From assembly GCF_016026235.1 (NCBI RefSeq), contig NZ_CP065613.1: a stretch of 64,000 nucleotides of DNA, one strand, 5' to 3'. Of this stretch, positions 1-64,000 are shown piece by piece. Under the pieces are notes generated by a model. That model was not told where the DNA came from. It saw only the letters and a program-made list of their open reading frames with translations, and made no database searches. How positions within the stretch are numbered: the stretch's first letter is position 1; each line of letters opens with the position of its first letter. The position numbers and the translations under genes are program-made. Source of the stretch: Escherichia coli (GTDB taxonomy: Bacteria > Pseudomonadota > Gammaproteobacteria > Enterobacterales > Enterobacteriaceae).

Positions 1-1
1 C

Positions 2-916
2 ATGAATCAAACTGTCGCGGTGACGGGCGCTACCGGTTTTATCGGTAAATATATTATCGATAACCTGCTCGCCCGCGGCTTTCACGTTCGCGCATTGACG
101 CGTACTGCCCGCGCTCACGTCAATGACAATCTCACCTGGGTGCGCGGTTCGCTGGAAGATACTCATTCACTTAGCGAACTGGTTGCCGGAGCCAGTGCGG
201 TGGTCCATTGCGCTGGGCAAGTGCGCGGACACAAAGAAGAGATTTTTACCCACTGTAACGTTGACGGCAGCCTGCACCTGATGCAAGCGGCAAAAGAGAG
301 CGGCTTTTGCCAACGTTTTCTGTTTATCTCTTCGCTGGCGGCGCGCCATCCCGAGCTCTCCTGGTACGCAAATTCCAAACACGTCGCCGAACAACGGCTG
401 ACTGCAATGGCTGACGAAATTACGCTGGGCGTTTTTCGCCCGACAGCCGTGTATGGTCCCGGCGATAAAGAGTTAAAACCGCTGTTTGACTGGATGCTGC
501 GCGGCCTGCTGCCACGACTTGGTGCACCAGATACACAGCTCTCTTTCCTGCACGTCACCGATTTTGCGCAAGCAGTGGGTCAGTGGTTAAGCGCCGAAAC
601 TGTACAGACGCAAACCTATGAATTATGCGATGGCGTCGCTGGCGGCTATGACTGGCAACGCATACAGCAACTTGCCGCCAACGTCCGTTGCGGTTCCGTG
701 CGAATGGTTGGTATTCCTCTGCCGGTACTCACCTGCCTTGCGGATATCAGTACCGCGTTGAGTCGCCTGGCAGGTAAAGAACCTATGCTGACCCGCTCGA
801 AAATTCGTGAATTAACCCACGCCGACTGGTCGGCAAGTAATAACCGTATTTCTGAAGATATTAATTGGTTTCCCGGGATTAGCCTGGAACACGCATTACG
901 CAACGGGCTATTTTGA
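2..916 (+). CDS. NAD(P)-dependent epimerase/dehydratase-family (extended SDR) reductase
   Basis: 304-aa ORF; N-terminal Rossmann motif VTGATGFIGK; YANSK (YxxxK) catalytic motif; start codon at 2-4. Confidence 0.8.
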   Translation: MNQTVAVTGATGFIGKYIIDNLLARGFHVRALTRTARAHVNDNLTWVRGSLEDTHSLSELVAGASAVVHCAGQVRGHKEEIFTHCNVDGSLHLMQAAKESGFCQRFLFISSLAARHPELSWYANSKHVAEQRLTAMADEITLGVFRPTAVYGPGDKELKPLFDWMLRGLLPRLGAPDTQLSFLHVTDFAQAVGQWLSAETVQTQTYELCDGVAGGYDWQRIQQLAANVRCGSVRMVGIPLPVLTCLADISTALSRLAGKEPMLTRSKIRELTHADWSASNNRISEDINWFPGISLEHALRNGLF

Positions 917-947
917 TTGTCTTGTTTAAAGGTGTGTTAACGTTTCT

Positions 948-1196
948 ATGGTAAATCGTGAAATAGTAATGGATTACATCCTTTCCTGTTTACAGGATTT
1001 GGTCGAAAACGGTGTGGAAATTAAGCCCGACAGCGATCTCGTCAACGATCTTGGCCTGGAGTCGATCAAAGTGATGGATCTCTTAATGATGCTGGAAGAC
1101 AGATTCGATATTTCCATTCCTATTAATATTCTGCTGGATGTCAAAACCCCTGCGCAATTAATGGAAACTCTACTTCCATGGCTGGAGAATAAATAA
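948..1196 (+). CDS. acyl carrier protein-like small acidic protein
   Basis: 82-aa ORF; DLGLESI motif resembling the ACP phosphopantetheine attachment site (DSL); stop overlaps start of next gene. Confidence 0.65.
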   Translation: MVNREIVMDYILSCLQDLVENGVEIKPDSDLVNDLGLESIKVMDLLMMLEDRFDISIPINILLDVKTPAQLMETLLPWLENK

Positions 1197-2368
1197 TGGG
1201 GCTATACGATAAATATGCGCGCCTTGCTGGCGAGCGACTGCAATTTAGTGACAACGGGTTAACACCGTTTGGCACCTGTATTGATGAAGTGTATTCCGCC
1301 ACCGAAGGCCGGATCGGCAATAAAAAAGTGATTCTGGCCGGGACCAATAATTATCTCGGTTTAACCTTTAATCATGATGCCATCAGCGAAGGTCAGGCAG
1401 CGTTAGCGGCCCAAGGCACCGGCACCACCGGTTCTCGTATGGCAAACGGCAGTTATGCGCCGCACCTGGCGTTAGAGAAAGAGATTGCCGAGTTTTTCAA
1501 TCGCCCTACCGCTATCGTTTTTTCAACCGGTTATACCGCTAATTTAGGCGTCATCAGCGCACTTGCCGACCATAACGCCGTGGTGTTACTGGATGCCGAC
1601 AGCCACGCCAGTATTTATGACGCCTGTTCTCTCGGTGGCGCGGAAATTATTCGTTTCCGCCATAACGATGCTAAAGATCTGGAACGGCGCATGGTTCGCC
1701 TCGGTGAACGGGCGAAAGAGGCGATTATCATCGTTGAGGGCATCTACAGCATGCTCGGTGACGTTGCGCCGCTGGCGGAAATTGTTGATATCAAACGTCG
1801 TCTCGGTGGTTATTTGATTGTCGATGAAGCGCATTCGTTTGGCGTGTTAGGCGCAACAGGGCGCGGACTGGCTGAAGCTGTCGGCGTTGAAGATGATGTG
1901 GATATTATCGTTGGTACTTTCAGTAAAAGTCTGGCCTCGATTGGCGGTTTTGCTGTCGGTTCGGAAGCGATGGAAGTGCTGCGCTACGGCAGCCGCCCGT
2001 ATATTTTTACCGCCTCTCCTTCTCCGTCCTGCATTGCGACCGTGCGCTCGTCGTTAAGAACTATTGCCACACAACCAGAGCTGCGGCAAAAGCTGATGGA
2101 TAACGCCAACCATCTGTATGACGGTCTGCAAAAACTGGGTTATGAGTTAAGTTCACATATTAGCCCGGTAGTGCCAGTAATAATCGGTTCGAAAGAGGAA
2201 GGTTTACGCATCTGGCGCGAGCTTATCTCGCTGGGCGTGTATGTGAATCTTATCCTGCCGCCTGCCGCGCCTGCAGGCATCACGCTGCTGCGCTGTAGCG
2301 TAAATGCTGCCCACAGTCGTGAGCAAATCGATGCCATCATTCAGGCATTTGCTACTCTGAAGCAGTAA
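1196..2368 (+). CDS. PLP-dependent alpha-oxoamine synthase family acyltransferase (BioF/Kbl/serine-palmitoyltransferase-like)
   Basis: 390-aa ORF; conserved VDEAHSFG and GTFSKSL (PLP-binding Lys) motifs typical of class-II aminotransferase alpha-oxoamine synthases. Confidence 0.85.
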   Translation: MGLYDKYARLAGERLQFSDNGLTPFGTCIDEVYSATEGRIGNKKVILAGTNNYLGLTFNHDAISEGQAALAAQGTGTTGSRMANGSYAPHLALEKEIAEFFNRPTAIVFSTGYTANLGVISALADHNAVVLLDADSHASIYDACSLGGAEIIRFRHNDAKDLERRMVRLGERAKEAIIIVEGIYSMLGDVAPLAEIVDIKRRLGGYLIVDEAHSFGVLGATGRGLAEAVGVEDDVDIIVGTFSKSLASIGGFAVGSEAMEVLRYGSRPYIFTASPSPSCIATVRSSLRTIATQPELRQKLMDNANHLYDGLQKLGYELSSHISPVVPVIIGSKEEGLRIWRELISLGVYVNLILPPAAPAGITLLRCSVNAAHSREQIDAIIQAFATLKQ

Positions 2369-2373
2369 TGTGA

Positions 2374-2401
2374 GCCCGCCGTGGTGTTTGCGCCACGGCG
2401 G
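2374..2401. terminator. bidirectional stem-loop between convergent operons
   Basis: inverted repeat cccgccgtgg / ccacggcggg with 8-nt loop, followed by ttt. Confidence 0.5.
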
Positions 2402-2403
2402 GT

Positions 2404-3483
2404 TTAATGTTGTCTGTCATACCAATACACCAGGCTCAACGCCACCAACACAAACGCTACCGGTAAACCGAGCGCGGTAACAGGTGCGCTTAACGCAAAT
2501 AGCAATCCCAGATTAACCATGATTTGATAGCTGATCCAGGTGAGTAAGCCCACGATGACGCCTACAGCGAGACGGCTACCCATCCCAGGCGAACGCGGGG
2601 CAGTAAAGGTAAACGGCACAGCCAGCAAAATCATCGCCAGGGTCAGGATGGGTTGCCCCAGTTTTTCCCACAGTGCAAGGCGGTATTCGCTGCTGGGTTG
2701 CCCGGTTTCCTGCAAATAATGGATGTAATGATTAAGCTGACGGACAGAAAAAGTATTCCCCGGCATTGATAACTCTTCAAGATTCATACTGGTGAAGGCC
2801 GATTGCCAGGCAAGATTATCTAATGTTTCCAGCGTTTCTTTGCCATTCAGCCATTTTTTATGATTCACACCATGCAGGACCCACGTTTTGTCGTCTTTAA
2901 TGGTGGCACTGCGTGCATAAATGTAGGATTCAAGCGAGAGATCGTCGGGATAATGAAATATCTCCACGCCCACCGGCTGGCCCTGCTCGTTCAGCGATTT
3001 CACCGTCACAAATTCATTACCACGCCTGGCCCACAGCATATTGCCGGTAATGTCATCGTCCTCCCCCAACGCGGTGGCGGTCGATTTGATTTGCAGCGCC
3101 TGTTGCTGCAATGGCGACGCCACCCACTCATCTATCGCGCCTAACGAAACAGTCCACAATATCCCGGCAACCAGCGCCACCAGTGCAATACGGAAGATAG
3201 AAAACCCCGTGCTGCGAATGGCGGTAAGCTCACTGTTTTTCGATAACTGCCCCAGGCCAACAATCCCTCCCAATAAGGCGATAAACGGCGAAAGTTCGAC
3301 CAGTGTGCGCGGTAAGGTCATTAGCACCACCAGCACCGCCTGAGTCCAGCGATAACCGCCCGGGCTGACATCATCCAGTTCGTTAATCAGGTTGAAGGTG
3401 GTAAAAAGCGGCAGCAATAGCCCTGCGGCGGCGGCAAAACCGAGAAAGAGATGACGGATTAAATAGCGACTGAAAACATTCAT
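2404..3483 (-). CDS. LptG-like (YjgP/YjgQ family) permease paralog
   Basis: ORF 2404-3564; likely start at internal Met (MNVFSRYLIRHLF) giving a 4-bp overlap with the upstream gene; multi-TM protein with C-terminal similarity to LptG. Confidence 0.7.
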   Translation of the reverse strand: MNVFSRYLIRHLFLGFAAAAGLLLPLFTTFNLINELDDVSPGGYRWTQAVLVVLMTLPRTLVELSPFIALLGGIVGLGQLSKNSELTAIRSTGFSIFRIALVALVAGILWTVSLGAIDEWVASPLQQQALQIKSTATALGEDDDITGNMLWARRGNEFVTVKSLNEQGQPVGVEIFHYPDDLSLESYIYARSATIKDDKTWVLHGVNHKKWLNGKETLETLDNLAWQSAFTSMNLEELSMPGNTFSVRQLNHYIHYLQETGQPSSEYRLALWEKLGQPILTLAMILLAVPFTFTAPRSPGMGSRLAVGVIVGLLTWISYQIMVNLGLLFALSAPVTALGLPVAFVLVALSLVYWYDRQH

Positions 3484-4550
3484 CGGGAAAATTTCTGCAG
3501 CAAAGAGAAGTCGCGTGCGACCAGCATCAGCAGGCCCATTAGCATGAGTCCGGGTACTAACCACAAACCAGGAATGAGGGGAATCGCGCCGTTAGCCACC
3601 AGCGTACGGCAGACGTCGCCGCCATAAAAAATGGCAATAAACAGCAACGTCAGTGGCAATAATGTTGAAAATCGCCCTTGCCGCGGTTTTACCCGACTTA
3701 ATGAAATGGCCAGCAGCGCCATCAACAATGCTGTCAGGCCACGGCTTTGCCGCCATTGCAGTTCGGCATGATCGGCAGGAAATACAGAGCGTGCCAGCTC
3801 CGTGACCGATTTTGCTTTGCGTTTGACGTTAGGGCTTTGATCCAGCGGATTCAGATGTAATTGCAGATTACGGTAGATCTGTTCATTGTCGTCACGCCCC
3901 TGATGATCGAGAAGATAGGCAGTGCCGTTGTGCAACATAACGGTCGGTTTCTCGGGTGATGGGTCAACCACATCAACCGAACGGGCGCGGAAAATGCGGG
4001 TTCGATTGGCAGTAGAAGTATAAATCAGCGCGTCAGTCAGGCGATTATTATCCTGATCAACCGTCTGCGAAAGGATCATTCGTCCGTTATCGTTAGTGTT
4101 AAATTTCTTTGCCCGCAACTGGCGAACATCCAGCTCCGACTGCGACTGCTGCTCCAGTTGATAAATCTGCGCATAAGCCCACGGACGACCATACATCGAC
4201 AGAAGGGTGACAAAAATACTTAGCGGTATCGCCAGATAAAGAACGGCTTTGTACAAGCGTCCCGGACTGCCCCCCGCCGCAGAGATAGCGGTAATTTCCG
4301 AGTCGGTATACATCTGCCCTAGCGTCACGCCAACTGACACATACAGACCAACAGGTAACAACATCTCCAGTGCAATCAGCACTTTGTAGAAAACGATATC
4401 CAGCACAACATCAAGAGCTAATGTCCCATTTGCCGCTTCGGTCAGATAACGCTGTGCGGAGTAGCTGGCGAAAATAAAGATCAGAAAACCGACGATAATC
4501 AGCACCAGACGGCGCGTACCACGCATGATGTAGTGTTCAACCAGCTTCAT
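3480..4550 (-). CDS. LptF-like (YjgP/YjgQ family) permease paralog
   Basis: 356-aa ORF; motif LGQMYTDSEITAISAAG resembling the conserved LptF/LptG segment; multi-TM. Confidence 0.7.
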   Translation of the reverse strand: MKLVEHYIMRGTRRLVLIIVGFLIFIFASYSAQRYLTEAANGTLALDVVLDIVFYKVLIALEMLLPVGLYVSVGVTLGQMYTDSEITAISAAGGSPGRLYKAVLYLAIPLSIFVTLLSMYGRPWAYAQIYQLEQQSQSELDVRQLRAKKFNTNDNGRMILSQTVDQDNNRLTDALIYTSTANRTRIFRARSVDVVDPSPEKPTVMLHNGTAYLLDHQGRDDNEQIYRNLQLHLNPLDQSPNVKRKAKSVTELARSVFPADHAELQWRQSRGLTALLMALLAISLSRVKPRQGRFSTLLPLTLLFIAIFYGGDVCRTLVANGAIPLIPGLWLVPGLMLMGLLMLVARDFSLLQKFSR

Positions 4551-4580
4551 CTCACTAACGCCCTCAATCCTTTGAATTTT

Positions 4581-5144
4581 TTATTCATTGATCAGTTTCT
4601 GCGCCAGCGCAATGACATGATCTACCTCTTCCGGCGTCAGGCTGCCGTCCTTTGCCCACTGAATTTGCCCGGTTTTATTCAGCACCAGAATGGTTGAACT
4701 CTGCTCCGGCAAGCGCCAGGCAACGCGTCCCTGTCCATTGCCGTCAATAACGAATTGCGCCCACGGATAGCGGCGTTTATTTTTTTCGATTTTGCCAACG
4801 ACAAAATAGCCAGTACCAAAGATGGCATCATCAGTGTTCACAATGGTGGTGGGCTGAAAACGATCCTGTGGAAAGTTTGCCGCTTCAACCGCTTTAATTA
4901 ACAGTGAGTTCTTCTTCTTCGCTGACTTACGCCCGGCGATATACTGGATAATGCGGACTTTTCCCGCCAATTGTGTGCTGTTCCACTTTTGGTAGTGAAT
5001 TTCGTCGTCGCTATTCAGAAGCAGCTCGCCGCCTTCCTGAATATAAACAGGGGTAACCGTTTTGCCAGTGACGAAATTGTGTGCCTGCACACCCGGGGCT
5101 AAGAGCATGATAATCAGCGCAATAATCAAACGAGATGACATCAT
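4581..5144 (-). CDS. secreted/periplasmic protein of unknown function
   Basis: 187-aa ORF with an N-terminal signal-peptide-like segment (LIIALIIMLLAPGVQA). Confidence 0.5.
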   Translation of the reverse strand: MMSSRLIIALIIMLLAPGVQAHNFVTGKTVTPVYIQEGGELLLNSDDEIHYQKWNSTQLAGKVRIIQYIAGRKSAKKKNSLLIKAVEAANFPQDRFQPTTIVNTDDAIFGTGYFVVGKIEKNKRRYPWAQFVIDGNGQGRVAWRLPEQSSTILVLNKTGQIQWAKDGSLTPEEVDHVIALAQKLINE

Positions 5145-5152
5145 TGCTCCGG

Positions 5153-5977
5153 TTATAGCGGAAAACGCGAAATCAGCAGCTCTAAGCGCTGGCGAATATC
5201 GCTATCCAGCGCCACCGGTGCATCATACGACTGGCGGTTTTCCATATCATCCGCCACCATGTCGTCGTGTTTATCCCCCATCAGGCCATTAATGGCGGCG
5301 AGGAAACGGGAAATCTGTAACGCCTCTTTATTTTCAGGATCAAGCGATCTTAAGGTGTCGTAATAAGAAACCTGCTGGCTGATGATTTTTCGCACATCAT
5401 GAAATTCCCTGCCGGTTAGTCGCGGTTTGGCAATTATCTCTTTCAGGGCATGCATTTGCTTTTGCCGATAGGCAATAAAACCGCTTACGCTTTCTAACTG
5501 GCTATGGCGTAATGAATAGTTCACCAACGACCAGACCGGAGAGCTTAAATAAATTCGTAACAGGTTGCCGTAATACGACACAATATTTTTCTTACCGTTA
5601 CGAAATCCGTCCTGAAAACGTCCCAGAAAAACGGTCGTTTTGCCGAATAAAAATCTGGCCTGATGCTTTTTTAAATACAGCCGTTGTGCAAAACGTAGAT
5701 GCTTGTAGCGCGCTCGCATGTATTTAAACTGTTTACGCTCGTCTGTCGTCAGCTCATCGCCTTTGGCTTGTTTGCGAATTAAACGAAGTAATTCCTGACG
5801 ATCAACGCCATTGAGCCAGAATTGCAGGCATAACGCGTAATTATCATGGATGATTTCGGTGGTACAACATAGTGCGATAGTCGGCGGCAAACTGACCTGG
5901 GCATCAACAACATCATCTTCCTCAATCGCAACAAATAGATGCTCGCTCGCCTCAAGCGGGAAATATTTTCTCATCAT
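5153..5977 (-). CDS. hypothetical protein (possible counterpart of the K-12 yghO pseudogene)
   Basis: 274-aa ORF, in operon orientation with flanking genes; no motif recognised. Confidence 0.45.
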   Translation of the reverse strand: MMRKYFPLEASEHLFVAIEEDDVVDAQVSLPPTIALCCTTEIIHDNYALCLQFWLNGVDRQELLRLIRKQAKGDELTTDERKQFKYMRARYKHLRFAQRLYLKKHQARFLFGKTTVFLGRFQDGFRNGKKNIVSYYGNLLRIYLSSPVWSLVNYSLRHSQLESVSGFIAYRQKQMHALKEIIAKPRLTGREFHDVRKIISQQVSYYDTLRSLDPENKEALQISRFLAAINGLMGDKHDDMVADDMENRQSYDAPVALDSDIRQRLELLISRFPL

Positions 5978-7326
5978 CAGGATTTCTCTCCGGCTGCGTT
6001 ATAAAGCAAGGAATGGCGCTGAAAAAAAGCCTTTAAGATCGGAATTAGCGAAAGCACCACATCCAGACATTGACCGCCGAAATAAGCAAACGCTGCTCCC
6101 AGCACGCCAAACAGATGACAGAACATGAACAGCAATACGATGTAGCCGATTGAGGCGATGGTTTGCGCCACGAGAAAAGCGCGCTGTTTTCCCGCCATCA
6201 ATAGCAATGACTCCTGAGGGAAGCCCAGCATCGAGATCACAATTGCGCCCAGCATCACCTGAATCAGGTCATACGCTTCGAGATACTTAACGCCAAACAC
6301 CAGCGAAATGAGCGGCTTGCCGACGATCAACACCGCGAGCGCCACCAGAATACCGATTCCGCCCGCCAGTAAACCGGACTTCACACCTAACAACCACGGT
6401 CTGGTGGTGCGCGGATCTAAACGCATCACCTCTGGGTAAAAACTTTTACCCAGCAAACCCGCTGGCGTTCCGGCGGCGTCGAAGAATGTCATGGCGATTT
6501 TAAATAACCCGGCGACAGCGGGTCCTAACACGATCCCCACCAACACTGTGCTGCACGAGTTACGCGCCGACCAGATGGAGTGGGCAATGTTGGTTGACCA
6601 GACAAAACTCCACGCGCCTTTAATGTGTCGGGCAGACTCAAACAGATTCAATTTGAAGGCGTTATGGATATTTCTGCGGCGTAATTCGCGCGCGGCAAAC
6701 CACCAGTACATGGTGCCGCCAACCAGATTCGACACGTACCAGGCAATAACAAAACCCGCAAAACCAAAGTCAAAATACCAGGCTGCGACGCTCCCCGCTG
6801 CGCGCAGAAAAGGTTTCGTCGCCTGCTGTACAGCAATCAAATCAAAGCGATCTACCGCACGCAGAATGCCGGTCGGCGTGGAGGAAGCCATTGAAGGAAT
6901 GAGCGTGCAATACAGCGCTGCCAGCCAAAAGCTTTGGTCATCCAGACCTAATGAATGGGAAAGAAAAGGGAGTAAGGCAATGCCGCCGACAATCGCCACC
7001 GCGCCGCTGACGATATCCAGCGAGAAGGAAAATGAGACGACATTGCGAAATTGCTGCGGATTATTGTTGGTTAATGCTGGTGTTCCGTACTGAACCACCA
7101 GCTGCCATGTCTGAAACTTAATAAAATCGCTGATCGACTTGGCGTACGATTGCACAATCACCAGTACGCCAAACATGGCGGGCGTCATCCCTTTACCGGC
7201 ACACGAGAGCGCCAACAGACCCAGCAAGGCGCTCACGACATTACTGGAGCCTAACCAGGCGCTATTGCGAATAATGGTGCGAAACGCGCCATCTGCAAAC
7301 CAATGTTTGATGTTAAAACCCGCCAA
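5977..7326 (-). CDS. yghQ: polytopic inner-membrane protein, flippase-like (polysaccharide-biosynthesis/MOP type)
   Basis: 449-aa highly hydrophobic ORF; position immediately before yghR as in K-12. Confidence 0.6.
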   Translation of the reverse strand: MAGFNIKHWFADGAFRTIIRNSAWLGSSNVVSALLGLLALSCAGKGMTPAMFGVLVIVQSYAKSISDFIKFQTWQLVVQYGTPALTNNNPQQFRNVVSFSFSLDIVSGAVAIVGGIALLPFLSHSLGLDDQSFWLAALYCTLIPSMASSTPTGILRAVDRFDLIAVQQATKPFLRAAGSVAAWYFDFGFAGFVIAWYVSNLVGGTMYWWFAARELRRRNIHNAFKLNLFESARHIKGAWSFVWSTNIAHSIWSARNSCSTVLVGIVLGPAVAGLFKIAMTFFDAAGTPAGLLGKSFYPEVMRLDPRTTRPWLLGVKSGLLAGGIGILVALAVLIVGKPLISLVFGVKYLEAYDLIQVMLGAIVISMLGFPQESLLLMAGKQRAFLVAQTIASIGYIVLLFMFCHLFGVLGAAFAYFGGQCLDVVLSLIPILKAFFQRHSLLYNAAGEKS

Positions 7327-7371
7327 TTCAGCCTGACCTTATCGTTGATAGTAAAAAGTATCCCGCCAGCC

Positions 7372-8130
7372 TTAAGTTAAACTTCGGCGGTCAGAAACGA
7401 TGGCAACCAGAGAAACCGCCTTCTGTGCCTGTTCCAGCACTTCGCTGTAGGGCGCTCTGGAATCAATCTCAAGAATTTTTGTGCCGTTATAGCCAATCGT
7501 CGACATAACACTGATTTTGTCCTGCAGCTCGGCATAGTCATGGTCAGGCTTGCGGGAGATGGCAGTCTCAATATCAATGCCCAGGCGAATAATTAATTCC
7601 GGGCGATATTGCGCCATTTGTTGGTATAAACGCCGTTCGCGCTGCGCCAGAAACATGCTGATTTTCCCGGTCGCACGTTCGACGCCAATCCCCGGTCCGT
7701 CATAATAAAAGCCCGAAATTTCAGCCTGCGGGAAGCGATCGCTGACCACCAGAACGCCACTTTGCGCCAGTCGCTGAACCTTGCGTAGATTCGCCATTCT
7801 TCGCAGCGAGAAGCAGTACATAATCACCGCCGCCCATAGCGCCGGAGATTTGGTTTTCATGCTTTGGGTTTTCGAGGATTTGGCCGCCAGTCGCCGTTCC
7901 AGCCAGACGCCAACCAACGGCAATCGTTTGATTTTGTCGCCGTCTTCGCCGGAGAGCAGCCCCAAATAGCGGCGCTCGGTTTGCCAGTGTTGTTGCAGCG
8001 ATTTCACCAGGTCGGTGGTCAGTGTGGATTTACCGGTGCCATCACACCCGACCACCGCAATCAGCCCCGGAATGTAGTTGGGCTGCGGCGCGGTTGTACT
8101 AATAACAGTTTGTGTTTGTAGTGCATCCAT
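7372..8130 (-). CDS. yghR: P-loop ATP-binding protein
   Basis: 252-aa ORF; Walker A VVGCDGTGKST; paralog of the next two genes. Confidence 0.7.
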   Translation of the reverse strand: MDALQTQTVISTTAPQPNYIPGLIAVVGCDGTGKSTLTTDLVKSLQQHWQTERRYLGLLSGEDGDKIKRLPLVGVWLERRLAAKSSKTQSMKTKSPALWAAVIMYCFSLRRMANLRKVQRLAQSGVLVVSDRFPQAEISGFYYDGPGIGVERATGKISMFLAQRERRLYQQMAQYRPELIIRLGIDIETAISRKPDHDYAELQDKISVMSTIGYNGTKILEIDSRAPYSEVLEQAQKAVSLVAIVSDRRSLT

Positions 8131-8161
8131 TCGTTAAATCATCCCCTATCCATTTTGGTGA

Positions 8162-8875
8162 TCAAGAAAGCGCGGCGTGAATTGCGCGTAGTGACGCTTG
8201 CAGAATTTCATCGGCTGGTTGCCGACCATCCAGTTCAAGGATCTTTGCGCCATTGAATGTCAATTGCGGCGTAACGGCGATTTTTTCCTGTAACGCTGCC
8301 AGTTGGTGGTCAGGTTTACGCGCAAACGCGGTTTGTTCATCAATGCCAAGACGAATCAACAATACGGGTAAATAAGACGCCATCCATTGGTACAGCTTCA
8401 ACTCGCGCTGCCTTAACATTTTTATCCAACCGTTACCGCCCGTGGTTTTTGCCAATTGCGGGCCATCAAAGCGAAAACCCGGCACTTCAACCTGCGGGTA
8501 GCGGTCGGTGATGAGCAGATGGCCTTGCTGGCTTCTACACAACATTTTGCGAAACTTGTACGCCCGCCAGCAGGAAAGCAGATAGATAACCAGCGCAGTA
8601 ATATTGCCAGGCGGTGTTGAGGGCTTTTCGTGCACATGTGCCGCTTTACTTCGCAGATAACGCCCAAAAGGTGCGCCAATAACAGGGAGCTGTGAAATCC
8701 ATTCGCCAATTCGCCCGGACGATTGCCCGAGATAAATGCGTTCTGTTGGCATTCTTGCTGCCAGTTCATTTACCAGGCTTGCCGTGAGGGTCGATTTACC
8801 TGAACCATCACATCCTACAATGGCAATAACACGCACTGGCGTGGAATTAATTATTGACATATTACGTTGATTCAC
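8162..8875 (-). CDS. yghS: P-loop ATP-binding protein
   Basis: 237-aa ORF; Walker A IVGCDGSGKST; shared DRYPQ and RKPDH motifs with yghR/yghT. Confidence 0.7.
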   Translation of the reverse strand: MNQRNMSIINSTPVRVIAIVGCDGSGKSTLTASLVNELAARMPTERIYLGQSSGRIGEWISQLPVIGAPFGRYLRSKAAHVHEKPSTPPGNITALVIYLLSCWRAYKFRKMLCRSQQGHLLITDRYPQVEVPGFRFDGPQLAKTTGGNGWIKMLRQRELKLYQWMASYLPVLLIRLGIDEQTAFARKPDHQLAALQEKIAVTPQLTFNGAKILELDGRQPADEILQASLRAIHAALS

Positions 8876-9048
8876 GAAAAACCCGGCAGTAAATAATGTA
8901 TTGAATATTACGTGGTCCGTGCTCAGAATATCCGTTCAACCTTATTGTGACAATGGTTAATTGTGACATTGACCTGAATTACGCTTTCATAAAAACATAT
9001 TAACCAAATAAATATTTTGGATGGATATTTAAATTTAAGGATATATTC

Positions 9049-9741
9049 ATGCAGTCAATAACACCTCCATTAATTGCCGTTATTGGTAGCGATGGTTCAG
9101 GCAAGTCAACGGTGTGTGAACATCTCATTACCGTTGTCGAAAAATATGGTGCTGCCGAAAGAGTTCATTTAGGAAAACAAGCCGGAAATGTCGGTCGTGC
9201 AGTGACAAAATTACCGTTGATGGGAAAATCCTTACATAAAACAATTGAACGAAATCAGGTGAAAACAGCAAAAAAATTGCCAGGACCAGTTCCGGCGCTG
9301 GTAATTACAGCGTTTGTCGCCCGTCGCTTACTGCGCTTTCGTCATATGCTTGCCTGTCGTCGTCGCGGGTTAATTGTTCTAACCGACCGTTATCCTCAGG
9401 ACCAAATTCCTGGCGCTTACGATGGTACGGTGTTCCCACCTAACGTTGAAGGTGGTCGTTTTGTCTCATGGCTGGCAAGCCAGGAACGTAAAGCGTTTCA
9501 CTGGATGGCGAGCCATAAGCCTGATCTGGTCATCAAACTCAATGTCGATCTAGACGTGGCCTGCGCGCGTAAGCCTGACCACAAAAGGGAATCGCTGGCA
9601 AGAAAGATAGCCATAACGCCACAGTTAACCTTTGGTGGTGCACAACTGGTTGATATCGACGCCAATCAGCCACTGGAACAGGTGTTAGTTGATGCAGAAA
9701 AAGCGATTACGGATTTTATGACCGCGCGTGGTTATCACTAG
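9049..9741 (+). CDS. yghT: P-loop ATP-binding protein
   Basis: 230-aa ORF; Walker [12 protein letters not shown]; divergent from yghS. Confidence 0.7.
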
Positions 9742-9789
9742 CCAAAAATGGAAATGCCCGATCGCCAGGACCGGGCATTTTCAGGAAGG

Positions 9790-11301
9790 TTAAATCAACT
9801 GCAATGCTATCCAGTACAGCCCACCAGAAAGAAAAATCGCCGCCGGTAAAGTAAATACCCACGCCATCAGGATGCTGGTTACCGTTTTACGCTGTAACCC
9901 ACCGCCGTCCACCACCATCGTCCCTGCAACTGCAGACGAGAGGACGTGTGTTGTGGAGACGGGCATCCCAATATAACTGGCAAGACCGATAGACACTGCC
10001 GCCGTCATTTGTGCCGCCATGCCTTGCGCATACGTCATGCCGCGCTTACCAATCTTCTCACCGATGGTCATCGCTACACGACGCCAGCCAATCATGGTGC
10101 CAATGCCGAGCGCCAGTGCTACCGCCATGATGATCCACACCGGAGCGTACTCAATGGTGCTTAACATATCGCTGCGAAGTTTTTTCAGCAGGTTCTGGTC
10201 TTCTTTACTGACGCCTGGCGGTTTCGCCAGCTTCGCGGAGGTATCAGAGATGCACAGCATAATGCACAGCATAATGCGGCGCAGCTGGCTGCGCTGACTC
10301 ACGCTTAACGGCTCGTAACTTTCCATATTGCCTGGCAGCATCGTTTTAACGCGCGCAATCGCATCAAAGGTATTTGCCGGATGACAGTGAAACTCCGTCA
10401 CTTGCGCGCCATCAGTAGATGCCGCAGGCAATGGAGGTTCCATCGTAATCAACTTCTGCGGCAGTTCAGGATGCTGTTGCAGGTAGTGTTCGAAGTTGGT
10501 GACGGCATCGCGGGTACGGGTAATTTCATAGCCGGACGCGTTCATATTGACGACGAAGCCAGCAGGGGCAATCCCCACCAATACCAGCATCACCAGGCCG
10601 ATCCCTTTCTGCCCGTCGTTAGCGCCGTGCGAAAACGCCACGCCCGCAGCGGAAACAATCAGCGCAATACGCGTCCAGAATGGCGGCTTACGTTTGCCTT
10701 TTTTCTTTTTGCGATCTTCCGGAATGCGGTGAATACGGTCACGCTTTTTCGTTCCGCTCCAGTAGCGTCGCAGCAGGAATATCAGGCCTCCCGCAATGAC
10801 CAGGCCGACGATAGGGGAAACAATCAGCGAGGAGAAAATTTTGGTCACTTCACGCAGGTTTAACGCATCCATCACCGATGAGCCGGTTAACAGCGCGTTG
10901 GTTAAACCGATGCCGATAATCGCACCAATCAAGGTGTGCGAACTGGAGGCCGGTAAACCAAAGAACCACGTTCCCAGGTTCCAGATAATCGCCGCCAGCA
11001 GCATGGAAAAGACCATCGCCAGACCGTGAGTTGACCCCATATTCAGCAGCAAATCGGTTGGTAACATATGGACAATGGCATAGGCAACGCTAAGTCCGCC
11101 CAATAACACGCCAAAAAAGTTAAAAAATGCCGCCATCACCACAGCAAGTTGTGGTTGCATGGCACGAGTATAAATAACGGTTGCCACCGCATTCGCCGTA
11201 TCATGAAAACCATTGATTGCTTCGTAGAACAACACAAATGCCAGAGCAAGTAATAACAAAAGCCCTGTGTATATATCAAGGCCAACAAATAAATTTAGCA
11301 T
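9790..11301 (-). CDS. pitB: low-affinity inorganic phosphate transporter
   Basis: 503-aa ORF with PiT-family sequence; adjacent to gss as in K-12; contains a 12-bp in-frame tandem duplication. Confidence 0.85.
10251..10274. repeat. 12-bp perfect tandem duplication (tgcacagcataa x2) inside pitB
   Basis: direct reading of sequence; encodes IMLCIMLC on the minus strand. Confidence 0.9.
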
Positions 11302-11544
11302 ATATTAGATTACGCCATTTTGAATTTACGAACGGACGCATTATCAGTGACTTTAACGGTGTGGGCAAAGTGAAATATCATTTTTTAACGATAAAAAGAG
11401 TGTTATTTCTTGTGTATCAGACAATAAGCATTCATTAAAAATCTTTAGAAATAATTAGAACACAGGCATTCTGCTGGTTAATGTATTCACATATGAAATG
11501 AATAAATATTTGAATATATAAATATTGAATATTTTGATTAATCC

Positions 11545-11580
11545 CCGTACTGACTATTCTTCATAATCAGTACGGGATTG
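11545..11580 (-). terminator. stem-loop downstream of gss
   Basis: inverted repeat ccccgtactga / tcagtacggg, followed by AT-rich tract. Confidence 0.4.
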
Positions 11581-11592
11581 CTACAACATGTA

Positions 11593-13452
11593 TTACTCTT
11601 TCACCACAATTAACGGTTCAATATCACTCTCTTTTTTAATAACCAGTGATTCATCACCGCGCAAACACGTCCCACCGTAGTTGCCGCCAACGGTGAAGGT
11701 ACATACCTGAATGTATTTACCGTCCACTTTCGGCAAACACCACAGTTGCTGATAGATGTTTTTCTGCTCGGCAAATTTACCGCTGGTTTTGTCCAGCACC
11801 TCTTCATGATGGCTGACCAGGTCGATATTGCTACCACAGCGACCGGCAATCGGTTTCACTGCGTAACCTGTTTTCACCAATTCATCATTAACAGTGAAAT
11901 CGGTATCCAGCAGGTAACGATGGTGCGGGAACAGCGACCAGAGGATCGGCAGAATCGCTTTGTTGCCGGGGATCACCGTCCACAGCGGCTCAAAGACCAG
12001 CACTTCCGGGCGCAGCAATACGTCGATAAGACGCACTTCGTTTTGCGGATGACCGGTACGGATTGGCACCGCAGCAAACTCACGGTCGCTAACTTCACGA
12101 ATCTGATCAAACGCGGTTTCCCACGCCCAGGTTTTCCACACGCAGTTAACCAGCCGTCCTTCCCCATCAATCAGTTGCCCGGCAGCATCCCAGCCCAGTT
12201 CATCCAGCCCGCGCAAGATACGCGTTTCAAAGCCCGCCAGGTGCAGCGCCTGCTCCATAAACTGCGCGTGATAGTTTTCCTCGATATCTTTGTCCTGCAT
12301 GATATGGACAAACGGACGTGCACGACTGTGTTTCCAGGCACCAGCCAGTTCGTTAATCAGCCCTTCCGCCGGATTGAAGCCGTTGCCTTTATAGCCCTGC
12401 TCCGCCCAACGTTCGAGGATCAAGCCCGCTTCGGTATGACAGGAGGCGGAGTCGGCGTTGTATTCGTAAACCTTCAGGCCACGCTCATCCATGCAGAAAT
12501 CCATACGACCAGTGATCATATGGTGACGGCGACGCTGCCAGGAGAGACGCAAACGTGGCCAGAGGATTTTCGGAATGTCGAACAGCGCCAGCAGGTTGTC
12601 ATCTTTCAGCACCTTGTCGGTTGCGTGAAGATACATCAGGTGCAGCTCGTTGGTGGCTTTAATCAGCTCCTGCTCGGCGCTCTCGGTAATGGTGTAGTAA
12701 TGATACGGATCCTGATTGATCACCTGACCGTTGGCCTGCACATAGGCGTTTTGCAGCGGATCTTTTTCATCCAGCCATTTACCGTCAAACTGGCCTTTGT
12801 TTTCCAGACGCGCTCCGCTGATTTTCAGCAGCTCGCCTGCAATTTCCGGCTGCGGTAAGCTGTATTCAGTATCTTCCGTCTGGATCATCCAGCCCAGAAT
12901 GGTGGTGTCATCAAAAGTGTCTTTAAGGGTATAGCAGCCGTTTTCGACCACCATTTCCAGTTCGCGCGTCCACTGTTGCCCTTGCGGCAACGGGGAATGA
13001 ATCACGTTCTGTTCCGCAATACGGACTTTGTTGCCATGCAATTGGGTAATGATGGCGACATGGCCAGTGTCTTTAAATTCACCGCCTTTATCCCAGATAA
13101 GAAGCGCACCCGCGACCGGCGCACGCGGCGAGCCGTTAGGAAATGCCTGCAATGGCAGTATGTTGTCATTAACCACTTCACGCAGGAAGCGCAGCGAGAA
13201 AATCTCCCACGCCATACCCACGTCAGTGAAGACCACACCGTAATTCAGAAAGAGAAAACGGCGAGCAAATTCAACGCATTGCCATTTGTGGCCCATATAT
13301 TCGTCGTCGATATAGCTACGGAATACGGCGTCATCTTCGTATTCCTGCGGATCGAGAGAACTGTAATCTGAAGAGTAGATTGCTACCCCACCTGGGGCGT
13401 AGCCCAATAATGTCCCGAACGGGGCATCCTGGCTGGTCGTTCCTTTGCTCAT
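11593..13452 (-). CDS. gss: bifunctional glutathionylspermidine synthetase/amidase
   Basis: 619-aa protein starting MSKGTTSQDAPFGTLLGYAPGG. Confidence 0.9.
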   Translation of the reverse strand: MSKGTTSQDAPFGTLLGYAPGGVAIYSSDYSSLDPQEYEDDAVFRSYIDDEYMGHKWQCVEFARRFLFLNYGVVFTDVGMAWEIFSLRFLREVVNDNILPLQAFPNGSPRAPVAGALLIWDKGGEFKDTGHVAIITQLHGNKVRIAEQNVIHSPLPQGQQWTRELEMVVENGCYTLKDTFDDTTILGWMIQTEDTEYSLPQPEIAGELLKISGARLENKGQFDGKWLDEKDPLQNAYVQANGQVINQDPYHYYTITESAEQELIKATNELHLMYLHATDKVLKDDNLLALFDIPKILWPRLRLSWQRRRHHMITGRMDFCMDERGLKVYEYNADSASCHTEAGLILERWAEQGYKGNGFNPAEGLINELAGAWKHSRARPFVHIMQDKDIEENYHAQFMEQALHLAGFETRILRGLDELGWDAAGQLIDGEGRLVNCVWKTWAWETAFDQIREVSDREFAAVPIRTGHPQNEVRLIDVLLRPEVLVFEPLWTVIPGNKAILPILWSLFPHHRYLLDTDFTVNDELVKTGYAVKPIAGRCGSNIDLVSHHEEVLDKTSGKFAEQKNIYQQLWCLPKVDGKYIQVCTFTVGGNYGGTCLRGDESLVIKKESDIEPLIVVKE

Positions 13453-13656
13453 CACTTTACCTTTAACAATACAACCTAAGCAGTTGGCGTAATTGTTGTG
13501 CTCTGATTACCTGCTCAGCGACATTAACCGGACAGAGGTCAGACTAATCATACACCTCATCGCAGCGGCTGGCGCAAAGGGTTAAAAAATTCACATTCTG
13601 TACAGCAAGTGACCTGCTACACTGCTTCAACACTACCACTCAGAAGGCAACTCACT

Positions 13657-14523
13657 ATGACAGACAATACTTATCAGCCCGCGAAAGTCTGGACGTGGGA
13701 TAAATCCGCTGGCGGCGCGTTCGCCAATATCAATCGCCCGGTTTCTGGTCCGACGCATGAAAAAACGCTGCCCGTTGGCAAACATCCATTGCAACTTTAT
13801 TCGCTGGGAACGCCGAACGGTCAGAAAGTAACGATTATGCTTGAGGAGCTGCTGGCGCTGGGCGTTACTGGTGCAGAGTACGACGCCTGGCTGATACGCA
13901 TAGGCGATGGCGATCAATTCTCCAGCGGCTTTGTCGAAGTGAACCCAAACTCGAAGATCCCGGCGCTGCGCGATCATACGCATAATCCGCCGATCCGCGT
14001 GTTTGAGTCTGGTTCGATCCTGCTTTATCTGGCAGAAAAATTTGGCTACTTCTTGCCGCAGGATCTGGCTAAACGTACTGAAGCAATGAACTGGCTGTTC
14101 TGGCTACAGGGTGCCGCGCCGTTCCTCGGCGGTGGTTTTGGTCACTTTTACCATTACGCGCCGGTGAAAATTGAGTACGCCATCAATCGCTTTACCATGG
14201 AAGCCAAACGTCTGCTCGACGTGCTGGATAAGCAACTGGCGCAGCATAAGTTTGTTGCGGGCGATGAGTACACCATTGCGGATATGGCGATTTGGCCGTG
14301 GTTTGGCAATGTGGTATTAGGCGGCGTATATGATGCCGCAGAGTTTCTTGATGCGGGCAGTTATAAGCATGTGCAACGCTGGGCAAAAGAAGTGGGCGAA
14401 CGTCCGGCGGTGAAACGTGGGCGTATTGTTAACCGCAGCAACGGGCCGCTGAACGAGCAGTTGCATGAGCGCCATGACGCCAGTGATTTTGAGACGAATA
14501 CGGAAGATAAGCGTCAGGGGTAA
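13657..14523 (+). CDS. yghU: GST-like disulfide-bond reductase
   Basis: 288 aa from MTDNTYQPAKVWTWD; ORF extends upstream to 13609. Confidence 0.85.
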   Translation: MTDNTYQPAKVWTWDKSAGGAFANINRPVSGPTHEKTLPVGKHPLQLYSLGTPNGQKVTIMLEELLALGVTGAEYDAWLIRIGDGDQFSSGFVEVNPNSKIPALRDHTHNPPIRVFESGSILLYLAEKFGYFLPQDLAKRTEAMNWLFWLQGAAPFLGGGFGHFYHYAPVKIEYAINRFTMEAKRLLDVLDKQLAQHKFVAGDEYTIADMAIWPWFGNVVLGGVYDAAEFLDAGSYKHVQRWAKEVGERPAVKRGRIVNRSNGPLNEQLHERHDASDFETNTEDKRQG

Positions 14524-14549
14524 GGGTTAGCGTTCGTCGCAGCAAGCCA

Positions 14550-14635
14550 TCCAGGCCGGATAAGGCGTTCACGCCGCATCCGGCAATCGAGCACAATGCC
14601 TGATGCGACGCTGCCGCGTCTTATCAGACCTACGA
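14550..14635. repeat. REP (repetitive extragenic palindromic) elements
   Basis: gccggataaggcgttcacgccgcatccggc and gcctgatgcgacgctgccgcgtcttatcag palindromic units. Confidence 0.6.
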
Positions 14636-14645
14636 AAGCTAATCA

Positions 14646-14894
14646 TCACGCGCTGGTAATGTCGTAATCCATTTGGCGCAGTGCGTCTAATGTGGCTTTG
14701 GCTTCATCTTCGTCGATGATGCTCATGGCAAATCCGACGTGTACCAGCACCCACTGGCCCAGTAGATCGGCAGGGTTACCTTCACAAATCAGGGCGATAT
14801 TCACGTCGCGCTTGATACCACATACTTCAACCTGCGCAAGCTGGTGAATATCTTCACCGACAGCCAGCACCTGGCCTGGAACGCCAATACACAT
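14646..14894 (-). CDS. hybG: hydrogenase maturation chaperone (HypC family)
   Basis: 82 aa, [10 protein letters not shown]-terminus. Confidence 0.9.
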
Positions 14895-14906
14895 TGTTAA
14901 CTCCGG

Positions 14907-15248
14907 TTATTCAACTTCAATACTTTTGACGATCAGCGAATCGCCGGTATCGACACGCAACCGCTCGCCATGACAGAGCGGACACTGCGCATCGTGCTGA
15001 TGAATCTCCACCACCTGGCTGCAATCCCAGCACCAGGCCTGGGCGGGTTTATAGATGATATGTAAATCGCACCCTTGCGCCACCGTTCCGTGGCAGACAA
15101 TTTCAAAACTAAAACGGACGGCGCTCTCCTCAACGCAGGAGAGCGCGCCAATTTCCAGCCACACGGCGGTGACGCGCTTAACATCGTGCTGCTCCGCCTG
15201 CCGCTGGATAATTTCAACGGCGCTCTGGCAAAGCGACAACTCATGCAT
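14907..15248 (-). CDS. hybF: hydrogenase nickel-insertion protein (HypA family)
   Basis: 113 aa from MHELSLCQS; CxxC pairs. Confidence 0.9.
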   Translation of the reverse strand: MHELSLCQSAVEIIQRQAEQHDVKRVTAVWLEIGALSCVEESAVRFSFEIVCHGTVAQGCDLHIIYKPAQAWCWDCSQVVEIHQHDAQCPLCHGERLRVDTGDSLIVKSIEVE

Positions 15249-15729
15249 TTTCGCCACTCCTGCGACCAAACAGCAGGGCGCGACGCCCTGCGTGTGGTAC
15301 ATCCGGATTGGTGACCGGCAGCGAAAGGATCATTCGTGCGCAGTCATCCGTCAGGCGTTGGCCCTCTTCAATCGACATACTGTGCGAAAGCGGTGACATC
15401 AGCGAACAGGAGAGGTATTGCGAAACACCGTCCAGTTCGCCAACGGTAAAGGTCATGGTGCCATACGGCAGTTGCAGACCGATTTTTTCACTCACTTTGC
15501 GCAGCGGCCATAGTTGCTCCGGGCCGGGGAAGATAACTGCACTCAGCATCCACGGGGTGATCACACACCCCGTCCACTGACCTTCGAACAGCGTAAAATC
15601 AGAAACATACACCGGCATTGAAGGATGCAGAAAAGAGAGATCGTGCATCGAACGCCGGGCAATTTCTTCAAACGCTGCCTGTACTTGCGCCTTCGGGGAG
15701 GTCTGGAAACCTGCTATCTCTTCAGTCAT
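15241..15729 (-). CDS. hybE: hydrogenase-2 operon protein
   Basis: 162 aa from MTEEIAGFQTSP; overlaps hybF start and hybD stop. Confidence 0.85.
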   Translation of the reverse strand: MTEEIAGFQTSPKAQVQAAFEEIARRSMHDLSFLHPSMPVYVSDFTLFEGQWTGCVITPWMLSAVIFPGPEQLWPLRKVSEKIGLQLPYGTMTFTVGELDGVSQYLSCSLMSPLSHSMSIEEGQRLTDDCARMILSLPVTNPDVPHAGRRALLFGRRSGENA

Positions 15730-16216
15730 GAATCGCCTCCCGTGGGATGGCTTCCACGCCAGATTCACGCAGCGCAGCCAGAACCTGCTCAAGCGCAGGT
15801 TCAATCATTGCTTCAACCGTCGGCGTTAAGCCGATGTGTGGCTCCAGCGATTCCGGAATTACGCCGACCAGGGTCAGCTTTTTCGGAAACTCGCCGGTGA
15901 AGCGCAGGGCCGACAAGACGTCGGCCAGGCCAAGCTGATGCGGAGAGATTTTGTTGGTAAACAACGCCGGAACTTCTTCATCCCGCAGGATCATCATCGT
16001 TCCCGGCGCGCTCTTCTTCGACACAATGGCATCCGCAATAATCAGATGATCGCGATTTGCCATGTCGCCAAGCAGCTCCATTCCCGCCGTGCCGCCATCG
16101 AGGATCTCAACATAATCCGGCAGAATGTATCGTTGCTCTAACGCTTCGACAATCCGCACACCGATGGCTTCATCGGTCAGCAAAATATTGCCGACCCCTA
16201 AGACTAAAATACGCAT
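15722..16216 (-). CDS. hybD: hydrogenase-2 maturation endopeptidase
   Basis: 164 aa, MRILVLGVGN start. Confidence 0.9.
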   Translation of the reverse strand: MRILVLGVGNILLTDEAIGVRIVEALEQRYILPDYVEILDGGTAGMELLGDMANRDHLIIADAIVSKKSAPGTMMILRDEEVPALFTNKISPHQLGLADVLSALRFTGEFPKKLTLVGVIPESLEPHIGLTPTVEAMIEPALEQVLAALRESGVEAIPREAIHD

Positions 16217-17919
16217 TACAGAACCTTCACTGAAACCACTTCGTTGCCGTCAGCATCCACTACGTGTACCGCACAGGCCATGCACGGGTCGAAGGAGTGA
16301 ATGGTACGCACCACTTCCAGCGGTTTATTCGGATCGGCAACCGGTGTACCCACCAGCGACTGCTCGTAAGGACCGACGTCATCATTGAAGTTACGCGGGC
16401 CAGAGTTCCAGGTTGATGGAACAACTGCCTGGTAGTTGCTGATGATACCGTCTTTGATCACCATCCAGTGAGAGAGCATACCGCGCGGCGCTTCGAGGAA
16501 GCCAACACCTTTGAACTCACCCGTTGCCGGAATGTTCGGCTTCACAAAGGTGGTGTGATCGCCTTTGCCGATATTGGTGATCAGTGCACTGTATTGGTTT
16601 TGCAGGATATCCTGCAATTCACAGCAGTGAACGGTACGACCAATAATACGGCCCAGCGTGGAGTGCAGCTGTGCCACTTCCAGCGTGTTGCCAGTCAGTT
16701 TCTGATAAATCGCAACGATTTCATTCAGTTTGTTCTGGGTAGATTCGCGACCTGCCGCCAGTTTCACCAGCATATTAGCCAGCGGACCCACTTCTACCGT
16801 TTTGCCGTAGAAAGTCGGCGATTTCACCCAGGAATATTTACCGTCGTCAGACCAACCGTCGTAAGCCGGAATGGTGGTACCTTCCCACGGTGCCTGCGGC
16901 GCTTCGTCTTTATACCAGGAGTGCTTCGCGCTTTCCTGAATGCCTTTGATCAGGTATTCATCGGAATGAGAAGTGATCGGACGATACGAGGACAGATCCG
17001 CATTCTCAATGTAGCCGCCCGGGAACAGGAAGCTGCCGTTTTTACTGTCGGTCGGGAATTCCGGCACGCTCAGGTAGTTCACCGCACCTTTACCGCGCGT
17101 CAGCCATTCCGGGTAGAACGCGGCAATAACTGCGGTATCAACCTTATAAACCTGTTCAACAAAGTCGCTCAGCTTGTCGATGAAAGACTTGATGTACATC
17201 AGGCGCTCAAGGTTCAGCACGCCCAAACCGTCGAGGTTGATCGGGTTCGCGACACCACCTACCGCCAGGTTCTGAATGTGCGGCGTTTTACCGCCCAGCA
17301 GCGCCACGACGCGGTTAGCGTCACGCTGGCACTCCAGCGCCTGCAGGTAGTGCGCTACCGCAATCAGGTTCACTTCCGGCGGCAGTTTCATCGCCGGGTG
17401 ACCCCAGTAGCCATTGGCGAAAATACCCAACTGACCGCTGGCAACCAGATCTTTGATCTTGTTCTGAACTTTAGTGAACTCTTCCGGACTGTTCAGATGC
17501 CAGGTCGAAACGCCTTTCAGCATTTCGGAGGCTTTGGTTGGGTCAGCTTGCAGTGCAGAAGTGATGTCCACCCAGTCCAGCGCCGAAAGCTGATAGAAAT
17601 GAACGATATGGTCATGCGTGGTGTGCGCAGCCAGAATGATGTTACGGATGTATTGCGCGTTAACCGGAACGTCGATATTCAGCGCACTTTCTGCCGCACG
17701 AACGGAAGACAGCGCGTGAGTGGTAGTACATACGCCACAGATACGTTGCACAATCATCCATGCATCGCGCGGATCGCGGTTTTTCACGATCTCTTCCATG
17801 CCGCGCCACATGGTACCGGAAGCCCATGCTTTCGAAACGACGCCATTTTCGATTTCGCAATCGATGCGTAAATGCCCCTCAATACGGGTTACCGGATCAA
17901 TAGTAATTCTCTGGCTCAT
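16216..17919 (-). CDS. hybC: [NiFe] hydrogenase-2 large subunit
   Basis: 567 aa; N-terminal RIEGH and C-terminal DPCMACAVH nickel-binding motifs. Confidence 0.95.
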   Translation of the reverse strand: MSQRITIDPVTRIEGHLRIDCEIENGVVSKAWASGTMWRGMEEIVKNRDPRDAWMIVQRICGVCTTTHALSSVRAAESALNIDVPVNAQYIRNIILAAHTTHDHIVHFYQLSALDWVDITSALQADPTKASEMLKGVSTWHLNSPEEFTKVQNKIKDLVASGQLGIFANGYWGHPAMKLPPEVNLIAVAHYLQALECQRDANRVVALLGGKTPHIQNLAVGGVANPINLDGLGVLNLERLMYIKSFIDKLSDFVEQVYKVDTAVIAAFYPEWLTRGKGAVNYLSVPEFPTDSKNGSFLFPGGYIENADLSSYRPITSHSDEYLIKGIQESAKHSWYKDEAPQAPWEGTTIPAYDGWSDDGKYSWVKSPTFYGKTVEVGPLANMLVKLAAGRESTQNKLNEIVAIYQKLTGNTLEVAQLHSTLGRIIGRTVHCCELQDILQNQYSALITNIGKGDHTTFVKPNIPATGEFKGVGFLEAPRGMLSHWMVIKDGIISNYQAVVPSTWNSGPRNFNDDVGPYEQSLVGTPVADPNKPLEVVRTIHSFDPCMACAVHVVDADGNEVVSVKVL

Positions 17920-19094
17920 GCTTTGCTCGCCTCATGACGATTATGATCGTTTTGTTTTAAAGGAGGAAGTATCGGCAGTAGACGAATGAGTACGATGTAA
18001 GCGCAAATCTCAATAGCCACAAAACCAATAGAAATCAACAGTTCTTCCCAGGTCGGGAAGTAGGCGTAACCGCCGCCCGGGTTGAATGCCACCAGCGAAT
18101 AGGTCAGACGCCAGGTTGCACAACCTAACAGTGCGCTCAGTGCTGACAGGAACAGCATGCGGGAATCATTACGCAGCTTCGCCACACGCAGAACGACCAG
18201 CGGGAAGAGCATCAGCAGGACTTCAATCCAGAACATCACGGAGTAGAAGTCACCGGCAAACGCTAACGACAGCTTGTCGCGATAGATAAGCTCGCCAAAG
18301 CGCAGCACGATGAAAATCGCCAGCAACACACTGATGGTGTTGGTCAGCTTGACGAACAGGCTCTTTTCATCCGGACCGTTGCCACGCAGACCCGCCTGCA
18401 CCAGTGAACCTTCAAAGATGACAATCGAGAAGCCCATGATGAACGCCGTCAGCAGCGAGAACAGCGGCAACATTTCATAGCTCTGCCACAGCGGATGCAC
18501 CTTGTAGCCCGCCGAGATCATCAGCGACCCCATTGAAGACTGGTGCATGGTCGGCAGCAGCGCACCGAGCGCGATGATGAAGAACATCACCTTGTTCAGA
18601 CGCTGTAGCGACACCTTCCAGCCCAGACGTTCAAACAGTGCCGGAGCAAACTCCAGAGCCATCACGCCGATGTAGATGGTCATACAGACCGCCGTCTCGA
18701 ACAGTACCGAGTTCACGTTGAAGTGACCCGGAATGTAGAAGTACGGCAGGTTCCAGTAGCGACCCACGTCGATAGTGATCGACAAGCCACCCAGTGAGTA
18801 ACCAAACAGACTCGCCAACAGCGCCGGACGCACCAGCGGATGGTATTGCCCACGGTTAAAGACGTATACCGCCCACGCCAGCGCCCAGCCGCCACAGGCA
18901 AAGCCGGTGCCGATCAGCAGGTCAAACGCGATCCACACGCCCCACGGAAAGCCGCCGTTCAGGTCGGAGACAGAGCCCAGACCGAACACCAGACGCTTCA
19001 CAATCAGGAGCATACAGATGACGATTAACGGTCCAAAAATCATGACCGGTTTACTGATGATTTTGCCGCCCAGCGGTTGTGGATCATGACTCAT
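17916..19094 (-). CDS. hybB: hydrogenase-2 integral membrane subunit
   Basis: 392-aa polytopic membrane protein in the hyb operon. Confidence 0.9.
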
Positions 19095-20070
19095 GATCGT
19101 CTCCTCCGTCGTGATGGTCGTTTTTGGTGTTGCGACGAACCAGCACGGTTAAGCCCGCCAGCACAGCCAGTGGTAGCATCATGCCTTTATACAGGGTGTG
19201 TTGAATATTTTCGGAACGCGCACCGGTAGAAAGATCGTCCAGTTTCGGCAGGTCGAGATTTTCATAAGGCACACCCGTCAGTACCAGAACCTGAGTACCG
19301 CCGCCCTCTTTCTCGCCGTACAGATGCGGATAATATTTCGGCACCGTATGCAGGTAAGTGTCGCCAGATTTCAGCGTCTGACGCGGATAGTGGTATTCGC
19401 TGCCAGGCTTCAGCGCCAGACGTTTTTTCGCCTCCGCCATCAGCTCTTCACGCGTACCAAAAATCACCGCGCCCGCCGGGCACACTTCTACGCAGCCAGG
19501 CAGACCGCCTTTATCGAGACGTTCCACACCTTTCTGGTTGCACAGCTCGCACTTATGTAGCGCACCAAACGGGTTGTTGTAGTCGTACTTCGGCACGTTG
19601 TACGGACAGGCGACCATGCAGTAACGGCAACCGGTGCACACGTCTTTGTCGTAATGGACAATGCCGGTTTTCGGATCTTTTTTCAGCGCAGAGACTGGGC
19701 ACACAGAGACACAGTTCGGATCGACGCAGTGCATACACTGTTTCTTAATGTACGCGTAGCCATTCTCCTCCTGGTCTTTGTTGACCCCTGTGCCGCTGGT
19801 CCACACCTGAATGATGTTATTGGTATACGGCGACAGTTTGTCGTTGTTCGACCAGGTCTGTTCCCCTTGCGGGTTACGTTCAGGGAAGTTGATATCCTGA
19901 CACTTGGTGACGCAAGCCTGGCAGCCTACGCACAAGGTCGAGTCGTACAACATCCCCAGCGATCCCGGAATTGGCGGGCGGTTTTCAGCAGCCGCATGAC
20001 TGACAGACGGCAGCGCGCCCGTCAGCAATGCCCCGCAGGAGGCTGCTTTAATAAAATTACGTCTGTTCAC
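19084..20070 (-). CDS. hybA: hydrogenase-2 Fe-S ferredoxin-type subunit
   Basis: 328 aa; Tat-type signal (RRNFIK); multiple CxxCxxCxxxCP clusters. Confidence 0.9.
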
Positions 20071-20072
20071 GG

Positions 20073-21191
20073 TTATTCTCCCCGTGAGTCAGCTTTATCT
20101 TTCTTTTGCTGACGACCCAGTTCACGCACCGCCATCACGCTGACACCGGCAACCAGCCCAACCACACCGCCGAGCAAACCAATAGCGCCTGCAGAGACGT
20201 TGCCGCCCTCTTTAGCGTTAACATCCGGTTTCTGTGAACGCGGAGTCTGATTTTCGACGTTGGCAAGCTGATGGATGCCTTTATGGAAGCCGATACCTTC
20301 TTCGTTACAGCCATAGCACGGGTGACCAATTGCCACCGGCCACACGCCGCCAACGTCGCAGAATTGCAGCGTTGAGCAGTTGCCGTAAGTTTCTGGCCCT
20401 TTACAGCCGAGGTGGTACAAGCACCAGCCTTCGCGGTGGCCTTCATCACCGAACTCTTTGGCAAAACGACCAGCATCGAAGTGCGGGCGACGTTCGCAGT
20501 GTTCGTGAATCAGACGGCCATAGGCGAAGGTCGGACGGTTTTTGTCATCCAGTTTCGGCGGTTTGCCGTAAGTGATGATGTGCGCAACGGTCGCGAGGAA
20601 GTTGTGCGGGTTCGGCGGGCAGCCCGGAATGTTGATAACGGTTTTGCCTGGCAGAACTTCTTGCAGGCTGACTGCGCCAGTTGGGTTAACTCCAGCTGCG
20701 GCAACACCGCCCCACGCAGAGCAGGAACCGATAGCGATAATGGCTGCTGCGCCTTCCGCCGCTTTGCGGATGTGATCCACAATCGGCTCACCGGCAACCA
20801 TGCAATAAATACCGTTATCTTTTAATGGGATGGAACCATCCACCACTAACACATACTGCCCTTTGTACTTCTCGAGAGCGTTATGTTTGTTCTCTTCGAC
20901 CTGATGACCGAAGGCGGCGGAAAGCACTTCGTGATACTCCAGAGAGATAGTCTCCAGCACGAGGTTTTCTACCGTTGGATGCGTTGCACGAAGCAGAGAT
21001 TCCGTACAACCGGTGCACTCCTGCGCGCCAATCCAGATAACTGGCGGACGCTGCGGGTTAGTAACCGATTCGGCCATCTCAGCAGCGGCTTTGCTACTTA
21101 ACCCCATGGTGGCGGCTAATGCTGCACAAAGCTTCATGAAATCACGACGGTTAATGCCGTGAGAATGGATGAGGGTGTTATCTCCAGTCAT
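20073..21191 (-). CDS. hybO: [NiFe] hydrogenase-2 small subunit
   Basis: 372 aa; Tat signal (RRDFMK); Fe-S cysteine pattern. Confidence 0.9.
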
Positions 21192-21379
21192 TTATAGTTA
21201 TTCCGTTGCGAAGACCTGGCATATATTTTGCCTCAATCGCAAAATCAATAATGCGATCGATGCGCCATTTACCACACATTTATTATGGTTATCGATATCA
21301 TGATACTGCGGCGGGGCGCTAAAACGAAGGGAAGAAGCATTAGTGTAATTAATTAAAGCAAGATAATACGTATGTTTGA

Positions 21380-21667
21380 TCAATTTTCGAGGCGATAACC
21401 GGCCATAAAAAAGCGCAACGTAGAACAGGAATTATTCTCACGAAAGAAATCCATTACCATCTCTTTATCCAGTCCATAGCGGCGCGTCAGAATACCCGCT
21501 TCCCAGGCGCTAAGCTGGCGATCTCCGGTCTTTTCGTACATCCGGTGTGAGTAGCCTAATACAAAACCGCGTTTATAATCGGCACAGAATTTTGTCACAT
21601 TAACCGCACTGTCGGCATGCGTTGCTTTTAATCCCGCCATTAAGCCTTTACCAAAATGGTTATTCAT
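21380..21667 (-). CDS. yghW: small protein of unknown function
   Basis: 95-aa ORF upstream of the hyb operon. Confidence 0.7.
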
Positions 21668-21785
21668 CGTTCACCTCATTCGCTATATATCGTCATATAT
21701 AGCGATATTTTAGGCAAAGAACGACTTTTGCGCACGCTATTTTTTCATGCTTGTTTAAGACGTAATCCCGTAAGAGATAAACCTA

Positions 21786-22673
21786 TCAGGAGAGATATTT
21801 ATCGAACCATTTCAGTGTCCTTTGCCAGGCAAGATCGGCGGCAGATTTGTCATAACGGGGCGTGGAATCATTATGGAATCCGTGATTAACCCCCGGATAG
21901 ATATACGCCTCATAAACCTTATTATTGGCTTTCAACGCCGCCTCGTAAGCAGGCCAGCCCTCGTTGATTCGGGTGTCCAGTTCCGCGAAGTGGAGTAGTA
22001 AAGGCGCTTCAATCTTCGCCACATCGGCAGTGGGTGCCTGGCGACCATAAAACGGCACCGCGCAGGCCAGTTCCGGATACGCGACAGCCGCCGCGTTCGA
22101 TACGCCACCGCCATAGCAAAATCCGGTAATACCCACTTTGCCTGTCGCTTGCGGATAGCGTTGCATAAACTCAATTGCGGCAAAGAAATCATTCATCAGT
22201 TTGGTTGGATCAACCTGCTGTTGCAGCTCACGACCTTTATCATCATTTCCCGGATAACCTCCAACGGAACTTAAGCCGTCAGGTGCCAGGGCGATATACC
22301 CCGCCTTCGCCACTCGCCGTGCCACATCTTCGATATACGGATTCAGTCCACGATTCTCATGCACCACCACCACGGCTGGCGTTTTGCCGCTCATTTTTGC
22401 GGGTTTCACCAGATAACCCCGTACCTCGCCGTGACCATTTGGCGAAGGATACGTGATGTACTCAGCAACAATCTCCGGGTCGGTAAACTCTACCTGAGTC
22501 GCCAGCGCATAATTTGGCTTGAGCAAATCAAACAACGCTAATGCCGTCATCCCGCCCACCGCATACTTCGCCGCAAGGTTGAGGAACTCACGTTTCGAGA
22601 TTTTCCCGTGAGCGTAATAGTCGTAGTAATCCAACAACTCTTGTGGGAAATCTTTGGCGGTTAAACGCGGCAT
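21786..22673 (-). CDS. yghX: dienelactone-hydrolase-family protein (apparently intact)
   Basis: uninterrupted ORF 21786-22718; probable start at MPRLTAKDF. Confidence 0.65.
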   Translation of the reverse strand: MPRLTAKDFPQELLDYYDYYAHGKISKREFLNLAAKYAVGGMTALALFDLLKPNYALATQVEFTDPEIVAEYITYPSPNGHGEVRGYLVKPAKMSGKTPAVVVVHENRGLNPYIEDVARRVAKAGYIALAPDGLSSVGGYPGNDDKGRELQQQVDPTKLMNDFFAAIEFMQRYPQATGKVGITGFCYGGGVSNAAAVAYPELACAVPFYGRQAPTADVAKIEAPLLLHFAELDTRINEGWPAYEAALKANNKVYEAYIYPGVNHGFHNDSTPRYDKSAADLAWQRTLKWFDKYLS

Positions 22674-22829
22674 CGTTGCACTCCTCAACTGGTGTTTTTT
22701 TAAGCAAAGCATAAGCACGTGTTTTCGCCCAGTTTTTCGTCACTCTGTGAGCCAGACTACGGGATACGCGCTGGCGAATCGCTAAACTAGAAACATTGTT
22801 TCGAAATTGAACGGTGGAAAGGAGAGGTC

Positions 22830-23870
22830 ATGGTCTGGTTAGCGAATCCCGAACGTTACGGGCAGATGCAATACCGCTATTGCGGAAAAAGCGGTTTACG
22901 CCTGCCCGCGTTATCGCTCGGTTTATGGCACAATTTCGGTCACATTAACGCGCTGAAATCACAGCGTGCGATCCTGCGTAAAGCGTTTGATTTGGGCATT
23001 ACGCACTTTGATTTAGCCAACAATTACGGGCCGCCTCCAGGAAGCGCAGAAGAGAACTTTGGTCGCCTGCTGCGGGAGGATTTTGCCGCTTATCGCGATG
23101 AACTGATTATCTCTACCAAGGCTGGCTACGATATGTGGCCCGGCCCTTACGGCTCTGGCGGTTCACGTAAATACCTGCTTGCCAGCCTCGACCAAAGCCT
23201 GAAGCGTATGGGGCTTGAGTATGTCGATATCTTTTACTCTCATCGCGTCGATGAAAATACGCCGATGGAAGAAACCGCCTCTGCGCTGGCTCATGCGGTA
23301 CAAAGCGGTAAGGCGCTGTATGTCGGGATCTCCTCTTACTCGCCAGAGCGGACGCAAAAAATGGTCGAGTTGCTGCACGAGTGGAAAATTCCGCTGTTAA
23401 TTCATCAACCTTCGTACAATTTACTAAACCGCTGGGTGGATAAAAGCGGCCTGCTGGATACCCTGCAAAATAACGGCGTGGGCTGCATTGCCTTTACTCC
23501 TCTGGCTCAGGGATTGCTGACCGGAAAATATCTCAACGGCATTCCTGAAGATTCACGGATGCATCGTGAAGGGAATAAAGTTCGTGGCCTGACGCCGAAA
23601 ATGCTCACCGAAGCCAACCTCAACAGCCTGCGCTTATTGAATAAAATGGCACAGCAGCGTGGACAATCAATGGCGCAAATGGCGTTAAGCTGGTTGCTGA
23701 AAGATGATCGCGTGACGTCGGTATTGATTGGTGCCAGCCGCGCGGAGCAACTTGAGGAGAACGTGCAGGCGCTGAATAATCTGACATTTAGCACCGAGGA
23801 GCTGGCGCAGATTGATCAGCATATCGCCGATGGCGAGCTGAATCTGTGGCAGGCGTCTTCCGATAAATGA
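22830..23870 (+). CDS. yghZ: aldo-keto reductase
   Basis: 346-aa AKR family protein. Confidence 0.85.
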   Translation: MVWLANPERYGQMQYRYCGKSGLRLPALSLGLWHNFGHINALKSQRAILRKAFDLGITHFDLANNYGPPPGSAEENFGRLLREDFAAYRDELIISTKAGYDMWPGPYGSGGSRKYLLASLDQSLKRMGLEYVDIFYSHRVDENTPMEETASALAHAVQSGKALYVGISSYSPERTQKMVELLHEWKIPLLIHQPSYNLLNRWVDKSGLLDTLQNNGVGCIAFTPLAQGLLTGKYLNGIPEDSRMHREGNKVRGLTPKMLTEANLNSLRLLNKMAQQRGQSMAQMALSWLLKDDRVTSVLIGASRAEQLEENVQALNNLTFSTEELAQIDQHIADGELNLWQASSDK

Positions 23871-23909
23871 CCTGTTAATTACGGGCGCGAGAACCGCGCC
23901 CGAATCAGA

Positions 23910-24473
<564 letters not shown>

Positions 24474-24594
24474 TCAACATATCCGTTAAACCTTTGTCGC
24501 ATAATTCTGAGGTTTAGGGATCTTCCTGGTTCCCTTATCAACGCATCGAGAGCGTCTACCCTTAAAGGACGTTGAACCTGAAGGGAGAAAAACG

Positions 24595-25479
24595 ATGTCT
24601 CATTTAAAAGACCCGACCACGCAGTATTACACTGGTGAATATCCCAAACAGAAACAACCGACGCCAGGCATCCAGGCGAAGATGACACCGGTACCGGATT
24701 GCGGCGAGAAAACCTATGTTGGTAGCGGTCGCCTGAAAGATCGTAAAGCACTGGTGACAGGGGGCGATTCCGGAATAGGTCGCGCTGCCGCCATCGCTTA
24801 CGCGCGTGAAGGGGCTGACGTGGCGATCAGTTATCTTCCCGTGGAAGAAGAAGACGCTCAGGATGTGAAAAAGATCATTGAAGAATGCGGTCGCAAAGCC
24901 GTTCTGCTGCCAGGCGATTTAAGCGATGAGAAGTTTGCCCGTTCGTTGGTTCACGAAGCGCATAAGGCGTTAGGCGGGCTGGATATTATGGCGCTGGTCG
25001 CCGGGAAACAGGTTGCCATTCCTGATATTGCAGACCTCACCAGCGAACAGTTTCAAAAGACCTTTGCCATTAACGTTTTCGCGCTGTTCTGGCTAACCCA
25101 GGAAGCGATCCCCCTGCTACCGAAAGGTGCAAGTATCATCACCACTTCGTCAATCCAGGCATACCAGCCAAGTCCGCATTTACTGGACTATGCGGCTACG
25201 AAGGCGGCGATTCTGAACTACAGCCGTGGCCTGGCAAAACAGGTCGCGGAGAAAGGTATTCGGGTGAATATTGTCGCGCCAGGCCCTATCTGGACGGCAC
25301 TACAAATTTCCGGCGGACAAACGCAGGATAAGATCCCGCAGTTTGGTCAGAAAACGCCGATGAAGCGTGCGGGGCAACCGGCGGAACTGGCCCCAGTATA
25401 TGTTTATCTGGCAAGTCAGGAGTCGAGCTACGTCACCGCAGAAGTGCACGGTGTGTGCGGCGGCGAGCATTTAGGTTAA
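24595..25479 (+). CDS. yghA: short-chain dehydrogenase/reductase
   Basis: 294 aa; GGDSGIGRA Rossmann motif. Confidence 0.85.
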
Positions 25480-25483
25480 AAAA

Positions 25484-25510
25484 TGCCCGGTTGTGAAAAG
25501 CAACCGGGCA
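25484..25510 (+). terminator. stem-loop downstream of yghA
   Basis: tgcccggttg / caaccgggca inverted repeat. Confidence 0.5.
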
Positions 25511-25529
25511 TCATTGTGAATTCACTCTT

Positions 25530-25750
25530 ACCTGATGTGGCGAAAACGCCTTATCCGCCTACAAACGCATGAAGATTCAACATGTTGCAATAGATTTTGT
25601 AGGCCTGATAAGCGTAGCGCATCAGGCATTGAGCACCTAATGCCGGATGCGGCGTGAACGCCTTATCCGGCCTACAAACGCACGAAGATTCAACATGTTG
25701 CAATAGATTTTGTAGGCCTGATGAGCGTAACGCATCAGGCAATTCTACTT
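25530..25750. repeat. BIME-type cluster: tandemly duplicated unit of about 105 bp containing REP palindromes
   Basis: two near-identical copies of gccttatccg...caaacgca.gaagattcaacatgttgcaatagattttgtaggcctgat.agcgta.cgcatcaggca. Confidence 0.7.
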
Positions 25751-26175
25751 TACTTCGCTTTGGCGGTTTCTTCGCCGACCAGACCTATCTTCAGGTAACC
25801 CGCCTGATGCAGCGTATCCATTACCTTCATCAACGTCTCGTAATCGACGGTTTTGTCCGCTCGGAAGAAGATGGTGGTGTCTTTCTTACCTTCGGTTAAC
25901 GCATTCAACGCCGTAATCATTGTTTCATCGGTGACCGGATCGTTACCGATAAACATCGAGTTGTCTGCCTTCACCGACAGATAAACCGGTTTTTCCGGGC
26001 GCGGCTGCGGCGTGCTGGTAGAAGCAGGTAAGTTCACCTTCACATCTACCGTCGCTAACGGTGCCGCCACCATAAAGATAATCAGCAGAACCAACATCAC
26101 GTCGATAAACGGCGTCACGTTGATATCATGCATTTCGCCGTTATCATCGAGGTTTTCGTTAAGATGCATTGCCAT
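25750..26175 (-). CDS. exbD: TonB-system biopolymer transport protein
   Basis: 141 aa. Confidence 0.9.
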   Translation of the reverse strand: MAMHLNENLDDNGEMHDINVTPFIDVMLVLLIIFMVAAPLATVDVKVNLPASTSTPQPRPEKPVYLSVKADNSMFIGNDPVTDETMITALNALTEGKKDTTIFFRADKTVDYETLMKVMDTLHQAGYLKIGLVGEETAKAK

Positions 26176-26181
26176 CGGACA

Positions 26182-26916
26182 TTATCCTGCACGTAATTTT
26201 TGTGCGACACGAACCGGATGCGCAGCGGCGCTGGCTTCCAGATCCAGGTCACGGCTTTGCAGCAACAATACCTGCGCTGCGACATCACCCAGCATCGCTT
26301 TAAAGCCGCCAATCTGACGCGCGAATACGTTATAGATAACGACCGCCGGAATCGCTGCCACCAGACCGATTGCCGTTGCTAACAGAGCTTCTGCGATACC
26401 CGGCGCAACGACTGCCAGGTTAGTGGTCTGCGTTTGCGCGATACCAATAAAGCTGTTCATGATGCCCCAGACCGTACCAAACAGACCAACGAACGGCGAA
26501 ATCGCGCCGATGGTTGCCAGATAGCCGTTACCGCGGCCCATTTGACGACCTACTGCGGCGACCCGACGCTCCAGACGGAAGCTGGTACGTTCTTTAATAC
26601 CTTCGTTATCGTCGCTGCCTTCTGACAGTTCCAGCTCATTCTGCGCTTCATTGAGCAAATGCAGGCTTAAGCTTTTGCTACCAAAATCAGCGGCGATATC
26701 GTTGGCCTGGTTTAAGGAACGCGCTTCAGCCAGCAGTTGCTGCTCGCGCTTAAGGCGACGCTTCTGATTGAAGAACTCTACGCTCTTACTGAAGAAGATT
26801 GCCCAGGTGACTACGGAGGCCAAAATAAGCCCAATCATCACGCACTTAACGACAATATCGGCGTGCTGATACATACCCCAGACGGAAAGGTCCGTCTGCA
26901 TTAAATTATTACCCAC
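26182..26916 (-). CDS. exbB: TonB-system biopolymer transport protein
   Basis: 244 aa. Confidence 0.9.
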   Translation of the reverse strand: MGNNLMQTDLSVWGMYQHADIVVKCVMIGLILASVVTWAIFFSKSVEFFNQKRRLKREQQLLAEARSLNQANDIAADFGSKSLSLHLLNEAQNELELSEGSDDNEGIKERTSFRLERRVAAVGRQMGRGNGYLATIGAISPFVGLFGTVWGIMNSFIGIAQTQTTNLAVVAPGIAEALLATAIGLVAAIPAVVIYNVFARQIGGFKAMLGDVAAQVLLLQSRDLDLEASAAAHPVRVAQKLRAG

Positions 26917-26949
26917 TGTGTATCTCCAGGACGCAAGTCACAAAATCTG

Positions 26950-27000
26950 CGCATAATAATATCAAAACGACGTCGAATTGATAGTCGTTCTCATTACTAT
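26950..27000 (-). promoter_or_regulatory. candidate Fur box(es) in the exbB promoter region
   Basis: gcataataatatc and gaattgatagtcgttctcattactatt resemble the GATAATGATAATCATTATC consensus, 35-85 bp upstream of exbB. Confidence 0.4.
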
Positions 27001-27167
27001 TTGCATACTGCCGTACCTTTGCTTTCTTTTCCTTGCGTTTACGCAGTAAAAAAGTCACCAGCACGCCATTTGCGAAAATTTTCTGCTTTATGCCAATTCT
27101 TCAGGATGCGCCCGCGAATATTCATGCTAGTTTAGACATCCAGACGTATAAAAACAGGAATCCCGAC

Positions 27168-28355
27168 ATGGCGGACAAAAAGCTTGATACTCAACTGGTG
27201 AATGCAGGACGCAGCAAAAAATACACTCTCGGCGCGGTAAATAGCGTGATTCAGCGCGCTTCTTCGCTGGTATTTGAGAGTATGGAAGCCAAAAAGCACG
27301 CGACGCGCAATCGCGCCAATGGCGAGTTGTTCTATGGACGGCGCGGAACGTTAACCCATTTTTCCTTACAACAAGCGATGTGTGAACTGGAAGGTGGCGC
27401 AGGCTGCGCGCTATTTCCCTGCGGGGCGGCAGCGGTTGCTAATTCGATTCTTGCTTTTGTCGAACAGGGCGATCATGTGTTGATGACCAACACCGCCTAT
27501 GAACCGAGTCAGGATTTCTGTAGCAAAATCCTCAGCAAACTGGGCGTAACGACATCGTGGTTTGATCCGCTGATTGGTGCCGATATCGTTAAGCATCTGC
27601 AGCCAAACACTAAAATCGTGTTTCTGGAATCGCCGGGTTCCATCACTATGGAAGTCCACGACGTTCCGGCGATTGTTGCCGCCGTGCGCAGTGTGGTGCC
27701 GGATGCCATCATTATGATCGACAACACCTGGGCAGCCGGTGTGCTGTTTAAGGCGCTGGATTTTGGCATCGATGTTTCTATTCAAGCCGCCACCAAATAT
27801 CTGGTTGGGCATTCAGATGCGATGATTGGCACTGCCGTGTGCAATGCCCGTTGCTGGGAGCAGCTACGGGAAAATGCCTATCTGATGGGCCAGATGGTCG
27901 ATGCCGATACCGCCTATATAACCAGCCGTGGCCTGCGCACATTAGGTGTGCGTTTGCGTCAACATCATGAAAGCAGTCTGAAAGTGGCTGAATGGCTGGC
28001 AGAACATCCGCAAGTTGCGCGAGTTAACCACCCTGCTCTGCCTGGCAGTAAAGGACACGAATTCTGGAAACGAGACTTTACAGGCAGCAGCGGGCTATTT
28101 TCCTTTGTGCTTAAGAAAAAACTCAATGATGAAGAGCTGGCGAACTATCTGGATAACTTCAGTTTATTCAGCATGGCCTACTCGTGGGGCGGGTATGAAT
28201 CGTTGATCCTGGCAAATCAACCAGAACATATCGCCGCCATTCGCCCACAAGGCGAGATCGATTTTAGCGGGACCTTGATTCGCCTGCATATTGGTCTGGA
28301 AGATGTCGACGATCTGATTGCCGATCTGGACGCCGGTTTTGCGCGGATTGTATAA
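27168..28355 (+). CDS. metC: cystathionine beta-lyase
   Basis: 395 aa from [15 protein letters not shown]; ORF extends upstream to 27033. Confidence 0.9.
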
Positions 28356-28494
28356 CATTGCCACTTTTGGACAATTTTGCAGACATTTTATTGTGAAAAG
28401 TCTTAAATTGTTGCGTCCGGGATCAAGGCGTCCCGGACGATTCAGGAGTACAATAGGCAGATAAAGGCTTAAACGCTGTTCCACAGGAAAGTCC

Positions 28495-29154
28495 ATGGCT
28501 GTTATTCAAGATATCATCGCTGCGCTCTGGCAACACGACTTTGCCGCGCTGGCGGATCCTCATATTGTTAGCGTTGTTTACTTTGTCATGTTTGCCACGC
28601 TGTTTTTAGAAAACGGCCTGCTGCCCGCCTCATTTTTGCCAGGCGACAGCTTGTTGATACTGGCAGGCGCATTGATTGCCCAGGGGGTTATGGATTTTCT
28701 GCCTACGATTGCGATTCTGACCGCCGCAGCAAGTCTGGGCTGCTGGCTAAGTTATATTCAGGGGCGCTGGTTAGGGAATACCAAAACGGTGAAAGGCTGG
28801 CTGGCACAGCTTCCTGCTAAATATCATCAGCGCGCCACCTGCATGTTTGACCGCCACGGTCTGCTGGCGCTGCTGGCTGGACGTTTTCTTGCATTTGTCC
28901 GTACGCTGCTGCCAACCATGGCGGGAATTTCCGGTCTGCCAAACCGCCGTTTCCAGTTTTTCAACTGGTTAAGCGGATTGCTGTGGGTCAGCGTGGTAAC
29001 CAGTTTCGGCTATGCCTTAAGTATGATTCCGTTCGTTAAACGCCATGAAGATCAGGTAATGACGTTCCTGATGATCCTGCCAATTGCCTTGTTAACCGCT
29101 GGCTTGTTAGGCACGCTGTTTGTGGTGATTAAAAAAAAATACTGTAACGCCTGA
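28495..29154 (+). CDS. yghB: DedA-family inner-membrane protein
   Basis: 219 aa. Confidence 0.85.
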
Positions 29155-29193
29155 CGATTTTCCCCGTTCCCGGCTGCTGTACCGGGAACGTAT

Positions 29194-30150
29194 TTAATTC
29201 CCCTGCATCGCCCGCATTCTTGCCGCATCTTCCCCCGGCGTCACACCGAAGTAACGTTTAAACTCACGGCTAAATTGCGATGCGCTTTCATAGCCGACGC
29301 GCATCGCTGCTGCGCTGGCCTTCATGCCGTCATGGATGATCATCATCCGCGCCTTATGCAGACGGTAATTCTTCAAATACTGCAACGGCGAGGTGCTGGT
29401 GACAGACTTAAAATTATGGTGGAACGCCGATACGCTCATATTGGCTTCTGCCGCCAGTTGCTCGACGCTCAGGTTTTCGGTGTATTTATTCTCAATCCGT
29501 TTCAGCACGCGGCTAATCAGACTGAAGTGAGTCTGGCGACTGACCAGCGCCAGTAACGCGCCGCCGCAAGGTCCGGTCAGCACGTAGTACAGAATTTCGC
29601 GGATGATCTGTTTGCCGAGAATACGCGCATCCAGTGGTCGCTCCATCACGTCGAGTAACCGCTCCGCCGCGCATAAAATCTCTTCTGATAACGTGGCGGA
29701 GTTAATCCCGCTGGCTGCCATCGACGGCTGGAAATGCTCATCTTCGCCAATGTCCATCAACAGTTCCTGTAACTGCAAAATATCGACATTGAGACGCAAC
29801 CCTGCCAGCGGCACCTCTGACGTGGCATAGGTTTCGCACTCAAACGGCAACGGCACCGTCAGCAGCAGGTATTCATTGGCATCATAACGAAACACGCGTT
29901 CATTGATATAACCGATTTTATGTCCGGAAAAGAGAATTATGATGCCAGGCTCGTACATCACCGGTGTACGTGCGAAAGGCGTCTCGCCATACAACAAACG
30001 CACATCGGGCAACAGTTCTGACAAACTATTTTCTTTATTTTTCAGTTTATTAACTTTATCCGCCAGCAAGCGGCAAATCTCTTCACGTTTCATATCGCGT
30101 AATTTCTTAGGAATAATGCGGCAATTTGATTGTGCGCAATTTTGTAGCAT
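29194..30150 (-). CDS. yqhC: AraC-family transcriptional activator
   Basis: 318 aa from [10 protein letters not shown]; C-terminal AraC-type HTH; divergent from yqhD. Confidence 0.75.
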
Positions 30151-30170
30151 TTCTCCAGCACTCTGGAGAA
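30151..30170. promoter_or_regulatory. 8-4-8 inverted repeat ttctccag-cact-ctggagaa in the yqhC/yqhD divergent region
   Basis: perfect palindrome read directly from sequence. Confidence 0.35.
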
Positions 30171-30286
30171 ATAGGCAAGACATTGGCAGAAATGAGCATT
30201 GAGAGCCAGGGCGCTGGCGATCACAATGAAAAACATCAGGCGGATCGTTCTCTGCCCTCATATTGGCCCAGCAAAGGGAGCAAGTA

Positions 30287-31450
30287 ATGAACAACTTTAA
30301 TCTGCACACCCCAACCCGCATTCTGTTTGGTAAAGGCGCAATCGCTGGTTTACGCGAACAAATTCCTCACGATGCTCGCGTATTGATTACCTACGGCGGC
30401 GGCAGCGTGAAAAAAACCGGCGTTCTCGATCAAGTTCTGGATGCCCTGAAAGGCATGGACGTGCTGGAATTTGGCGGTATTGAGCCAAACCCGGCTTATG
30501 AAACGCTGATGAACGCCGTGAAACTGGTTCGCGAACAGAAAGTGACTTTCCTGCTGGCGGTTGGCGGCGGTTCTGTACTGGACGGCACCAAATTTATCGC
30601 CGCAGCGGCTAACTATCCGGAAAATATCGATCCGTGGCACATTCTGCAAACGGGCGGTAAAGAGATTAAAAGCGCCATCCCGATGGGCTGTGTGCTGACG
30701 CTGCCAGCAACCGGTTCAGAATCCAACGCCGGTGCGGTGATCTCCCGTAAAACCACAGGCGATAAGCAGGCGTTCCATTCTGCCCATGTTCAGCCGGTAT
30801 TTGCCGTGCTCGATCCGGTTTATACCTACACCCTGCCGCCGCGTCAGGTGGCTAACGGCGTAGTGGACGCCTTTGTACACACCGTGGAACAGTATGTTAC
30901 CAAACCGGTTGATGCCAAAATTCAGGACCGTTTCGCAGAAGGCATTTTGCTGACGCTGATCGAAGATGGTCCGAAAGCCCTGAAAGAGCCAGAAAACTAC
31001 GATGTGCGCGCCAACGTCATGTGGGCGGCGACTCAGGCGCTGAACGGTTTGATTGGCGCAGGCGTACCGCAGGACTGGGCAACGCATATGCTGGGCCACG
31101 AACTGACTGCGATGCACGGTCTGGATCACGCGCAAACACTGGCTATCGTCCTGCCTGCACTGTGGAATGAAAAACGCGATACCAAGCGCGCTAAGCTGCT
31201 GCAATATGCTGAACGCGTCTGGAACATCACTGAAGGTTCCGACGATGAGCGTATTGACGCCGCGATTGCCGCAACCCGCAATTTCTTTGAGCAATTAGGC
31301 GTGCCTACCCACCTCTCCGACTACGGTCTGGACGGCAGCTCCATCCCGGCTTTGCTGAAAAAACTGGAAGAGCACGGCATGACCCAACTGGGCGAAAATC
31401 ATGACATTACGCTGGATGTCAGCCGCCGTATATACGAAGCCGCCCGCTAA
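30287..31450 (+). CDS. yqhD: NADPH-dependent aldehyde reductase (iron-containing alcohol dehydrogenase family)
   Basis: 387 aa from [17 protein letters not shown]. Confidence 0.9.
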
Positions 31451-31554
31451 GCTTTTTACGCCTCAAACTTTCGTTTTCGGGCATTTCGTCCAGACTTAAG
31501 TTCACAACACCTCACCGGAGCCTGCTCCGGTGAGTTCATATAAAGGAGGAACGT

Positions 31555-32382
31555 ATGGCTAATCCAACCGTTATTAAGCTACAGGATGGCAATGTCATGC
31601 CCCAGTTGGGACTGGGCGTCTGGCAAGCAAGTAATGAGGAAGTAATCACCGCCATTCAAAAAGCGTTAGAAGTGGGTTATCGCTCGATTGATACCGCCGC
31701 GGCCTATAAGAACGAAGAAGGTGTCGGCAAAGCCCTGAAAAATGCCTCAGTCAACAGAGAAGAACTGTTCATCACCACTAAGCTGTGGAACGACGACCAC
31801 AAGCGCCCCCGCGAAGCCCTGCTCGACAGCCTGAAAAAACTACAGCTTGATTATATCGACCTCTACTTAATGCACTGGCCCGTTCCCGCTATCGACCATT
31901 ATGTCGAAGCATGGAAAGGCATGATCGAATTGCAAAAAGAGGGATTAATCAAAAGCATCGGCGTGTGCAACTTCCAGATCCATCACCTGCAACGCCTGAT
32001 TGATGAAACTGGCGTGACGCCTGTGATAAACCAGATCGAACTTCATCCGCTGATGCAACAACGCCAGCTACACGCCTGGAACGCGACACACAAAATCCAG
32101 ACCGAATCCTGGAGCCCATTAGCGCAAGGAGGGAAAGGCGTTTTCGATCAGAAAGTCATTCGCGATCTGGCAGATAAATACGGCAAAACCCCGGCGCAGA
32201 TTGTTATCCGCTGGCATCTGGATAGCGGCCTGGTGGTGATCCCGAAATCGGTCACACCTTCACGTATTGCCGAAAACTTTGATGTCTGGGATTTCCGTCT
32301 CGACAAAGACGAACTCGGCGAAATTGCAAAACTCGATCAGGGCAAGCGTCTCGGTCCCGATCCTGACCAGTTCGGCGGCTAA
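31555..32382 (+). CDS. dkgA: 2,5-diketo-D-gluconate reductase A (aldo-keto reductase)
   Basis: 275 aa. Confidence 0.9.
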   Translation: MANPTVIKLQDGNVMPQLGLGVWQASNEEVITAIQKALEVGYRSIDTAAAYKNEEGVGKALKNASVNREELFITTKLWNDDHKRPREALLDSLKKLQLDYIDLYLMHWPVPAIDHYVEAWKGMIELQKEGLIKSIGVCNFQIHHLQRLIDETGVTPVINQIELHPLMQQRQLHAWNATHKIQTESWSPLAQGGKGVFDQKVIRDLADKYGKTPAQIVIRWHLDSGLVVIPKSVTPSRIAENFDVWDFRLDKDELGEIAKLDQGKRLGPDPDQFGG

Positions 32383-32581
32383 CATGCAAATTCTCCCGGT
32401 GGCGGTAATGTTCCGCTACCGGACTTTTCAGAAATCATTTATTCCCCTCGCGTCCCGCCCGTTGTTACTCTTCCTTGTTCAGGAATGCCAAATATAAGGA
32501 CATCATCATGCAGAGCCGGAAGCTCTTAAAAGAACAACTCATCTATATCCGGGATAAACGCAACGGAGAGGTGAAAAACAG

Positions 32582-33508
32582 ATGAAAATAATACTTCTGT
32601 TTTTAGCAGCCCTGGCAAGTTTTACCGTACACGCGCAGCCTCCTTCACAGACCGTAGAACAAACAGTCCGGCAGATTTATCAGAACTATAAATCAGATGC
32701 CAGTACGCCTTATTTCGGTGAAACCGGAGAGCGGGCGACAACTTCAGCGCGTATTCAACAGGCGCTTACCCTGAACGACAATCTTACGCTGCCGGGCAAT
32801 ATTGGCTGGCTGGATTATGATCCGGTTTGTGATTGTCAGGATTTTGGCGATCTGGTGCTAGAAAGCGTTGCGATAACCCAAACTGACGCCGATCATGCCG
32901 ATGCCGTTGTGCGCTTTCGTATCTTTAAAGATGATAAAGAAAAGACCACGCAGACACTGAAAATGGTGGCGGAAAATGGTCGTTGGGTCATTGACGATAT
33001 TGTCAGCAATCATGGCAGCGTCTTACAAGCAGTTAATAGCGAGAATGAAAAAACGCTGGCCGCTTTAGCTTCGTTGCAAAAAGAACAGCCGGAAGCCTTT
33101 GTTGCCGAACTCTTTGAACATATTGCTGATTATAGCTGGCCGTGGACGTGGGTGGTTTCCGACTCTTACCGCCAGGCGGTTAATGCCTTCTATAAAACCA
33201 CCTTCAAGACGGCCAATAATCCCGATGAAGATATGCAAATAGAACGGCAATTTATTTACGACAATCCGATCTGTTTTGGCGAAGAGTCGCTATTTTCACG
33301 CGTTGATGAAATTCGAGTCCTGGAGAAAACCGCCGATTCCGCCCGCATTCATGTTCGTTTTACGCTGACCAATGGCAACAACGAAGAGCAAGAGCTGGTT
33401 TTACAGCGGCGCGAAGGTAAGTGGGAAATCGCTGATTTTATCCGCCCGAACAGCGGCAGCCTACTTAAGCAGATTGAGGCAAAAACCGCCGCCAGATTAA
33501 AGCAATGA
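32582..33508 (+). CDS. yqhG: DUF3828-type periplasmic protein
   Basis: 308 aa with signal peptide. Confidence 0.75.
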   Translation: MKIILLFLAALASFTVHAQPPSQTVEQTVRQIYQNYKSDASTPYFGETGERATTSARIQQALTLNDNLTLPGNIGWLDYDPVCDCQDFGDLVLESVAITQTDADHADAVVRFRIFKDDKEKTTQTLKMVAENGRWVIDDIVSNHGSVLQAVNSENEKTLAALASLQKEQPEAFVAELFEHIADYSWPWTWVVSDSYRQAVNAFYKTTFKTANNPDEDMQIERQFIYDNPICFGEESLFSRVDEIRVLEKTADSARIHVRFTLTNGNNEEQELVLQRREGKWEIADFIRPNSGSLLKQIEAKTAARLKQ

Positions 33509-33556
33509 GCTGAATTAAATAACAATTAGCCGGAACAATAAAAAAGGGAACACTAT

Positions 33557-33814
33557 ATGAAAACGATTTTCACCGTGGGAGCTGTTGTTCTGGCAACCTG
33601 CTTGCTCAGTGGCTGCGTCAATGAGCAAAAGGTCAATCAACTGGCGAGCAATGTACAAACATTAAATGTCAAAATCGCCCGGCTTGAGCAGGATATGAAA
33701 GCACTACGCCCACAAATCTATGCTGCCAAATCCGAAGCTAACAGAGCCAATACGCGTCTTGATGCACAGGACTATTTTGATTGCCTGCGCTGCTTGCGTA
33801 TGTACGCAGAATGA
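33557..33814 (+). CDS. yqhH: Lpp-like outer-membrane lipoprotein
   Basis: 85 aa; lipobox LSGC; coiled-coil. Confidence 0.7.
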
Positions 33815-33821
33815 TAAAAAA

Positions 33822-33862
33822 ATCCCCGGCAGCATGTCAGTTGCCGGGGATTTTTTTTAACG
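33822..33862. terminator. bidirectional rho-independent terminator
   Basis: ccccggcagcatgtcagttgccgggg hairpin followed by attttttttt. Confidence 0.65.
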
Positions 33863-36076
33863 TCCAACCGCCGCTTTAGGGCGTTTCTTCGCACCAGCAT
33901 TCACCGGACGAGATTGCGTAGACGACGCTTTTTTTGCCGTAGCAGGCGTCTGACGCTGGGTCGCCATCGGCGTATGTTTCGTCAACGCCGGACGGGTATT
34001 GCGGTTCTGGCGACGAGCCTCACGCATCTCTTCAATGGTTGGCGCAGGCACTAAGCAATCGCGACGGCTGCCAATCAGATGCTTTTTGCCCATCGCTTCC
34101 AGCGCCTGGCGGATTAACGGCCAGTTTGCCGGATCGTGGTAACGCAACAACGCTTTATGCAAACGACGCTGTTTGTCGCCCTTCGGTACGAAGACGTCTT
34201 CACTCTTATAACCAATCTTCGCCAGCGGGTTTTTCCCGGTGTAATACATGGTGGTCGAGTTAGCCAGTGGCGATGGGTAGAAGTTCTGTACCTGGTCGAG
34301 ACGGAAACGATGCTTTTTCAGCCACAGCGCCAGATTCACCATATCTTCATCACGCGTACCGGGGTGCGCAGAGATGAAATACGGGATCAGATACTGCTCT
34401 TTACCTGCCTGTTTCGAGTAAGTATCGAACAGCTCTTTAAAGCGGTCATAGCTGCCCATGCCCGGCTTCATCATCTTCGATAACGGCCCTTCTTCGGTAT
34501 GTTCCGGGGCAATCTTCAGATAACCGCCGACGTGATGGGTCGCCAGTTCTTTGATATAGCGCGGATCTTCCACGGCGATGTCATAACGCACACCAGAGGC
34601 AATCAGGATCTTTTTAATGCCTTTCAGATCACGCGCACGGCGATAGAGGTTGATCGTTGGTTCGTGGTTCGTGTCCATGTGCGGACAAATATCCGGATAA
34701 ACGCACGACAAACGACGGCAGGTTTGTTCAGCGCGTGGCGATTTGCAGCGCAACATATACATGTTGGCAGTTGGCCCACCGAGATCGGAAATTACGCCCG
34801 TAAAACCTGGAACGGTGTCGCGGATCGCTTCGATCTCATTAATGATCGAATCTTCGGAACGGCTCTGAATAATGCGCCCTTCGTGCTCGGTGATAGAACA
34901 GAAAGAGCAGCCGCCAAAGCAGCCGCGCATAATGTTGACCGAAAAACGGATCATTTCGTAAGCCGGAATACGGGCATTGCCATAGGCCGGATGTGGCACG
35001 CGCTTGTATGGCAGCGCAAAAACGCTGTCCATCTCTTCGGTAGAAAGCGGAATAGCAGGCGGGTTGATCCACACATAGCGGTCGCCGTGTTTTTGCATCA
35101 ATGCGCGGGCACAGCCTGGGTTAGTTTCGTGGTGCAGAATACGCGAAGCATGGGCGTACAGCACTTTATCGCCCTTCACTTTCTCGAAAGAAGGCAGCAA
35201 CACGTAGGTTTTTTCCCACGGTTTCGGGCGCGGTGGCTGCACGGTTACGGCTTTGGCTTCCTGCTTTTTCGGTGCCACCGGTTTGTTATCCGCGCACGGC
35301 AAATCTTCACCATACGGATGCGGGATTGGGTCGATTTTTCCAGGGGTATCAAGACGGGTGGAATCCACGCCGCTCCAGCCTGGCAACGCCTCTTTTACGA
35401 TAATCGCAGTATTACGCACATCGCGGATTTCGCTAATTGGCTCGCCCATCGCCAGACGATGCGCCACCTCCACCAGCGGACGCTCACCGTTACCGAACAT
35501 CAGCATGTCGGCTTTCGAATCCACCAGCACGGAACGGCGCACGGTATCGGACCAGTAATCATAATGCGCGGTACGGCGCAGACTAGCCTCAATACCACCG
35601 AGGATCACCGGTACATCTTTCCACGCCTCTTTACAACGCTGGGTATAAACCAGTGTGGCGCGATCCGGGCGCTTACCCGCGACGTTATCCGGCGTGTAGG
35701 CATCGTCATGACGTAAACGGCGATCGGCGGTATAACGGTTGATCATCGAATCCATGTTGCCAGCAGTAACACCGAAAAACAGATTCGGTTTACCCAGACG
35801 CATGAAATCGTCTTTGCTGCTCCAGTCTGGCTGAGCGATGATCCCAACGCGAAAGCCCTGCGCTTCCAGCATACGACCGCAAATCGCCATCCCGAAGCTT
35901 GGGTGATCGACATACGCGTCGCCAGTAACCAAAATGATGTCGCAGCTATCCCAGCCAAGTTGATCCATCTCTTCACGAGACATCGGCAAAAACGGTGCCG
36001 GTCCAAAACAGGCGGCCCAGTACTGCGGCCATGAGAACAGGTCGCGATCCGGTTGGATCAGGGAGATAGAGCTCAT
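33857..36076 (-). CDS. ygiQ: radical SAM superfamily protein (UPF0313)
   Basis: 739 aa; CxxxCxxC radical-SAM motif; basic C-terminal tail. Confidence 0.85.
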
Positions 36077-36186
36077 TTTGCTTCCAGAAATGATAAAAAA
36101 ATAATCAAAGGCCGGGGATTATAAGCCGGAACGAAAGAGAAATCGAAAAGTATTCCATACTCGCCCTCCTCGGGCGAGTATGAAGA

Positions 36187-37599
36187 TTACGGTACCGGAT
36201 TGACTAACAGTTGCCCAATCGAGCCACGGTCCGCCATTTCCAGCGTCTGACTGTTGAAGTAGAACGGGAAGTGCGCCCAGGAAGGCTGACCGAAATAAAC
36301 AAGCAGCTCCACTTGTCCGTCAACCCAAACGGTATCTTTCCAGCCTCTGTCTTCCGGGAACGGCATCGCACCATTCACGTTACGGATCTGGAACATCACG
36401 CCTTCAATATGGAACGCTTGCGGCTCGTCCGCGCGTACCGTCCAGCGTTCCCACGTTCCTTGCTGCGCGGTGACATCAATACGGTTGACGTCCCACAGTT
36501 GTCCATTAATACCCGGGTCATCACCCAGACTGATATCGCGACTGCGAATCGGCGAACCGGCCATGATTTCAGTTGGCAGCAAGCGCATCGGAAGACTGTC
36601 TGTGACCAGCGGCAGAAGGCCGGTTGGGCGCAGCGTTAGCACCAGGGTAGAAACCAGAATGCTGGATGGCTCAAAGAAGCCACGAATACGATCAACAATG
36701 CTCGCCGCTTCGCCACAGGTGATCGACACTTCATCACCGTTGCTCATATCCACCAGAATCTCGCGGCGCTCGCCCGGTGCCAGCGAAAGTTGCTTCACCG
36801 ATACAGGAGCAGGCAGGAATCCCTGATCGCCAGAAATCACATGTAACGGGCGACCATCGCTCATCTGTAGTTGATAGCGACGAGAGTTCGACGCGTTCAG
36901 CAGTCGCAAGCGCACCCAGCCACGCGAGACTTCAACGTACGGGCTTTGTACACCGTTAACCAGCAGCGTATCACCAACAAAGCCGCCGCTTCCCGGTTCG
37001 TTGTATTCTGGCGTACCAAAGTTATCCAGCCGTTTATCCTGGATAATGACCGGAAAATCATCCACACCATAATGGTTGGGGATAGGCAGCGACTTGCTGA
37101 CTTCATCTTCCACCAGCCACATTCCGGCAAGGCCGTTATAGACCTGCTGAGCCGTGCGGTTGGGAGTATTGGCGTGATACCACAGAGTAGCTGCGTTCTG
37201 GCGAATGGGCAGTACGGGTGCCCAGTCAGCGTTTGGCGACATCATCCGTGCCGGACCGCCCATCAGCGGGCCTGGTACCTGTAGCCCGGCCACCGTCATT
37301 GAGACATTTTCTGTCAGGCGGTTGCTGTAAATAAGCTTAACATCGTCGCCCTTCCAGACGCGGATAGTCGGCCCCAGGTAACGACCATTGATTCCCCAGA
37401 CCGACGCGCGTGTCCCTGGCGTAAATGACCAGTGCGCACGTTGTACAGTCATAAACAGCGGTTGCCCACGGCGAGATTCAAGTAGCGGCGGAACGGGTAG
37501 CGGTTGCTGTTGCCCGGCTGCGCTGGCCTTCAGGGGAACAGCGCCTGCACAAAGTGCAATCCCCGATGCCTGAATGAACTGACGCCGACTGAGTGACAT
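36187..37599 (-). CDS. ftsP: cell-division protein, multicopper-oxidase-like, Tat-exported
   Basis: 470 aa; twin-arginine signal SRRQFIQAS. Confidence 0.9.
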   Translation of the reverse strand: MSLSRRQFIQASGIALCAGAVPLKASAAGQQQPLPVPPLLESRRGQPLFMTVQRAHWSFTPGTRASVWGINGRYLGPTIRVWKGDDVKLIYSNRLTENVSMTVAGLQVPGPLMGGPARMMSPNADWAPVLPIRQNAATLWYHANTPNRTAQQVYNGLAGMWLVEDEVSKSLPIPNHYGVDDFPVIIQDKRLDNFGTPEYNEPGSGGFVGDTLLVNGVQSPYVEVSRGWVRLRLLNASNSRRYQLQMSDGRPLHVISGDQGFLPAPVSVKQLSLAPGERREILVDMSNGDEVSITCGEAASIVDRIRGFFEPSSILVSTLVLTLRPTGLLPLVTDSLPMRLLPTEIMAGSPIRSRDISLGDDPGINGQLWDVNRIDVTAQQGTWERWTVRADEPQAFHIEGVMFQIRNVNGAMPFPEDRGWKDTVWVDGQVELLVYFGQPSWAHFPFYFNSQTLEMADRGSIGQLLVNPVP

Positions 37600-37673
37600 A
37601 TTTGCTCCATGTAAAACTGGCTAAAGTAATACCGTGCAGGAAAGTATTCCCCGCAAAAATACAGATTGCCGAC

Positions 37674-38411
37674 TTAAACTTTTCCGGCGGCTTCGCGTTC
37701 TGCGACTTCTTTATCGAGCTCGGCGATTTTTTGTTCCATTATCGAACGACAATGGGCAGCCAGCTCACGAACCTGATCTTTGCCATACTGACTGACGTCA
37801 ATTGGCGGCAGCATTTCGACAATCACCAGACCGTTGTGCAGTCGATTAAGATTAATCTTATTCGAAGTTGTAGAGACGCACACGGGAATAATCGGGACGC
37901 CCGCCGCAATTGCCGCGTGAAATGCTCCAGTCTTGAACGGTAGCAGGCCGCGACCACGGCTGCGGGTTCCTTCCGGGAACATCCAGATGGAAATACGGCG
38001 TTTTTTGAAATGATTCACGACTTCCGCAATGGTGCCGTGAGCTTTAGTGCGATTGTTTCTGTCGATCAATAAGTTGCCGGTTAACCAGTACAACTGCCCG
38101 AAGAAGGGGATCCACAGCAAGCTCTTTTTACCTACCGTCACCGTCGGCGGTTGCACAATGTTCGATGCTGTCACCATGTCATAGTTGTTCTGGTGGTTAG
38201 CGATATAGATAGCATTGCCGTAGCTTTCAGCATCTGCAGATTTGCGGCACTCAACTTTCAGGCCGAACAGCGGCGCAAGACGGCCAAACATATGCCCAAA
38301 GGTGGCCACATGTTTCGGGTTACGCGGGCTGAAAAGGCAGTAAATGGAGCCGAATACACAGACTAAGATGCTGTAAATCACGGTAATAATAAGACGAAAG
38401 ATATATAGCAT
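37674..38411 (-). CDS. plsC: 1-acyl-sn-glycerol-3-phosphate acyltransferase
   Basis: 245 aa; HQNNYD acyltransferase motif. Confidence 0.9.
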   Translation of the reverse strand: MLYIFRLIITVIYSILVCVFGSIYCLFSPRNPKHVATFGHMFGRLAPLFGLKVECRKSADAESYGNAIYIANHQNNYDMVTASNIVQPPTVTVGKKSLLWIPFFGQLYWLTGNLLIDRNNRTKAHGTIAEVVNHFKKRRISIWMFPEGTRSRGRGLLPFKTGAFHAAIAAGVPIIPVCVSTTSNKINLNRLHNGLVIVEMLPPIDVSQYGKDQVRELAAHCRSIMEQKIAELDKEVAEREAAGKV

Positions 38412-38643
38412 AGCACCCTCTGAAGGTCTGAGAGACTGGCATTGTACGTCACCTGAAATCAGGTTAGGGCATTGTTAAAAGCCGCTCTCTGGAAAAGCGT
38501 ATTGTTAATCGCAACGCATGAATAAACAACGGTTTCAAGGGAATTTTTATCGTTTCCGGGGGTTGAATACGCTGCCGGATGACGACTTAACGTTTCATCC
38601 GGCGTTCCTTGCAAGCGGGAGGAAACAGGCCCTCCCCGGCATA

Positions 38644-40902
38644 TTACTCTTCGCTATCACCGCTGCTGGCACGGCGAGGAGAGTCGATCTCAACACGATC
38701 GATACGCTGCAAACCGCGCATCAACGTACCGCGGCGTCCACGTTCGCCAGTGACTTTCTGTAACTCTTCCGGGCGCAGTTTAATTTTGCGTTTCCCAACA
38801 TGAATGGTCAGCGTGCTTTGCGGCGGCAGAACGTACAATTGCGCCAGACCATCTTCTCCACGCGCGGCTTCTGCCGATGGAATGTTGATAATCTTGTTGC
38901 CTTTGCCCTTCGACAGCTGCGGCAGATCACTTACCGGGAACATCAACATACGGCCTGCCTGAGTGATTGCCAGCAGCATATCGGAAGCATCTTCAATCAC
39001 CACCGGCGGCATAACATGGGCATTTTCCGGTAAGGTGATCAAAGCCTTACCTGCACGGTTACGCGCCACCAGATCGTTAAAGGTGCAGACGAAACCGTAA
39101 CCCGCATCGGAAGCCATCAGCAGTTTCTGATCGTCGCTTTCCATCAGCATATGGTCAACGGTCGCCCCAGGCGGCAACGTTAATTTGCCGGTGAGTGGTT
39201 CGCCCTGACCACGCGCCGACGGCAGCGTAATCGGGTCGATGGCATAGCTACGACCGGTGGAATCAACAAACACTACCGGTTGGTTGCTCTTACCTTTCAC
39301 CGCCGCTTTGAAGCTATCACCCGCTTTATAATTCAGGCCCGGCGCGTCGATATCATGGCCTTTAGCGCTGCGTACCCAGCCCATCTGCGACAGCACAATG
39401 GTGACAGGTTCAGACGGCAGCATGTCGTGCTCGCTCATCGCTTTCGCTTCTTCGCGTTCCTGCAACGGCGAACGACGATCGTCACCGTAGGCTTGCGCGT
39501 CTGCCTGCAGTTCTTTCTTCAGCAGGTTATTCATTTTACGCTCGGAAGCCAAAATGCCCTGCAACTGGTCGCGCTCTTTTTCCAGCTCACTCTGCTCACC
39601 GCGAATCTTCATCTCTTCCAGTTTGGCAAGATGACGCAGTTTCAGTTCGAGGATCGCTTCCGCCTGGGTTTCCGTAAGGCCAAACCGCGACATCAGCGCC
39701 GGTTTCGGTTCATCTTCGTTACGAATGATCTCAATCACTTCGTCGATGTTGAGAAACGCCACCAGCAAACCTTCCAGGATATGCAGGCGCTTGAGGACTT
39801 TCTCCAGACGATAGTTCAGTCGGCGGCGCACGGTATCGCGACGGAACACCAGCCATTCGGAGAGGATTTCCAGCAGGTTTTTCACCGCCGGACGACCATC
39901 CAGACCGATCATATTGAGGTTAATGCGATAGCTCTTTTCCAGATCGGTGGTAGCGAAGAGGTGGTTCATCACCTGATCCATATCCACGCGGTTGGAACGC
40001 GGCACAATCACCAGACGGGTCGGGTTCTCGTGGTCAGATTCATCGCGCAGATCGTCAACCATCGGCAGCTTTTTGTTGCGCATTTGCGCAGCAATTTGCT
40101 CCAGTACGCGCGCACCTGAAACCTGATGCGGTAATGCGCTAATAACCACCGCGCCATCTTCTTTCTTCCACACCGCGCGCATACGCACTGAACCACGTCC
40201 GTTCTCGTAGATTTTACGAATCTCGGCGCGCGAAGTGATAATTTCCGCTTCAGTCGGATAATCCGGCCCCTGCACGATATCCAGCAGCTGATCGAGCGTG
40301 GTTTTCGGCTGGTCGATTAATGCGATTGCCGCCTGAGCTACTTCACGCAGGTTATGCGGTGGAATATCGGTCGCCATGCCGACGGCAATACCGGTGGTGC
40401 CGTTAAGCAAAATGTTTGGCAGACGGGCAGGCAGCATTTTCGGCTCCTGCAAAGTGCCGTCGAAGTTTGGCACCCAGTCAGCCGTCCCCTGCCCCAGCTC
40501 GCTCAATAGCAGCTCGGAATATTTCGACAACCGGGATTCGGTGTAACGCATTGCCGCGAACGATTTCGGATCGTCCGGCGCGCCCCAGTTCCCCTGACCA
40601 TCAACCAGCGGATAACGGTAAGAGAACGGCTGCGCCATCAGGACCATCGCTTCATAACAGGCGCTATCGCCGTGCGGATGGTATTTACCCAGTACGTCAC
40701 CGACGGTACGGGCCGATTTTTTAAATTTGGCGCTGGCATTCAGGCCCAGTTCAGACATCGCATACACAATGCGGCGCTGAACAGGTTTCAGACCATCACC
40801 AATAAACGGCAACGCACGGTCCATGATCACGTACATGGAGTAGTTTAAGTAGGCGTTTTCCGTAAATTCATGTAGCGCAAGGCGCTCTGCCATATCGCTC
40901 AT
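38644..40902 (-). CDS. parC: DNA topoisomerase IV subunit A
   Basis: 752 aa. Confidence 0.95.
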
Positions 40903-41447
40903 TAATTCTGATTCCTCAACTTATTCGCCAGCCTTCAAAGGGGCAATATTGCCGGAGATACTACATTATCTGCCGCGTCGAGTCACAGGAGATCAGCGTG
41001 AATAGCGCCGCCGGACGTGCTCCGACGGCGATAAAGGCATCAATGTGCCTTGATATACAACTCTTTGCTGTAGACTTGATCGGCATAGAGGGCAGCACAA
41101 GGTTGCGCCCATGCCACACCACTCGGCATGGGGGTCCGCTCCGGGCGATTCGAGAAGTTGAGGTTATGCGAGTCCAGGGAAGCCTAAAGCATCAAAGTAG
41201 TCGACTGTAAGTATACGGTTCAGCCCAGTTTAGCTGTGTCTCCACCAGTGCCCCGCGCCTCCTGCCATAAGTGCGGCTTGCTCATGGATACCCCCGAGAC
41301 GGCTTACGGCGCACCGGATAATAAATTTCGCGTATACATGGTATTCCTTACCGGAGAAATTATAAGCCCAACAACAATACGCCTGTGGCATTGTTCGCTC
41401 AAACTTATCGCGAGTGATTTGGCTCACACTCCGGTAAAGATTCCCCA

Positions 41448-41930
41448 TCACGCTAACGGCACATAAACATCCGTTTCCAGTCGCTGCTCTGTCACCCCTT
41501 CGGCAAGATTGGTGTAGTGAAACAGAATCGGTGCTTTACGCATTTTCTCGCCGCTTGCAGGCAGCCAGTGGCGAATAATGCCCCATATCGTGTGTGAAAT
41601 ATCGTCCAGCTCGCCAACGTGGCGGGCCACGGCATAACGTCCACCGGTAAGTTCACCATTGCTCACACCATAACGATTATCGGGAATCGGTTCGCTAACG
41701 CTGCCGCAGATATCAAAGCGAAACGCTTCCGGTGCGGTGGTGGCAGGGTCGTCCCAGGCGACGCCAAAAGTCTGGCTTTGGTTAACAGGAGAAAGCCCCG
41801 TCTCTTTACGCCACATGATAAATTTCGCCACACTGTAGTTGAGCAACTCAGGGCTACAGCGGTGCGGCAACATCGCCACAGGGATTGATGGGAAATCGAT
41901 AATGTTTACATCCAGTGTCAGGTTTGTCAT
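41448..41930 (-). CDS. ygiV: GyrI-like domain transcriptional regulator
   Basis: 160 aa. Confidence 0.8.
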   Translation of the reverse strand: MTNLTLDVNIIDFPSIPVAMLPHRCSPELLNYSVAKFIMWRKETGLSPVNQSQTFGVAWDDPATTAPEAFRFDICGSVSEPIPDNRYGVSNGELTGGRYAVARHVGELDDISHTIWGIIRHWLPASGEKMRKAPILFHYTNLAEGVTEQRLETDVYVPLA

Positions 41931-41982
41931 TTTGCCTCCCTGCGAAATTATTCCCGGGAACGCGTCCCGGGAGCGGTAACAA

Positions 41983-42375
41983 TTACGGATTTACTTTGCG
42001 GATCTGTTTGACGTCAATTTCAACAGAATTCCAGTCTTTATCGACTTCACCCTGAATCTCAACCGTATCTTTCGGCGTCACCGTCACACCGTTCCAGCGT
42101 TTGTGGTCGATATCAACATTGATAGTACCGCTGGCATCTTTAAACACGTAGAGATCGTCAGAGATGCGTTCAACGATATTGCCGCGCAGGGTTACCCAGG
42201 TGTCGTCACGCAGGGATTTTGCGCTTTCTACGGTCGTTACGCTGCCGTTCGGCCCCTGGAATCCTCCGGCCTGACTTTGCGTTGCCGATGGGCCAGAAAA
42301 ACCGCCCTGCTCTGCTGCCATCACCGGTGCGCTGCACAGGGCCATTACTGCGATTACTGCTGCGAATTTTTTCAT
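41983..42375 (-). CDS. ygiW: BOF/YgiW-family periplasmic stress protein
   Basis: 130 aa from MKKFAAVIAV with signal peptide. Confidence 0.8.
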   Translation of the reverse strand: MKKFAAVIAVMALCSAPVMAAEQGGFSGPSATQSQAGGFQGPNGSVTTVESAKSLRDDTWVTLRGNIVERISDDLYVFKDASGTINVDIDHKRWNGVTVTPKDTVEIQGEVDKDWNSVEIDVKQIRKVNP

Positions 42376-42526
42376 GTTTATTACTCCCTTTAATGTCTGT
42401 TTCCGAGCATTTAACAAGATAGTCCTTAACAACTTCTTAAGGGAAAAAAATAAAATTTAGTGCTGTACAGAGCGCGTTACAACACGGTTTACTGGCAGCA
42501 AATACGGTTATCGCAGGGATGAAAAA

Positions 42527-43186
42527 ATGCGAATTTTACTGATAGAAGATGACATGCTGATTGGCGACGGCATCAAAACGGGCCTTAGTAAAATGGGTTT
42601 TAGCGTCGACTGGTTTACACAAGGTCGTCAGGGAAAAGAGGCGCTTTATAGCGCGCCTTATGATGCGGTGATTCTGGATTTAACCTTACCAGGCATGGAT
42701 GGTCGCGATATTTTGCGCGAATGGCGAGAAAAAGGTCAGCGTGAGCCGGTACTGATCCTGACCGCGCGCGATGCGCTGGAGGAACGTGTAGAAGGGCTGC
42801 GTCTGGGAGCTGACGATTATCTGTGTAAACCTTTTGCGTTGATAGAAGTCGCCGCCAGGCTGGAAGCTCTGATGCGCCGAACCAACGGCCAGGCCAGCAA
42901 CGAGCTGCGCCACGGTAACGTCATGCTCGACCCCGGCAAACGTATCGCCACGCTGGCTGGCGAACCCTTAACACTGAAACCAAAAGAATTTGCCCTGCTG
43001 GAATTACTGATGCGTAACGCTGGTCGGGTACTGCCGCGCAAACTGATTGAAGAGAAACTGTATACCTGGGACGAAGAGGTCACCAGTAATGCCGTTGAAG
43101 TGCATGTGCATCATCTGCGACGCAAACTCGGTAGTGATTTTATTCGTACCGTGCATGGTATTGGCTACACATTAGGTGAGAAATGA
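42527..43186 (+). CDS. qseB: two-component response regulator (OmpR family)
   Basis: 219 aa. Confidence 0.9.
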
Positions 43187-44532
43187 AATTTACCCAACGT
43201 CTTAGTCTGCGCGTCAGGCTGACGCTAATCTTTTTAATTCTGGCCTCGGTGACCTGGCTGCTTTCCAGCTTTGTCGCCTGGAAACAAACAACGGATAACG
43301 TCGATGAATTGTTCGACACCCAACTGATGCTGTTTGCCAAGCGGTTAAGTACGCTCGATCTCAACGAAATCAACGCGGCGGATCGCATGGCACAGACGCC
43401 AAATAAATTAAAACACGGTCATGTTGATGACGATGCGCTGACCTTTGCCATCTTTACCCACGACGGCAGAATGGTCCTTAACGATGGCGATAACGGAGAA
43501 GATATTCCTTATAGCTATCAACGGGAAGGTTTTGCTGACGGGCAACTGGTGGGCGATAAAGATCAATGGCGTTTTGTCTGGATGACCTCACCTGATGGCA
43601 AATATCGCATCGTTGTTGGTCAGGAATGGGAATACCGTGAAGACATGGCGCTGGCGATTGTTGCCGGGCAATTGATCCCGTGGCTGGTCGCACTGCCGAT
43701 TATGTTAATCATCATGATGGTACTATTGGGTCGTGAACTCGCTCCGCTGAACAAACTGGCGCTGGCGCTGCGTATGCGTGACCCTGACTCGGAAAAACCA
43801 CTAAACGCGACTGGCGTACCCAGCGAAGTGCGTCCGTTGGTTGAGTCGCTAAATCAACTGTTCGCCCGCACACATGCGATGATGGTTCGTGAACGACGCT
43901 TTACCTCCGACGCAGCTCACGAACTACGTAGCCCGTTAACGGCGCTGAAAGTGCAAACCGAAGTTGCGCAGCTTTCTGACGATGATCCGCAAGCGCGGAA
44001 AAAAGCGCTGCTTCAATTACATTACGGGATCGATCGCGCTACTCGTCTGGTTGATCAACTGCTCACTCTATCGCGGCTGGACTCACTGGATAACCTTCAG
44101 GACGTCGCGGAGATCCCGCTTGAAGATCTCCTGCAATCGTCGGTGATGGATATTTACCACACGGCGCAGCAGGCGAAAATTGACGTGCGACTGACACTCA
44201 ATGCCCACGGCATCAAACGCACCGGACAACCGCTATTGCTAAGTTTGTTGGTGCGAAATTTGCTGGATAACGCCGTGCGCTACAGTCCACAGGGCAGCGT
44301 GGTAGACGTCACGCTGAATGCTGATAACTTCATCGTGAGGGATAACGGCCCCGGTGTGACACCAGAGGCACTGGCGCGAATTGGCGAACGCTTCTATCGC
44401 CCACCCGGACAAACCGCTACCGGCAGCGGGCTTGGGCTATCGATTGTCCAGCGAATCGCCAAATTGCATGGCATGAATGTTGAATTTGGGAATGCGGAAC
44501 AAGGTGGATTTGAGGCGAAGGTAAGCTGGTAA
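43183..44532 (+). CDS. qseC: two-component sensor histidine kinase
   Basis: 449 aa; H-box HELRSPL; 4-bp overlap with qseB. Confidence 0.9.
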
Positions 44533-44540
44533 CTTCTCTG

Positions 44541-44573
44541 TCTATGAGAGCCGTTAAAACGACTCTCATAGAT
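44541..44573. terminator. bidirectional stem-loop between qseC and ygiZ
   Basis: ctatgagag / ctctcatag inverted repeat followed by attttact. Confidence 0.5.
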
Positions 44574-44577
44574 TTTA

Positions 44578-44910
44578 CTAATAGCAAAATATAAACCGTC
44601 CCCAAAAAAGCCACCAACCACAAACCAGACAAATACCGAGCGAGAATACATATACCCAAAACTCGAACATTTCCCGCATAAAGAGTTTTCTTAAGATAAG
44701 AATAATAAGTGGCGTAAGAAGAAAAAATGCTGCAATCATTGCTTGCAATATACGATCTTCGCCTGAAACGGAAGGTATACTGCAAATATTGCCTCCCGAG
44801 TCAAGCATCCAGTCATACTTATTGAAAGCAAAAAAAGCATCTATTAACCAATAAGTAAGCATTATGTATAATAATGCTTCAAATATTGATAGTAGTTGTT
44901 TTTTTAACAT
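44578..44910 (-). CDS. ygiZ: small three-TM inner-membrane protein; candidate immunity protein for the upstream effector
   Basis: 110 aa, AT-rich, 6 bp downstream of the effector-like gene on the same strand. Confidence 0.7.
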   Translation of the reverse strand: MLKKQLLSIFEALLYIMLTYWLIDAFFAFNKYDWMLDSGGNICSIPSVSGEDRILQAMIAAFFLLTPLIILILRKLFMREMFEFWVYVFSLGICLVCGWWLFWGRFIFCY

Positions 44911-44916
44911 GTCTGA

Positions 44917-45627
44917 TTACTCATTAATCAATTTTTTGATATGTTCTCTAATCTCTAACAACCTCATACCATAAGAGATGAATTTATAATCATCTGTATC
45001 ACGCGCAGGCAAATTATTAATTAAATAAATAAAAAACCCCAAATCTCGTTCAACACCACGATTATATCTAATACCAGCCATAATATACTGCTCATTCGTC
45101 ATATACAGTGTTGCCGAAGAGGGATAATCAAAAAGGGCAAGATCTCTTAAATGAGTAGCAGCAATTTGAAACGTAAAATCATCTTCCATTAGGCATGTCG
45201 CTAACTCTAACTGATTTCTGGTAGTTAATTCTGAAGGGTCAAGACCTAGAGTAATCGCTGCGGTTCGTATTTGTATACCCATTGAGCCAAATGATGTTTT
45301 ATTTTCAGGCATATCTAACAATCCAATCATTCTTTTTGTTTCATATATCTGAAACTTATAATTTTCAGGCATACCTCCTGACTCAATCCAGGCCACACCG
45401 CCCAGTAACTCTGGACGAATCCCAGCGGCATATGCATGTTTAATTATTTTGTCCCTATTATATTGTACATATGCATCTTTATAAGCATTTAAATAATATA
45501 CTCCCGAACGGCGACGCGAATCATTTTTTCCTAACTTCCAGAGTAAAACGTCCATTTCATCCCATTTACGGAACTTAGTTTGTGGAATTGTACAATAGCT
45601 ATTTTTTATAGTGAGATCGCTTTTCAT
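44917..45627 (-). CDS. candidate T6SS cargo effector with lysozyme-like / lytic-transglycosylase-like motifs
   Basis: ORF 44917-45654; AT-rich; motifs AWIESGG, SMGIQIRTAA and AGIRYNRG resemble the ES / GLMQ / AYNAG motifs of SLT domains (weak, by eye). Confidence 0.45.
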   Translation of the reverse strand: MKSDLTIKNSYCTIPQTKFRKWDEMDVLLWKLGKNDSRRRSGVYYLNAYKDAYVQYNRDKIIKHAYAAGIRPELLGGVAWIESGGMPENYKFQIYETKRMIGLLDMPENKTSFGSMGIQIRTAAITLGLDPSELTTRNQLELATCLMEDDFTFQIAATHLRDLALFDYPSSATLYMTNEQYIMAGIRYNRGVERDLGFFIYLINNLPARDTDDYKFISYGMRLLEIREHIKKLINE

Positions 45628-45629
45628 AT

Positions 45630-46109
45630 TTAAAAAACCCTTTCTTCCCAACAACTATATGATTCCGTACTCGCGATATGGTGCTTCCATGTTATATTTT
45701 TATAATTAAGAACAATAACCTCTTCCGGTTGATTACCCGCATGTGTAATTGAGTGTGGATAACAAGTCAGAATATTCGATAAATGTGCCCCTTGCAATTC
45801 AATTGTGTAAAACCTTTCAATACAACCGCCAGAATTAATTCTATAAAAATTAAATATAGCTGATAACTCTTCATTTTCAGAAAGAGCAGCATTTAATAAA
45901 GGGGAGGATTTATCTATTGGCTTGTAAAATTTTATGGGGTGATGCACTACATTATATTCTCGACTTAAAGAATGGTCGAACTGCAAAACAAAAATTTCAT
46001 CCACATGATTTATTTGATATTTATTACCAATAGATGCATACGAACCACAGCCCTCAGAGATCAAACCTTGTGTTTTCCCTTTAATTGATAAGTATATGAT
46101 ATTTGACAT
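45630..46109 (-). CDS. hcp: Hcp-family type VI secretion tube protein (orphan)
   Basis: 159 aa; alignable along its length to enterobacterial Hcp1, including the C-terminal NYKNITWKH...SYSCWEE block. Confidence 0.8.
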   Translation of the reverse strand: MSNIIYLSIKGKTQGLISEGCGSYASIGNKYQINHVDEIFVLQFDHSLSREYNVVHHPIKFYKPIDKSSPLLNAALSENEELSAIFNFYRINSGGCIERFYTIELQGAHLSNILTCYPHSITHAGNQPEEVIVLNYKNITWKHHIASTESYSCWEERVF

Positions 46110-46358
46110 ATATATTCTCCATGATTATTTTTTCCGAAAAGCTCCTGTATCATTTGCATAATACATCTCTCCTGTGGGAACTTATGGGAAGTTGATTTCA
46201 GTATTGTCATTTTCAGAAAATATTTATCCTGCATCGGTGAGTCAGAGCAAGATCAGACTTTTGCTAAATTCGCAAAAGACTTTGCACATTTTGCTAATTT
46301 CACCGTACCGCTCTGTGACGTACTATAGTCGGCAAACGTCTCACCTTGAGGTTAAAAA

Positions 46359-46940
46359 ATGAGCAACATCCTGATTATCAACGGCGCGAAAAAATTCGCC
46401 CACTCCAATGGTCAACTGAACGACACCCTGACCGAAGTCGCGGATGGCACACTGCGCGACCTCGGGCATGATGTCCGCATCGTTCGCGCCGACAGCGACT
46501 ACGATGTCAAAGCGGAAGTACAAAACTTTCTCTGGGCTGATGTGGTGATCTGGCAGATGCCAGGCTGGTGGATGGGCGCGCCGTGGACAGTGAAAAAATA
46601 TATTGATGATGTATTCACCGAAGGTCATGGAACGCTGTATGCCAGCGATGGCCGTACCCGCAAAGATCCGTCAAAAAAATACGGTTCCGGCGGCCTGGTA
46701 CAGGGCAAAAAATATATGCTTTCTCTGACCTGGAACGCACCAATGGAAGCCTTCACCGAAAAAGATCAATTCTTCCACGGCGTTGGCGTCGACGGTGTGT
46801 ATCTGCCGTTCCATAAAGCAAACCAATTCCTTGGCATGGAACCGCTGCCGACATTTATCGCTAATGACGTGATAAAAATGCCTGATGTTCCCCGCTATAC
46901 TGAAGAATATCGCAAGCATCTTGTGGAAATTTTTGGTTAA
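46359..46940 (+). CDS. mdaB: NADPH:quinone oxidoreductase
   Basis: 193 aa. Confidence 0.9.
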   Translation: MSNILIINGAKKFAHSNGQLNDTLTEVADGTLRDLGHDVRIVRADSDYDVKAEVQNFLWADVVIWQMPGWWMGAPWTVKKYIDDVFTEGHGTLYASDGRTRKDPSKKYGSGGLVQGKKYMLSLTWNAPMEAFTEKDQFFHGVGVDGVYLPFHKANQFLGMEPLPTFIANDVIKMPDVPRYTEEYRKHLVEIFG

Positions 46941-46970
46941 CTAGAGCTCAGGCTTTAGAAGGAGTTAACC

Positions 46971-47285
46971 ATGCTTACCGTAATCGCAGAAATCCGTACT
47001 CGTCCTGGTCAACATCACCGTCAGGCGGTATTGGATCAGTTTGCTAAAATCGTTCCAACCGTACTGAAAGAAGAAGGTTGCCACGGCTATGCGCCAATGG
47101 TGGATTGCGCTGCTGGCGTGAGTTTCCAGTCTATGGCACCGGATTCTATCGTGATGATTGAGCAGTGGGAAAGCATCGCGCATCTTGAAGCGCATCTGCA
47201 AACCCCGCACATGAAGGCGTATAGCGAAGCCGTAAAAGGTGACGTGCTGGAGATGAATATTCGTATTCTGCAGCCAGGGATTTAA
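46971..47285 (+). CDS. ygiN: quinol monooxygenase
   Basis: 104 aa. Confidence 0.85.
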   Translation: MLTVIAEIRTRPGQHHRQAVLDQFAKIVPTVLKEEGCHGYAPMVDCAAGVSFQSMAPDSIVMIEQWESIAHLEAHLQTPHMKAYSEAVKGDVLEMNIRILQPGI

Positions 47286-47332
47286 ACCTGCCTTGTTTGC
47301 CCGGCCATCCTGACCGGGCAATGTTCTTTCCT

Positions 47333-49228
<1,896 letters not shown>

Positions 49229-49253
49229 TTAAGTTAGCAATTCGAGTTGATCG

Positions 49254-49835
49254 TCAGAGATGGTGCAGACCAAGAAAATCGACGATCGGGTTGAAATAAT
49301 CTTCGAAGCCCGTGAATGCGTGGTTGCCGCCTTCTATGACAGTCTGGCGGCAGGAAGCGTAGTACGCCACCGCCTGGCGGTAATCCAGCACTTCATCTCC
49401 CGTCTGTTGCAGCAGCCAGATCAAATCCGGCGCTTCCAGCGGGTCAATCTGCATGACTTTGAGATCGTAAATATGGCGTGACTCTAGCACATATTGCTGC
49501 CCGGTGTAGGGGTTCTCGTTCTGACCGAGATAGTCCGTCAGCAGTTCAAACGGGCGCACCGCCGGGTTTACCACCACTGCGGGCAGCATAAAACATTGTG
49601 ACAACCAGGTGGCGTAATATCCCCCCAGTGACGAACCGACAATACCCAGCGAATCGCCGCCATGTTCCAGGACAATGGATTCCAGCAGCTCTGCCGCGTC
49701 GGAAGGATACGGCGGCAACTGCGGAATGATCATCTCAACGTCAGGGTGATGTTCCGCCAGCCAGTTTTTTAACAAGCTCGCTTTTGCAGAGCGCGGCGAG
49801 CTGTTGAAACCGTGTAAATAAAGAAGCGTAGACAT
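49254..49835 (-). CDS. yqiA: esterase
   Basis: 193 aa. Confidence 0.85.
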
Positions 49836-50662
49836 CAGTAGCCTTCTGAAGCGGTATCAGGTTGGAAACGTGTGTCCGCCAGGCGATGCACCTCGGTGGT
49901 CAGCGTGCCATCAGCATGTAACTCGAGAGTACGCCAGCCGGGCGCGATAGTATCCAGCGTAAAGTTGGAACAGTGCGGCTTAAACTGCACACAGGTCGAC
50001 GGCGTTGCCAGCAGGCGGCGACCGTTCCAGTCGAGATCCAGCTCCTGATGAATATGACCGCACAGCAAGTATTTGACGTGCGGAAACTTCGCCAGCACGG
50101 TATCCAGTTCGCCCGCGTTACGCAGACTGTGTTGATCGAGCCAACTACAACCCGCAGGTAGCGGATGATGATGCAGCAGCAGCAACGTATGGCGTTCTGG
50201 CGCATCGGCCAGTTTACGTTCCAGCCACTCAAGCTGAAACTCGCTCAGCTCACCGTGCGGCACGCCAAACACCTGGCTATCCAGCAACAGGATTTGCCAT
50301 TGCTCACCAATAAACACGCGCTTCGCCGGGGAGATACCCGCATCCTGTAACGCGCTGTACATCGCGGGCTGGAAATCGTGGTTGCCCGGCAGCCAGACGC
50401 AGGGCGCACGAAAACTTGCGATGCCTTCAGCGAAATGCTGATAGGCCGCAGAGGATTGATCCTGCGCTAAATCACCTGTCGCGACAATCAGGTCGAATTC
50501 GTGCTGGTGTGGACGAATCGCCTCCAGCACCGCCTGGTAGCTTTCCCAGGTGTTTACCCCTAACAGGGCTTCGTGCTTTTGTGCAAACAGGTGAGTATCG
50601 GTAATTTGTAAAATCCTGACTCTGGCCTCACCAGCCAGAGGAAGGGTTAACAGGCTTTCCAA
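49835..50662 (-). CDS. cpdA: cAMP phosphodiesterase
   Basis: 275 aa; metallophosphoesterase motifs. Confidence 0.9.
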
Positions 50663-50686
50663 ATGGTGTCCTTAGGTTTCACGACG

Positions 50687-51109
50687 CTAGTAAACCGGAA
50701 TCGCCATCGCTCCATGTGCTAAACAGTATCGCAACCAGTCCGCTAAAAACTGGTTAATTTGATGCTTTTCGTCGCGTTGATGCAACTTTTTATTAGGATA
50801 ATCATACCGCGCTTTGAAGCGAAAAATCTGCTGGCTTGAACACACTTCAGCCACCATCGCGTCATGATACAGACGCACCGTCATTGACGGAAGGCTCCAG
50901 TAACTGATCGCGGGCGCAGTCTGTTCTATTGTCACCAGGGTAGTGTATCGGGTCGATTCCACAATCGTCAGCCGATATTGTGCGTTTGCCACCTGATAGC
51001 TTACAGTTTCGCCGGGTGCGTCATTGCGCGGTAACAAACGGCGCAATTGTGAAAAGTTCATCTCGCACAGGCGCATCATTTCAGGAAAGTCAGGTGTGTA
51101 ACGCTTCAT
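50687..51109 (-). CDS. yqiB: DUF1249 protein
   Basis: 140 aa. Confidence 0.8.
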
Positions 51110-51739
51110 TTATACCCACTCATTTTTTAACGCTTGATGATGCAGCTGCAGCCATTGCAAAGCGATGACCGACGCTGCGTTGTCGATTTTCCCCTCTTCT
51201 ACCCACTGGTATGCCTGTTCCCGGCTTACCACATGAACGCGAATATCTTCGTTTTCATCAGCCAGACCGTGAATACCGCTTGCGGTTGTGGCGTCCACTT
51301 CGCCCACCATAATTGACGAACGCTCACTGGTGCCCCCCGGGCTTGCCAGGAAACTTAACACCGGTTTGGTCCGTTTGACTATCAGCCCCGCCTCTTCAAT
51401 CGCTTCGCGACGGGCAACATCTTCCACACTTTCACCCTCTTCAATCATCCCGGCAACCATCTCCAGTAGCCAGGGGGTTTCGCTGGTGTCGTACGCGGCA
51501 ATCCGAATCTGCTCAATCAGCACAACTTCATCACGCACTGGGTCAAAGGGTAGCAAGACTGCGGCGTGACCGCGCTCAAAAATTTCCCGCCGTACCTCAT
51601 GACTCATTTGCCCGTTGAATAGACGATGACGAAATCTATAAAGATCTAATGAAAAAAAGCCGCGATAAAGTGTTTCTCGTGCAATAATTTCTACATCGTT
51701 TTTGCCAAATGTAACGGGCAGGTTGTCTGGCTTAAGCAT
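51110..51739 (-). CDS. nudF: ADP-ribose pyrophosphatase (Nudix)
   Basis: 209 aa; Nudix box. Confidence 0.9.
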
Positions 51740-51943
51740 TGTTAATGTCCTGGCACTAATAGTGAATTAAATGTGAATTTCAGCGACGTTTGACTGCCGT
51801 TTGAGCAGTCATGTGTTAAATTGAGGCACATTAACGCCCTATGGCACGTAACGCCAACCTTTTGCGGTAGCGGCTTCTGCTAGAATCCGCAATAATTTTA
51901 CAGTTTGATCGCGCTAAATACTGCTTCACCACAAGGAATGCAA

Positions 51944-53425
51944 ATGAAGAAATTGCTCCCCATTCTTATCGGCCTGAGCCTTTCTGGGTTCAGTTCGTTG
52001 AGCCAGGCCGAGAACCTGATGCAAGTTTATCAGCAAGCACGCCTTAGTAACCCGGAATTGCGTAAGTCTGCCGCCGATCGTGATGCTGCCTTTGAAAAAA
52101 TTAATGAAGCGCGCAGTCCATTACTGCCACAGCTAGGTTTAGGTGCAGATTACACCTATAGCAATGGCTACCGCGACGCGAACGGCATCAACTCTAACGC
52201 GACCAGTGCGTCCCTGCAGTTAACTCAATCCATTTTTGATATGTCGAAATGGCGTGCGTTAACGCTGCAGGAAAAAGCAGCAGGGATTCAGGACGTCACA
52301 TATCAGACCGATCAGCAAACCTTGATCCTCAACACCGCGACCGCTTATTTCAACGTGTTGAATGCTATTGACGTTCTTTCCTATACACAGGCGCAAAAAG
52401 AAGCGATCTACCGTCAATTAGATCAAACCACCCAACGTTTTAACGTGGGCCTGGTAGCGATCACCGACGTGCAGAACGCCCGCGCGCAGTACGATACCGT
52501 GCTGGCGAACGAAGTGACCGCACGTAATAACCTTGATAACGCGGTAGAGCAGCTGCGCCAGATCACCGGTAACTACTATCCGGAACTGGCGGCGCTGAAT
52601 GTCGAAAACTTTAAAACCGACAAACCACAGCCGGTTAACGCGCTGCTGAAAGAAGCCGAAAAACGCAACCTGTCGCTGTTACAGGCACGCTTGAGCCAGG
52701 ACCTGGCGCGCGAGCAAATTCGCCAGGCGCAGGATGGTCACTTACCGACGCTGGATTTAACGGCTTCTACCGGGATTTCTGACACCTCTTATAGCGGTTC
52801 GAAAACCCGTGGTACCGCTGGTACCCAGTATGACGATAGCAATATGGGCCAGAACAAAGTTGGCCTGAGCTTCTCGCTGCCGATTTATCAGGGCGGAATG
52901 GTTAACTCGCAGGTGAAACAGGCACAGTACAACTTTGTTGGTGCCAGCGAGCAACTGGAAAGCGCGCATCGTAGCGTCGTGCAAACCGTACGTTCCTCCT
53001 TCAACAACATTAATGCTTCTATCAGTAGTATTAACGCCTACAAACAAGCCGTAGTTTCCGCTCAAAGCTCATTAGACGCGATGGAAGCGGGCTACTCGGT
53101 CGGTACGCGTACCATTGTTGATGTGTTGGATGCGACCACCACGCTGTACAACGCCAAGCAAGAGCTGGCGAATGCGCGTTATAACTACCTGATTAATCAG
53201 CTGAATATTAAGTCAGCCCTGGGTACGTTGAACGAGCAGGATCTGCTGGCACTGAACAATGCGCTGAGCAAACCGGTTTCCACTAATCCGGAAAACGTTG
53301 CCCCGCAAACGCCGGAACAGAATGCTATTGCTGATGGTTATGCGCCTGATAGCCCGGCACCCGTCGTTCAGCAAACATCCGCACGCACTACCACCAGTAA
53401 CGGTCATAACCCTTTCCGTAACTGA
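51944..53425 (+). CDS. tolC: outer-membrane efflux channel
   Basis: 493 aa from MKKLLPILIGLSL with signal peptide. Confidence 0.95.
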   Translation: MKKLLPILIGLSLSGFSSLSQAENLMQVYQQARLSNPELRKSAADRDAAFEKINEARSPLLPQLGLGADYTYSNGYRDANGINSNATSASLQLTQSIFDMSKWRALTLQEKAAGIQDVTYQTDQQTLILNTATAYFNVLNAIDVLSYTQAQKEAIYRQLDQTTQRFNVGLVAITDVQNARAQYDTVLANEVTARNNLDNAVEQLRQITGNYYPELAALNVENFKTDKPQPVNALLKEAEKRNLSLLQARLSQDLAREQIRQAQDGHLPTLDLTASTGISDTSYSGSKTRGTAGTQYDDSNMGQNKVGLSFSLPIYQGGMVNSQVKQAQYNFVGASEQLESAHRSVVQTVRSSFNNINASISSINAYKQAVVSAQSSLDAMEAGYSVGTRTIVDVLDATTTLYNAKQELANARYNYLINQLNIKSALGTLNEQDLLALNNALSKPVSTNPENVAPQTPEQNAIADGYAPDSPAPVVQQTSARTTTSNGHNPFRN

Positions 53426-53432
53426 TGACGAC

Positions 53433-53452
53433 GACGGGGCTTCGGCCCCGTC
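53433..53452 (+). terminator. stable hairpin just downstream of tolC (possible partial terminator)
   Basis: gacggggc-ttcg-gccccgtc; no U-tract. Confidence 0.35.
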
Positions 53453-53572
53453 TGAACGTAAGGCAACGTAAAGATACGGGTTATCTGCCGCATTCTTCCC
53501 CCTTCTCGCTTCAATTTCGACCAGCCATCCTCTATTCTGATGGGTATTTACCACTGGTCCCGGAAGACAAAA

Positions 53573-54244
53573 ATGAAACGGACAAAATCCATACGCCACG
53601 CATCGTTCCGCAAAAACTGGAGCGCACGCCATCTGACACCAGTCGCTCTCGCGGTTGCCACTGTTTTTATGCTGGCTGGCTGTGAAAAGAGTGATGAAAC
53701 AGTGTCTCTCTATCAAAATGCTGACGACTGTTCAGCTGCAAACCCAGGCAAAAGCGCCGAATGTACCACCGCGTACAACAATGCGCTGAAAGAAGCCGAA
53801 CGTACTGCGCCGAAATACGCCACCCGTGAAGACTGTGTTGCTGAATTTGGTGAAGGTCAGTGCCAGCAAGCACCAGCCCAGGCTGGCATGGCACCAGAAA
53901 ACCAGGCGCAGGCCCAGCAATCCAGCGGGAGTTTCTGGATGCCGCTGATGGCCGGTTACATGATGGGTCGTCTGATGGGCGGCGGTGCGGGATTTGCACA
54001 GCAGCCGCTGTTCTCCTCGAAAAACCCAGCCAGCCCGGCTTACGGTAAATATACCGACGCGACGGGTAAAAACTATGGCGCAGCCCAGCCAGGCCGCACC
54101 ATGACCGTACCGAAGACAGCCATGGCACCAAAACCGGCGACCACCACTACCGTTACCCGTGGCGGTTTTGGTGAATCTGTTGCCAAACAAAGCACTATGC
54201 AGCGTAGCGCAACCGGTACCTCTTCTCGTTCAATGGGTGGCTGA
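53573..54244 (+). CDS. ygiB: DUF1190 lipoprotein-like protein
   Basis: 223 aa from MKRTKSIRH. Confidence 0.8.
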
Positions 54245-54249
54245 TACCG

Positions 54250-55410
54250 ATGGAAAGAGTCAGTATTACCGAGCGCCCGGACTGGCGTGAGAAAGCCCAC
54301 GAATACGGTTTCAATTTTCACACCATGTACGGCGAGCCGTACTGGTGTGAAGATGCTTACTACAAGTTGACCCTCGCCCAGGTTGAAAAGCTGGAAGAAG
54401 TCACCGCCGAACTGCACCAGATGTGCCTGAAAGTGGTGGAAAAAGTGATCGCCAGCGATGAGCTGATGACCAAATTCCGCATTCCAAAACACACCTGGAG
54501 TTTTGTGCGCCAGTCATGGCTGACGCACCAGCCATCGCTTTATTCGCGTCTTGATCTGGCGTGGGATGGCACTGGCGAACCTAAACTTCTGGAAAATAAC
54601 GCCGATACGCCAACGTCACTATACGAGGCGGCGTTCTTTCAGTGGATCTGGCTGGAAGATCAGCTTAACGCCGGTAACTTGCCGGAGGGCAGCGACCAGT
54701 TTAACAGTCTGCAAGAAAAACTGATCGATCGCTTCGTTGAGCTGCGTGAACAGTATGGCTTCCAGTTGCTGCATCTCACCTGCTGTCGCGACACAGTGGA
54801 AGATCGCGGAACCATTCAGTATTTGCAGGACTGCGCAACGGAAGCTGAAATTGCTACTGAGTTCCTCTACATCGATGATATCGGGTTAGGTGAAAAAGGT
54901 CAGTTCACGGATTTACAGGATCAGGTAATTTCCAACCTGTTCAAGCTGTATCCGTGGGAATTTATGTTGCGTGAGATGTTTTCCACCAAGCTGGAGGATG
55001 CAGGCGTACGCTGGCTGGAACCGGCCTGGAAGAGCATTATCTCCAACAAGGCACTTCTACCGCTGTTGTGGGAGATGTTCCCGAATCACCCGAACCTGCT
55101 GCCCGCTTATTTTGCGGAAGATGATCATCCGCAAATGGAAAAATATGTGGTTAAACCGATCTTCTCCCGTGAAGGCGCAAACGTATCGATCATTGAGAAC
55201 GGCAAAACCATTGAAGCAGCGGAAGGTCCGTATGGCGAAGAAGGGATGATTGTTCAGCAATTCCACCCGTTACCGAAATTCGGCGACAGCTATATGCTGA
55301 TTGGTAGCTGGCTGGTGAACGATCAACCTGCCGGAATTGGCATTCGTGAAGACCGTGCATTGATCACCCAGGATATGTCTCGGTTTTATCCACATATTTT
55401 TGTTGAATAA
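54250..55410 (+). CDS. ygiC: glutathionylspermidine-synthase-like ATP-grasp protein
   Basis: 386 aa; paralogous to the Gss synthetase domain. Confidence 0.85.
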
Positions 55411-55447
55411 TCAATGATACCGGATGGCATTCGCCATCCGGTAATTG

Positions 55448-56236
55448 TTAACCTACCTGCACCGACAGCATACTCAGGCTGCCCATTTCTATACCCTCAA
55501 CCGGAATGGTAATTGGCTCCTGCCCATCCCACGCACCTAACACATACAACAACGGCAGATAATGCTCTGGCGTTGGGTTCGATAACGCGCCACCTTCATG
55601 GTCGAGGTAATTCACCAGAGGATGTTGTTCCACTGGCCCTTGCCACGTCAGATTCGCTTTCACATACTCATTAAACGACGTCGCCCACGGATACGGTGAA
55701 CTATCACCGTGCCACTTCACTGTGCGCAGGTTATGCACCACGTTACCGCTGGCGACCAACATTATTCCTTCATCTCGCAGCGCTGCCAGTTTGCGCCCCA
55801 TTTCGAAATGCCAAGCGGCAGGTTTGCTACTGTCGATACTCAACTGCACCATCGGGATATCCGCGTCAGGATACATCTTAATCAGCACGCCCCAGGAACC
55901 GTGGTCAAAGCCCCAGGCTTCTTTATCCAGCGTCACCGGGATCGGCGCTAACAGCTCAACCAGACGCTGTGCCAGCGCAGGCGAACCCGGAGCAGGATAA
56001 TGCGTATCGTACAGCGCCTGCGGGAAGCCACCAAAGTCATGAATCGTGGGCGGCGTCTCCATCGCGGTCACTCCTGTTCCACGGGTAAACCAGTGAGCCG
56101 AAACCACCACAATCGCTTGCGGGCGTGGCAATGTCATCCCCAACTTCTGCCAGCTGCGGGTATACAAATTATCTTCCAGCACGTTCATCGGACTACCGTG
56201 ACCTAAAAACAATGCTGGCATACGTGTTGAAGACAT
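55448..56236 (-). CDS. ygiD: 4,5-DOPA dioxygenase extradiol-like protein
   Basis: 262 aa from MSSTRMPALFLGHGSP. Confidence 0.85.
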   Translation of the reverse strand: MSSTRMPALFLGHGSPMNVLEDNLYTRSWQKLGMTLPRPQAIVVVSAHWFTRGTGVTAMETPPTIHDFGGFPQALYDTHYPAPGSPALAQRLVELLAPIPVTLDKEAWGFDHGSWGVLIKMYPDADIPMVQLSIDSSKPAAWHFEMGRKLAALRDEGIMLVASGNVVHNLRTVKWHGDSSPYPWATSFNEYVKANLTWQGPVEQHPLVNYLDHEGGALSNPTPEHYLPLLYVLGAWDGQEPITIPVEGIEMGSLSMLSVQVG

Positions 56237-56378
56237 GATGATATCCTTAACTAAAGGTGTCATTTTGATATCCTCACAATACGCTTGTTCGGCGGAGTAA
56301 GAACCCGGATAACAATGATGATGATCATCAGTTATTTTGACGATCTGCCTGAAGGTGAAGATTTATAAGGAGTTGTCG

Positions 56379-57152
56379 ATGTCAGTACCTCTCATTCTGA
56401 CCATACTGGCGGGGGCAGCCACGTTTATTGGCGCGTTTCTCGGCGTTCTCGGGCAAAAACCCTCGAACCGCTTACTGGCGTTTTCGCTAGGATTTGCGGC
56501 GGGGATCATGTTGCTCATCTCATTAATGGAAATGCTTCCTGCCGCACTAGCTGCTGAAGGAATGTCGCCTGTGTTGGGTTATGGAATGTTTATCTTCGGT
56601 CTGCTTGGCTATTTTGGCCTGGACCGCATGTTGCCGCATGCGCATCCGCAGGATTTAATGCAAAAATCGGTGCAGCCGTTGCCAAAATCGATCAAGCGCA
56701 CAGCCATACTGCTCACTCTCGGCATCAGTCTGCATAACTTCCCGGAAGGGATTGCCACCTTTGTCACGGCGAGCAGCAACCTGGAGCTAGGCTTTGGCAT
56801 CGCCCTGGCCGTAGCGTTGCACAATATTCCTGAAGGTCTGGCGGTTGCAGGCCCGGTTTACGCGGCAACGGGGTCTAAACGCACGGCAATTCTGTGGGCG
56901 GGGATTTCTGGACTAGCAGAAATTCTTGGTGGTGTGCTGGCGTGGTTAATCCTCGGTAGCATGATTTCCCCGGTGGTCATGGCGGCAATCATGGCGGCGG
57001 TTGCAGGAATTATGGTGGCGCTCTCGGTTGATGAATTAATGCCGCTCGCCAAAGAGATTGACCCTAATAATAACCCCAGCTATGGCGTACTATGTGGAAT
57101 GTCAGTGATGGGATTCAGTTTAGTGCTGCTACAAACGGCGGGAATTGGTTAA
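56379..57152 (+). CDS. zupT: ZIP-family zinc transporter
   Basis: 257 aa from MSVPLILT. Confidence 0.9.
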
Positions 57153-57209
57153 AAGCAACATCAGAAGTTGTCCAGCGCATGGACAACTTCTGCTAGCTTC
57201 ACTAAAGCC

Positions 57210-57380
57210 TTATTCTACCTTTTCGGCTGTCTCTTCTCTCGTACTGTTTAAGTATTTGTTCCGCGCTTCAAGCAGTGCGTCTCTGTCCTGGCGAAACGCC
57301 CGACAATAACGTTTCAAATGCAGGAAATAACCCACCACAACCAGAACAATCAATACAATCCAGTACCAGGCGATAAACAT
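57210..57380 (-). CDS. small single-TM membrane protein
   Basis: short ORF with hydrophobic N-terminus; start uncertain. Confidence 0.35.
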   Translation of the reverse strand: MFIAWYWIVLIVLVVVGYFLHLKRYCRAFRQDRDALLEARNKYLNSTREETAEKVE

Positions 57381-57571
57381 CCTTTTACCCTTAATATTTA
57401 ACAATACTAAACATTTAGCGCATAAATTTCACATATCCTTTTTCGGATATATTCATATGGTCGCATAATAACGGAACAATTATATGATTTTGATCATAAT
57501 GAAAAAGAATGCCTGATATTAATGAAATTTTCTCATAGAAAGAGAAGCGGAATTAACATCTTGCATAGCAG

Positions 57572-57609
57572 GGAAAAATAAAAACCGAAGCCTGCTACAA
57601 CTTCGGTTT
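57572..57609 (-). terminator. rho-independent terminator of ribB
   Basis: aaaccgaag / cttcggttt hairpin with U-run on the minus strand. Confidence 0.6.
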
Positions 57610-57641
57610 CTTGATTAAGGCAGTAAATTAAGCAGCGGTTT

Positions 57642-58295
57642 TCAGCTGGCTTTACGCTCATGTGCCTGACGGTATGCCACCAAGTCTTCAATAGTCACGA
57701 GTGCCATATTGTGTTTATTGGCAAACTCAATGCACTCTGGTGCACGCGCCATCGTGCCATCGTCATTAGTCAGCTCACACAGCACACCAGCCGGTTTAAA
57801 GCCTGCCAGCGTCATTAGATCAATAGTTGCTTCAGTATGACCGCCACGCGTCAGTACACCACCAGCCTGAGCGCGGAGTGGGAAAACGTGGCCCGGGCGA
57901 TTCAGATCAGAAGGTTTTGCGCCATCGGCAATCGCTGCGCGAACGGTCGTAATACGGTCAGCGGCAGAAACACCGGTAGTCACACCTTCAGCCGCTTCAA
58001 TGGTCACGGTAAAACCGGTGCCATAGGCGCTGGTGTTATTTTCTACCATCATTGGCAGATCGAGTTGTTTACGGCGATCTTCAGTAATGCACAGGCAAAC
58101 AATACCGCTACCGTGGCGAATGGTCAGCGCCATCTGCTCAACGGTCATGGTTTCTGCCGGGAAGATCATATCACCTTCGTTTTCACGGTCTTCATCATCA
58201 AGCACCATTACACCGCGTCCTTCACGCAGCGCAGCCAGTGCATTTTCAACACGTTCGAAAGGCGTACCAAAAGAGGAAAGTAGCGTCTGATTCAT
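57642..58295 (-). CDS. ribB: 3,4-dihydroxy-2-butanone-4-phosphate synthase
   Basis: 217 aa. Confidence 0.95.
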
Positions 58296-58319
58296 GGTAA
58301 AAAAACCTCACTAAAATTA

Positions 58320-58560
58320 TGGTTACCAGAATCAGGGCAGTCTTAGGAGTGGCGGCATATAGCCAAAATAACGTGAGCGGGTCCATGCCCGACAGAATCG
58401 TTACTCTCTCCCATCCGGACTCTAACCGTCGGCCCCGGAATTACACCGGATCTGCTGTCCTTTGAGTTCGCACCCAAAGCGCTCGCGGGCTTTCAACTGA
58501 GTTGATTTACCGCCGGTGGGGAATTTCGCCCCGCCCTGAGAATAAGCGGATTCACTATAA
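58320..58560 (-). promoter_or_regulatory. FMN riboswitch (RFN element) in the ribB leader
   Basis: long structured 5' leader; minus-strand sequence contains ggggccgacggttagagtccggatgggagag, matching conserved RFN core segments; boundaries approximate. Confidence 0.6.
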
Positions 58561-58668
58561 CGCTAATGATTAGCGGCAGCAACGCATAGCTTCACATAAT
58601 TCTGGTTTATGACTTACCCTTATCGCACTACAATGGCACTCAACACCTATCAGTACAGGGAAACTACA

Positions 58669-58968
58669 ATGATTGACCCGAAAAAAATTGAGCAAATCGC
58701 TCGCCAGGTTCACGAATCAATGCCTAAAGGAATCAGGGAGTTCGGGGAAGATGTGGAGAAAAAAATCCGCCAAACCCTACAAGCGCAGCTGACGCGTCTC
58801 GATCTGGTGAGCCGCGAAGAATTCGACGTACAGACGCAAGTCCTGTTACAGACTCGTGAAAAACTGGCGTTACTGGAGCAGCGCATCAGTGAACTGGAGG
58901 CGCGCAATAATTCGGTAGCAGATCTTCAATCTCCTCCGGCTATCCCGCCTATTGATAAAGCAGAATAA
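58669..58968 (+). CDS. ubiK: ubiquinone biosynthesis accessory factor (coiled-coil)
   Basis: 99 aa from [13 protein letters not shown]. Confidence 0.8.
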
Positions 58969-58980
58969 AGCAACACAAAA

Positions 58981-58998
58981 ACGGGCCAGACGGCCCGT
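58981..58998. terminator. bidirectional stem-loop between ubiK and glgS
   Basis: acgggcc-aga-cggcccgt. Confidence 0.45.
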
Positions 58999-59002
58999 AA
59001 TA

Positions 59003-59203
59003 TCAGTGTTCTAATTCAAGTTCTCTGGTTTGCATCATCTGTTGGCAATACCAGGCATAACGTGCGCAAAACCAGGTTCTATGTTCTTCATCCATGTTAC
59101 CAGTAACGGCCAGAATATCGACCGGGCGACCTTCTGCGTGCATTCTGGCAAAACTACGCGCCAGGAAATCGAAATTATTTAAAGAATTAAGACTATGATC
59201 CAT
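59003..59203 (-). CDS. glgS: glycogen synthesis / surface composition regulator
   Basis: 66 aa from [18 protein letters not shown]. Confidence 0.85.
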
Positions 59204-59471
59204 AAGCACATCCTCCGGTTATCGCATACCTTTTAAGGCCATATGCTTTTTCTGATTTCAGTATTCCCCAATCAGTGTAGTGCCTTTAAACATAACGTGC
59301 GTAAATATATTGTCCCCGATCACACTTTTTAGTGAAAAATAAAAAACCATATTAAAAGACTTTCTCTTCCAGAACTTCTCTAACGTGTGTTATTATTAAT
59401 AAAGATAAATGTAAGCAAGGAAACTATCCCAAAGTGAATATTGCGTCACTAAATGGACATTGGAGTGACAT

Positions 59472-60101
59472 ATGATTTTATTCGCCGACTATAATACCCC
59501 TTATCTTTTCGCTATTTCCTTTGTACTGTTGATCGGCCTTTTAGAAATTTTTGCGCTTATCTGCGGTCACATGCTCTCCGGTGCTCTTGATGCACATCTT
59601 GACCATTATGATTCCATAACCACAGGTCATATTAGCCAGGCACTTCATTATCTCAATATCGGAAGATTGCCAGCTCTCGTCGTTCTCTGCTTGCTGGCTG
59701 GTTTTTTTGGTCTTATTGGCATCCTGTTGCAGCATGCCTGCATCATGGTCTGGCAATCACCACTGTCGAACCTGTTCGTGGTTCCTGTCAGTTTACTGTT
59801 TACGATTATTGCGGTGCATTATACCGGTAAAATAGTTGCGCCCTGGATTCCACGCGACCATAGTTCAGCTATTACAGAAGAAGAATATATTGGTAGCATG
59901 GCATTAATTACCGGTCATCAAGCCACTTCAGGTAATCCCTGCGAAGGAAAACTCACCGATCAATTTGGCCAAATACATTATTTACTACTGGAGCCTGAAG
60001 AAGGAAAAATTTTCACTAAAGGAGACAAAGTGTTAATTATTTGCCGACTTTCTGCAACGCGATATTTGGCGGAAAACAATCCCTGGCCCCAAATATTGTA
60101 A
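59472..60101 (+). CDS. yqiJ: inner-membrane protein
   Basis: 209 aa. Confidence 0.8.
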
Positions 60102-60127
60102 TTTATTAATCAAAAGGAAATTTAATA

Positions 60128-61789
60128 ATGGATGATATTGTTAATTCTGTGCCCTCCTGGATGTTTACCGCGATTATTGCCGTATGCATTCTGTTTATTA
60201 TTGGAATTATTTTCGCCAGGCTCTATCGTCGCGCTTCAGCAGAGCAAGCATTTGTCCGTACCGGCTTAGGGGGGCAAAAAGTGGTAATGAGCGGTGGCGC
60301 AATCGTGATGCCGATCTTTCATGAAATAATCCCCATCAATATGAATACTCTGAAGCTGGAAGTCAGCCGCTCAACCATTGATAGCCTGATTACGAAAGAT
60401 CGTATGCGCGTCGATGTAGTAGTCGCTTTCTTTGTGCGGGTAAAACCTTCAGTAGAAGGGATTGCCACCGCTGCCCAGACGCTGGGGCAACGCACCCTGT
60501 CGCCTGAAGACTTACGTATGTTGGTTGAAGATAAATTTGTCGATGCCCTCCGTGCAACAGCTGCGCAAATGACCATGCATGAGTTACAGGATACCCGCGA
60601 GAACTTCGTGCAGGGAGTACAAAATACCGTAGCTGAAGATCTGTCGAAAAACGGCCTGGAACTGGAAAGCGTTTCACTTACCAACTTTAACCAGACCTCG
60701 AAAGAACATTTCAATCCGAACAATGCCTTTGACGCCGAAGGTTTAACCAAACTGACTCAGGAGACGGAGCGCCGTCGCCGCGAGCGTAACGAAGTTGAAC
60801 AGGATGTAGAAGTTGCGGTGCGTGAGAAAAACCGTGATGCACTTTCGCGCAAGTTGGAGATTGAACAACAAGAAGCGTTTATGACGCTTGAGCAGGAGCA
60901 GCAAGTTAAAACCCGTACCGCTGAACAAAATGCGAAAATTGCTGCTTTTGAAGCTGAACGTCGTCGTGAAGCAGAGCAGACGCGAATTCTGGCTGAACGA
61001 CAGATTCAGGAAACAGAAATCGACCGCGAACAGGCCGTCCGCTCAAGAAAAGTTGAAGCTGAACGTGAAGTTCGCATTAAAGAGATCGAACAGCAGCAGG
61101 TCACCGAAATCGCTAACCAGACGAAATCGATCGCTATTGCCGCCAAATCGGAACAACAGTCCCAGGCAGAAGCGCGTGCTAACCTTGCACTCGCAGAAGC
61201 AGTAAGCGCCCAACAAAACGTAGAAACCACTCGCCAGACAGCCGAAGCCGATCGTGCCAAGCAGGTGGCGCTGATTGCCGCAGCACAGGATGCAGAAACC
61301 AAAGCGGTTGAACTGACCGTGCGGGCGAAAGCAGAAAAAGAAGCCGCAGAGATGCAGGCGGCGGCGATCGTTGAGTTAGCCGAAGCTACGCGTAAAAAAG
61401 GCCTGGCGGAAGCAGAAGCACAACGTGCGCTGAACGATGCTATCAACGTACTTTCTGACGAACAAACCAGCCTTAAATTCAAACTGGCCTTGTTGCAGGC
61501 GCTACCTGCGGTAATAGAGAAATCCGTGGAACCAATGAAGTCCATTGACGGTATCAAGATTATTCAGGTCGATGGTCTGAATCGTGGTGGTACTGCGGGG
61601 GATGCAAACACGGGTAATGTGGGGGGCGGAAACCTGGCGGAACAAGCATTATCAGCCGCACTCTCTTACCGCACACAGGCACCACTGATTGACTCCTTGC
61701 TCAATGAAATTGGCGTTTCAGGCGGCTCACTGGCTGCATTGACTTCACCCTTAACCTCAACAACTCCCGTCGCCGAAAACGTAGAATAA
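60128..61789 (+). CDS. yqiK: SPFH/band-7 (flotillin-like) protein with long coiled-coil
   Basis: 553 aa. Confidence 0.85.
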   Translation: MDDIVNSVPSWMFTAIIAVCILFIIGIIFARLYRRASAEQAFVRTGLGGQKVVMSGGAIVMPIFHEIIPINMNTLKLEVSRSTIDSLITKDRMRVDVVVAFFVRVKPSVEGIATAAQTLGQRTLSPEDLRMLVEDKFVDALRATAAQMTMHELQDTRENFVQGVQNTVAEDLSKNGLELESVSLTNFNQTSKEHFNPNNAFDAEGLTKLTQETERRRRERNEVEQDVEVAVREKNRDALSRKLEIEQQEAFMTLEQEQQVKTRTAEQNAKIAAFEAERRREAEQTRILAERQIQETEIDREQAVRSRKVEAEREVRIKEIEQQQVTEIANQTKSIAIAAKSEQQSQAEARANLALAEAVSAQQNVETTRQTAEADRAKQVALIAAAQDAETKAVELTVRAKAEKEAAEMQAAAIVELAEATRKKGLAEAEAQRALNDAINVLSDEQTSLKFKLALLQALPAVIEKSVEPMKSIDGIKIIQVDGLNRGGTAGDANTGNVGGGNLAEQALSAALSYRTQAPLIDSLLNEIGVSGGSLAALTSPLTSTTPVAENVE

Positions 61790-61974
61790 ATTTTCAGCTA
61801 TGAACATCCCTGGCCCAAAAAGCCGAGGATTTTTTATATCTGCGTTCCGATAAAAAGTGCAAATGATCGGGCTGTTGCAGCATTTTGCGTGACCGCTCGG
61901 GGAAGGCAAAACTACCTCAGGGAAAGCGTTGCGCGGGGTCCGGCGCTCATCAACAATCGGGGAGTCAGCAAGGG

Positions 61975-62114
61975 GCTGAAACGGGAAAGCCCCTCCCGAA
62001 GAAGGGGCCTTGTATAAGGAAAGGGTTATGATGAAGCTCGTCATCATACTGATTGTGTTGTTACTCGTAAGTTTCGCAGCTTATTAACAGCCAATCAGAG
62101 GGGGGAGAAATCCT
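61975..62114 (-). ncRNA. sibD: SibD antitoxin sRNA body (antisense to ibsD), separated from its promoter by the IS insertion
   Basis: sequence homologous to the intact second copy; boundaries inferred. Confidence 0.4.
62028..62087 (+). CDS. ibsD: type I toxin peptide Ibs (19 aa, MMKLVIILIVLLLVSFAAY)
   Basis: direct translation; hydrophobic 19-mer. Confidence 0.8.
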   Translation: MMKLVIILIVLLLVSFAAY

Positions 62115-63407
62115 CTGAGGGATCCCCAGAAAATTTAGTAAACCATTATCATATTGGTATACCGTTGCTGTAGAACTTTCAGCCCTGCGTCAAATGACAG
62201 TGTGTTTAGTATGAGTGGAGAATGTCGAATCACATTCTCCGCCAGTTTTAATAACGAGATGACTCGCCTGTGCTTCACTGTATTTGCCTGATATTTATGA
62301 TGTATCCCTTTGTTTTCCAGGCTGAAACCGCTTAACCACATAATGATACTGGCTAATGTTGCGATCAGACTCAATACCGTGACCCGCCCGGATGAATGAC
62401 TGGCACCAAACCGTAGTCCAAATCCCCAGCGAGGATTTTTTTCATCCCTGAAATTTTGCTCAATTTGCATTCTACGGCTGTATAATTTCATTACCTGTTT
62501 TGGCGAGAACTCAGTACTGTTTGTGAAAATAAACCATGGTGATTTCCCGGCAGTACGAGCTTTAGCCGTCACCGATGGTCTGGTTGCTCTTTCCTTCGAG
62601 CGTTTAAATCTACGACCTTTAGGCTTACTTTTATAAAGATAAAAATGCCCTTCATGTTGTGCATTTTTATCTCGACCCAGCAGGCCTTCACCTAAATAAA
62701 TTGCTGTCGTTGATGCTTTTGTGCCTGAGTCCGACACCTTTTCCCAGCCATTACCAACATTGTAATAATGATTGCCCAGTACCCGGCAAATATAGGTCCA
62801 GCCACGGGAGCGGAGCTGTTGGAACCATCGCCCCTGAAAACCGGCATCTGTAATAACAATGACATCAGTCCCGGGGGAAAAGCACTCAGCAAGCGATTCC
62901 AGAAAACGCTCATGTACATCTGCATTCGCTGTCTGTGATGATGGAACGACACAACTCATCAACGGTAAAGAACGCCCGTCACATGCCAGGCTTGCCCGCA
63001 AAAGCTGAAAACGAGAGGCATGATAAGCACTCCAGTCAATGAGTATCACAACACGAGACATTCCCGCGTAATCTTTTGGGTAATTCGCTGAAAAATGGTG
63101 GAAACCTCATTTTGCAAATGTCGATTCCCCAACAGTCGATCCACCCGCTTTATTTTGTTTTTAACTGATGCCGTACCGGTTAAATGACGCCCGATACTGG
63201 TAAGTGTGAGGGAAGCGCCATTTATTACAGCATTAGTTGCGTCAATCAGTGATTTTTGACGGTAAAGATGCAAAGGGGCCAGTATATTGTTAAGGAAATT
63301 TTGGCATAATGAACGTGCAGGCATAGTGGTGATCTCCTTGAAATTGTTAGCACAATCAATTAGATCACATCTCACTATGCCTGTCTTGTTTTCTGGGGAT
63401 TCCTCAG
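62115..63407 (-). mobile_element. IS4-family, IS10-like insertion sequence (1293 bp)
   Basis: 19-bp imperfect terminal inverted repeats ctgagggatccccagaaaa / ctgaggaatccccagaaaa; flanked by direct repeats gagaaatcct (9-10 bp target-site duplication) that are single-copy in the second ibs/sib repeat. Confidence 0.8.
62135..63324 (-). CDS. IS10-like DDE transposase, encoded in two overlapping frames (possible frameshift near 63046-63061)
   Basis: N-terminal part (MPARSLCQ...NRHLQNE) and C-terminal part (VILIDWS...LYSRRMQIEQNFRDEK) both align by eye to IS10 transposase; reading frame changes between ITRE and SRVVIL. Confidence 0.7.
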
Positions 63408-63436
63408 GAGAAATCCTCCCTTACCCTTGTTCCTTT

Positions 63437-63465
63437 ACTTTAGGTTGAAAAAAAATCAGCGTCAA
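63437..63465 (-). promoter_or_regulatory. predicted sibD promoter (TTGACG-17 bp-TAAAGT), now directed into the IS right end
   Basis: hexamers read on the minus strand; equivalent TTGACG-17-TAGAGT at 63813-63841 in the second copy. Confidence 0.45.
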
Positions 63466-63654
63466 GAAGGTTTCATTAACACATATCCCTAGCCCAAAAA
63501 GCCGGGGATTTTTTATATCTGCGTTCCGCTAAAAGGTGCAAATGCTCAGGACGTTGCAGCGTTTTGCGTGACCGCTCGGGGAAGGCAAAACTGCTTCAGG
63601 GAAAGCGTTGCGCGGGGTCCGGCGCTCATCAACAATCGGGGAGTCAGCAAGGGG

Positions 63655-63805
63655 CTGAAACGGGAAAGCCCCTCCCGAGGAAGGGGCCTTATAGAAGGAA
63701 AGGGTTATGATGAAGCTCGTCATCATACTGGTTGTGTTGTTACTGTTAAGTTTCCCGACTTACTAACAACTGATCAGAGGGGGGAGAAATCCTCCCTTAC
63801 CCTTG
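63655..63805 (-). ncRNA. sibE: SibE antitoxin sRNA (antisense to ibsE)
   Basis: predicted promoter at 63813-63841 and a hairpin plus U-rich tract near 63655-63690 on the minus strand; boundaries approximate. Confidence 0.45.
63707..63766 (+). CDS. ibsE: type I toxin peptide Ibs (19 aa, MMKLVIILVVLLLLSFPTY)
   Basis: direct translation. Confidence 0.8.
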   Translation: MMKLVIILVVLLLLSFPTY

Positions 63806-63885
63806 TTCCTTTACTCTAGGTTGAAAAAACAACAGCGTCAATAGGCCTGCCATGTACGAAGCGAGATCTGTGAACCGCTTTCCGG

Positions 63886-64000
63886 TTAGCCTTTTTTATC
63901 CTGTTGGATCTTCTTGATAATGTTAGTGGTCGAGCAACCGTCTTCAAAGTTGAGCACCAACACTTCGCCGCCGTTGGCCCAGACTTCTTTACTCCCGGCG
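63886..64000 (-). CDS. hldE: 3' end (partial, runs off window) of bifunctional heptose kinase/adenylyltransferase
   Basis: minus-strand translation ends ...[28 protein letters not shown]-stop. Confidence 0.7.

Follow-up and report, generated by a model that had tools for sequence, protein, structure and literature searches.

Organization of the locus

The window analyzed here is a 64,000-nucleotide stretch of Escherichia coli DNA (NZ_CP065613.1) whose left end carries two convergent operons (Table 1). This arrangement had been proposed in a sequence-only reading of the region, and all the ORFs and motifs described there were found present and intact. Both operons converge on a G+C-rich hairpin contained in the 35-bp spacer that separates them. 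The hairpin is terminator-like; because its T-run is weak, it is assigned only a putative function. The genes are tightly packed. The acpR stop and spt start codons overlap by one nucleotide (TAATG), as do yghQ and the following 274-codon gene (TGATG), and the translational coupling suggested for the lptF-like and lptG-like genes is real, since they share a 4-nucleotide ATGA overlap.

The limits first given to the cluster (positions 2 to 7,326) were too narrow on both sides. The window's left edge truncates the plus-strand operon; in the record NZ_CP065615, which is 100% identical, aasR, encoding a fatty acyl-AMP ligase, overlaps the start of the reductase gene by 4 nucleotides, and yghO lies divergently upstream of aasR. 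On the other side, the minus-strand operon begins with yghS, followed by yghR and then yghQ, with yghT divergent from the first two; yghS, yghR and yghT, up to position 9,741, belong to the unit. The eleven ORFs of the cluster that lie in the window are all intact, and their products are 96 to 100% identical between two strains. We conclude that this region, together with its flanks, is the cluster for ceramide (sphingolipid) synthesis and export found on the chromosome of most non-K-12 E. coli.

Table 1. Features of the cluster present in the window
Feature	Position	Strand	Basis or remark
Extended-SDR reductase, homolog of Caulobacter CerR/'epi' (CC_1164); BL21(DE3) ECD_02852	2..916	+	ORF and motifs
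AcpR, specialised acyl carrier protein for Spt	948..1196	+	100% identity to ECD_02853
Spt, serine palmitoyltransferase, PLP-dependent alpha-oxoamine synthase, 390 aa	1196..2368	+	NF047599 match
G+C-rich hairpin	2371..2406	.	16-pair stem, 10 G-C pairs, 4-nt loop, weak T-run
LptG2, second LptG-family permease	2404..3483	-	RefSeq start; mechanical ORF extends to 3564
LptF2, second LptF-family permease	3480..4550	-	TIGR04407 match
YtfJ-family protein with signal-like segment	4581..5141	-	TIGR01626
CHAD-fold protein (earlier '274-aa unknown')	5153..5977	-	Soluble, all-helical
YghQ, MOP/Wzx-type flippase-like polytopic membrane protein	5977..7326	-	Pfam Polysacc_synt
YghR, P-loop kinase-like, dTMP-kinase-like fold	7372..8130	-	Weak P-loop/Tmk matches
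YghS, P-loop kinase-like paralog, first gene of the minus-strand operon	8162..8875	-	
YghT, third P-loop kinase-like paralog, divergent from yghS	9049..9741	+	

Enzymes of the proposed ceramide pathway

The alpha-oxoamine synthase, whose gene is preceded by a dedicated acpR within one operon, carries the motifs VDEAHSFG (residue 209) and GTFSKSL (residue 240). It passed the NCBIfam serine palmitoyltransferase equivalog NF047599 with 599.9 bits (cutoff 500), whereas it stayed below the cutoffs of the sister families BioF (334 bits, cutoff 426), Kbl (297, 460), CqsA-type (221, 428) and ALAS (219, 339). Among solved structures, SPT scored 376 bits, cysteate-C-fatty acyltransferase 207, Kbl 204, BioF about 180 and CqsA 124, the closest relatives being the Sphingomonas SPTs 2jg2 and 2x8u (376 and 373 bits, full length). 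Both comparisons put SPT first; clustering with BioF or Kbl, which would have spoken against the sphingolipid reading, was not found. The enzyme is 99.7% identical to the BL21 SPT (ECD_02854), whose activity has been demonstrated (PMC9386255).

AcpR shows the motif DLGLESI at residue 34, with the conserved serine of the PP-binding fold, and is 100% identical to BL21(DE3) ECD_02853, with which it shares the RefSeq accession WP_000248097.1. It matched the NCBIfam ACP models only below their cutoffs, which is consistent with a specialised acyl carrier protein. For its modification and its acylation by AasR we rely on published work, in which ECD_02853 was found to carry 4'-phosphopantetheine by beta-alanine labelling, to work with AasR-Ec and to support 3-oxo-sphinganine formation (PMC9386255). 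The third protein has the features of an extended SDR, with the TGxxGxxG NAD(P) motif as TGATGFIGK at residue 9 (containing GATGFIGK) and the catalytic YxxxK as YANSK at residue 122. It is 96.4% identical to its BL21 counterpart, and in NCBIfam only sub-threshold SDR matches, such as HpnA and OleD, were obtained. Its gene lies between aasR and acpR, a position kept in Serratia, Sodalis, Hafnia and the Xanthomonadales, and the protein is presumed to be the 3-keto reductase of the ceramide pathway. A reductase role for ECD_02852 was suggested in the BL21 study, which named this gene and yghO as homologs of CerR/epi and bCerS/aca, respectively (PMC9386255).

The sequence-only reading gave no characterised function for this locus. 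On this point it was wrong: AasR, AcpR and SPT of E. coli BL21(DE3) were shown in 2022 to produce 3-oxo-sphinganine (Padilla-Gomez et al. 2022, PMC9386255). The product was formed upon co-expression of AasR-Ec, AcpR-Ec and SPT-Ec; SPT-Ec preferred acyl-AcpR over acyl-CoA, and with L-[14C]serine as substrate the label was recovered in a product resembling 3-oxo-sphinganine (PMC9386255). The proposal that a synthase with its own acyl carrier protein and a reductase makes a sphingolipid long-chain base is supported both by the Spt family tests and by these experiments. The sphingolipid reading is correct yet already published: since the core enzymes were characterised biochemically in 2022, the cluster is not new. 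What is new in this analysis is the CHAD fold of the 274-residue protein and the conserved YghQ/YghR/S/T/CHAD module described below.

Permeases, flippase-like protein and accessory proteins

LptG2 and LptF2 passed the cutoffs of their families (305.8 bits against TIGR04408, cutoff 240, and 318.4 bits against TIGR04407, cutoff 230). Their scores against solved housekeeping chains, which presumably stem from several species, were 125 to 147 bits for LptG2 and 76 to 114 bits for LptF2. Each is about equally distant from all of these chains, a pattern that fits old paralogs. Six hydrophobic segments were recognized in LptG2. In Caulobacter, LptF2 and LptG2 form a complex, bind LptB and are undeletable while the anionic sphingolipid CPG2 is made; this unreviewed preprint provides genetic dependence and protein interactions, not transport (10.64898/2026.04.12.717747). 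It also draws the E. coli UTI89 locus (Fig. 2B), with genes coloured as homologs of CCNA_01213 and CCNA_01214. LptF2/LptG2 paralogs in sphingolipid loci are therein implicated in sphingolipid export in Caulobacter, and the earlier suggestion that the permeases and the flippase-like protein would serve export gains support from both the family assignments and this work. The RefSeq name "LPS export" for this pair is probably a mis-assignment of substrate.

YghQ contains multiple long hydrophobic segments and matched Pfam PF01943 (Polysacc_synt, E=1.8e-8) and PF13440 (E=6.5e-7), with weak matches far under cutoff in NCBIfam. Known Wzx/Polysacc_synt members flip undecaprenyl-linked sugars. YghQ shares its domain family with Caulobacter CC_1166 and is a candidate sphingolipid flippase. 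The YtfJ-family protein has a hydrophobic N-terminal segment (residues 1-21) and scored 213 bits against TIGR01626 (cutoff 151); its gene was found in 35 of the 37 Enterobacterales loci and in none of the five Xanthomonadales loci, so it is tied to the cluster in Enterobacterales only.

The 274-residue protein has the CHAD fold. The E. coli sequence itself gave no match to Pfam CHAD (PF05235) at E<=10, and distant relatives matched it weakly (E=2.6e-4 and 2.7e-3). CHAD domains have been described as polyphosphate binders. Arg, His and Asp residues are invariant in this protein, and its conserved basic and His residues are compatible with, not specific for, polyphosphate binding. No paper treating CHAD domains and sphingolipids together was found in the literature searched.

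YghR, YghS and YghT are paralogous P-loop proteins. All three score under the curated cutoff for dTMP kinase (TIGR00041; 32 bits for YghR and 25 bits for YghT, cutoff 83). Nor did any protein of the cluster match the DAGK/sphingosine-kinase catalytic domain, with its GGDG motif, of a CpgB-type ceramide kinase, CpgB having been described as DAGK-like (PMC10331486). The yghR gene is co-conserved with yghQ and the CHAD-like gene, and yghT adjoins yghS/yghR in Enterobacterales and Xanthomonadales and is co-directional with both in Sphingomonadales. In our sample, a module that combines a Wzx-type flippase and a CHAD-fold protein with two or three P-loop proteins of the dTMP-kinase-like type is kept from Sphingomonadales, where YghQ identity is 49 to 57%, via Xanthomonadales to Enterobacterales. 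Only four families recur in the Sphingomonadales neighbourhood, and in none of the clades examined does the module have a conserved glycosyltransferase, Wzy or Wzz gene beside it. We tentatively propose, as a possibility still short of an even chance, that yghS-yghR-yghQ-CHAD-like and yghT encode a step in the maturation or flipping of bacterial sphingolipids that has so far gone unrecognised.

Conservation of the cluster and its loss in K-12

At least 80% of the 9.8-kb stretch is held by 4080 of 5426 complete E. coli genomes (about 75%). BL21(DE3) carries the cluster in the same gene order, and UTI89 and ETEC B7A carry it according to the literature. Lack of conservation as a unit would likewise have spoken against the sphingolipid reading, but the genes stay together in 35 of the 37 Enterobacterales loci whose flanks were complete, from 16 genera, with LptG2 linked to spt in 34 and LptF2 in 32 of the 37. 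In Serratia, Sodalis and Hafnia the genes are the same and the order of the modules is shuffled. In Xanthomonadales, aasR-cerR-acpR-spt-yghQ-CHAD-like form one co-directional run, in which yghQ starts 15 bp after spt and which includes an OlsC/LpxO-type acyl 2-hydroxylase. Identity across Enterobacterales ranges from 50 to 88%, which indicates purifying selection. The remark that K-12 retains a remnant was right: in one K-12-type strain, an IS5 between yghO and a yghQ annotated as incomplete takes the place of the stretch from aasR into yghQ. To our knowledge, no defect in laboratory culture has been reported for this loss.

Proposed pathway and alternative interpretations

With a probability of roughly 85%, we regard the region as the counterpart in E. 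coli of the rhodobacterial locus for ceramide (sphingolipid) synthesis and export. AasR would load a fatty acid onto holo-AcpR and Spt would condense acyl-AcpR with L-serine to 3-oxo-sphinganine, both reactions having been shown for the near-identical BL21 proteins. From their Caulobacter homologs, bCerS and CerR, one would expect YghO to N-acylate the base and the SDR to reduce the 3-keto group, yielding dihydroceramide. The Wzx-type YghQ may then flip the lipid across the inner membrane, possibly after head-group modification, and LptF2-LptG2 may extract it towards the outer membrane via the Lpt bridge. The housekeeping ATPase LptB would power this step; the locus itself encodes none (no ABC ATPase gene is annotated from yghO through yghT). 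YghR/S/T, the CHAD-fold protein and the YtfJ-like protein are conserved accessories; our best guess is that the substrate of the kinase-like three and of the CHAD-fold protein is a phosphorylated head group or its precursor. Against the ceramide reading stand the lack of a reported native E. coli sphingolipid in the literature searched, the failure to detect 3-oxo-sphinganine in BL21 with empty vectors, the absence of the Caulobacter head-group enzymes and LptC2, and the Leu at the position of SpSPT Arg378.

A different interpretation would accept functional synthesis genes and take the minus-strand operon for an unrelated envelope glycan or LPS system, no more than a neighbour. It agrees with the RefSeq names ("LPS export permease", "lipopolysaccharide biosynthesis protein", "dTMP kinase"), with the family of YghQ and with the Sphingomonadales, where no spt was found within 10 kb of the kinase-yghQ-CHAD module. 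Yet the linkage outlasts repeated rearrangement of the module order in the 16 enterobacterial genera, yghQ directly follows spt on the same strand in Xanthomonadales, the module lacks conserved glycan-assembly neighbours (glycosyltransferase, Wzy, Wzz), YghS and YghT fall under the dTMP-kinase cutoffs, and Caulobacter genetics link LptF2/G2 to sphingolipid production. We consider this interpretation quite unlikely.

Alternatively, the cluster could be a silent relic kept by drift, making no lipid under any natural condition. 3-oxo-sphinganine was undetectable in BL21 cells with empty vectors (PMC9386255), and cells grown in the laboratory may thus not express the cluster; moreover, no report of a native E. 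coli sphingolipid was found in the literature searched, and the K-12 lineage lost the region through IS5. A relic, however, would hardly be expected to show intact and nearly identical ORFs in two strains, retention by three quarters of complete genomes, conservation across Enterobacterales and enzymes that are active when cloned (PMC9386255), and we give this interpretation very little credence. Finally, a non-sphingoid product, such as a cysteate-derived sulfonolipid base, a hydroxyketone of the CAI-1 type or an acylated non-serine amino acid (the sequence-only reading had left room for sulfonolipid and acyl-homoserine pathways), is extremely improbable: the family is mechanistically versatile and Spt has weaker similarity to cysteate-C-fatty acyltransferase and CqsA, but the enzyme passes the Spt equivalog and no sister cutoff, SPT structures lead all others by more than 100 bits, and L-[14C]serine was incorporated into the sphinganine-like product (PMC9386255).

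Under the ceramide interpretation, an intact pathway to ceramide is present in some 75% of the complete E. coli genomes, BL21(DE3) among them. Since K-12 lost the cluster through IS5, lipid and envelope biology based on K-12 omits this pathway, and in expression work with BL21 its enzymes are present in the background. The RefSeq names "LPS export permease LptF/LptG", "lipopolysaccharide biosynthesis protein" and "dTMP kinase" are misleading as to substrate. The conserved kinase/YghQ/CHAD-like module offers specific candidate genes for the flippase and head-group steps that are still missing, in an organism whose genetics are easy; if our proposal for it is true, it would fill the field's "no flippase identified" gap, and E. 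coli would make a so far undetected, probably phosphorylated sphingolipid with a head group unlike that of Caulobacter CPG2. Here a sphingolipid synthesis and export system was inferred from raw sequence, in agreement with what experiments showed.

Comparison with known sphingolipid loci

The closest known system is BL21(DE3) ECD_02850-02854 (yghO/aca, aasR, epi, acpR and spt; PMC9386255), which is the same locus in the same order in another strain and differs by strain-level substitutions only. That study covered the synthesis genes and left out the convergent operon (lptG2 to yghS) and yghT.

In Caulobacter crescentus CC_1152-CC_1168 (Olea-Ozuna 2021/2024; Stankeviciute 2022; Uchendu, Isom & Klein 2026 preprint), the five ceramide-synthesis genes (AasR, CerR, AcpR, Spt and bCerS) are likewise clustered, together with an LptF2/LptG2 pair without a dedicated LptB and a putative flippase of the Polysacc_synt type. 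LptF2/G2 and YghQ correspond in family to CC_1155, CC_1156 and CC_1166 and are their putative orthologs. However, LptC2, a CpgB-type ceramide kinase, Tam41-like, CDP-alcohol transferase, phosphoesterase and nucleotidyltransferase genes are absent from E. coli, which instead has the three dTMP-kinase-like proteins, the CHAD-fold protein and the YtfJ-family protein, none of them listed in the Caulobacter cluster. As the head-group enzymes (CpgB-type kinase, Tam41-like protein and CDP-alcohol transferase) and LptC2 of Caulobacter are missing, the final lipid cannot be the same.

The SPTs of Sphingomonas paucimobilis and S. wittichii (2jg2, 2x8u) have the PLP lysine, the catalytic His/Asp/His and the Arg390 equivalent in common with E. 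coli Spt: in the alignment to 2jg2, H159, D231, H234, K265 and R390 correspond to His137, Asp210, His213, Lys244 and the Arg of LLRCS, whereas Arg378 of SpSPT aligns to Leu. In E. coli, aasR and the export genes cluster with spt; Sphingomonadaceae, by contrast, carry aasR at another genomic location. With the housekeeping lipopolysaccharide extractor LptB2FG, LptF2 and LptG2 share family and length, and the six-segment topology is clear for LptG2; they differ as a diverged second copy in a lipid-synthesis locus, presumably with a ceramide-type substrate. The 274-residue protein is 8 to 18% identical to the CHAD domains of Ricinus communis (6qv5), Chlorobium (3e0s) and Streptomyces PptA (6rn5) but, compared with known CHAD proteins, stands alone without a CYTH fusion and is encoded in a lipid locus.

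Gene organization of the cluster

The cluster is real, and its interpretation as a sphingolipid synthesis and export locus is right. It has been described, and in part characterized, before; what is new is the conservation of a module of kinase-like, YghQ and CHAD-like genes across sphingolipid-associated Proteobacteria. All the ORFs claimed by the sequence-only reading were present in the ORF listing of the window, and the motifs it quoted for the reductase (SDR), the acyl carrier protein and the alpha-oxoamine synthase were located as claimed in the translated ORFs (Table). The two operons converge, as had been noted, with a 35-bp spacer between them that contains a G+C-rich hairpin. The lptF2 stop and lptG2 start codons overlap as ATGA, so the pair is translationally coupled, as proposed, and one-base overlaps join acpR to spt and yghQ to the gene of the 274-aa protein. 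The genes listed for the cluster stood, but its limits had been set too narrowly on both sides: aasR and yghO lie off the left edge, and yghR, yghS and yghT lie beyond yghQ. In NZ_CP065615, a record 100% identical to the window that was used for the genes left of the edge, the plus-strand operon truncated by the edge continues with the fatty acyl-AMP ligase gene aasR, which shares 4 nt with the start of the SDR gene; upstream of aasR lies yghO, in divergent orientation. The minus-strand operon starts with yghS and yghR, upstream of yghQ, and yghT diverges from both. A promoter scan gave 9 matches, one of them in the yghS-yghT spacer, against 11.2 expected from shuffled sequence; since there was no excess, no promoter is claimed.

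Table. Coordinates of the cluster genes and of features in homologous loci
Sequence	Position	Strand	Feature	Details
Window	2-916	+	SDR, cerR homolog	GATGFIGK, residue 9; YANSK, residue 122
Window	948-1196	+	acpR	DLGLESI, residue 34
Window	1196-2368	+	spt	VDEAHSFG, residue 209; GTFSKSL, residue 240
Window	2371-2406		Hairpin	16 pairs
Window	2404-3483	-	lptG2	
Window	3480-4550	-	lptF2	
Window	4581-5141	-	ytfJ-like	
Window	5153-5977	-	CHAD-like	274 aa
Window	5977-7326	-	yghQ	
Window	7372-8130	-	yghR	
Window	8162-8875	-	yghS	RefSeq: dTMP kinase
Window	9049-9741	+	yghT	RefSeq: dTMP kinase
L004	19785-20513	-	4'-phosphopantetheinyl transferase	Hafnia paralvei
L006	4875-5855		IS5	K-12-type strain TUM23335
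L054	3449-4207	+	Acyl 2-hydroxylase	Xanthomonadales
L054	10001-11757		CHAD-like tandem duplication	Luteibacter
L059	9152-10816		CHAD-like tandem duplication	Luteibacter
L066	4912-6285	-	QseC/PmrB-like sensor histidine kinase	Sphingomonadales

Predicted ceramide synthesis

The 390-aa alpha-oxoamine synthase passed the NCBIfam serine palmitoyltransferase equivalog NF047599 (599.9 bits, cutoff 500) and fell below the cutoffs for BioF (334 against 426), Kbl (297 against 460), CqsA-type enzymes (221 against 428) and ALAS (219 against 339). Among solved structures, it scored highest with the Sphingomonas SPT (376 and 373 bits), followed by Sphingobacterium SPT (265), cysteate acyltransferase (207), Kbl (204), BioF (about 180), ALAS (172) and CqsA (124). 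Placement had been proposed as a check by the sequence-only reading; judged by the curated cutoffs of the HMMs and by the ranking of PDB scores, the protein is placed with Spt and does not group with BioF or Kbl. Alignment to 2jg2 showed that the His, Asp, His, PLP-Lys and Arg390 equivalents are conserved and that the equivalent of SpSPT Arg378, which contacts the serine carboxylate, is Leu in E. coli Spt; this replacement may bear on substrate handling. A 443-aa protein with joined ACP and Spt domains, 99% identical, was found within a eukaryotic protein set (P0047, source 'eukprot') and is most likely E. coli contamination in which a gene caller merged the overlapping acpR and spt.

That the locus had no characterized function, as the sequence-only reading supposed, is contradicted by the enzyme work of Padilla-Gomez et al. 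2022 (PMC9386255), done on the E. coli BL21(DE3) copy of the locus. There, 4'-phosphopantetheine was found on AcpR (ECD_02853), co-expression of AasR-Ec (ECD_02851), AcpR-Ec and SPT-Ec (ECD_02854) yielded 3-oxo-sphinganine, SPT-Ec preferred acyl-AcpR over acyl-CoA, and ECD_02852 and yghO (ECD_02850) were designated homologs of the reductase and the N-acyltransferase, respectively, of Caulobacter. BL21 with empty vectors gave no detectable 3-oxo-sphinganine (PMC9386255), and we found no report of a natively made E. coli sphingolipid in the literature searched. The BL21(DE3) region has the gene order of the window, with proteins 96.4-100% identical (AcpR 100%, Spt 99.7%). In the most likely mechanism AasR charges AcpR with a fatty acid and Spt joins acyl-AcpR and serine into 3-oxo-sphinganine, both steps shown for near-identical proteins; YghO would N-acylate the base and the SDR reduce it to a dihydroceramide, as homology predicts.

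Putative export proteins

Both permeases scored above the NCBIfam LptF and LptG equivalog cutoffs. LptG2 matched solved housekeeping LptG chains, presumably of Vibrio, Pseudomonas, Enterobacteriaceae and Acinetobacter, at 125-147 bits, and LptF2 matched the solved housekeeping LptF chains in the same entries at 76-114 bits. That LptG2 scores nearly equally with all the LptG chains fits a paralog of long standing better than one copied recently from the lptG of E. coli itself. The signal-peptide protein belongs to the YtfJ family (213 bits, cutoff 151) and the polytopic protein YghQ to the Polysacc_synt/MOP-Wzx family of Pfam. From family, context and Caulobacter genetics, YghQ is the predicted flippase of the lipid, which LptF2G2, working with the housekeeping LptB, would extract toward the outer membrane. 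Olea-Ozuna et al. 2024 (PMC11324152) proposed that LptC2, LptF2, LptG2 and the Polysacc_synt-type CC_1166, all of the Caulobacter cluster, deliver sphingolipids to the outer membrane. According to an April 2026 preprint on bioRxiv (10.64898/2026.04.12.717747), lptF2, lptG2 and lptC2 of Caulobacter can be deleted only if spt or cpgB is missing, and LptF2 and LptG2 co-purify with one another and with LptB, of which there is only one; the sphingolipid operons of E. coli UTI89 are drawn in Fig. 2B of the preprint. Both halves of the synthesis and export reading are therefore in the literature (PMC9386255, PMC11324152, 10.64898/2026.04.12.717747).

Distribution in E. coli and conservation of the gene set

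The cluster lies on the E. coli chromosome between glcC/yghO and pitB. Some part of a 9.8-kb query was matched by 4766 of 5426 complete genomes, and 4080 (75%) carried 80% or more of its length, with DNA identity of 95-99%. The remark that K-12 keeps only a remnant was correct, because in a K-12-type strain IS5 stands between yghO and a yghQ annotated as incomplete, and the window is retained only from 6258 onward. This IS5 occupies the exact site of the missing aasR-to-5'-yghQ region, which corresponds to the window from its left edge up to about 6257. This placement suggests that the K-12 lineage lost the ceramide pathway by an IS5-associated deletion.

A scan of species-representative genomes with the CHAD-like family alignment gave 78 loci, which were searched by tblastn with 13 E. 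coli proteins; clade counts refer to loci with full 10-kb flanks. Of the families from ORF clustering, which was noisy in high-G+C loci, only HMM-verified ones were used. The gene set proved to be conserved as a unit in Enterobacterales: spt, acpR, cerR and aasR were found at 35 of 37 loci, as were yghQ with kinase-like genes and the ytfJ-like gene, and lptG2 at 34. The other two of the 37 loci hold additional CHAD-like paralogs of Pluralibacter that are not linked to the cluster. The five Xanthomonadales loci all hold spt, acpR, cerR, aasR, yghQ and kinase-like genes, and the 12 Sphingomonadales loci all hold yghQ and kinase-like genes and none of the four synthesis genes; the kinase-like counts of all three clades may include paralog cross-matches, the gene order showing 1-3 distinct kinase-like genes per Sphingomonadales locus. 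Neither lptG2 nor the ytfJ-like gene was found at the loci of these two clades, and linkage of lptF2/G2 and the ytfJ-like gene to the kinase/yghQ/CHAD-like module (window 5153-9741; loci L054-L084) was seen only in Enterobacterales. Loci of Serratia, Sodalis and Hafnia, anchored on homologs of the 274-aa protein, carry the same genes with differing module order and orientation. In Luteibacter, Rhodanobacter and Dyella, aasR-cerR-acpR-spt-yghQ-CHAD-like are co-directional (5/5 loci), yghQ starting 15 bp past spt; upstream of this run are kinase-like genes and an OlsC/LpxO-type acyl 2-hydroxylase gene. In all 12 full Sphingomonadales loci two or three kinase-like genes are followed by yghQ (49-57% identity) and the CHAD-like gene (35-47%), as in E. 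coli. We found no description of the sphingolipid association of this module in the literature searched.

Several loci showed further features. The acyl 2-hydroxylase gene lies between the kinase-like genes and aasR in L054 and at the equivalent place in L058, L059, L060 and L064; at 217 bits it stays below the cutoff for OlsC (450), and its presence fits 2-hydroxy acyl chains on Xanthomonadales ceramides. The E. coli cluster lacks an equivalent. In Hafnia paralvei a 4'-phosphopantetheinyl transferase gene (Pfam ACPS, 4PPT_N), absent from the E. coli locus, adjoins the yghO-like gene and could encode a dedicated AcpR activator. At 10 of 15 Sphingomonadales loci the module has as its divergent neighbour the gene of a QseC/PmrB-like sensor histidine kinase, which may regulate it. 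A record titled Martelella alba BGMRC 2031 and labelled as an alphaproteobacterium (L045) carries an Enterobacterales-type cluster with 60-78% identity to E. coli, complete except for a yghO homolog, which was not found within the flank; this assembly is probably mislabelled or contaminated.

The CHAD-like protein

The 274-aa protein matched no Pfam or NCBIfam family. It is highly conserved: within Enterobacterales the alignment columns average 69% identity, and R88, D123, H193, R196 and D238 are invariant among 75 diverse sequences. The AlphaFold2 model is all-helical (pLDDT 92, pTM 0.89), and Foldseek against AFDB returned relatives at 28-42% identity with TM >0.9, most of them annotated CHAD, from Sphingomonas, Zymomonas, Gluconobacter, Acetobacter and Komagataeibacter; the first three are among the Spt-carrying Rhodobacteria (PMC9386255). 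An exhaustive profile search gave 299 representatives at 50% clustering. The linkage to sphingolipid genes is not universal, because the neighbourhoods of three distant metagenomic members held none. A fusion-protein (Rosetta-stone) search of the family found nothing by NCBIfam; by Pfam, one fusion was informative, combining two CHAD-like domains with a phosphotransferase domain of APH/choline-kinase type, and two others were uninformative. The literature search found no paper with both 'CHAD domain' and 'sphingolipid'. The gene is tandemly duplicated in two Luteibacter genomes, the profile matches two stretches of one representative protein, P0242 (564 aa), consistent with a tandem fusion, and extra unlinked copies occur in Pluralibacter and Sphingomonas formosensis (L028, L036, L075).

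The kinase-like proteins

YghR, YghS and YghT are mutually paralogous. The P-loop (GxDGxGK) is invariant in 50 family members, together with further Arg, Lys and His positions. Against the dTMP-kinase model the three scored 22-32 bits, the curated cutoff being 83; on this cutoff the name dTMP kinase was rejected for YghS and YghT, which, at 22-25 bits, are probably misnamed in RefSeq. These two show a Tmk-like fold with an insertion of about 40 residues, and a sequence search of the PDB with YghR returned nothing meaningful. The three were also rejected as homologs of the Caulobacter ceramide kinase CpgB, since that enzyme resembles DAG kinases and carries a GGDG motif, whereas the E. coli proteins have a P-loop and a Tmk-like fold and are unrelated to it.

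Follow-up and report, generated by a model that had tools for sequence, protein, structure and literature searches.

A second LptF/LptG-type permease pair in the Escherichia coli sphingolipid locus, a putative lipid extractor

The genes lptF2 and lptG2 of Escherichia coli encode a pair of LptF/LptG-family permeases that lies in the E. coli sphingolipid locus and matches the LptF2/LptG2 sphingolipid exporters already described, a finding that is correct and already known. From sequence and from analogy to Caulobacter crescentus, the two proteins probably supply the membrane-spanning part of an extractor for the lipid that this locus makes, powered by the housekeeping ATPase LptB. Here, "the window" means the whole 64-kb stretch of E. 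coli DNA that was analyzed.

The gene pair and its family

The pair consists of two features:

2404..3483, minus strand: lptG2, G-type LptF/LptG-family permease, 359 aa (PF03739, TIGR04408, LptG alignment)
3480..4550, minus strand: lptF2, F-type LptF/LptG-family permease, 356 aa (PF03739, TIGR04407, LptF alignment)

The two genes share a strand and overlap, the start of lptG2 lying in the stop of lptF2 (ATGA). The longest open reading frame of lptG2 begins at a GTG (3564); the conserved start, which is also the PGAP choice, is the ATG at 3483. Membership in the YjgP/YjgQ family, claimed by an earlier note on this DNA, was confirmed by profile search, with whole-model matches of both proteins to Pfam PF03739 (LptF_LptG; LptF2, E 9e-54, residues 7-345; LptG2, E 2e-68), LptF2 covering positions 2-352 and LptG2 positions 1-352 of the 353-position model. 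Against NCBIfam, LptF2 scored 318 bits on TIGR04407 (cutoff 230) and LptG2 scored 306 bits on TIGR04408 (cutoff 240), whereas K-12 LptF and LptG themselves reached 385 and 456 bits. The pairwise alignments proposed by the earlier note gave 29% identity between LptF2 and K-12 LptF (BLASTP, E 2e-22; only E 0.1 against K-12 LptG) and 28% identity over 350 aa between LptG2 and K-12 LptG (E 2e-38), with no match of LptG2 to K-12 LptF in reciprocal BLASTP. Judged by these alignments and models, lptF2 is unambiguously F-type and lptG2 unambiguously G-type, so the two overlapping genes do form an LptF/LptG-like pair, F-type first. End-to-end alignments to solved chains (LptG residues 3-351, LptF residues 3-355) included the periplasmic segment, and both proteins are predicted to share the LptF/LptG architecture of transmembrane (TM) helices with a periplasmic beta-jellyroll between TM3 and TM4.

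We call lptF2-lptG2 the second pair because the canonical lptF-lptG pair is at a separate site, beside pepA in K-12. The canonical E. coli LptB2FGC complex (lptF b4261, lptG b4262, lptB b3201, lptC b3199) shares its fold family with LptF2/LptG2 over their full length, and canonical lptFG is an essential pair in the seven-protein Lpt system. Both pairs place F before G with an overlap and have a coupling-helix Glu (E84/E88 in the canonical proteins) and several basic cavity residues; lptF2G2 differs in its 28-29% identity, in being nonessential, and in having sphingolipid genes instead of pepA as neighbors.

The sphingolipid locus and its relatives

The other features of the locus within the window are as follows:

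2..916, plus strand: NAD-dependent epimerase/dehydratase-family protein, epi/CerR homologue (epi ECD_02852 in PMC9386255)
948..1196, plus strand: acpR, specialized acyl carrier protein (PGAP; PF00550; ECD_02853 in PMC9386255)
1196..2368, plus strand: spt, serine palmitoyltransferase (NF047599, 600 bits; cutoff 500)
2371..2406, no strand: GC-rich 16-pair hairpin between the convergent spt and lptG2 stops
4581..5144, minus strand: YtfJ-family periplasmic protein, lptF2 operon (TIGR01626, 213 bits)
5153..5977, minus strand: hypothetical protein, 274 aa, lptF2 operon (CHAD-like all-alpha predicted fold)
5977..7326, minus strand: yghQ, MOP-flippase-like membrane protein, candidate flippase (Polysacc_synt Pfam matches in orthologues)
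7372..8130, minus strand: yghR, P-loop protein (Walker A; sub-threshold dTMP-kinase similarity only)
8162..8875, minus strand: yghS, P-loop protein, heads the operon (Walker A)
9049..9741, plus strand: yghT, third P-loop paralogue, divergently transcribed (Walker A)

The pair ends the operon yghS-yghR-yghQ-hypothetical-ytfJ-like-lptF2-lptG2, which is convergent with aasR-cerR-acpR-spt; yghO, a homologue of aca/bCerS (PMC9386255), is further left, and both it and the acyl-ACP synthetase gene fall just outside the window. Together these genes make up the sphingolipid locus of E. coli. The hairpin at 2371..2406 is terminator-like and possibly bidirectional, and a promoter-like site before yghS (8953-8925) is only a weak consensus match. 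Spt matched Sphingomonas SPT structures (E 2e-111), and AcpR fell below threshold on the NCBIfam ACP models (best, 35.6 bits; cutoff, 71), with its orthologues matching PF00550 PP-binding. The AcpR, AasR, and Spt of E. coli BL21 are active, and Spt works with acyl-AcpR (PMC9386255). The earlier note had suggested that the substrate could be a lipid other than LPS; because the neighbors encode an ACP, a serine palmitoyltransferase, a CerR-like reductase, an acyl-ACP synthetase, and YghO, that lipid is likely to be a sphingolipid.

The comparison covered 87 related loci, among them loci of Enterobacterales, Pseudomonas, and Nitrosomonadaceae; 80 came from scanning genomes with the clade motif [VIA][EDQ]L[GAS]PFI[AVG]LL and 7 from protein look-ups. 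F2 immediately preceded G2, in the same orientation, in every one (87/87), and 79, from four lineages, held a homologue of the ceramide-synthesis proteins YghO, AasR, CerR, AcpR, or Spt. In Nitrosomonadaceae the sole such neighbor was the homologue of YghO, which lay 0.3-5.8 kb from the pair across the loci. E. coli and Pseudomonas LptG2 aligned without gaps at 51% identity (344 bits), compared with ~145 bits for either against canonical LptG structures; by sequence, LptG2 is its own clade. The motif scan returned only gamma- and betaproteobacteria and no alphaproteobacterial member, the one alphaproteobacterium-labeled contig ('Martelella alba') carrying an Enterobacterales-type locus.

The pairs of Pseudomonas, Methyloversatilis, Arhodomonas, Nitrococcus, and Nitrosomonadaceae, annotated as LptF/LptG, belong to the same clade (30-59% identity to E. 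coli LptG2) and share with E. coli the motif, the F2-G2 arrangement, and the links to yghO-like, aasR, cerR, acpR, and spt genes. Their loci differ in holding genes for a CDP-alcohol phosphatidyltransferase, DAGK_cat, a nucleotidyltransferase, and a metallophosphatase, and many have a fused MsbA-like ABC protein instead of the YghQ, YghR/S/T, CHAD-like, and YtfJ-like proteins of E. coli. The ytfJ-like gene beside lptF2 and the gene for the 274-aa protein are kept in Enterobacterales loci only. These two proteins were considered as LptC/LptA substitutes and rejected, because neither is predicted to fold as a beta-jellyroll: the YtfJ-like protein, which has no cysteine, is thioredoxin-like, and the 274-aa protein is CHAD-like and all-alpha. 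None of the 87 loci gave a tblastn match to LptC or LptA.

ATPase supply and LptB docking

The earlier note had found no ATPase gene beside the pair and reasoned that one would have to be borrowed, and both points were upheld. RefSeq annotation lists no ABC ATPase gene anywhere in the 64-kb window or across the adjoining 12 kb on the left, and no open reading frame of >100 aa in the window combined a Walker A motif with an LSGGQ-type signature, the only Walker A motifs being those of YghR, YghS, and YghT. An ATPase left of the window, which the earlier note had named as evidence to the contrary, was rejected, since the 12 kb of extra flank from the identical genome held a fatty acyl-AMP ligase gene, yghO, and the glc operon. 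The clade as a whole has no dedicated ATPase: a stand-alone LptB-like NBD was adjacent in 0/87 loci, and the sole recurring ABC gene encodes the fused MsbA-like protein (~575 aa), beside spt in Pseudomonas and betaproteobacteria. A second lptB was likewise rejected, as a full-length lptB was found once per genome in 5,425 of 5,426 genomes by DNA search, which a divergent paralogue could escape; the other matches were short and to unrelated ABC genes (e.g., tauB).

LptF E84 and LptG E88 are reportedly the coupling-helix glutamates that contact the NBD (Simpson et al., 2016). Glu85 of LptF2 aligns with the former and Glu85 of LptG2 with the latter, and this Glu was invariant among 86 LptF2 and 86 LptG2 sequences, so the residue expected to contact LptB, whose conservation the earlier note had proposed checking, is kept across the clade. 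The coupling-helix segment was also the best conserved relative to the canonical paralogues (~52% and ~39% by manual count, compared with 29% and 28% overall). These residues, the one full-length lptB per genome, and the Caulobacter system together suggest that E. coli LptF2/LptG2 use LptB.

In Caulobacter crescentus, LptF2/LptG2 (CCNA_01214/CCNA_01213), named earlier in PMC11324152, are LptFG paralogues of the sphingolipid locus. The two proteins co-purify, and the only LptB of the cell comes down with them; their deletion is tolerated only if spt or cpgB is deleted as well, and they are essential once anionic sphingolipid is made (Uchendu, Isom, and Klein, bioRxiv 2026, 10.64898/2026.04.12.717747). 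The same preprint shows the E. coli UTI89 locus as homologous (Fig. 2B), and the correspondence we draw between the two pairs would follow from that figure, by analogy; the PDB contained no Caulobacter protein from the sphingolipid locus. Both organisms have, besides the canonical pair, a second F-type/G-type PF03739 pair in an spt/bCerS locus, near a bCerS-type gene, and neither locus contains an ATPase. The E. coli locus differs in having no LptC2 and in its head-group genes (YghR/S/T, CHAD-like, and YtfJ-like, instead of the Caulobacter cpg genes); because it also has no DAGK_cat or CDP-alcohol transferase genes, unlike Caulobacter, the charge and toxicity of the substrate may differ.

A sphingolipid extractor could also draw its power from a source other than LptB, either another ABC ATPase encoded elsewhere or YghR/S/T, and the three P-loop genes within the locus fit this reading. 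We consider it rather unlikely, since YghR/S/T were rejected as the missing ATPase (Walker A without an ABC signature, sub-threshold nucleotide-kinase similarity only, and absent from Nitrosomonadaceae and most Pseudomonas loci that keep F2/G2), none of the 87 loci ties the pair to a conserved stand-alone NBD, the docking Glu is invariant in the clade, and the Caulobacter proteins bind LptB.

Proposed function, distribution, and significance

For an extractor powered by LptB, the following route is proposed. AasR would load a fatty acid onto AcpR, Spt would join the fatty acid of acyl-AcpR with serine, and the ceramide would be finished by the bCerS-type N-acyltransferase that yghO encodes, together with the CerR-like reductase. 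Head-group chemistry would come next, probably involving the Enterobacterales-specific P-loop proteins YghR/S/T and the CHAD-like protein, and YghQ is probably the flippase that moves the lipid across the inner membrane. A literature search found nothing tying yghQ to sphingolipid. From the outer leaflet of the inner membrane, the lipid would leave through the cavity and beta-jellyroll domains of LptF2/LptG2, driven by the LptB dimer of the LPS system docked on the conserved coupling helices, and would then probably be handed to the ordinary Lpt bridge. Every step downstream of the inner membrane is one that we infer, and sphingolipid transport by the pair in E. coli is likewise suggested by analogy.

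The pair was found with intact open reading frames in 4,105 of 5,426 complete E. coli genomes. About 24% of them lack it, as does K-12, where the locus was lost through an IS5-linked deletion; it is not, then, the pair that serves as the essential housekeeping one, and because of these absences any role it has would be conditional. These losses, and the fact that a literature search found no report of sphingolipid in E. coli, could mean that the locus survives only as a silent relic, its permeases idle in natural conditions. This is very unlikely: the dN/dS (0.04-0.065) indicates strong purifying selection, the reading frames are intact in the genomes that carry them, the whole gene set is kept at 60-85% amino acid identity across many Enterobacterales genera, and activity is established for AcpR, AasR, and Spt of E. 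coli.

In the canonical proteins, lipid A phosphates and the inner core are bound by nine basic residues, K34, K40, K41, K62, R133, and R136 of LptG and R33, K317, and K322 of LptF (PMC6744409), and engineered K-to-D changes at LptG K34/K40/K41 (lipid A phosphate/core contacts) weaken E. coli LPS transport. Four remain basic in LptF2/LptG2 (LptG K62 as R and R136 as K/R; LptF R33 as R and K317 as R/K) and five are lost (LptG K34 becomes N, K40 and K41 both D, and R133 L; LptF K322 becomes N); these positions also vary family-wide. LptF K30 is also neutral or acidic in LptF2. Loss of LptG K34/K40/K41 was dropped as proof of a non-LPS substrate, as acidic residues at 40/41 are common across the family. 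That the pair is a spare or specialized exporter of LPS or modified LPS/lipid A, as the RefSeq names imply, would agree with the scores of both proteins above the NCBIfam LptF/LptG equivalog cutoffs and with the retained coupling helix and basic cavity residues, but is highly improbable given the strict tie to ceramide-synthesis genes, scores below those of the true K-12 proteins, the N/D/D at K34/K40/K41 (a weak point), and dispensability in K-12 and 24% of strains, canonical lptFG being the essential pair.

RefSeq calls both pairs lptF/lptG, and genomes thereby falsely look as if they had duplicated LPS exporters. If LptF2/LptG2 extract a sphingolipid with LptB, the Lpt machine would serve more than LPS, and one ATPase may power two lipid extractors, which would be relevant to LptB2FG-targeting drugs and to outer-membrane composition. 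K-12, the standard strain, is without a lipid pathway that roughly three in four sequenced strains carry, BL21 and UTI89 among them. It is also possible, though we offer this only tentatively and think it doubtful, that most wild strains of E. coli and many other Enterobacterales make an outer-membrane sphingolipid whose export by LptB2-F2G2 competes with that of LPS. If so, its head group would be unusually rich in phosphate and made or handled by the three P-loop proteins and the CHAD-like protein (a polyphosphate-binding fold), the two lipids would compete for a single LptB and Lpt bridge, and E. coli lipid research would have missed this sphingolipid for decades owing to its use of K-12.

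Permease pair and sphingolipid locus

The window is E. coli chromosomal DNA, and gene annotation was taken from RefSeq genome FDAARGOS_943 (100% identical across the window's first 9 kb). The earlier note had described a second, overlapping LptF/LptG-like gene pair, and this description holds: both proteins match PF03739 over the whole model, the genes overlap by ATGA, and solved LptF or LptG chains align with both proteins end to end. The lptG2 start was placed at ATG 3483, which is the PGAP choice and gives the length common to all homologues (the mechanical open reading frame reaches GTG 3564). The alignment proposed in the note, run reciprocally against the products of the genuine K-12 lptF-lptG locus, gave 29% identity to LptF for the upstream protein (E 2e-22; LptG only E 0.1) and 28% identity to LptG across 350 residues for the downstream protein (E 2e-38), a clear assignment by sequence as F-type and G-type, respectively.

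Features of the locus
left of aasR, outside the window: yghO
just left of the window, +: aasR (fatty acyl-AMP ligase), first gene of the + strand operon
2..916, +: CerR-like reductase
948..1196, +: acyl carrier protein
1196..2368, +: spt, serine palmitoyltransferase (NF047599, 600 bits versus a cutoff of 500; E 2e-111 to Sphingomonas SPT structures)
2371..2406: GC-rich, 16-pair hairpin filling the 35-bp gap between the convergent spt and lptG2 stop codons
2404..3483, -: lptG2, G-type, 359 aa, PF03739 over the whole model
3480..4550, -: lptF2, F-type, 356 aa, PF03739 over the whole model
4581..5144, -: YtfJ-family gene, directly upstream of lptF2
7372..8130, -: YghR, P-loop paralogue
8162..8875, -: YghS, P-loop paralogue
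9049..9741, +: YghT, P-loop paralogue

The pair closes a compact - strand operon (yghS, yghR, yghQ, a 274-aa CHAD-like hypothetical, the YtfJ-family gene, lptF2, and lptG2; intergenic gaps of -4 to 45 bp), convergent with a + strand operon of aasR, the CerR-like reductase, the acyl carrier protein, and spt; the hairpin between them is probably a bidirectional terminator. In BL21(DE3), ECD_02850-02854 correspond to aca(yghO), aasR, epi, acpR, and spt, and E. coli AcpR carries phosphopantetheine, is acylated by AasR, and in its acylated form is preferred by Spt (Padilla-Gómez et al., PMC9386255). The surroundings are the E. coli sphingolipid locus, a context missing from the earlier note.

The YtfJ-family protein has a signal peptide and no cysteine. 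Its predicted fold is thioredoxin-like (Foldseek E of ~2e-7 to DipZ, ResA, and TlpA; a lower-confidence model, pLDDT 72), and on this prediction an LptC/LptA-type jellyroll was rejected. YghR, YghS, and YghT share the Walker A motif G[CS]DG[ST]GKS, score 22 to 32 bits on the dTMP kinase model (far under the curated cutoff of 83), and may act on the lipid head group; RefSeq names YghS and YghT dTMP kinase despite these scores. The YtfJ-family and YghR/S/T genes are Enterobacterales specific, and CDP-alcohol transferase, DAGK_cat, and nucleotidyltransferase genes hold their place in other lineages, which suggests, speculatively, that the Enterobacterales head group differs from that of other lineages and may be rich in phosphate.

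Elsewhere in the window, GC content falls to 0.40 (~0.51 in the remainder) at ~44000..46000, between mdaB and qseC, where an orphan type VI secretion gene of the Hcp family lies together with ygiZ and a hypothetical gene. According to RefSeq, yghA (~24583..25467) is a pseudogene in this strain, interrupted by an internal stop.

Distribution and ancestry

The pair was present (at least 80% of its 2.1 kb) in 4,105 of 5,426 complete E. coli genomes, at 95 to 100% identity. In K-12 MG1655 (locus L003, 6147..7341, compared with window 1..7326), IS5 (insH9) lies between yghO, whose end is altered, and yghQ, which is truncated on its 5' side; the insertion stands in place of aasR, cerR, acpR, spt, lptG2, lptF2, the ytfJ-like gene, the CHAD-like gene, and the 5' part of yghQ, and the laboratory strain therefore lacks the pair. 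Against other Escherichia lineages, dN/dS of the pair was 0.04 to 0.065, indicating strong purifying selection. Its dS between the window and L015 (a GTDB species representative titled E. coli, strain SCPM-O-B-8794) was high (0.25 to 0.52), and across the pair most E. coli genomes reach only 95 to 99% identity; the sphingolipid locus may exceed the core genome in diversity, or may recombine. One E. coli protein of 456 aa (P0024), labelled GspC, joins PF11356 to the C-terminal 72% of LptG2, which suggests that in some strains a deletion has fused lptG2 with gspC of the type II secretion system.

LptG2 homologues of 60 to 75% identity, annotated as LptG in every case, occur in E. albertii, Hafnia, Shimwellia, Citrobacter, Pseudocitrobacter, Pluralibacter, Serratia, Erwinia, Pantoea, Sodalis, and others. 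An exhaustive search of representatives revealed a further tier (37 to 51%) standing above the general LptG background, and the members looked up (Pseudomonas, Methyloversatilis, Arhodomonas, and uncultured bacteria) all lay within an spt-ACP-epimerase-AMP-ligase locus. Scanning one genome per species for the clade motif [VIA][EDQ]L[GAS]PFI[AVG]LL yielded 80 loci (Enterobacterales, Pseudomonas, Azotobacter, Stutzerimonas, Nitrococcus, Methyloversatilis, and Nitrosomonadaceae), which together with 7 found before were searched by tblastn. LptF2 was directly upstream of LptG2 on the same strand in 87/87 loci, and 79 had at least one ceramide-synthesis homologue; the other 8 cover 10.5 to 17.6 kb and not the full 21 kb. 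A yghO-like gene, the sole linked synthesis gene in Nitrosomonadaceae, lay 0.3 to 5.8 kb from the pair.

E. coli and Pseudomonas LptG2 align without gaps (51% identity, 344 bits), whereas either scores only ~145 bits against canonical LptG structures, that of P. aeruginosa included; the pair therefore falls in a distinct paralogue clade and did not arise by recent duplication. L024, a record titled Martelella alba (an alphaproteobacterium), carries an Enterobacterales-type locus (LptG2 66% identical) in which the YtfJ-like, CHAD-like, YghQ, and YghR/S/T genes are all present; the record may be mislabelled or contaminated, or the locus may have been transferred recently.

ATPase supply

The absence of a nearby ATPase, also claimed earlier, was borne out. 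A six-frame scan of all 64 kb found no open reading frame in which a Walker A motif and an ABC signature occur together (among those of >100 aa, Walker A motifs were limited to YghR, YghS, and YghT), and RefSeq annotation of the identical genome has no ABC ATPase in the window or in the 12 kb to its left (fatty acyl-AMP ligase, yghO, and the glc operon), so that none lies just left of the window, where the note had placed its counterevidence. No stand-alone LptB-like nucleotide-binding subunit adjoined the pair in any of the 87 loci, and tblastn found no LptC or LptA homologue in them. The sole recurring ABC gene encodes a fused MsbA-like protein (~575 aa; ABC_membrane plus ABC_tran) beside spt in Pseudomonas and betaproteobacteria (comparison loci L011, 1..233, and L012, 15019..16731, and similar loci), where the YghQ-type MOP protein is absent; it is probably a flippase in place of YghQ, which may itself have that role in E. 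coli.

One full-length lptB was found in 5,425 of 5,426 genomes, further matches being short and to unrelated ABC genes. The coupling-helix glutamate (LptF E84, LptG E88), whose role was reportedly described by Simpson et al. in 2016, is Glu85 in both pair proteins and invariant across 86 LptF2 and 86 LptG2 sequences, answering the note's question of its conservation. By manual count on the K-12 LptF/LptG alignments, the coupling-helix segment is the region best conserved with the canonical paralogues, and this conservation fits docking onto the same ATPase subunit as the canonical pair.

Substrate and relation to Caulobacter LptF2/LptG2

Basic residues in Shigella/E. coli LptFG hold the lipid A phosphates and core (PMC6744409). 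The pair is basic at four such sites (LptG K62 and R136; LptF R33 and K317) and has lost five (LptG K34->N, K40->D, K41->D, and R133->L; LptF K322->N). K-to-D changes at 34, 40, and 41 weaken LPS transport in E. coli (PMC9544173); since the family as a whole varies at these positions, the losses hint only weakly at a head group that is smaller and carries a different charge. The pair passes the NCBIfam equivalog cutoffs (LptF, 318 versus 230; LptG, 306 versus 240; true K-12 proteins, 385 and 456), and RefSeq therefore calls both pairs LPS export permeases, a label that overstates functional knowledge of this one. The equivalog models also capture sphingolipid-locus paralogues, with the result that lptF and lptG each appear twice in the annotation of thousands of genomes.

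In Caulobacter, CC_1168, CC_1156, and CC_1155 were named LptC2, LptF2, and LptG2, and phosphosphingolipid export was proposed (Olea-Ozuna et al., PMC11324152); the E. coli locus, in contrast, lacks LptC2. The three Caulobacter genes tolerate deletion only in a background lacking spt or cpgB, LptF2 copurifies with LptG2 and both with the sole LptB, the Caulobacter genome has no lptB duplicate, and many sphingolipid loci of alpha- and gammaproteobacteria contain lptF2/lptG2, that of E. coli UTI89 being drawn in Fig. 2B (Uchendu, Isom, and Klein, bioRxiv, April 2026, 10.64898/2026.04.12.717747). The earlier idea of a second pair borrowing an ATPase for a lipid other than LPS matches this work and was thus right and already published. 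The pair belongs with the known LptF2/LptG2 pairs of sphingolipid loci, which bioinformatic work has already described for E. coli; the note's observation was confirmed and its interpretation supported, and the remaining value lies in the putative E. coli lipid product and in the possible sharing of LptB.

Follow-up and report, generated by a model that had tools for sequence, protein, structure and literature searches.

Among the closest described counterparts of the yghRST locus of Escherichia coli are an archaeal polyphosphate kinase and a sphingolipid pathway of Caulobacter. The archaeal enzyme, PPK3 (Saci_2019/Saci_2020), is encoded in an operon that combines two paralogs resembling thymidylate kinase (dTMPK), which form a heteromer, with a CHAD protein (PMC12995831). 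CHAD domains are specific binders of polyphosphate (PMC6537752). In Caulobacter the ceramide kinase CpgB is DAGK-like and carries a GGDG motif (PMC10331486), and LptF2/G2 act together with LptB in sphingolipid transport (bioRxiv 10.64898/2026.04.12.717747). The Spt enzyme of E. coli BL21 has been assayed biochemically (PMC9386255). Literature searches covering yghR, yghS and yghT, E. coli sphingolipids, and CHAD in combination with sphingolipid found neither a functional study of the three genes nor a report of them as a sphingolipid head-group module, and yielded no structure of an E. coli sphingolipid. The trio comprises long-known but uncharacterised genes of the best-studied bacterium.

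The DNA analyzed here, referred to as the window, is a stretch of 64,000 nucleotides of E. coli (contig NZ_CP065613.1), and its relevant features are collected in Table 1. The minus-strand operon comprises seven genes, from yghS to lptG2, with intergenic gaps of no more than 45 nt. Only 31 nt separate yghS from yghR in tandem, while a 173-bp intergenic region lies between yghS and the divergent yghT, and this arrangement, as described in the initial annotation, is confirmed. RefSeq likewise annotates all three in a 99.8%-identical E. coli chromosome. That the three are paralogs is borne out by pairwise identities of 45, 37, and 34% over approximately 218 aa and by blastp E-values of 8e-63 (YghR-YghS), 4e-53 (YghS-YghT), and 2e-46 (YghR-YghT). 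Among the motifs initially ascribed to every member, GxDGxGKST and RKPDH are indeed found in all three, but DRYPQ occurs only in YghS and YghT and reads DRFPQ in YghR. In K-12 the spacer between yghS and yghT contains an FlhDC site identified by gSELEX, and yghS is up 3.1-fold on SlyA overexpression, where it is also flagged as overlapping the regulon column "K, O," which we take to denote H-NS data sets. At the distal end of the operon, the hairpin is likely a bidirectional terminator, judging by its sequence pattern. The genes yghO (bCerS/aca) and aasR are located just upstream of the window. The "lipid-like cluster" near the trio corresponds to the ceramide locus already published for E. 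coli (yghO/aasR/cerR/acpR/spt), together with the LptF2/G2 exporters.

Table 1. Features of the yghRST region, in window coordinates.
Feature	Position	Strand	Length	Description	Basis
cerR/epi	2-916	+		NAD-dependent epimerase-family ceramide reductase	Pfam Epimerase
acpR	948-1196	+		specialised acyl carrier protein for Spt	
spt	1196-2368	+		serine palmitoyltransferase	RefSeq 'spt'
hairpin	2371-2406		16 bp	strong; between convergent spt and lptG2	pattern match only
lptG2	2404-3483	-		LptG paralog, last operon gene	RefSeq start 3483; longer GTG ORF to 3564
lptF2	3480-4550	-		LptF paralog; predicted sphingolipid-export permease by Caulobacter analogy	RefSeq annotation
YtfJ_HI0045-family gene	4581-5144	-		N-terminal signal-peptide-like sequence, same operon	Pfam PF09695 E 2e-59
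unannotated ORF	5153-5977	-	274 aa	predicted divergent CHAD domain, polyphosphate-binding-type fold	
yghQ	5977-7326	-		MOP-family (Polysacc_synt) flippase-like membrane protein	Pfam PF01943 E 3e-11
yghR	7372-8130	-	252 aa	dTMPK-superfamily P-loop phosphotransferase paralog; GCDGTGKST, DRFPQ, RKPDH	ORF list, alignment
yghS	8162-8875	-	237 aa	paralog, opens 7-gene minus-strand operon; GCDGSGKST, DRYPQ, RKPDH	
putative yghS/yghT divergent control region	8876-9048			sigma-70-like site 8953-8925 on minus strand	consensus scan only
yghT	9049-9741	+	230 aa	third paralog, divergent; GSDGSGKST, DRYPQ, RKPDH	ORF list, alignment

Structure and profile comparisons place the trio in the P-loop NMP-kinase fold of the dTMPK type, in keeping with the kinase-like character first proposed for it. 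A P-loop (GxxGxGK[ST]) with the dTMPK-type Asp, a DR[Y/H]-type motif, and a LID arginine are all present, and the P-loop, DR[F/Y]PQ, and RKPDH align with the P-loop, DRY, and LID of S. aureus TMK. Within the dTMPK superfamily YghRST form a distinct family, and they are not dTMP kinases. Against the NCBIfam dTMP kinase model TIGR00041, YghR, YghS, and YghT score 32.4, 22.1, and 24.6 bits, with a cut-off of 83.25, and against Pfam PF02223 only YghR (27.1 bits) just reaches the cut-off of 27, YghS (16.2) and YghT (20.1) falling below the gathering score. Established TMPK structures define the roles of the REPGG arginine loop and of the base-stacking and phosphate contacts. In hhalign comparisons REPGG of TMK becomes YLGxxSG in YghRST and the contact helix preceding DRY a hydrophobic, basic helix, and the positions that contact the phosphate and base of dTMP are not kept. 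An insertion of about 40 residues, made up of basic helices, separates strand 2 from the DRY motif. With scores under the cut-offs and dTMP contacts missing, the annotated function was rejected, and the RefSeq label "dTMP kinase" on two of the genes, yghS and yghT, is probably wrong. A profile of the three paralogs yields only marginal TMPK matches in the PDB (E ~3e-3), and a deeper 53-sequence profile was required for clear ones; with it canonical dTMP kinases are matched at E 2.5e-11, as against E 2.5e-5 for the cPPK3 homolog 2plr, over the P-loop region only. Several other assignments were rejected as well. Pfam matches to ABC or AAA ATPases cover essentially the P-loop region and stay under cut-offs (ABC_tran, 15.5-17.8 bits vs. 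25), and there is no ABC signature. A CpgB-type ceramide kinase is DAGK-like, whereas YghRST have the P-loop NMP-kinase fold and no DAGK_cat match. Matches to anti-phage defence systems in PADLOC are weak and lie mostly over the P-loop.

The three genes are widespread and conserved. Of 5426 complete E. coli genomes, 4604 contain at least 80% of the 2,370-bp yghRST segment, and codon-wise alignments with other Escherichia lineages give dN/dS values of 0.04-0.13 (0.04-0.07 for yghR alone), so all three are under purifying selection. Orthology of the three is 1:1:1 across 80 loci sampled outside the species. Identity is 55-73% between orthologs but 33-45% between paralogs, which indicates that the three lineages separated long ago. 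Because the P-loop, DR[YF]PQ, RKPDH, and E158 are each at least 90% conserved in the ortholog sets of YghR, YghS, and YghT (n = 75, 81, and 73), each protein is likely catalytically intact and is predicted to be active. Net charge on the acceptor-side segments amounts to +8, +11, and +15, in proteins with a pI of 9.6-9.9, and this basic character suggests an anionic acceptor. In every locus carrying both, S adjoins R, with T close by; yghT stands divergent beside yghS in most of the 80 loci, Serratia and Carnimonas included. Two Nitrotoga species encode S and R as a single fused protein, both halves keeping all motifs, and this natural fusion provides evidence for a physical complex. Among distant relatives, a YghRST-like domain is joined to a MOP flippase (P0223), a further sign of physical coupling. 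The surroundings of the Nitrotoga fusions, considered as a functional clue, consist of housekeeping genes and were set aside as uninformative.

The unannotated ORF of the operon adds a second element. In fold comparison, through which alone its identity was revealed, the 274-aa protein shows the two-bundle all-helical fold of CHAD domains, previously unrecognised. Pfam finds no CHAD (PF05235) match in the E. coli protein; eight of 25 homologs match at E ≤1 (best 1.1e-5), the Serratia homolog, at 18.6 bits, falls short of the 25.6-bit cut-off, and a PDB profile search with the family gave no match even at E ≤10. Ten residues are invariant in the family (R60, R88, K92, H93, R95, H105, H193, R196, K197, and H237), and this set of basic residues is consistent with predicted polyphosphate binding. 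The gene is present in 55 of the 80 trio loci and in one of them (L087) lies directly upstream of S-R. A correspondence between this ORF and the N-terminal nucleotidyltransferase-like domain of fusion relatives of about 500 aa was considered and rejected, there being no resemblance by eye.

The proposed association of the trio with the adjoining lipid cluster is upheld by genome comparison. The spt gene lies within 10 kb of the trio in 54 of the 80 loci, or 43 of the 56 with full flanks, and the linkage spans Gamma-, Beta-, and Alphaproteobacteria. Rhodanobacter carries a single operon with the order S-R-hydroxylase-aasR-cerR-(acpR)-spt-yghQ-CHAD, a Rhodocyclaceae MAG has the order CHAD-S-R, and in Sphingobium the trio runs S, R, T on one strand, followed on the same strand by ORFs in the positions of yghQ and the CHAD gene. 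The yghQ gene, directly downstream of yghR, co-occurs with the trio across loci; where the trio adjoins ceramide-synthesis genes a flippase gene is always present, and a CHAD-type gene usually so. In addition, the YtfJ_HI0045-family gene is kept in enterobacterial loci. DgkA-like genes occur in 20 of the 80 loci, often right after yghR, and LpxO-like hydroxylases likewise in 20, and a PAP2 lipid-phosphate enzyme sits beside yghT in one. In the E. coli locus, RefSeq annotation and Pfam revealed no CpgA-D-type genes, no glycosyltransferase, and no other candidate head-group enzyme. Approximately 75% of complete E. coli genomes contain the locus in full. In K-12, the usual laboratory strain, an IS5-associated deletion has removed the ceramide half, a loss that helps to account for the function having escaped notice.

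The trio probably assembles a highly charged, phosphate-based head group for a bacterial sphingolipid. More specifically, there is about an even chance that YghS, YghR, and YghT form, with the CHAD protein and YghQ, the cytoplasmic head-group module of a proteobacterial sphingolipid locus, acting by phosphoryl transfer onto ceramide phosphate. Several observations count against such a role, among them that no spt lies within 10 kb in 26 of the 80 loci, that the two Nitrotoga loci are surrounded by housekeeping genes, and that yghRST remain intact in K-12, where the ceramide genes are deleted. Relatives at a greater distance are located in polysaccharide clusters devoid of CHAD, so the wider family may use other lipid-linked or glycan substrates. 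We infer the following order of steps. Ceramide would be synthesized by YghO/AasR/AcpR/Spt/CerR and would receive its first phosphate from a lipid kinase of the DgkA type, whose gene is part of the cluster in about one quarter of loci and is the housekeeping dgkA in E. coli. YghS, YghR, and YghT, probably as a hetero-oligomer, would then extend the phosphate head group with more phosphoryl groups, taken from ATP (or polyphosphate). The product would be a strongly anionic ceramide oligo- or polyphosphate with phosphoanhydride bonds, its chain held by the CHAD protein; YghQ would flip the phosphorylated ceramide, and LptB-LptF2/G2 would extract it toward the outer membrane. A phosphate acceptor is proposed because the characterised enzymes of the dTMPK superfamily act on phosphate acceptors, but it is not guaranteed, since the related deoxynucleoside kinases phosphorylate hydroxyl groups. 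In its fullest form, in which a ceramide-anchored oligo- or polyphosphate is made in most E. coli strains and many Proteobacteria, built by YghS/R/T, chaperoned by CHAD, flipped by the MOP protein, and exported to the surface by LptB-F2/G2, the proposal is a speculative one and unlikely to hold.

Hydroxyl-directed lipid kinases are the first alternative to weigh. YghR, YghS, and YghT could each phosphorylate a different hydroxyl (the C1-OH or C3-OH of ceramide, or one on a hydroxy-acyl chain or sphingoid base), replacing the DAGK-type ceramide kinase CpgB of Caulobacter and giving ceramide mono- or bis-phosphates free of phosphoanhydride bonds. This appears unlikely, as dTMP kinases, whose acceptor is a phosphate, give the best matches in structure and profile comparisons, and the motif is of the DRY type, not the ERS type found in deoxynucleoside kinases; moreover, DgkA-like lipid kinases are already present in many clusters and the conserved CHAD partner would be left unexplained.

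It is less probable still that the trio is a PPK3-like heteromeric polyphosphate kinase, or a polyphosphate-dependent nucleotide kinase, working with CHAD on free cytoplasmic polyphosphate, with a link to sphingolipids that is regulatory or energetic through local supply of ATP or phosphate. The gene set does follow the PPK3 operon pattern of multiple dTMPK-like paralogs plus CHAD, a cPPK3 homolog is the top Foldseek match of the YghS model, the acceptor-side segments are basic, and the phosphate transporter gene pitB adjoins yghT in E. coli. Among the E. coli, Serratia, and Carnimonas loci, however, pitB adjoins the trio only in E. coli, and none of the three has an annotated ppx, sixA, or pst gene, as would be expected of a PPK3-type neighbourhood. 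The trio is tightly coupled within the operon to a flippase and Lpt-type lipid exporters, its sequence is less similar to the PPK3-type structure than to canonical dTMP kinases, and E. coli already has PPK1.

A non-catalytic role, in which the proteins are regulatory ATPases that gate YghQ or LptF2/G2 and control transport through ATP binding or hydrolysis, is very doubtful. It draws on distant relatives that have a MOP flippase (P0223) or a GT4 glycosyltransferase (P0257) as fusion partner, on the position of yghR, which adjoins yghQ in all Enterobacterales loci, and on the lack of a dedicated ATPase for LptF2/G2 in the locus. In Caulobacter, however, housekeeping LptB serves LptF2/G2, and the DRx clamp arginine and LID arginine, unneeded for a simple switch, are strictly conserved in all three proteins; the ABC signature is wanting, the ABC_tran matches being confined to the P-loop and sub-cut-off. 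Nor are MOP transporters known to be ATP-driven. Small P-loop proteins encoded downstream of the distant fusion relatives (L006 and L008) are not YghRST homologs.

That the trio are extra dTMP or nucleotide kinases supplying nucleotides, as the RefSeq names for yghS and yghT and the dTMPK-type fold and motifs would have it, is barely credible given scores of at most 32 bits against the equivalog cut-off of 83, two of the three proteins under the Pfam gathering score, unconserved phosphate and base contacts, the basic-helix insertion, an essential tmk gene elsewhere in the E. coli genome, and a linkage to spt that has no nucleotide logic.

Returning to phosphoryl transfer onto ceramide phosphate, the question of what sphingolipid is made by E. 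coli and related bacteria, and with what decoration, is now reduced to a few direct experiments. If the proposal is true, ceramide oligo- or polyphosphate would be a new lipid class and YghS/R/T a new type of lipid-primed polyphosphate kinase, and if phosphoanhydrides are formed, the recently described polyphosphate chemistry of thymidylate-kinase-like enzymes would reach beyond the energy metabolism of archaea into the membrane lipids of bacteria. Anionic sphingolipids of Caulobacter can replace lipid A and govern sensitivity to polymyxin and detergent. Given these roles, an anionic sphingolipid of another kind, made by pathogenic E. coli, Serratia, Citrobacter, and the plant-associated Erwinia and Pantoea, would matter for the biology of the envelope, for susceptibility to antibiotics, and for recognition by the host.

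Compared with dTMP kinases (PF02223, TIGR00041), YghRST lack the dTMP-binding residues, score below threshold, carry the basic helical insert of about 40 residues, and occur as three paralogs within a lipid-export operon. The CHAD-like protein is very divergent in sequence from described CHAD proteins (Chlorobium CtCHAD, Ricinus RcCHAD, Streptomyces PptA, and E. coli YgiF), and its gene lies in a lipid-export operon rather than beside polyphosphate kinases or phosphatases. As in PPK3, several dTMPK-like paralogs share an operon with a CHAD gene and stand side by side with it, and a basic surface takes the place of the dTMP site; the top structural matches include a cPPK3 homolog (PDB 4nzy/2plr/5h70). 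Unlike PPK3, there are three paralogs instead of two; the DRx arginine, which the inactive regulatory subunit rPPK3 lacks, shows conservation of at least 90% in each of the three groups; and the genes belong to a locus for sphingolipid synthesis and export. The parallel with PPK3 is probably one of analogy rather than membership, because the sequence is closer to canonical dTMP kinases than to the PPK3-type structure. As in the Caulobacter Cpg pathway (CpgB, CpgA/C/D; ceramide diphosphoglycerate), head-group enzymes, a flippase, and LptF2/G2 adjoin spt, acpR, cerR, aasR, and bCerS, and the expected E. coli-type product would again be an anionic outer-membrane sphingolipid. The enzymes themselves are unrelated: those of the Cpg pathway include nucleotidyltransferases, whereas the E. 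coli-type module consists of dTMPK-like P-loop proteins and a predicted CHAD protein.

The window covers the glc-ygh-pitB-gss-hyb region of an E. coli chromosome and is 99.8% identical to strain FDAARGOS_943. The three P-loop genes yghR, yghS and yghT are present as paralogous open reading frames with the coordinates and strands of the initial annotation. Their products are 45, 37 and 34% identical in pairwise comparison across ~218 residues, with mutual matches at E values of 8e-63, 4e-53 and 2e-46 (blastp), and are by sequence unambiguous paralogs. GxDGxGKST and RKPDH motifs are common to all three; DRYPQ, also claimed for the whole trio, occurs in YghS and YghT, and YghR has DRFPQ instead. 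Selection on the genes is purifying (dN/dS 0.04-0.13).

Searches of the three proteins against Pfam and NCBIfam return sub-threshold thymidylate-kinase matches and otherwise generic P-loop matches. PF02223 scores 27.1, 16.2 and 20.1 bits for YghR, YghS and YghT against a Pfam cut-off of 27, and TIGR00041 at most 32 bits against 83. A confident AlphaFold2 model of YghS (pLDDT 89.6, built on a 53-sequence alignment) finds its best structural matches in thymidylate kinases (Foldseek, TM-scores 0.55/0.66). The S. aureus TMK matches the family profile over its full length at 97.5% probability in profile-sequence comparison. The P-loop aligns with it, as do the clamp arginine of DRY and, within RKPDH, the LID arginine. 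In this alignment neither the REPGG loop nor the helix that contacts base and phosphate in dTMP kinases is conserved, and a basic helical segment of ~40 residues is inserted relative to the S. aureus enzyme. The proteins thus belong to the dTMP-kinase superfamily without being dTMP kinases. RefSeq names yghS and yghT 'dTMP kinase', an identity that was rejected because curated cut-offs are missed and substrate-site residues do not support the name; it is probably an over-annotation. RefSeq names for yghR vary ('hypothetical', 'ATP-binding' or 'nucleoside/nucleotide kinase family' protein). Among 1.84 billion representative proteins, a profile search recovers 2162 relatives at E <=1e-3 and 140 at <=1e-30, making this a sizeable family of its own.

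The neighbouring lipid-like cluster proves to be the sphingolipid locus already published for E. coli. Biochemical work on E. coli BL21 has covered Spt, AcpR and AasR, and assigns yghO and epi to dihydroceramide synthesis (PMC9386255). A compact seven-gene operon, its genes no more than 45 nt apart (yghS, yghR, yghQ, the 274-aa ORF, a YtfJ-family gene, lptF2 and lptG2, in that order) runs convergently toward spt. No glycosyltransferase or Cpg-type enzyme (the ceramide head-group enzymes of Caulobacter) is encoded in the E. coli locus. In Caulobacter, LptF2/G2 paralogs of the sphingolipid locus act with housekeeping LptB and are required for sphingolipid export (bioRxiv 10.64898/2026.04.12.717747). 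The YtfJ_HI0045-family gene is kept in enterobacterial loci, and its product could be a periplasmic part of sphingolipid export. The mechanical lptG2 ORF (2404-3564, minus strand, GTG start at 3564) overlaps lptF2 by 85 nt; the RefSeq start at 3483, from which lptG2 overlaps the lptF2 stop by 4 nt, is more plausible.

Features of the sphingolipid locus and the yghRST trio (window positions)
Feature	Position	Strand	Description or basis
yghO (bacterial ceramide synthase/aca)	upstream of window		RefSeq neighbourhood
aasR	upstream of window		RefSeq neighbourhood
cerR/epi	2-916		
acpR	948-1196		
spt	1196-2368		
Strong hairpin	2371-2406		end of operon
YtfJ_HI0045-family protein	4581-5144	-	between CHAD gene and lptF2; N-terminal signal-peptide-like sequence
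274-aa ORF, CHAD-like	5153-5977	-	homolog Pfam matches, AF2 model
yghQ	operon gene 3		MOP/Polysacc_synt flippase-like protein
yghR	7372-8130	-	ORF, as initially annotated
yghS	8162-8875	-	ORF, as initially annotated
yghT	9049-9741	+	ORF, as initially annotated; divergent from yghS

YghS homologs of 65-75% identity occur throughout the Enterobacterales and in Carnimonas; in Serratia marcescens and Carnimonas the T(divergent)-S-R arrangement is kept, directly adjoining aasR-cerR-acpR-spt. The trio shows 1:1:1 orthology, and since orthologs are 55-73% identical and paralogs 33-45%, the triplication is old and each copy has been retained. A survey of one genome per species yielded 80 loci, from Enterobacterales, Rhodanobacteraceae, Halioglobus, several betaproteobacterial groups, Sphingobium, Novosphingobium, Acetobacter and Myxococcales. 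In 54 of these, and in 43 of the 56 loci whose flanks are complete, an Spt homolog of 45% or greater identity to the E. coli protein lies no more than 10 kb from yghS. Comparative genomics thus supports the earlier proposal of a shared pathway for the trio and the lipid cluster. yghS and yghR are adjacent in every surveyed locus having both, yghT lies close by in most, and homologs of the 274-aa ORF are present in 55 of the 80. Rhodanobacter carries a co-directional single array, S-R-(LpxO-like hydroxylase)-aasR-cerR-(acpR)-spt-yghQ-CHAD, and in a Rhodocyclaceae MAG (locus L087) CHAD-S-R adjoins yghQ-spt-cerR-aasR. In Sphingobium, a known sphingolipid producer, the trio is ordered S, R, T on one strand, followed on that strand by ORFs at the positions of the yghQ and CHAD matches; published sphingomonad genomes have these genes scattered. 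Two Candidatus Nitrotoga species (L057 9866-11356; L063) have S and R fused into one 496-aa two-domain protein, with P-loop, DRxPQ and RKP motifs intact in each half. Housekeeping genes surround this fusion, with no spt nearby. The fusion is evidence of physical cooperation between the paralogs.

The product of the E. coli 274-aa ORF has no Pfam match. CHAD is matched by 8 of 25 homologs (best E 1.1e-5), the AF2 model is all-helical (pLDDT 93.8), and the family has an invariant set of Arg, Lys and His residues; homologs and predicted structure show a CHAD fold. CHAD domains are specific polyphosphate-binding modules (PMC6537752). Genes for a DgkA-type small lipid kinase, often right after yghR, and for an LpxO-like Fe/2OG hydroxylase are each present in 20 of the 80 loci. 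Outside E. coli, many loci have such DgkA-type (DAGK_prokar) and LpxO-like Asp/Arg hydroxylase genes immediately beside yghR (L003 2279-2644; L005 12404-12730 and 11596-12339). Ceramide is phosphorylated in vitro by E. coli DgkA, and the two neighbours could supply, respectively, the initial phosphorylation of ceramide and an acyl hydroxylation. In L087 a PAP2-superfamily lipid-phosphate phosphatase/phosphotransferase gene (7126-7815) directly adjoins the yghT ortholog, and a DUF2147 gene follows yghR. The DgkA-type, LpxO-like and PAP2 neighbours fit a phosphorylated-lipid theme.

Many distant relatives of ~500 aa (P0163, P0169, P0173, P0187) join an N-terminal nucleotidyltransferase-like domain (motif TDLDLLV...HLHLHY) to a C-terminal YghRST-like domain. 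P0223 (978 aa) fuses a MOP flippase with nucleotidyltransferase-like and kinase-like domains, and P0257 (669 aa) a GT4 glycosyltransferase with a kinase-like domain. The locus carrying P0169 (L006) encodes a MOP flippase, a GT4 glycosyltransferase and Wzy, and is the sole examined locus of the ~500-aa relatives with glycan-synthesis genes. P0169 is there a member of a Wzx/Wzy-type polysaccharide cluster that also holds sulfation genes; in this one glycan cluster examined, no gene was called as CHAD. MOP flippases handle lipid-linked substrates on the cytoplasmic side of the membrane and are thus the recurrent partner throughout the family.

Of 5426 complete E. coli genomes, 4073 hold 80% or more of the window's first 12 kb and 4604 hold 80% or more of the yghRST segment. 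The segment has no match in ~680 of the 5426, and in at least one further genome, H20 (NZ_CP155555.1), only its last ~170 bp are left, adjoining gspL; presence of the locus therefore varies among E. coli strains. In K-12, the standard laboratory strain, IS5 replaces aasR through the 3' part of yghQ, so that ceramide, export and CHAD genes are missing and yghR, yghS and yghT are intact. In the K-12-type strain OV2 this IS5 (L002 4875-5855) corresponds to everything upstream of window position ~6258, with loss of aasR, cerR, acpR, spt, lptG2, lptF2, the ytfJ-like gene, the CHAD gene and the yghQ 3' part. Nearby, pitB (9790-11301, minus strand) contains at 10250-10277 a perfect 12-bp tandem duplication, ATGCACAGCATA (2.3 copies), which adds four residues to PitB (IMLC-IMLC; 503 aa here, 499 aa in the 99.8%-identical reference) and accounts for a 12-nt length difference in the genome match.

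As tabulated in a study of SlyA, K-12 yghS is up 3.1-fold on SlyA overexpression and is flagged 'K, O' in the overlap column (PMC5797941). An FlhDC gSELEX site lies in the yghS-yghT spacer. The codes 'K, O' presumably denote H-NS data sets. SlyA induction, this flag and the FlhDC site together suggest that the locus is silenced under standard laboratory conditions, and silencing and the K-12 deletion may explain the lack of a reported phenotype or lipid. In one screen of K-12 transposon mutants in yghQ, yghR, yghS and yghT, silkworm survival changed little or not at all (80-100%, against 0% for an mlaA mutant).

The characterised superfamily enzymes dTMPK, PPK2 and PPK3 put phosphate on a phosphate acceptor. 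This chemistry, the CHAD partner and the lack of a glycosyltransferase or Cpg-type enzyme in the locus are the grounds for proposing that ceramide phosphate is converted to a phosphoanhydride head group. The analysis shows the fold and motifs, the operon structure and linkage, the CHAD fold and the S-R fusion; from these we infer, with the balance of probability even, that YghS, YghR and YghT are phosphotransferases of the sphingolipid head-group pathway. A DgkA-type kinase would form ceramide phosphate, YghS/R/T would extend it to a phosphoanhydride-containing head group (ceramide di-, oligo- or polyphosphate), YghQ would flip the product and LptB-F2/G2 would export it. Ceramide oligophosphate as the specific product is a tentative suggestion, and rather improbable. 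That the three are simple hydroxyl-directed ceramide kinases is unlikely, given the phosphate acceptors of the characterised enzymes. Less probable again is a PPK3-like kinase acting on free polyphosphate: neither ppx nor sixA lies nearby, and canonical TMPKs (E 2.5e-11) are a closer match to the family profile than a PPK3-type structure (E 2.5e-5). A role as regulatory ATPases of the flippase or exporter is slightly more doubtful still, and genuine nucleotide kinases are very improbable, since curated cut-offs are missed and dTMP contacts are not conserved.

If head-group phosphotransferases, the YghRST proteins would be a distinct family of the dTMPK superfamily recruited to lipid head-group chemistry, and there is a non-negligible chance that the product is something categorically new, a ceramide-anchored polyphosphate. 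The existence and paralogy of yghR/S/T and the E. coli ceramide locus were already known; the literature searched held no report of the conserved trio-CHAD-flippase module or its close spt association in three proteobacterial classes, of a CHAD identity for the 274-aa ORF, or of a PPK3 parallel.

A Sulfolobus operon encodes Ppx, SixA, a CHAD protein and two 'thymidylate kinase' paralogs, which form the heteromeric polyphosphate kinase PPK3 as catalytic and regulatory subunits, and in both a basic cleft replaces the dTMP site (PMC12995831). The YghRST module likewise combines several dTMPK-like paralogs with CHAD, and its dTMP site is lost and its acceptor-side segments are basic (net charges +8, +11 and +15 in YghS, YghR and YghT; pI 9.6-9.9). 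In contrast to PPK3, none of the three ortholog groups resembles the inactive regulatory subunit, since P-loop, DRx arginine, RKPDH and E158 are at least 90% conserved in each. Because of these intact motifs, the missing ppx and sixA and the better TMPK match, PPK3 serves here as a working analogy for YghRST rather than as a family assignment.

Follow-up and report, generated by a model that had tools for sequence, protein, structure and literature searches.

Within the stretch of 64,000 nucleotides of Escherichia coli DNA analysed here (the window), pitB occupies positions 9790-11301 on the minus strand, with 503 codons and a stop, and is predicted to encode a low-affinity metal-phosphate:H+ symporter of the PiT/PHO4 family. 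The preliminary description had named the gene pitB, and this was borne out on several counts. The translation matches PF01384 (PHO4) over residues 30-492 (E 8e-94; 314.9 bits against a Pfam gathering cut-off of 33.7). The protein is 99% identical to annotated pitB, and the DNA matches pitB-annotated genes in 5,411 complete E. coli genomes; in the RefSeq genomes the matching gene, 1500 bp long, carries that annotation. The gene order gss-pitB-yghT, with gss upstream and yghT downstream, is the one expected at the position of the PitB orthologue, and PitA-type sequences are only about 81% identical, which indicates PitB rather than PitA. The PiT family is defined by two inverted-repeat signatures with a conserved aspartate (GxND-type) and by a P-x-S-x-T hairpin (PMC7413737). 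Both signature motifs are present, D34 (NGFHDTAN) and D229 (HGANDGQK) being invariant across 62 homologues, among which P117-ASSSH and P447-VSTTH are also conserved. In a Foldseek comparison with the PDB, the significant matches were chains A and B of 6l85 only (E 1e-11, TMt 0.65).

The pitB gene of the window contains a 12-bp duplication, and this duplication is real. By direct reading, tgcacagcataa stands at 10251-10262 and again at 10263-10274 as a perfect tandem. These are the positions that had been given before; the run of identity at a lag of 12 is slightly longer and covers 10250-10277 (28 bp, 2.33 copies, ATGCACAGCATA ATGCACAGCATA ATGC). The exact placement of the inserted 12 bp is ambiguous anywhere within this run, and the BLAST gap against the nearest genome, set at 10250-10261, is an arbitrary choice within it. 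With that choice the first copy of the unit (ATGCACAGCATA on the plus strand) lies at 10250-10261, the second at 10262-10273 and a trailing ATGC at 10274-10277, all in the minus-strand gene, and the ancestral unit is bracketed by ATGC...ATGC. Among perfect tandem duplications in the 64 kb of the window, the repeat in pitB stands alone in having a period of more than 8, and about 2e-5 runs of 16 matches at lag 12 are expected per window by chance. The two copies together encode IMLC-IMLC at residues 343-350. Alignment with K-12 PitB showed a single gap of four residues (503 aa here against 499 aa), in agreement with the in-frame gain of four amino acids claimed earlier. The literal peptide CIMLCIML that had been quoted is absent from the protein, in which IMLCIMLC is found instead. 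The duplicated allele keeps its reading frame and every motif of the transport core.

The state of the repeat in other genomes was examined with a 42-bp query spanning the duplication junction. The query requires a 28-bp exact word and can thus match duplicated alleles only, and in a local control it was left unmasked by the low-complexity filter of BLAST. Among 5,426 complete RefSeq E. coli genomes it found zero matches, and the 30 best-scoring pitB matches listed were all 1500 bp long, none being 1512 bp. The alignment of the window with the nearest complete genome, FDAARGOS_943, covers 62,115 bases and contains 29 SNPs and a single gap, which is the 12-bp duplication in pitB. A single copy is found in K-12 PitB, in the PitA paralogues and in 61 homologues whose identity reaches down to 31%, and the four inserted alignment columns are filled by the duplicated allele alone. 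The preliminary description had allowed that reference sequences might carry the same duplicated tetrapeptide; it was absent from K-12, from PitA, from other genera and from the 5,426 genomes. Judged by these comparisons, the duplication is derived and the single-copy state ancestral.

The single-copy ancestor reads ATGC-ACAGCATA-ATGC, that is, a 4-bp direct repeat at a spacing of 12 bp, and this ATGC-N8-ATGC state is present in FDAARGOS_943, K-12 and three other genomes. If, in slipped-strand mispairing, the nascent strand moves back from one of two such ATGC copies to the other, the result is exactly the observed product. The marks of such an event are found at the locus: perfect head-to-tail copies, microhomology at the spacing of the unit and a state that is derived relative to the outgroups. 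The indel had been described as being of the slipped-strand type, which agrees with the ATGC...ATGC that flanks the ancestral single copy. During replication the nascent strand would have slipped back and paired with the first ATGC instead of the second, whereupon the 12 intervening bases would have been copied a second time to leave the tandem duplication. A single event of this kind would have taken place, on the stem leading to a small E. coli clone that is the sister of FDAARGOS_943.

A second private change accompanies the duplication. It is an A>G transition on the plus strand at 10220, which in the minus-strand gene replaces Leu357 of PitB by proline (L357P; K-12 numbering, residue 361 here). 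The identical 503-aa protein, with duplication and L357P, was found on 17 public contigs under several NCBI protein accessions, assemblies and SRA runs, and the contigs that encode exactly this protein are 100% identical in DNA to the window along 2-21 kb. The two private changes allow three further combinations, and these were constructed and then looked up in the public collections. The allele with the duplication and without L357P was present on 19 further contigs, which brings the duplication-bearing alleles together to at least 36 public contigs, and the ancestral allele with neither change was present on at least 1000. In this lookup L357P without the duplication was not on record, nor was the duplication on the background of K-12 PitB, the only other background looked up.

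The change at 10220 is private to the lineage when polarised by outgroups; the duplication-only loci carry A at this position, and a 41-bp query for 10220G found no match among complete E. coli genomes. A synonymous G>A at 10581 (minus strand) is common to every duplication-bearing genome and marks the stem of the clade. The duplication-only loci have the window-derived bases at 214, 10581 and 19696, the ancestral base at 10220, and are variably ancestral at 2948 and 6515. This nested pattern, together with the existence of a duplication-only allele, indicates that the duplication came first, on the stem, and L357P later, on the branch of the window. A query for 10581A matched four complete genomes, all four of which are without the duplication junction. 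Rb-23, the only one of the four that was compared, has an unrelated allele that is 96.8% identical to the window, and the three others are not among the closest pitB alleles listed. No member of the duplication clade was found among the complete RefSeq E. coli genomes searched. A scan of metagenomes with a 28-mer gave one match only, which is not pitB: positions 800-890 of contig Ga0315276_10151881 hold an unrelated tandem array of GCATAATGC(A/T)CA units, and the match is coincidental. The duplication is clade-specific and fixed in a small clonal clade. It had been put forward as a strain-specific indel; it is indeed derived, but it belongs to a clade present on at least 36 public contigs and not to a single strain. 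The allele is already deposited in public collections but undescribed, and is an ordinary mutation.

The differences between the window and FDAARGOS_943 have a character of their own. Of the 29 SNPs (window 1-62115), 28 are transitions, and after polarisation with two outgroups 25 of the 29 are G:C>A:T, distributed as 11 and 14 over the two branches. Seven of these 25 strike the inner C of CCNGG, for which 2% is expected (binomial P = 4e-7); examples are the CCSGG sites at 214, 16005, 19696, 28435 and 61826 and the CCWGG sites at 10334 and 55814. The excess at CCNGG looks like deamination of 5-methylcytosine, and the sequence context suggests that the lineage may carry a CCNGG-specific m5C methyltransferase besides Dcm. 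Only two A:T>G:C changes fall on the branch of the window, and the A>G at 10220 is one of them. A perfect 6-bp inverted repeat, CTGGCG-gttt-CGCCAG (10215-10230, no strand), runs through this position, where the ancestral arm reads CTGGCA. One might speculate that L357P arose by template switching at this quasi-palindrome; coincidence is also possible.

FDAARGOS_943 has its own private change in PitB, P323L. Its HybO, HybD, GlnE, ZupT and QseC proteins have accessions in one consecutive high range, which is taken to mean that they are private to that genome, and its yghA, which contains an internal stop, is annotated as a pseudogene. Together, P323L, the private proteins and the yghA pseudogene fit a comparable load of private mutations on the sister branch. 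Towards the other end of the window, an IS4-family element of 1291 bp lies at 62116-63406 in the ibs/sib repeat region between yqiK and hldE. Its best matches are annotated as ISEc60 in RefSeq. It is flanked by a 12-bp target-site duplication (GGAGAAATCCTC at 62104-62115 and 63407-63418), and its transposase frame is broken up into two ORFs (109 and 308 aa). FDAARGOS_943 has no insertion at this site and about 38 copies of the element elsewhere, which points to an IS-expanded lineage. At about 1-8100, beside yghS/yghT, the window has a gene cluster that is absent from K-12. The cluster comprises genes for a serine palmitoyltransferase (spt), an acyl carrier protein, a fatty acyl-AMP ligase and an epimerase as well as extra lptF/lptG paralogues, a YtfJ-family protein and a polysaccharide-synthesis protein, and it resembles a pathway for sphingolipid-like lipids. 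The cluster lies within the first 25 kb of the window, at least 80% of which is matched in 4,104 of 5,426 genomes, so that it is probably common in E. coli.

The place of the insertion in the protein was studied in AlphaFold2 models of the duplicated and the ancestral allele, with a 62-sequence alignment as input. Both models were confident, with a mean pLDDT of 90.3 (duplicated) and 87.3 (ancestral). Both models predict a single long helix at 208-244 that holds the second GAND motif, followed by five extramembrane helices (257-276, 279-287, 308-321, 334-355/358 and 362/366-379/383) and then by a transmembrane helix that aligns with TM7 of TmPiT, the Thermotoga maritima protein of 6l85. The insertion falls in the middle of the fourth of these five helices, which is predicted to extend from 334 to 355 in the ancestral protein and from 334 to 358 in the duplicated one, a lengthening by about one turn. 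Local pLDDT in the three ten-residue blocks around the insertion drops from 90/91/95 in the ancestral model to 83/74/83 in the duplicated one, despite the higher global score of the latter. L357P is predicted to sit in the turn directly past the lengthened helix, at a position that is Leu or Met in the aligned enterobacterial PitA and PitB. None of the 61 aligned homologues has an insertion at the point of the duplication, and in just two of them are there insertions slightly downstream, by a few residues. The domain has one near-invariant residue only, Arg341, which precedes the insertion by two residues, and RRIMLC is nearly invariant in enterobacterial PitA and PitB. In these models the site of the duplication is a conserved helix and not a variable loop. 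The earlier suggestion that the insertion might be in a loop holds in so far as the surrounding region is large and extramembrane, but the predicted position is mid-helix, in a stretch that is conserved in enterobacteria and in which no homologue has an insertion.

TmPiT aligns to PitB residues 15-174, 213-249 and 388-499, and the gap in this alignment makes the domain at residues 250-387 an insertion between TM6 and TM7. In the PitA/PitB proteins this domain (about residues 250-387; window about 10140-10552, minus strand) consists of some 135 residues in five helices, and TmPiT is without it. An F-H-C-H-P motif in the domain is invariant among the aligned enterobacterial PitA and PitB sequences, His307 being nearly so. 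In the study of TmPiT the loop that follows TM7 (L7) is placed inside the cell. From the topology of TmPiT and the single long helix at 208-244 we infer that the TM6-TM7 domain of PitA/PitB would be periplasmic. At a guess, it might have a role in recognising metal-phosphate complexes.

With respect to function, it is somewhat more probable that the insertion weakens PitB than that it is near-neutral, because none of the 61 homologues has an insertion there and the site adjoins a near-invariant arginine. The extra turn of helix in the model would probably perturb the domain and reduce function. AlphaFold2 merely extends the helix and is an unreliable judge of mutational damage. The open reading frame has remained intact during diversification of the clade, which also fits a neutral or still functional protein. 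Whether function is reduced or not, little cost is to be expected. One published account (PMC6469041) describes PitB as redundant with PitA and Pst and as reportedly being normally non-functional in wild-type E. coli. In the reports examined, strains that lose PitB show little or no phenotype, and tellurite is taken up mainly via PitA. Because PitB is reportedly redundant and normally non-functional, the allele would probably have been tolerated and have become fixed through drift or hitch-hiking. It has since been passed on stably and later gained L357P just past the helix. Many natural E. coli alleles of pitB with large in-frame deletions are also on record. They encode proteins of 430-476 aa (P0017-P0030, P0043 and P0076), some of them on 13-29 public contigs, and several remove transmembrane segments. 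P0017 and P0018 begin directly after IMLCI, and P0022 has lost the 35 residues that separate two Leu-Pro-Gly (LPG) tripeptides. It seems that pitB decays repeatedly, and the number of deletion alleles fits a weak constraint on the gene.

Taken together, the sequence comparisons make it highly probable that a slipped-strand duplication of 12 bp arose once on the stem of the clone, that it is likely to weaken PitB, and that it was tolerated and fixed by drift or hitch-hiking. Other explanations have to be weighed against this. An artefact of assembly or sequencing could have added 12 bp, and the absence of the duplication from every complete RefSeq E. coli genome would be in line with this. The allele is found, however, in the independent assemblies GCA_012807895.1, GCA_050054195.1, GCA_031665325.1 and GCA_018228405.1 and in the separately assembled SRA runs SRR12047143, SRR30892832, SRR13627083/86/94 and SRR11606891, its carriers form a nested phylogeny with the window, and there is no other indel relative to the nearest relative in 62 kb, which leaves an artefact a negligible chance. 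The notion that the 503-aa form is an old polymorphism that was lost elsewhere has nothing in its favour and is extremely improbable, given the single copy in K-12, in the sister genome, in the PitA paralogues and in the homologues of other genera, and the four alignment columns that are unique to the duplicated allele. A two-copy repeat might also serve as a reversible switch that toggles PitB as a contingency locus. Tandem duplications can be lost precisely through the same slippage that made them, which speaks for such a switch. The outgroups nevertheless have one copy and every locus of the clade that was retrieved and compared has exactly two, and the clade yielded neither a three-copy nor a revertant allele. 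Because the change is in frame, moreover, translation is not turned on and off as in a contingency locus. We regard a switch as very unlikely.

Selection deserves more attention, although it too is unlikely. The loss or reduction of PitB could have been adaptive, for example through a lower uptake of toxic metal-phosphate or oxyanions, or a remodelled domain could have been selected with L357P as the compensatory change. In the 62 kb compared with FDAARGOS_943, both branches included, pitB holds three of the 29 SNPs and the only indel, where about 0.7 SNPs would be expected. By our own post hoc and weak estimate the excess of SNPs has a Poisson P of about 0.03. Two of the three are non-synonymous, L357P on the branch of the window and P323L on that of FDAARGOS_943; the third is synonymous and lies on the branch of the window. 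A further point in favour is that L357P arose on the background of the duplication, in the turn right past the lengthened helix and at a position held by Leu or Met in the aligned enterobacterial PitA and PitB. Against selection stand the slight or absent phenotype reported for PitB loss, the fact that the duplication was not seen on the K-12 PitB background, the only other one looked up, and the location of P323L on a CCWGG deamination hotspot. Local hypermutation in pitB is a possible cause of the excess of SNPs and indel. A more specific proposal is that duplication and L357P would be two steps of a compensated remodelling, and not of decay, in which the probably periplasmic PitA/PitB domain with its FHCHP motif would come to accept other metal-phosphate complexes; this we consider very unlikely. 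The favoured explanation thus remains a single slippage event in a gene whose weakening would be tolerated.

The significance of the finding is small beyond housekeeping. The duplication is a clean and well-polarised case of microhomology-mediated in-frame duplication, it can be used as a marker of a small E. coli clone that is the sister of FDAARGOS_943, and the allele adds to the natural variants of pitB that suggest a weak constraint on this paralogue. It may furthermore be used to probe the PitA/PitB domain, if the insertion abolishes transport and L357P modifies its effect.

Compared with known systems, the protein is closest to the common allele WP_000933302.1, to which it is 100% identical once the duplication and L357P are removed; relative to this allele, window PitB has an extra IMLC after Arg342 in addition to L357P. 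K-12 PitB (b2987, NP_417461.1) is the same gene, with the same neighbours and PHO4 domain, and differs additionally at three polymorphic residues (A41, A286 and T299). The only solved structural relative is TmPiT (PDB 6l85). Its transport core aligns with that of PitB (E 7e-18 by sequence; Foldseek TM 0.65), whereas a short link joins TM6 and TM7 where PitA and PitB have the helical domain of about 135 residues that holds the duplication. Because TmPiT is without this inserted domain, 6l85 says nothing direct on the mutated helix. As a mutation, the event resembles the textbook short tandem duplications ascribed to slipped-strand or microhomology-mediated processes (e.g. of the lacI hotspot type) in its head-to-tail copies and short flanking repeat. 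Set against those, the pitB case has nothing unusual, with a unit of 12 bp, a microhomology of 4 bp and no sign of recurrence. Within the gene itself, the deletion alleles of 430-476 aa are, like the duplication, in-frame indels that persist in lineages, some of them in the same domain. Several of these are surely inactive, whereas the duplication is a small insertion by which none of the transport motifs is disrupted.

Follow-up and report, generated by a model that had tools for sequence, protein, structure and literature searches.

Intact yghX in a non-K-12 Escherichia coli: a predicted dienelactone-hydrolase-family enzyme with a cysteine nucleophile and a candidate Tat-type signal

The dienelactone hydrolase ClcD of Pseudomonas knackmussii (1DIN, 4U2B; carboxymethylenebutenolidase, EC 3.1.1.45) shares with the E. 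coli protein YghX its Pfam family, its fold and a Cys-Asp-His triad; the two proteins are about 25% identical, and YghX has an N-terminal extension that is absent from ClcD. ClcD is cytoplasmic and is encoded in a chlorocatechol operon, and its Arg81 and Arg206 bind the substrate carboxylate. The product of yghX itself was crystallised from O157:H7 (4ZV9) as a construct without the first 58–59 residues, with its function listed as uncharacterised; the purified O157 protein (“EcoDLH”) showed no detectable phosphotriesterase activity, and its active-site cysteine was modified or oxidised in the crystal (bioRxiv 10.1101/2025.10.30.685675). An older suggestion, drawn from the GxCxG motif, presented YghX as a putative cPHB polymerase (PMC3709699). 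In K-12 MG1655 the locus between yghW and gpr is annotated as a pseudogene, yghX (b4658), together with a 47-aa CDS, yqhI (b4755), and K-12 yghX appears in the literature almost always as a neutral pseudogene integration site (PMC7677707). The gene, a curated family model, the crystal structure and the annotation of the K-12 lesions are thus all on record already.

We examined yghX within a window of 64,000 nucleotides from an E. coli genome (the whole stretch analysed, from contig NZ_CP065613.1). The window very probably comes from a non-K-12 E. coli with an ordinary intact yghX allele, whose product would be a dienelactone-hydrolase-family enzyme preceded by a putative Tat-type signal. On one side of the gene lie yghW (21380..21667, minus strand) and, farther out, hybO; on the other side lie gpr (22830..23870, plus strand) and then yqhA. 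The arrangement hyb-yghW-yghX/gpr is the E. coli one, as found in the window, in MG1655 and in FDAARGOS_943. The last of these is the nearest genome (100.0% identity over 24 kb), with 4 SNPs from the window in 7.1 kb and none in yghX. The yghX region was found in 5425 of 5426 complete E. coli genomes. Coordinates of the features discussed are collected in Table 1.

Table 1. Features of the yghX locus, in coordinates of the 64,000-nucleotide window.
Feature	Position	Strand	Basis
yghX CDS, 295 aa + stop, YghX family hydrolase	21786..22673	-	ORF; NF041440; Pfam DLH and YqhI-like; PGAP
In-frame 15-codon upstream extension from GTG, probably untranslated	22674..22718	-	Contains GAGGAG; homologues start at ATG
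Codons 1–58, “YqhI-like” segment and candidate Tat-type signal	22500..22673	-	PF23678 residues 1–36; alignments; hydrophobicity
S-K-R-E-F-L, Lys-Arg variant of the twin-arginine motif, codons 26–31	22581..22598	-	Homologue alignments
Site of K-12 2-bp deletion (TA/AT in GTATG), codon Tyr37, gene 109–110; undeleted here	22564..22565	-	Alignment
Site of K-12 1-bp deletion (one C of CC), codon Thr157, gene 470; undeleted here	22204..22204	-	Alignment
Dienelactone-hydrolase-family alpha/beta-hydrolase domain, residues 84–294	21792..22424	-	PF01738; structural superposition
Cys186, predicted nucleophile in G-F-C-Y-G	22116..22118	-	ClcD position 123; Cys in 30/33
Asp233, predicted triad acid	21975..21977	-	ClcD Asp171; invariant, 33/33
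His264, predicted triad base	21882..21884	-	ClcD His202; His in 30/33

The ORF listing of the window shows a single uninterrupted frame at 21786..22718 on the minus strand, 310 codons long when read from a GTG. By our estimate about 0.01 stop-free runs of 310 codons would be expected by chance per 64 kb, and the ORF was taken as real because homology to NF041440, Pfam DLH and PDB 4ZV9 settles the matter. The first-pass annotation had placed the gene at exactly these coordinates, without naming the strand, and its range of 295–310 aa spans both of the starts available in this frame (295 aa from ATG, 310 aa from GTG). Translation most likely begins at the internal ATG, 22673, and yields the 295-aa protein, because the Shine-Dalgarno sequence GAGGAG lies at 22681-22686, 7 nt upstream of it; because M[PT]RLTAKDF forms the N-terminus in all ten aligned enterobacterial sequences, window included; because PGAP calls an 888-bp CDS in FDAARGOS_943, with a yghX identical to that of the window; and because the equivalent ATG is the start of the 47-aa YqhI in K-12 (MG1655 annotation; also PMC6001520). 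That translation begins at GTG 22718, to give the 310-aa protein of the maximal ORF, is scarcely credible: the frame is open from that codon, but the ribosome-binding site falls within the extension, 7 nt ahead of the ATG; the additional 15 residues occur in 0 of 33 full-length distant representatives (36–67% identity, the set used for conservation throughout), and the ten enterobacterial sequences begin at the ATG, which is also the start used by PGAP and by the K-12 yqhI annotation. The GTG start was rejected in favour of ATG 22673.

K-12 and window yghX differ at 12 of 888 aligned positions (~98.6% identity). The first-pass annotation took K-12 to carry a frameshifted yghX and proposed an alignment against K-12 to locate the lesion; the alignment bears this out. 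The K-12 gene lacks 2 bp at codon 37 and 1 bp at codon 157, and both sites are undeleted in the window. Following the 2-bp deletion, the K-12 frame runs into a stop 11 codons on. The resulting reading, MPRL...AAK followed by CGRRDDGISVV, is YqhI exactly: of its 47 aa, 36 are the N-terminus of YghX and 11 are read out of frame. The last 138 codons of the K-12 gene are in frame again since the two deletions total 3 bp; stops are abundant between the deletions. As judged from the alignment, YqhI is the orphaned N-terminal start of the frameshifted yghX. The K-12 yqhI gene, at 4598-4741 of the MG1655 locus, corresponds to 22527-22673 of the window.

YqhI is listed with an exactly matching sequence in a small-protein table (PMC6001520), and it is described as a putative soluble protein and counted among small proteins induced at low Mg2+, with the peptide failing to complement the deletion phenotype (PMC11429745). 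The portions of the two papers available to us do not state that YqhI is a remnant of yghX. Studies of YqhI in K-12 should allow for its nature as a remnant, composed of 36 native and 11 out-of-frame residues.

The frequency of the K-12 lesions was assessed by exact matches to 81 bp of the K-12 allele around each deletion: 1247 of 5426 complete E. coli genomes matched at the 2-bp site and 1197 of 5426 at the 1-bp site, and these numbers are lower bounds (at least 22–23%). A sample of 40 evenly spaced genomes comprised 28 at full length, one of which carries an additional base that lies outside the CDS, 9 that are 3 bp short like K-12, 2 that are 2 bp short, and one that retained 17% of the query; PGAP treats both shortened classes (-3 and -2) as “frameshifted” and the remaining alleles as normal CDSs. 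The genome of H1827/12 (NZ_CP013031.1, 328-1213) has the 2-bp deletion and not the 1-bp deletion, and the first K-12 allele is matched by ~50 more genomes than the second. Because H1827/12 carries the 2-bp deletion alone, we infer that this deletion came first and that the 1-bp deletion followed later in the same lineage; in K-12 and its relatives the two events in this order would have left the first 36 codons alone in frame. The genome with 17% of the query is E. coli IAL7255 (NZ_CM130730.1), and its remnant carries the annotation “dienelactone hydrolase family protein”. In ten genomes in total the match spans less than 80% of the region, presumably through larger deletions or insertions that arose independently of the K-12 lesions.

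Intact yghX is the majority state of E. coli, found in about three quarters of the genomes. The 90% cluster of the intact protein has 5276 member sequences, and intact orthologues with 85–92% identity are present in Citrobacter, Enterobacter, Kosakonia, Leclercia and Pseudescherichia; the intact gene is evidently the ancestral state. We compared the window allele with that of CFT073 and counted 44 nucleotide differences, of which 38 were synonymous and 6 non-synonymous (Nei-Gojobori); dN/dS was 0.042 against CFT073 and 0.044 against PS_131_S11. The intact alleles are thus under strong purifying selection. It could be argued that the ORF is open here by chance, the gene being dispensable and decaying in the species with K-12 further along; about a quarter of complete genomes live with inactivating lesions, at least one genome (IAL7255) has lost most of yghX, and K-12 tolerates integration at the locus (PMC7677707). 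We consider this very unlikely, given a dN/dS of 0.04 for intact alleles with differences at 5% of their sites, the retention of the intact gene across the five genera named above, and lesions in K-12 that are two shared events and not many independent ones. The first-pass suggestion that this strain may retain the functional enzyme holds insofar as the ORF is intact, the predicted triad is kept and the gene is under purifying selection; it does not hold as a peculiarity of the strain, retention being the majority state of the species. At the yghX locus it is K-12 that is the exception; in E. coli the intact gene is normal and is maintained by selection. The finding of an intact copy is correct but ordinary, and of little importance overall.

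The family assignment was made from profile searches and from a structural model. The NCBIfam model NF041440 (“YghX family hydrolase”), which is also the family model of the O157:H7 protein, matched residues 3–294 of 295 with 587.3 bits against a cutoff of 460 (E=4.6e-177), and Pfam DLH (PF01738) was matched over positions 1–217 of its 217 with 164.8 bits against a gathering score of 21 (E=2.7e-48). The match to the O157:H7 structure 4ZV9, the product of the same gene, had E=2e-161 and 99% identity over residues 59–294, the difference being two or three amino acids (V69F, S135N). The AlphaFold2 model (overall pLDDT 96.9, pTM 0.93) was superposed by Foldseek on 4ZV9 with a target-normalised TM of 0.99 and an rmsd of 1.0 A, and on the ClcD structures with a target-normalised TM of 0.80–0.85. 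Catalytic residues were mapped by HMMER alignment to the ClcD variant 4U2C, using ClcD numbering. Together the alignments and the model show YghX as a predicted dienelactone-hydrolase-family alpha/beta-hydrolase with a full Cys186-Asp233-His264 triad. A check for catalytic residues, as the first-pass annotation had proposed, finds all of them retained in the window copy; the Ser-Asp-His triad named there was mistaken, the nucleophile in the ClcD alignment being Cys186, as in the classical dienelactone hydrolase, and a serine triad was rejected on this ground. With Cys186 activated by His264 and Asp233, YghX would hydrolyse an ester, thioester or lactone via a Cys-acyl intermediate.

Outside the triad, the likeness to ClcD is incomplete. 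ClcD Glu36 and Arg81 have equivalents in YghX, namely Glu106 (in HENRG; kept in 27/33 representatives) and Arg148; in contrast, the position of ClcD Arg206 is occupied by Asn268, with Asn in 27 of the 33. The ClcD-like pair of carboxylate-binding arginines is therefore reduced to R148; as the second arginine is gone, a dienelactone substrate should not be assumed, and the natural substrate of YghX need not be a dienelactone. The neighbours hyb, yghW, gpr and yqhA include none for aromatic degradation, a further difference from ClcD. No neighbour genes are shared around three distant homologues (P0122, P0126 and P0137), so the neighbourhood gives no clue to the substrate.

The N-terminus of the window protein reads MPRLTAKDFPQELLDYYDYYAHGKI-SKREFL-NLAAKYAVGGMTALALFDLL-KPNYALA, followed by TQ. 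In order, the segment has a helix ahead of the motif, then S-K-R-E-F-L, a stretch of weak hydrophobicity, and A-L-A at residues 56–58. Set against the twin-arginine consensus S/T-R-R-x-F-L-K, the window reads S-K-R-E-F-L-N, and S-K-R-E-F-L fits apart from Lys in place of the first Arg. All 10 sequences of the enterobacterial alignment, window included, have K-R-E-F-L. Among the 33 distant representatives R-R occurs in 28, with Arg at position 27 in 28, Arg at 28 in 30 and Phe at 30 in 29; Ala58 is kept in 25, and the stretch between the motif and A-x-A is Ala/Gly-rich and uncharged in these proteins. Pro/Ala-rich linkers of variable length follow A-x-A in some homologues, and one has a lipobox-like LTALGC. 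Following the motif in the window protein, the 19-residue Kyte-Doolittle maximum is 1.41, a weak hydrophobicity similar to that of the neighbouring HybO Tat signal (1.09). The alignment to the 4ZV9 chain starts only at YghX residue 59.

From these features Tat export, with the signal either cleaved or retained, is most likely the correct reading of the N-terminus. Residues 1 to about 58 would serve as a Tat-type export signal by which the folded enzyme would go to the periplasm and there be set free by cleavage after Ala58 or stay tethered; cleavage is the outcome towards which we lean. Substitution of Lys-Arg for the twin arginines slows Tat export without abolishing it, and Salmonella TtrB has a natural Lys-Arg Tat signal. 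Compared with such signals, the pre-motif segment of YghX is unusual in being 25 residues long, strongly conserved and confidently modelled. No report of YghX export was found in the literature; a search for “dienelactone hydrolase” with “twin-arginine” gave genome papers only. Studies of YghX function are best done in a strain whose yghX is intact, with attention to the periplasm and with Cys186 taken as the nucleophile.

Conservation of the N-terminal segment bears upon whether it would be discarded, retained in the membrane, or kept as part of a cytoplasmic enzyme. Identity among the enterobacterial sequences is 99% over residues 11–24 versus 87% over the mature part, and in the distant set 34–42% over the N-terminal segment versus 46% over the mature part; an extra conserved motif, LYDxYxH, lies ahead of RR/KR. 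AlphaFold2 models residues 1–58 as three helices (11–21, 27–37 and 44–51) with pLDDT 92–96. Such high conservation, confident helices and the LYDxYxH motif are unusual for a cleavable signal.

These same features may represent a permanent structural element, e.g., a helical lid or dimerisation arm of a cytoplasmic hydrolase, with the RRxFL likeness being coincidental or having another role. The modelled confidence (with pTM 0.93) is more like that of a docked structural element than of a disposable signal, and the segment, with its LYDxYxH motif, is conserved like the catalytic domain; the window protein has KR in place of RR and matched no Tat-signal profile at E≤0.1 (TIGR01409 and the Tat-signal Pfam families); and the K-12 fragment YqhI has been called a putative soluble protein (PMC11429745). 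We nonetheless regard a cytoplasmic structural element as unlikely, as most of the 33 representatives have RR-x-F-L, an Ala/Gly-rich uncharged stretch and A-x-A in that order, the variable Pro/Ala linkers and the lipobox-like L-T-A-L-G-C of homologues are features of exported proteins, and the catalytic domain was crystallised without the N-terminal segment. TIGR01409 was weakly matched by 7 of the 33 homologues (best E 0.004).

The signal could also be used by the Tat system and remain uncleaved, as a Rieske-like membrane anchor that would hold the hydrolase to the inner membrane on its periplasmic side. Rieske proteins of this type retain their signal; the corresponding family (“UCR_Fe-S_N TAT signal”, PF10399) was weakly matched by 4 of the 33 homologues, and high N-terminal conservation suits a retained part better than a discarded one. 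An anchor of this kind seems quite improbable for YghX, where the post-motif stretch LAAKYAVGGMTALALFDLL contains Lys36 and Asp49, where the mean Kyte-Doolittle value of 1.41 (19 residues) is lower than expected of a membrane helix, and where an A-x-A cleavage motif is present with its Ala58 kept in most representatives. Returning to export with the signal as the preferred reading, its conserved front part might be accommodated by a fuller scheme, which we offer only tentatively: YghX would be a periplasmic, Tat-exported Cys hydrolase with a Lys-Arg signal, its LYDxYxH helix would be docked on the enzyme, and YqhI would be the orphaned front half of the signal. A helix docked in this way might mask the active site or time the export.

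The region surrounding yghX was also scanned for control elements. Promoter and terminator matches over 21150-23000 were no more numerous than in shuffled sequence, with no sigma-70-like promoter directly upstream of yghX on the minus strand in the same scan, and no RNA family was found in 20000-25000 by an Rfam scan. The stretch that separates the yghX stop from the start of yghW contains a perfect inverted repeat, 21680-21705, with 11-bp arms (TCGCTATATAT-CGTC-ATATATAGCGA); its end lies 12 nt upstream of the start codon of yghW, the region folds on the minus strand with -18.6 kcal/mol, and K-12 has a counterpart with identical arms and one loop change. Possible roles of the repeat are an operator for yghW or a hairpin in its 5'-UTR. 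Further along the window, yghA (24595-25479) is intact and encodes 294 aa; in FDAARGOS_943 the same gene is flagged as a pseudogene with an internal stop, from a C to T change of Gln261 to stop at the SNP located at window position 25375.
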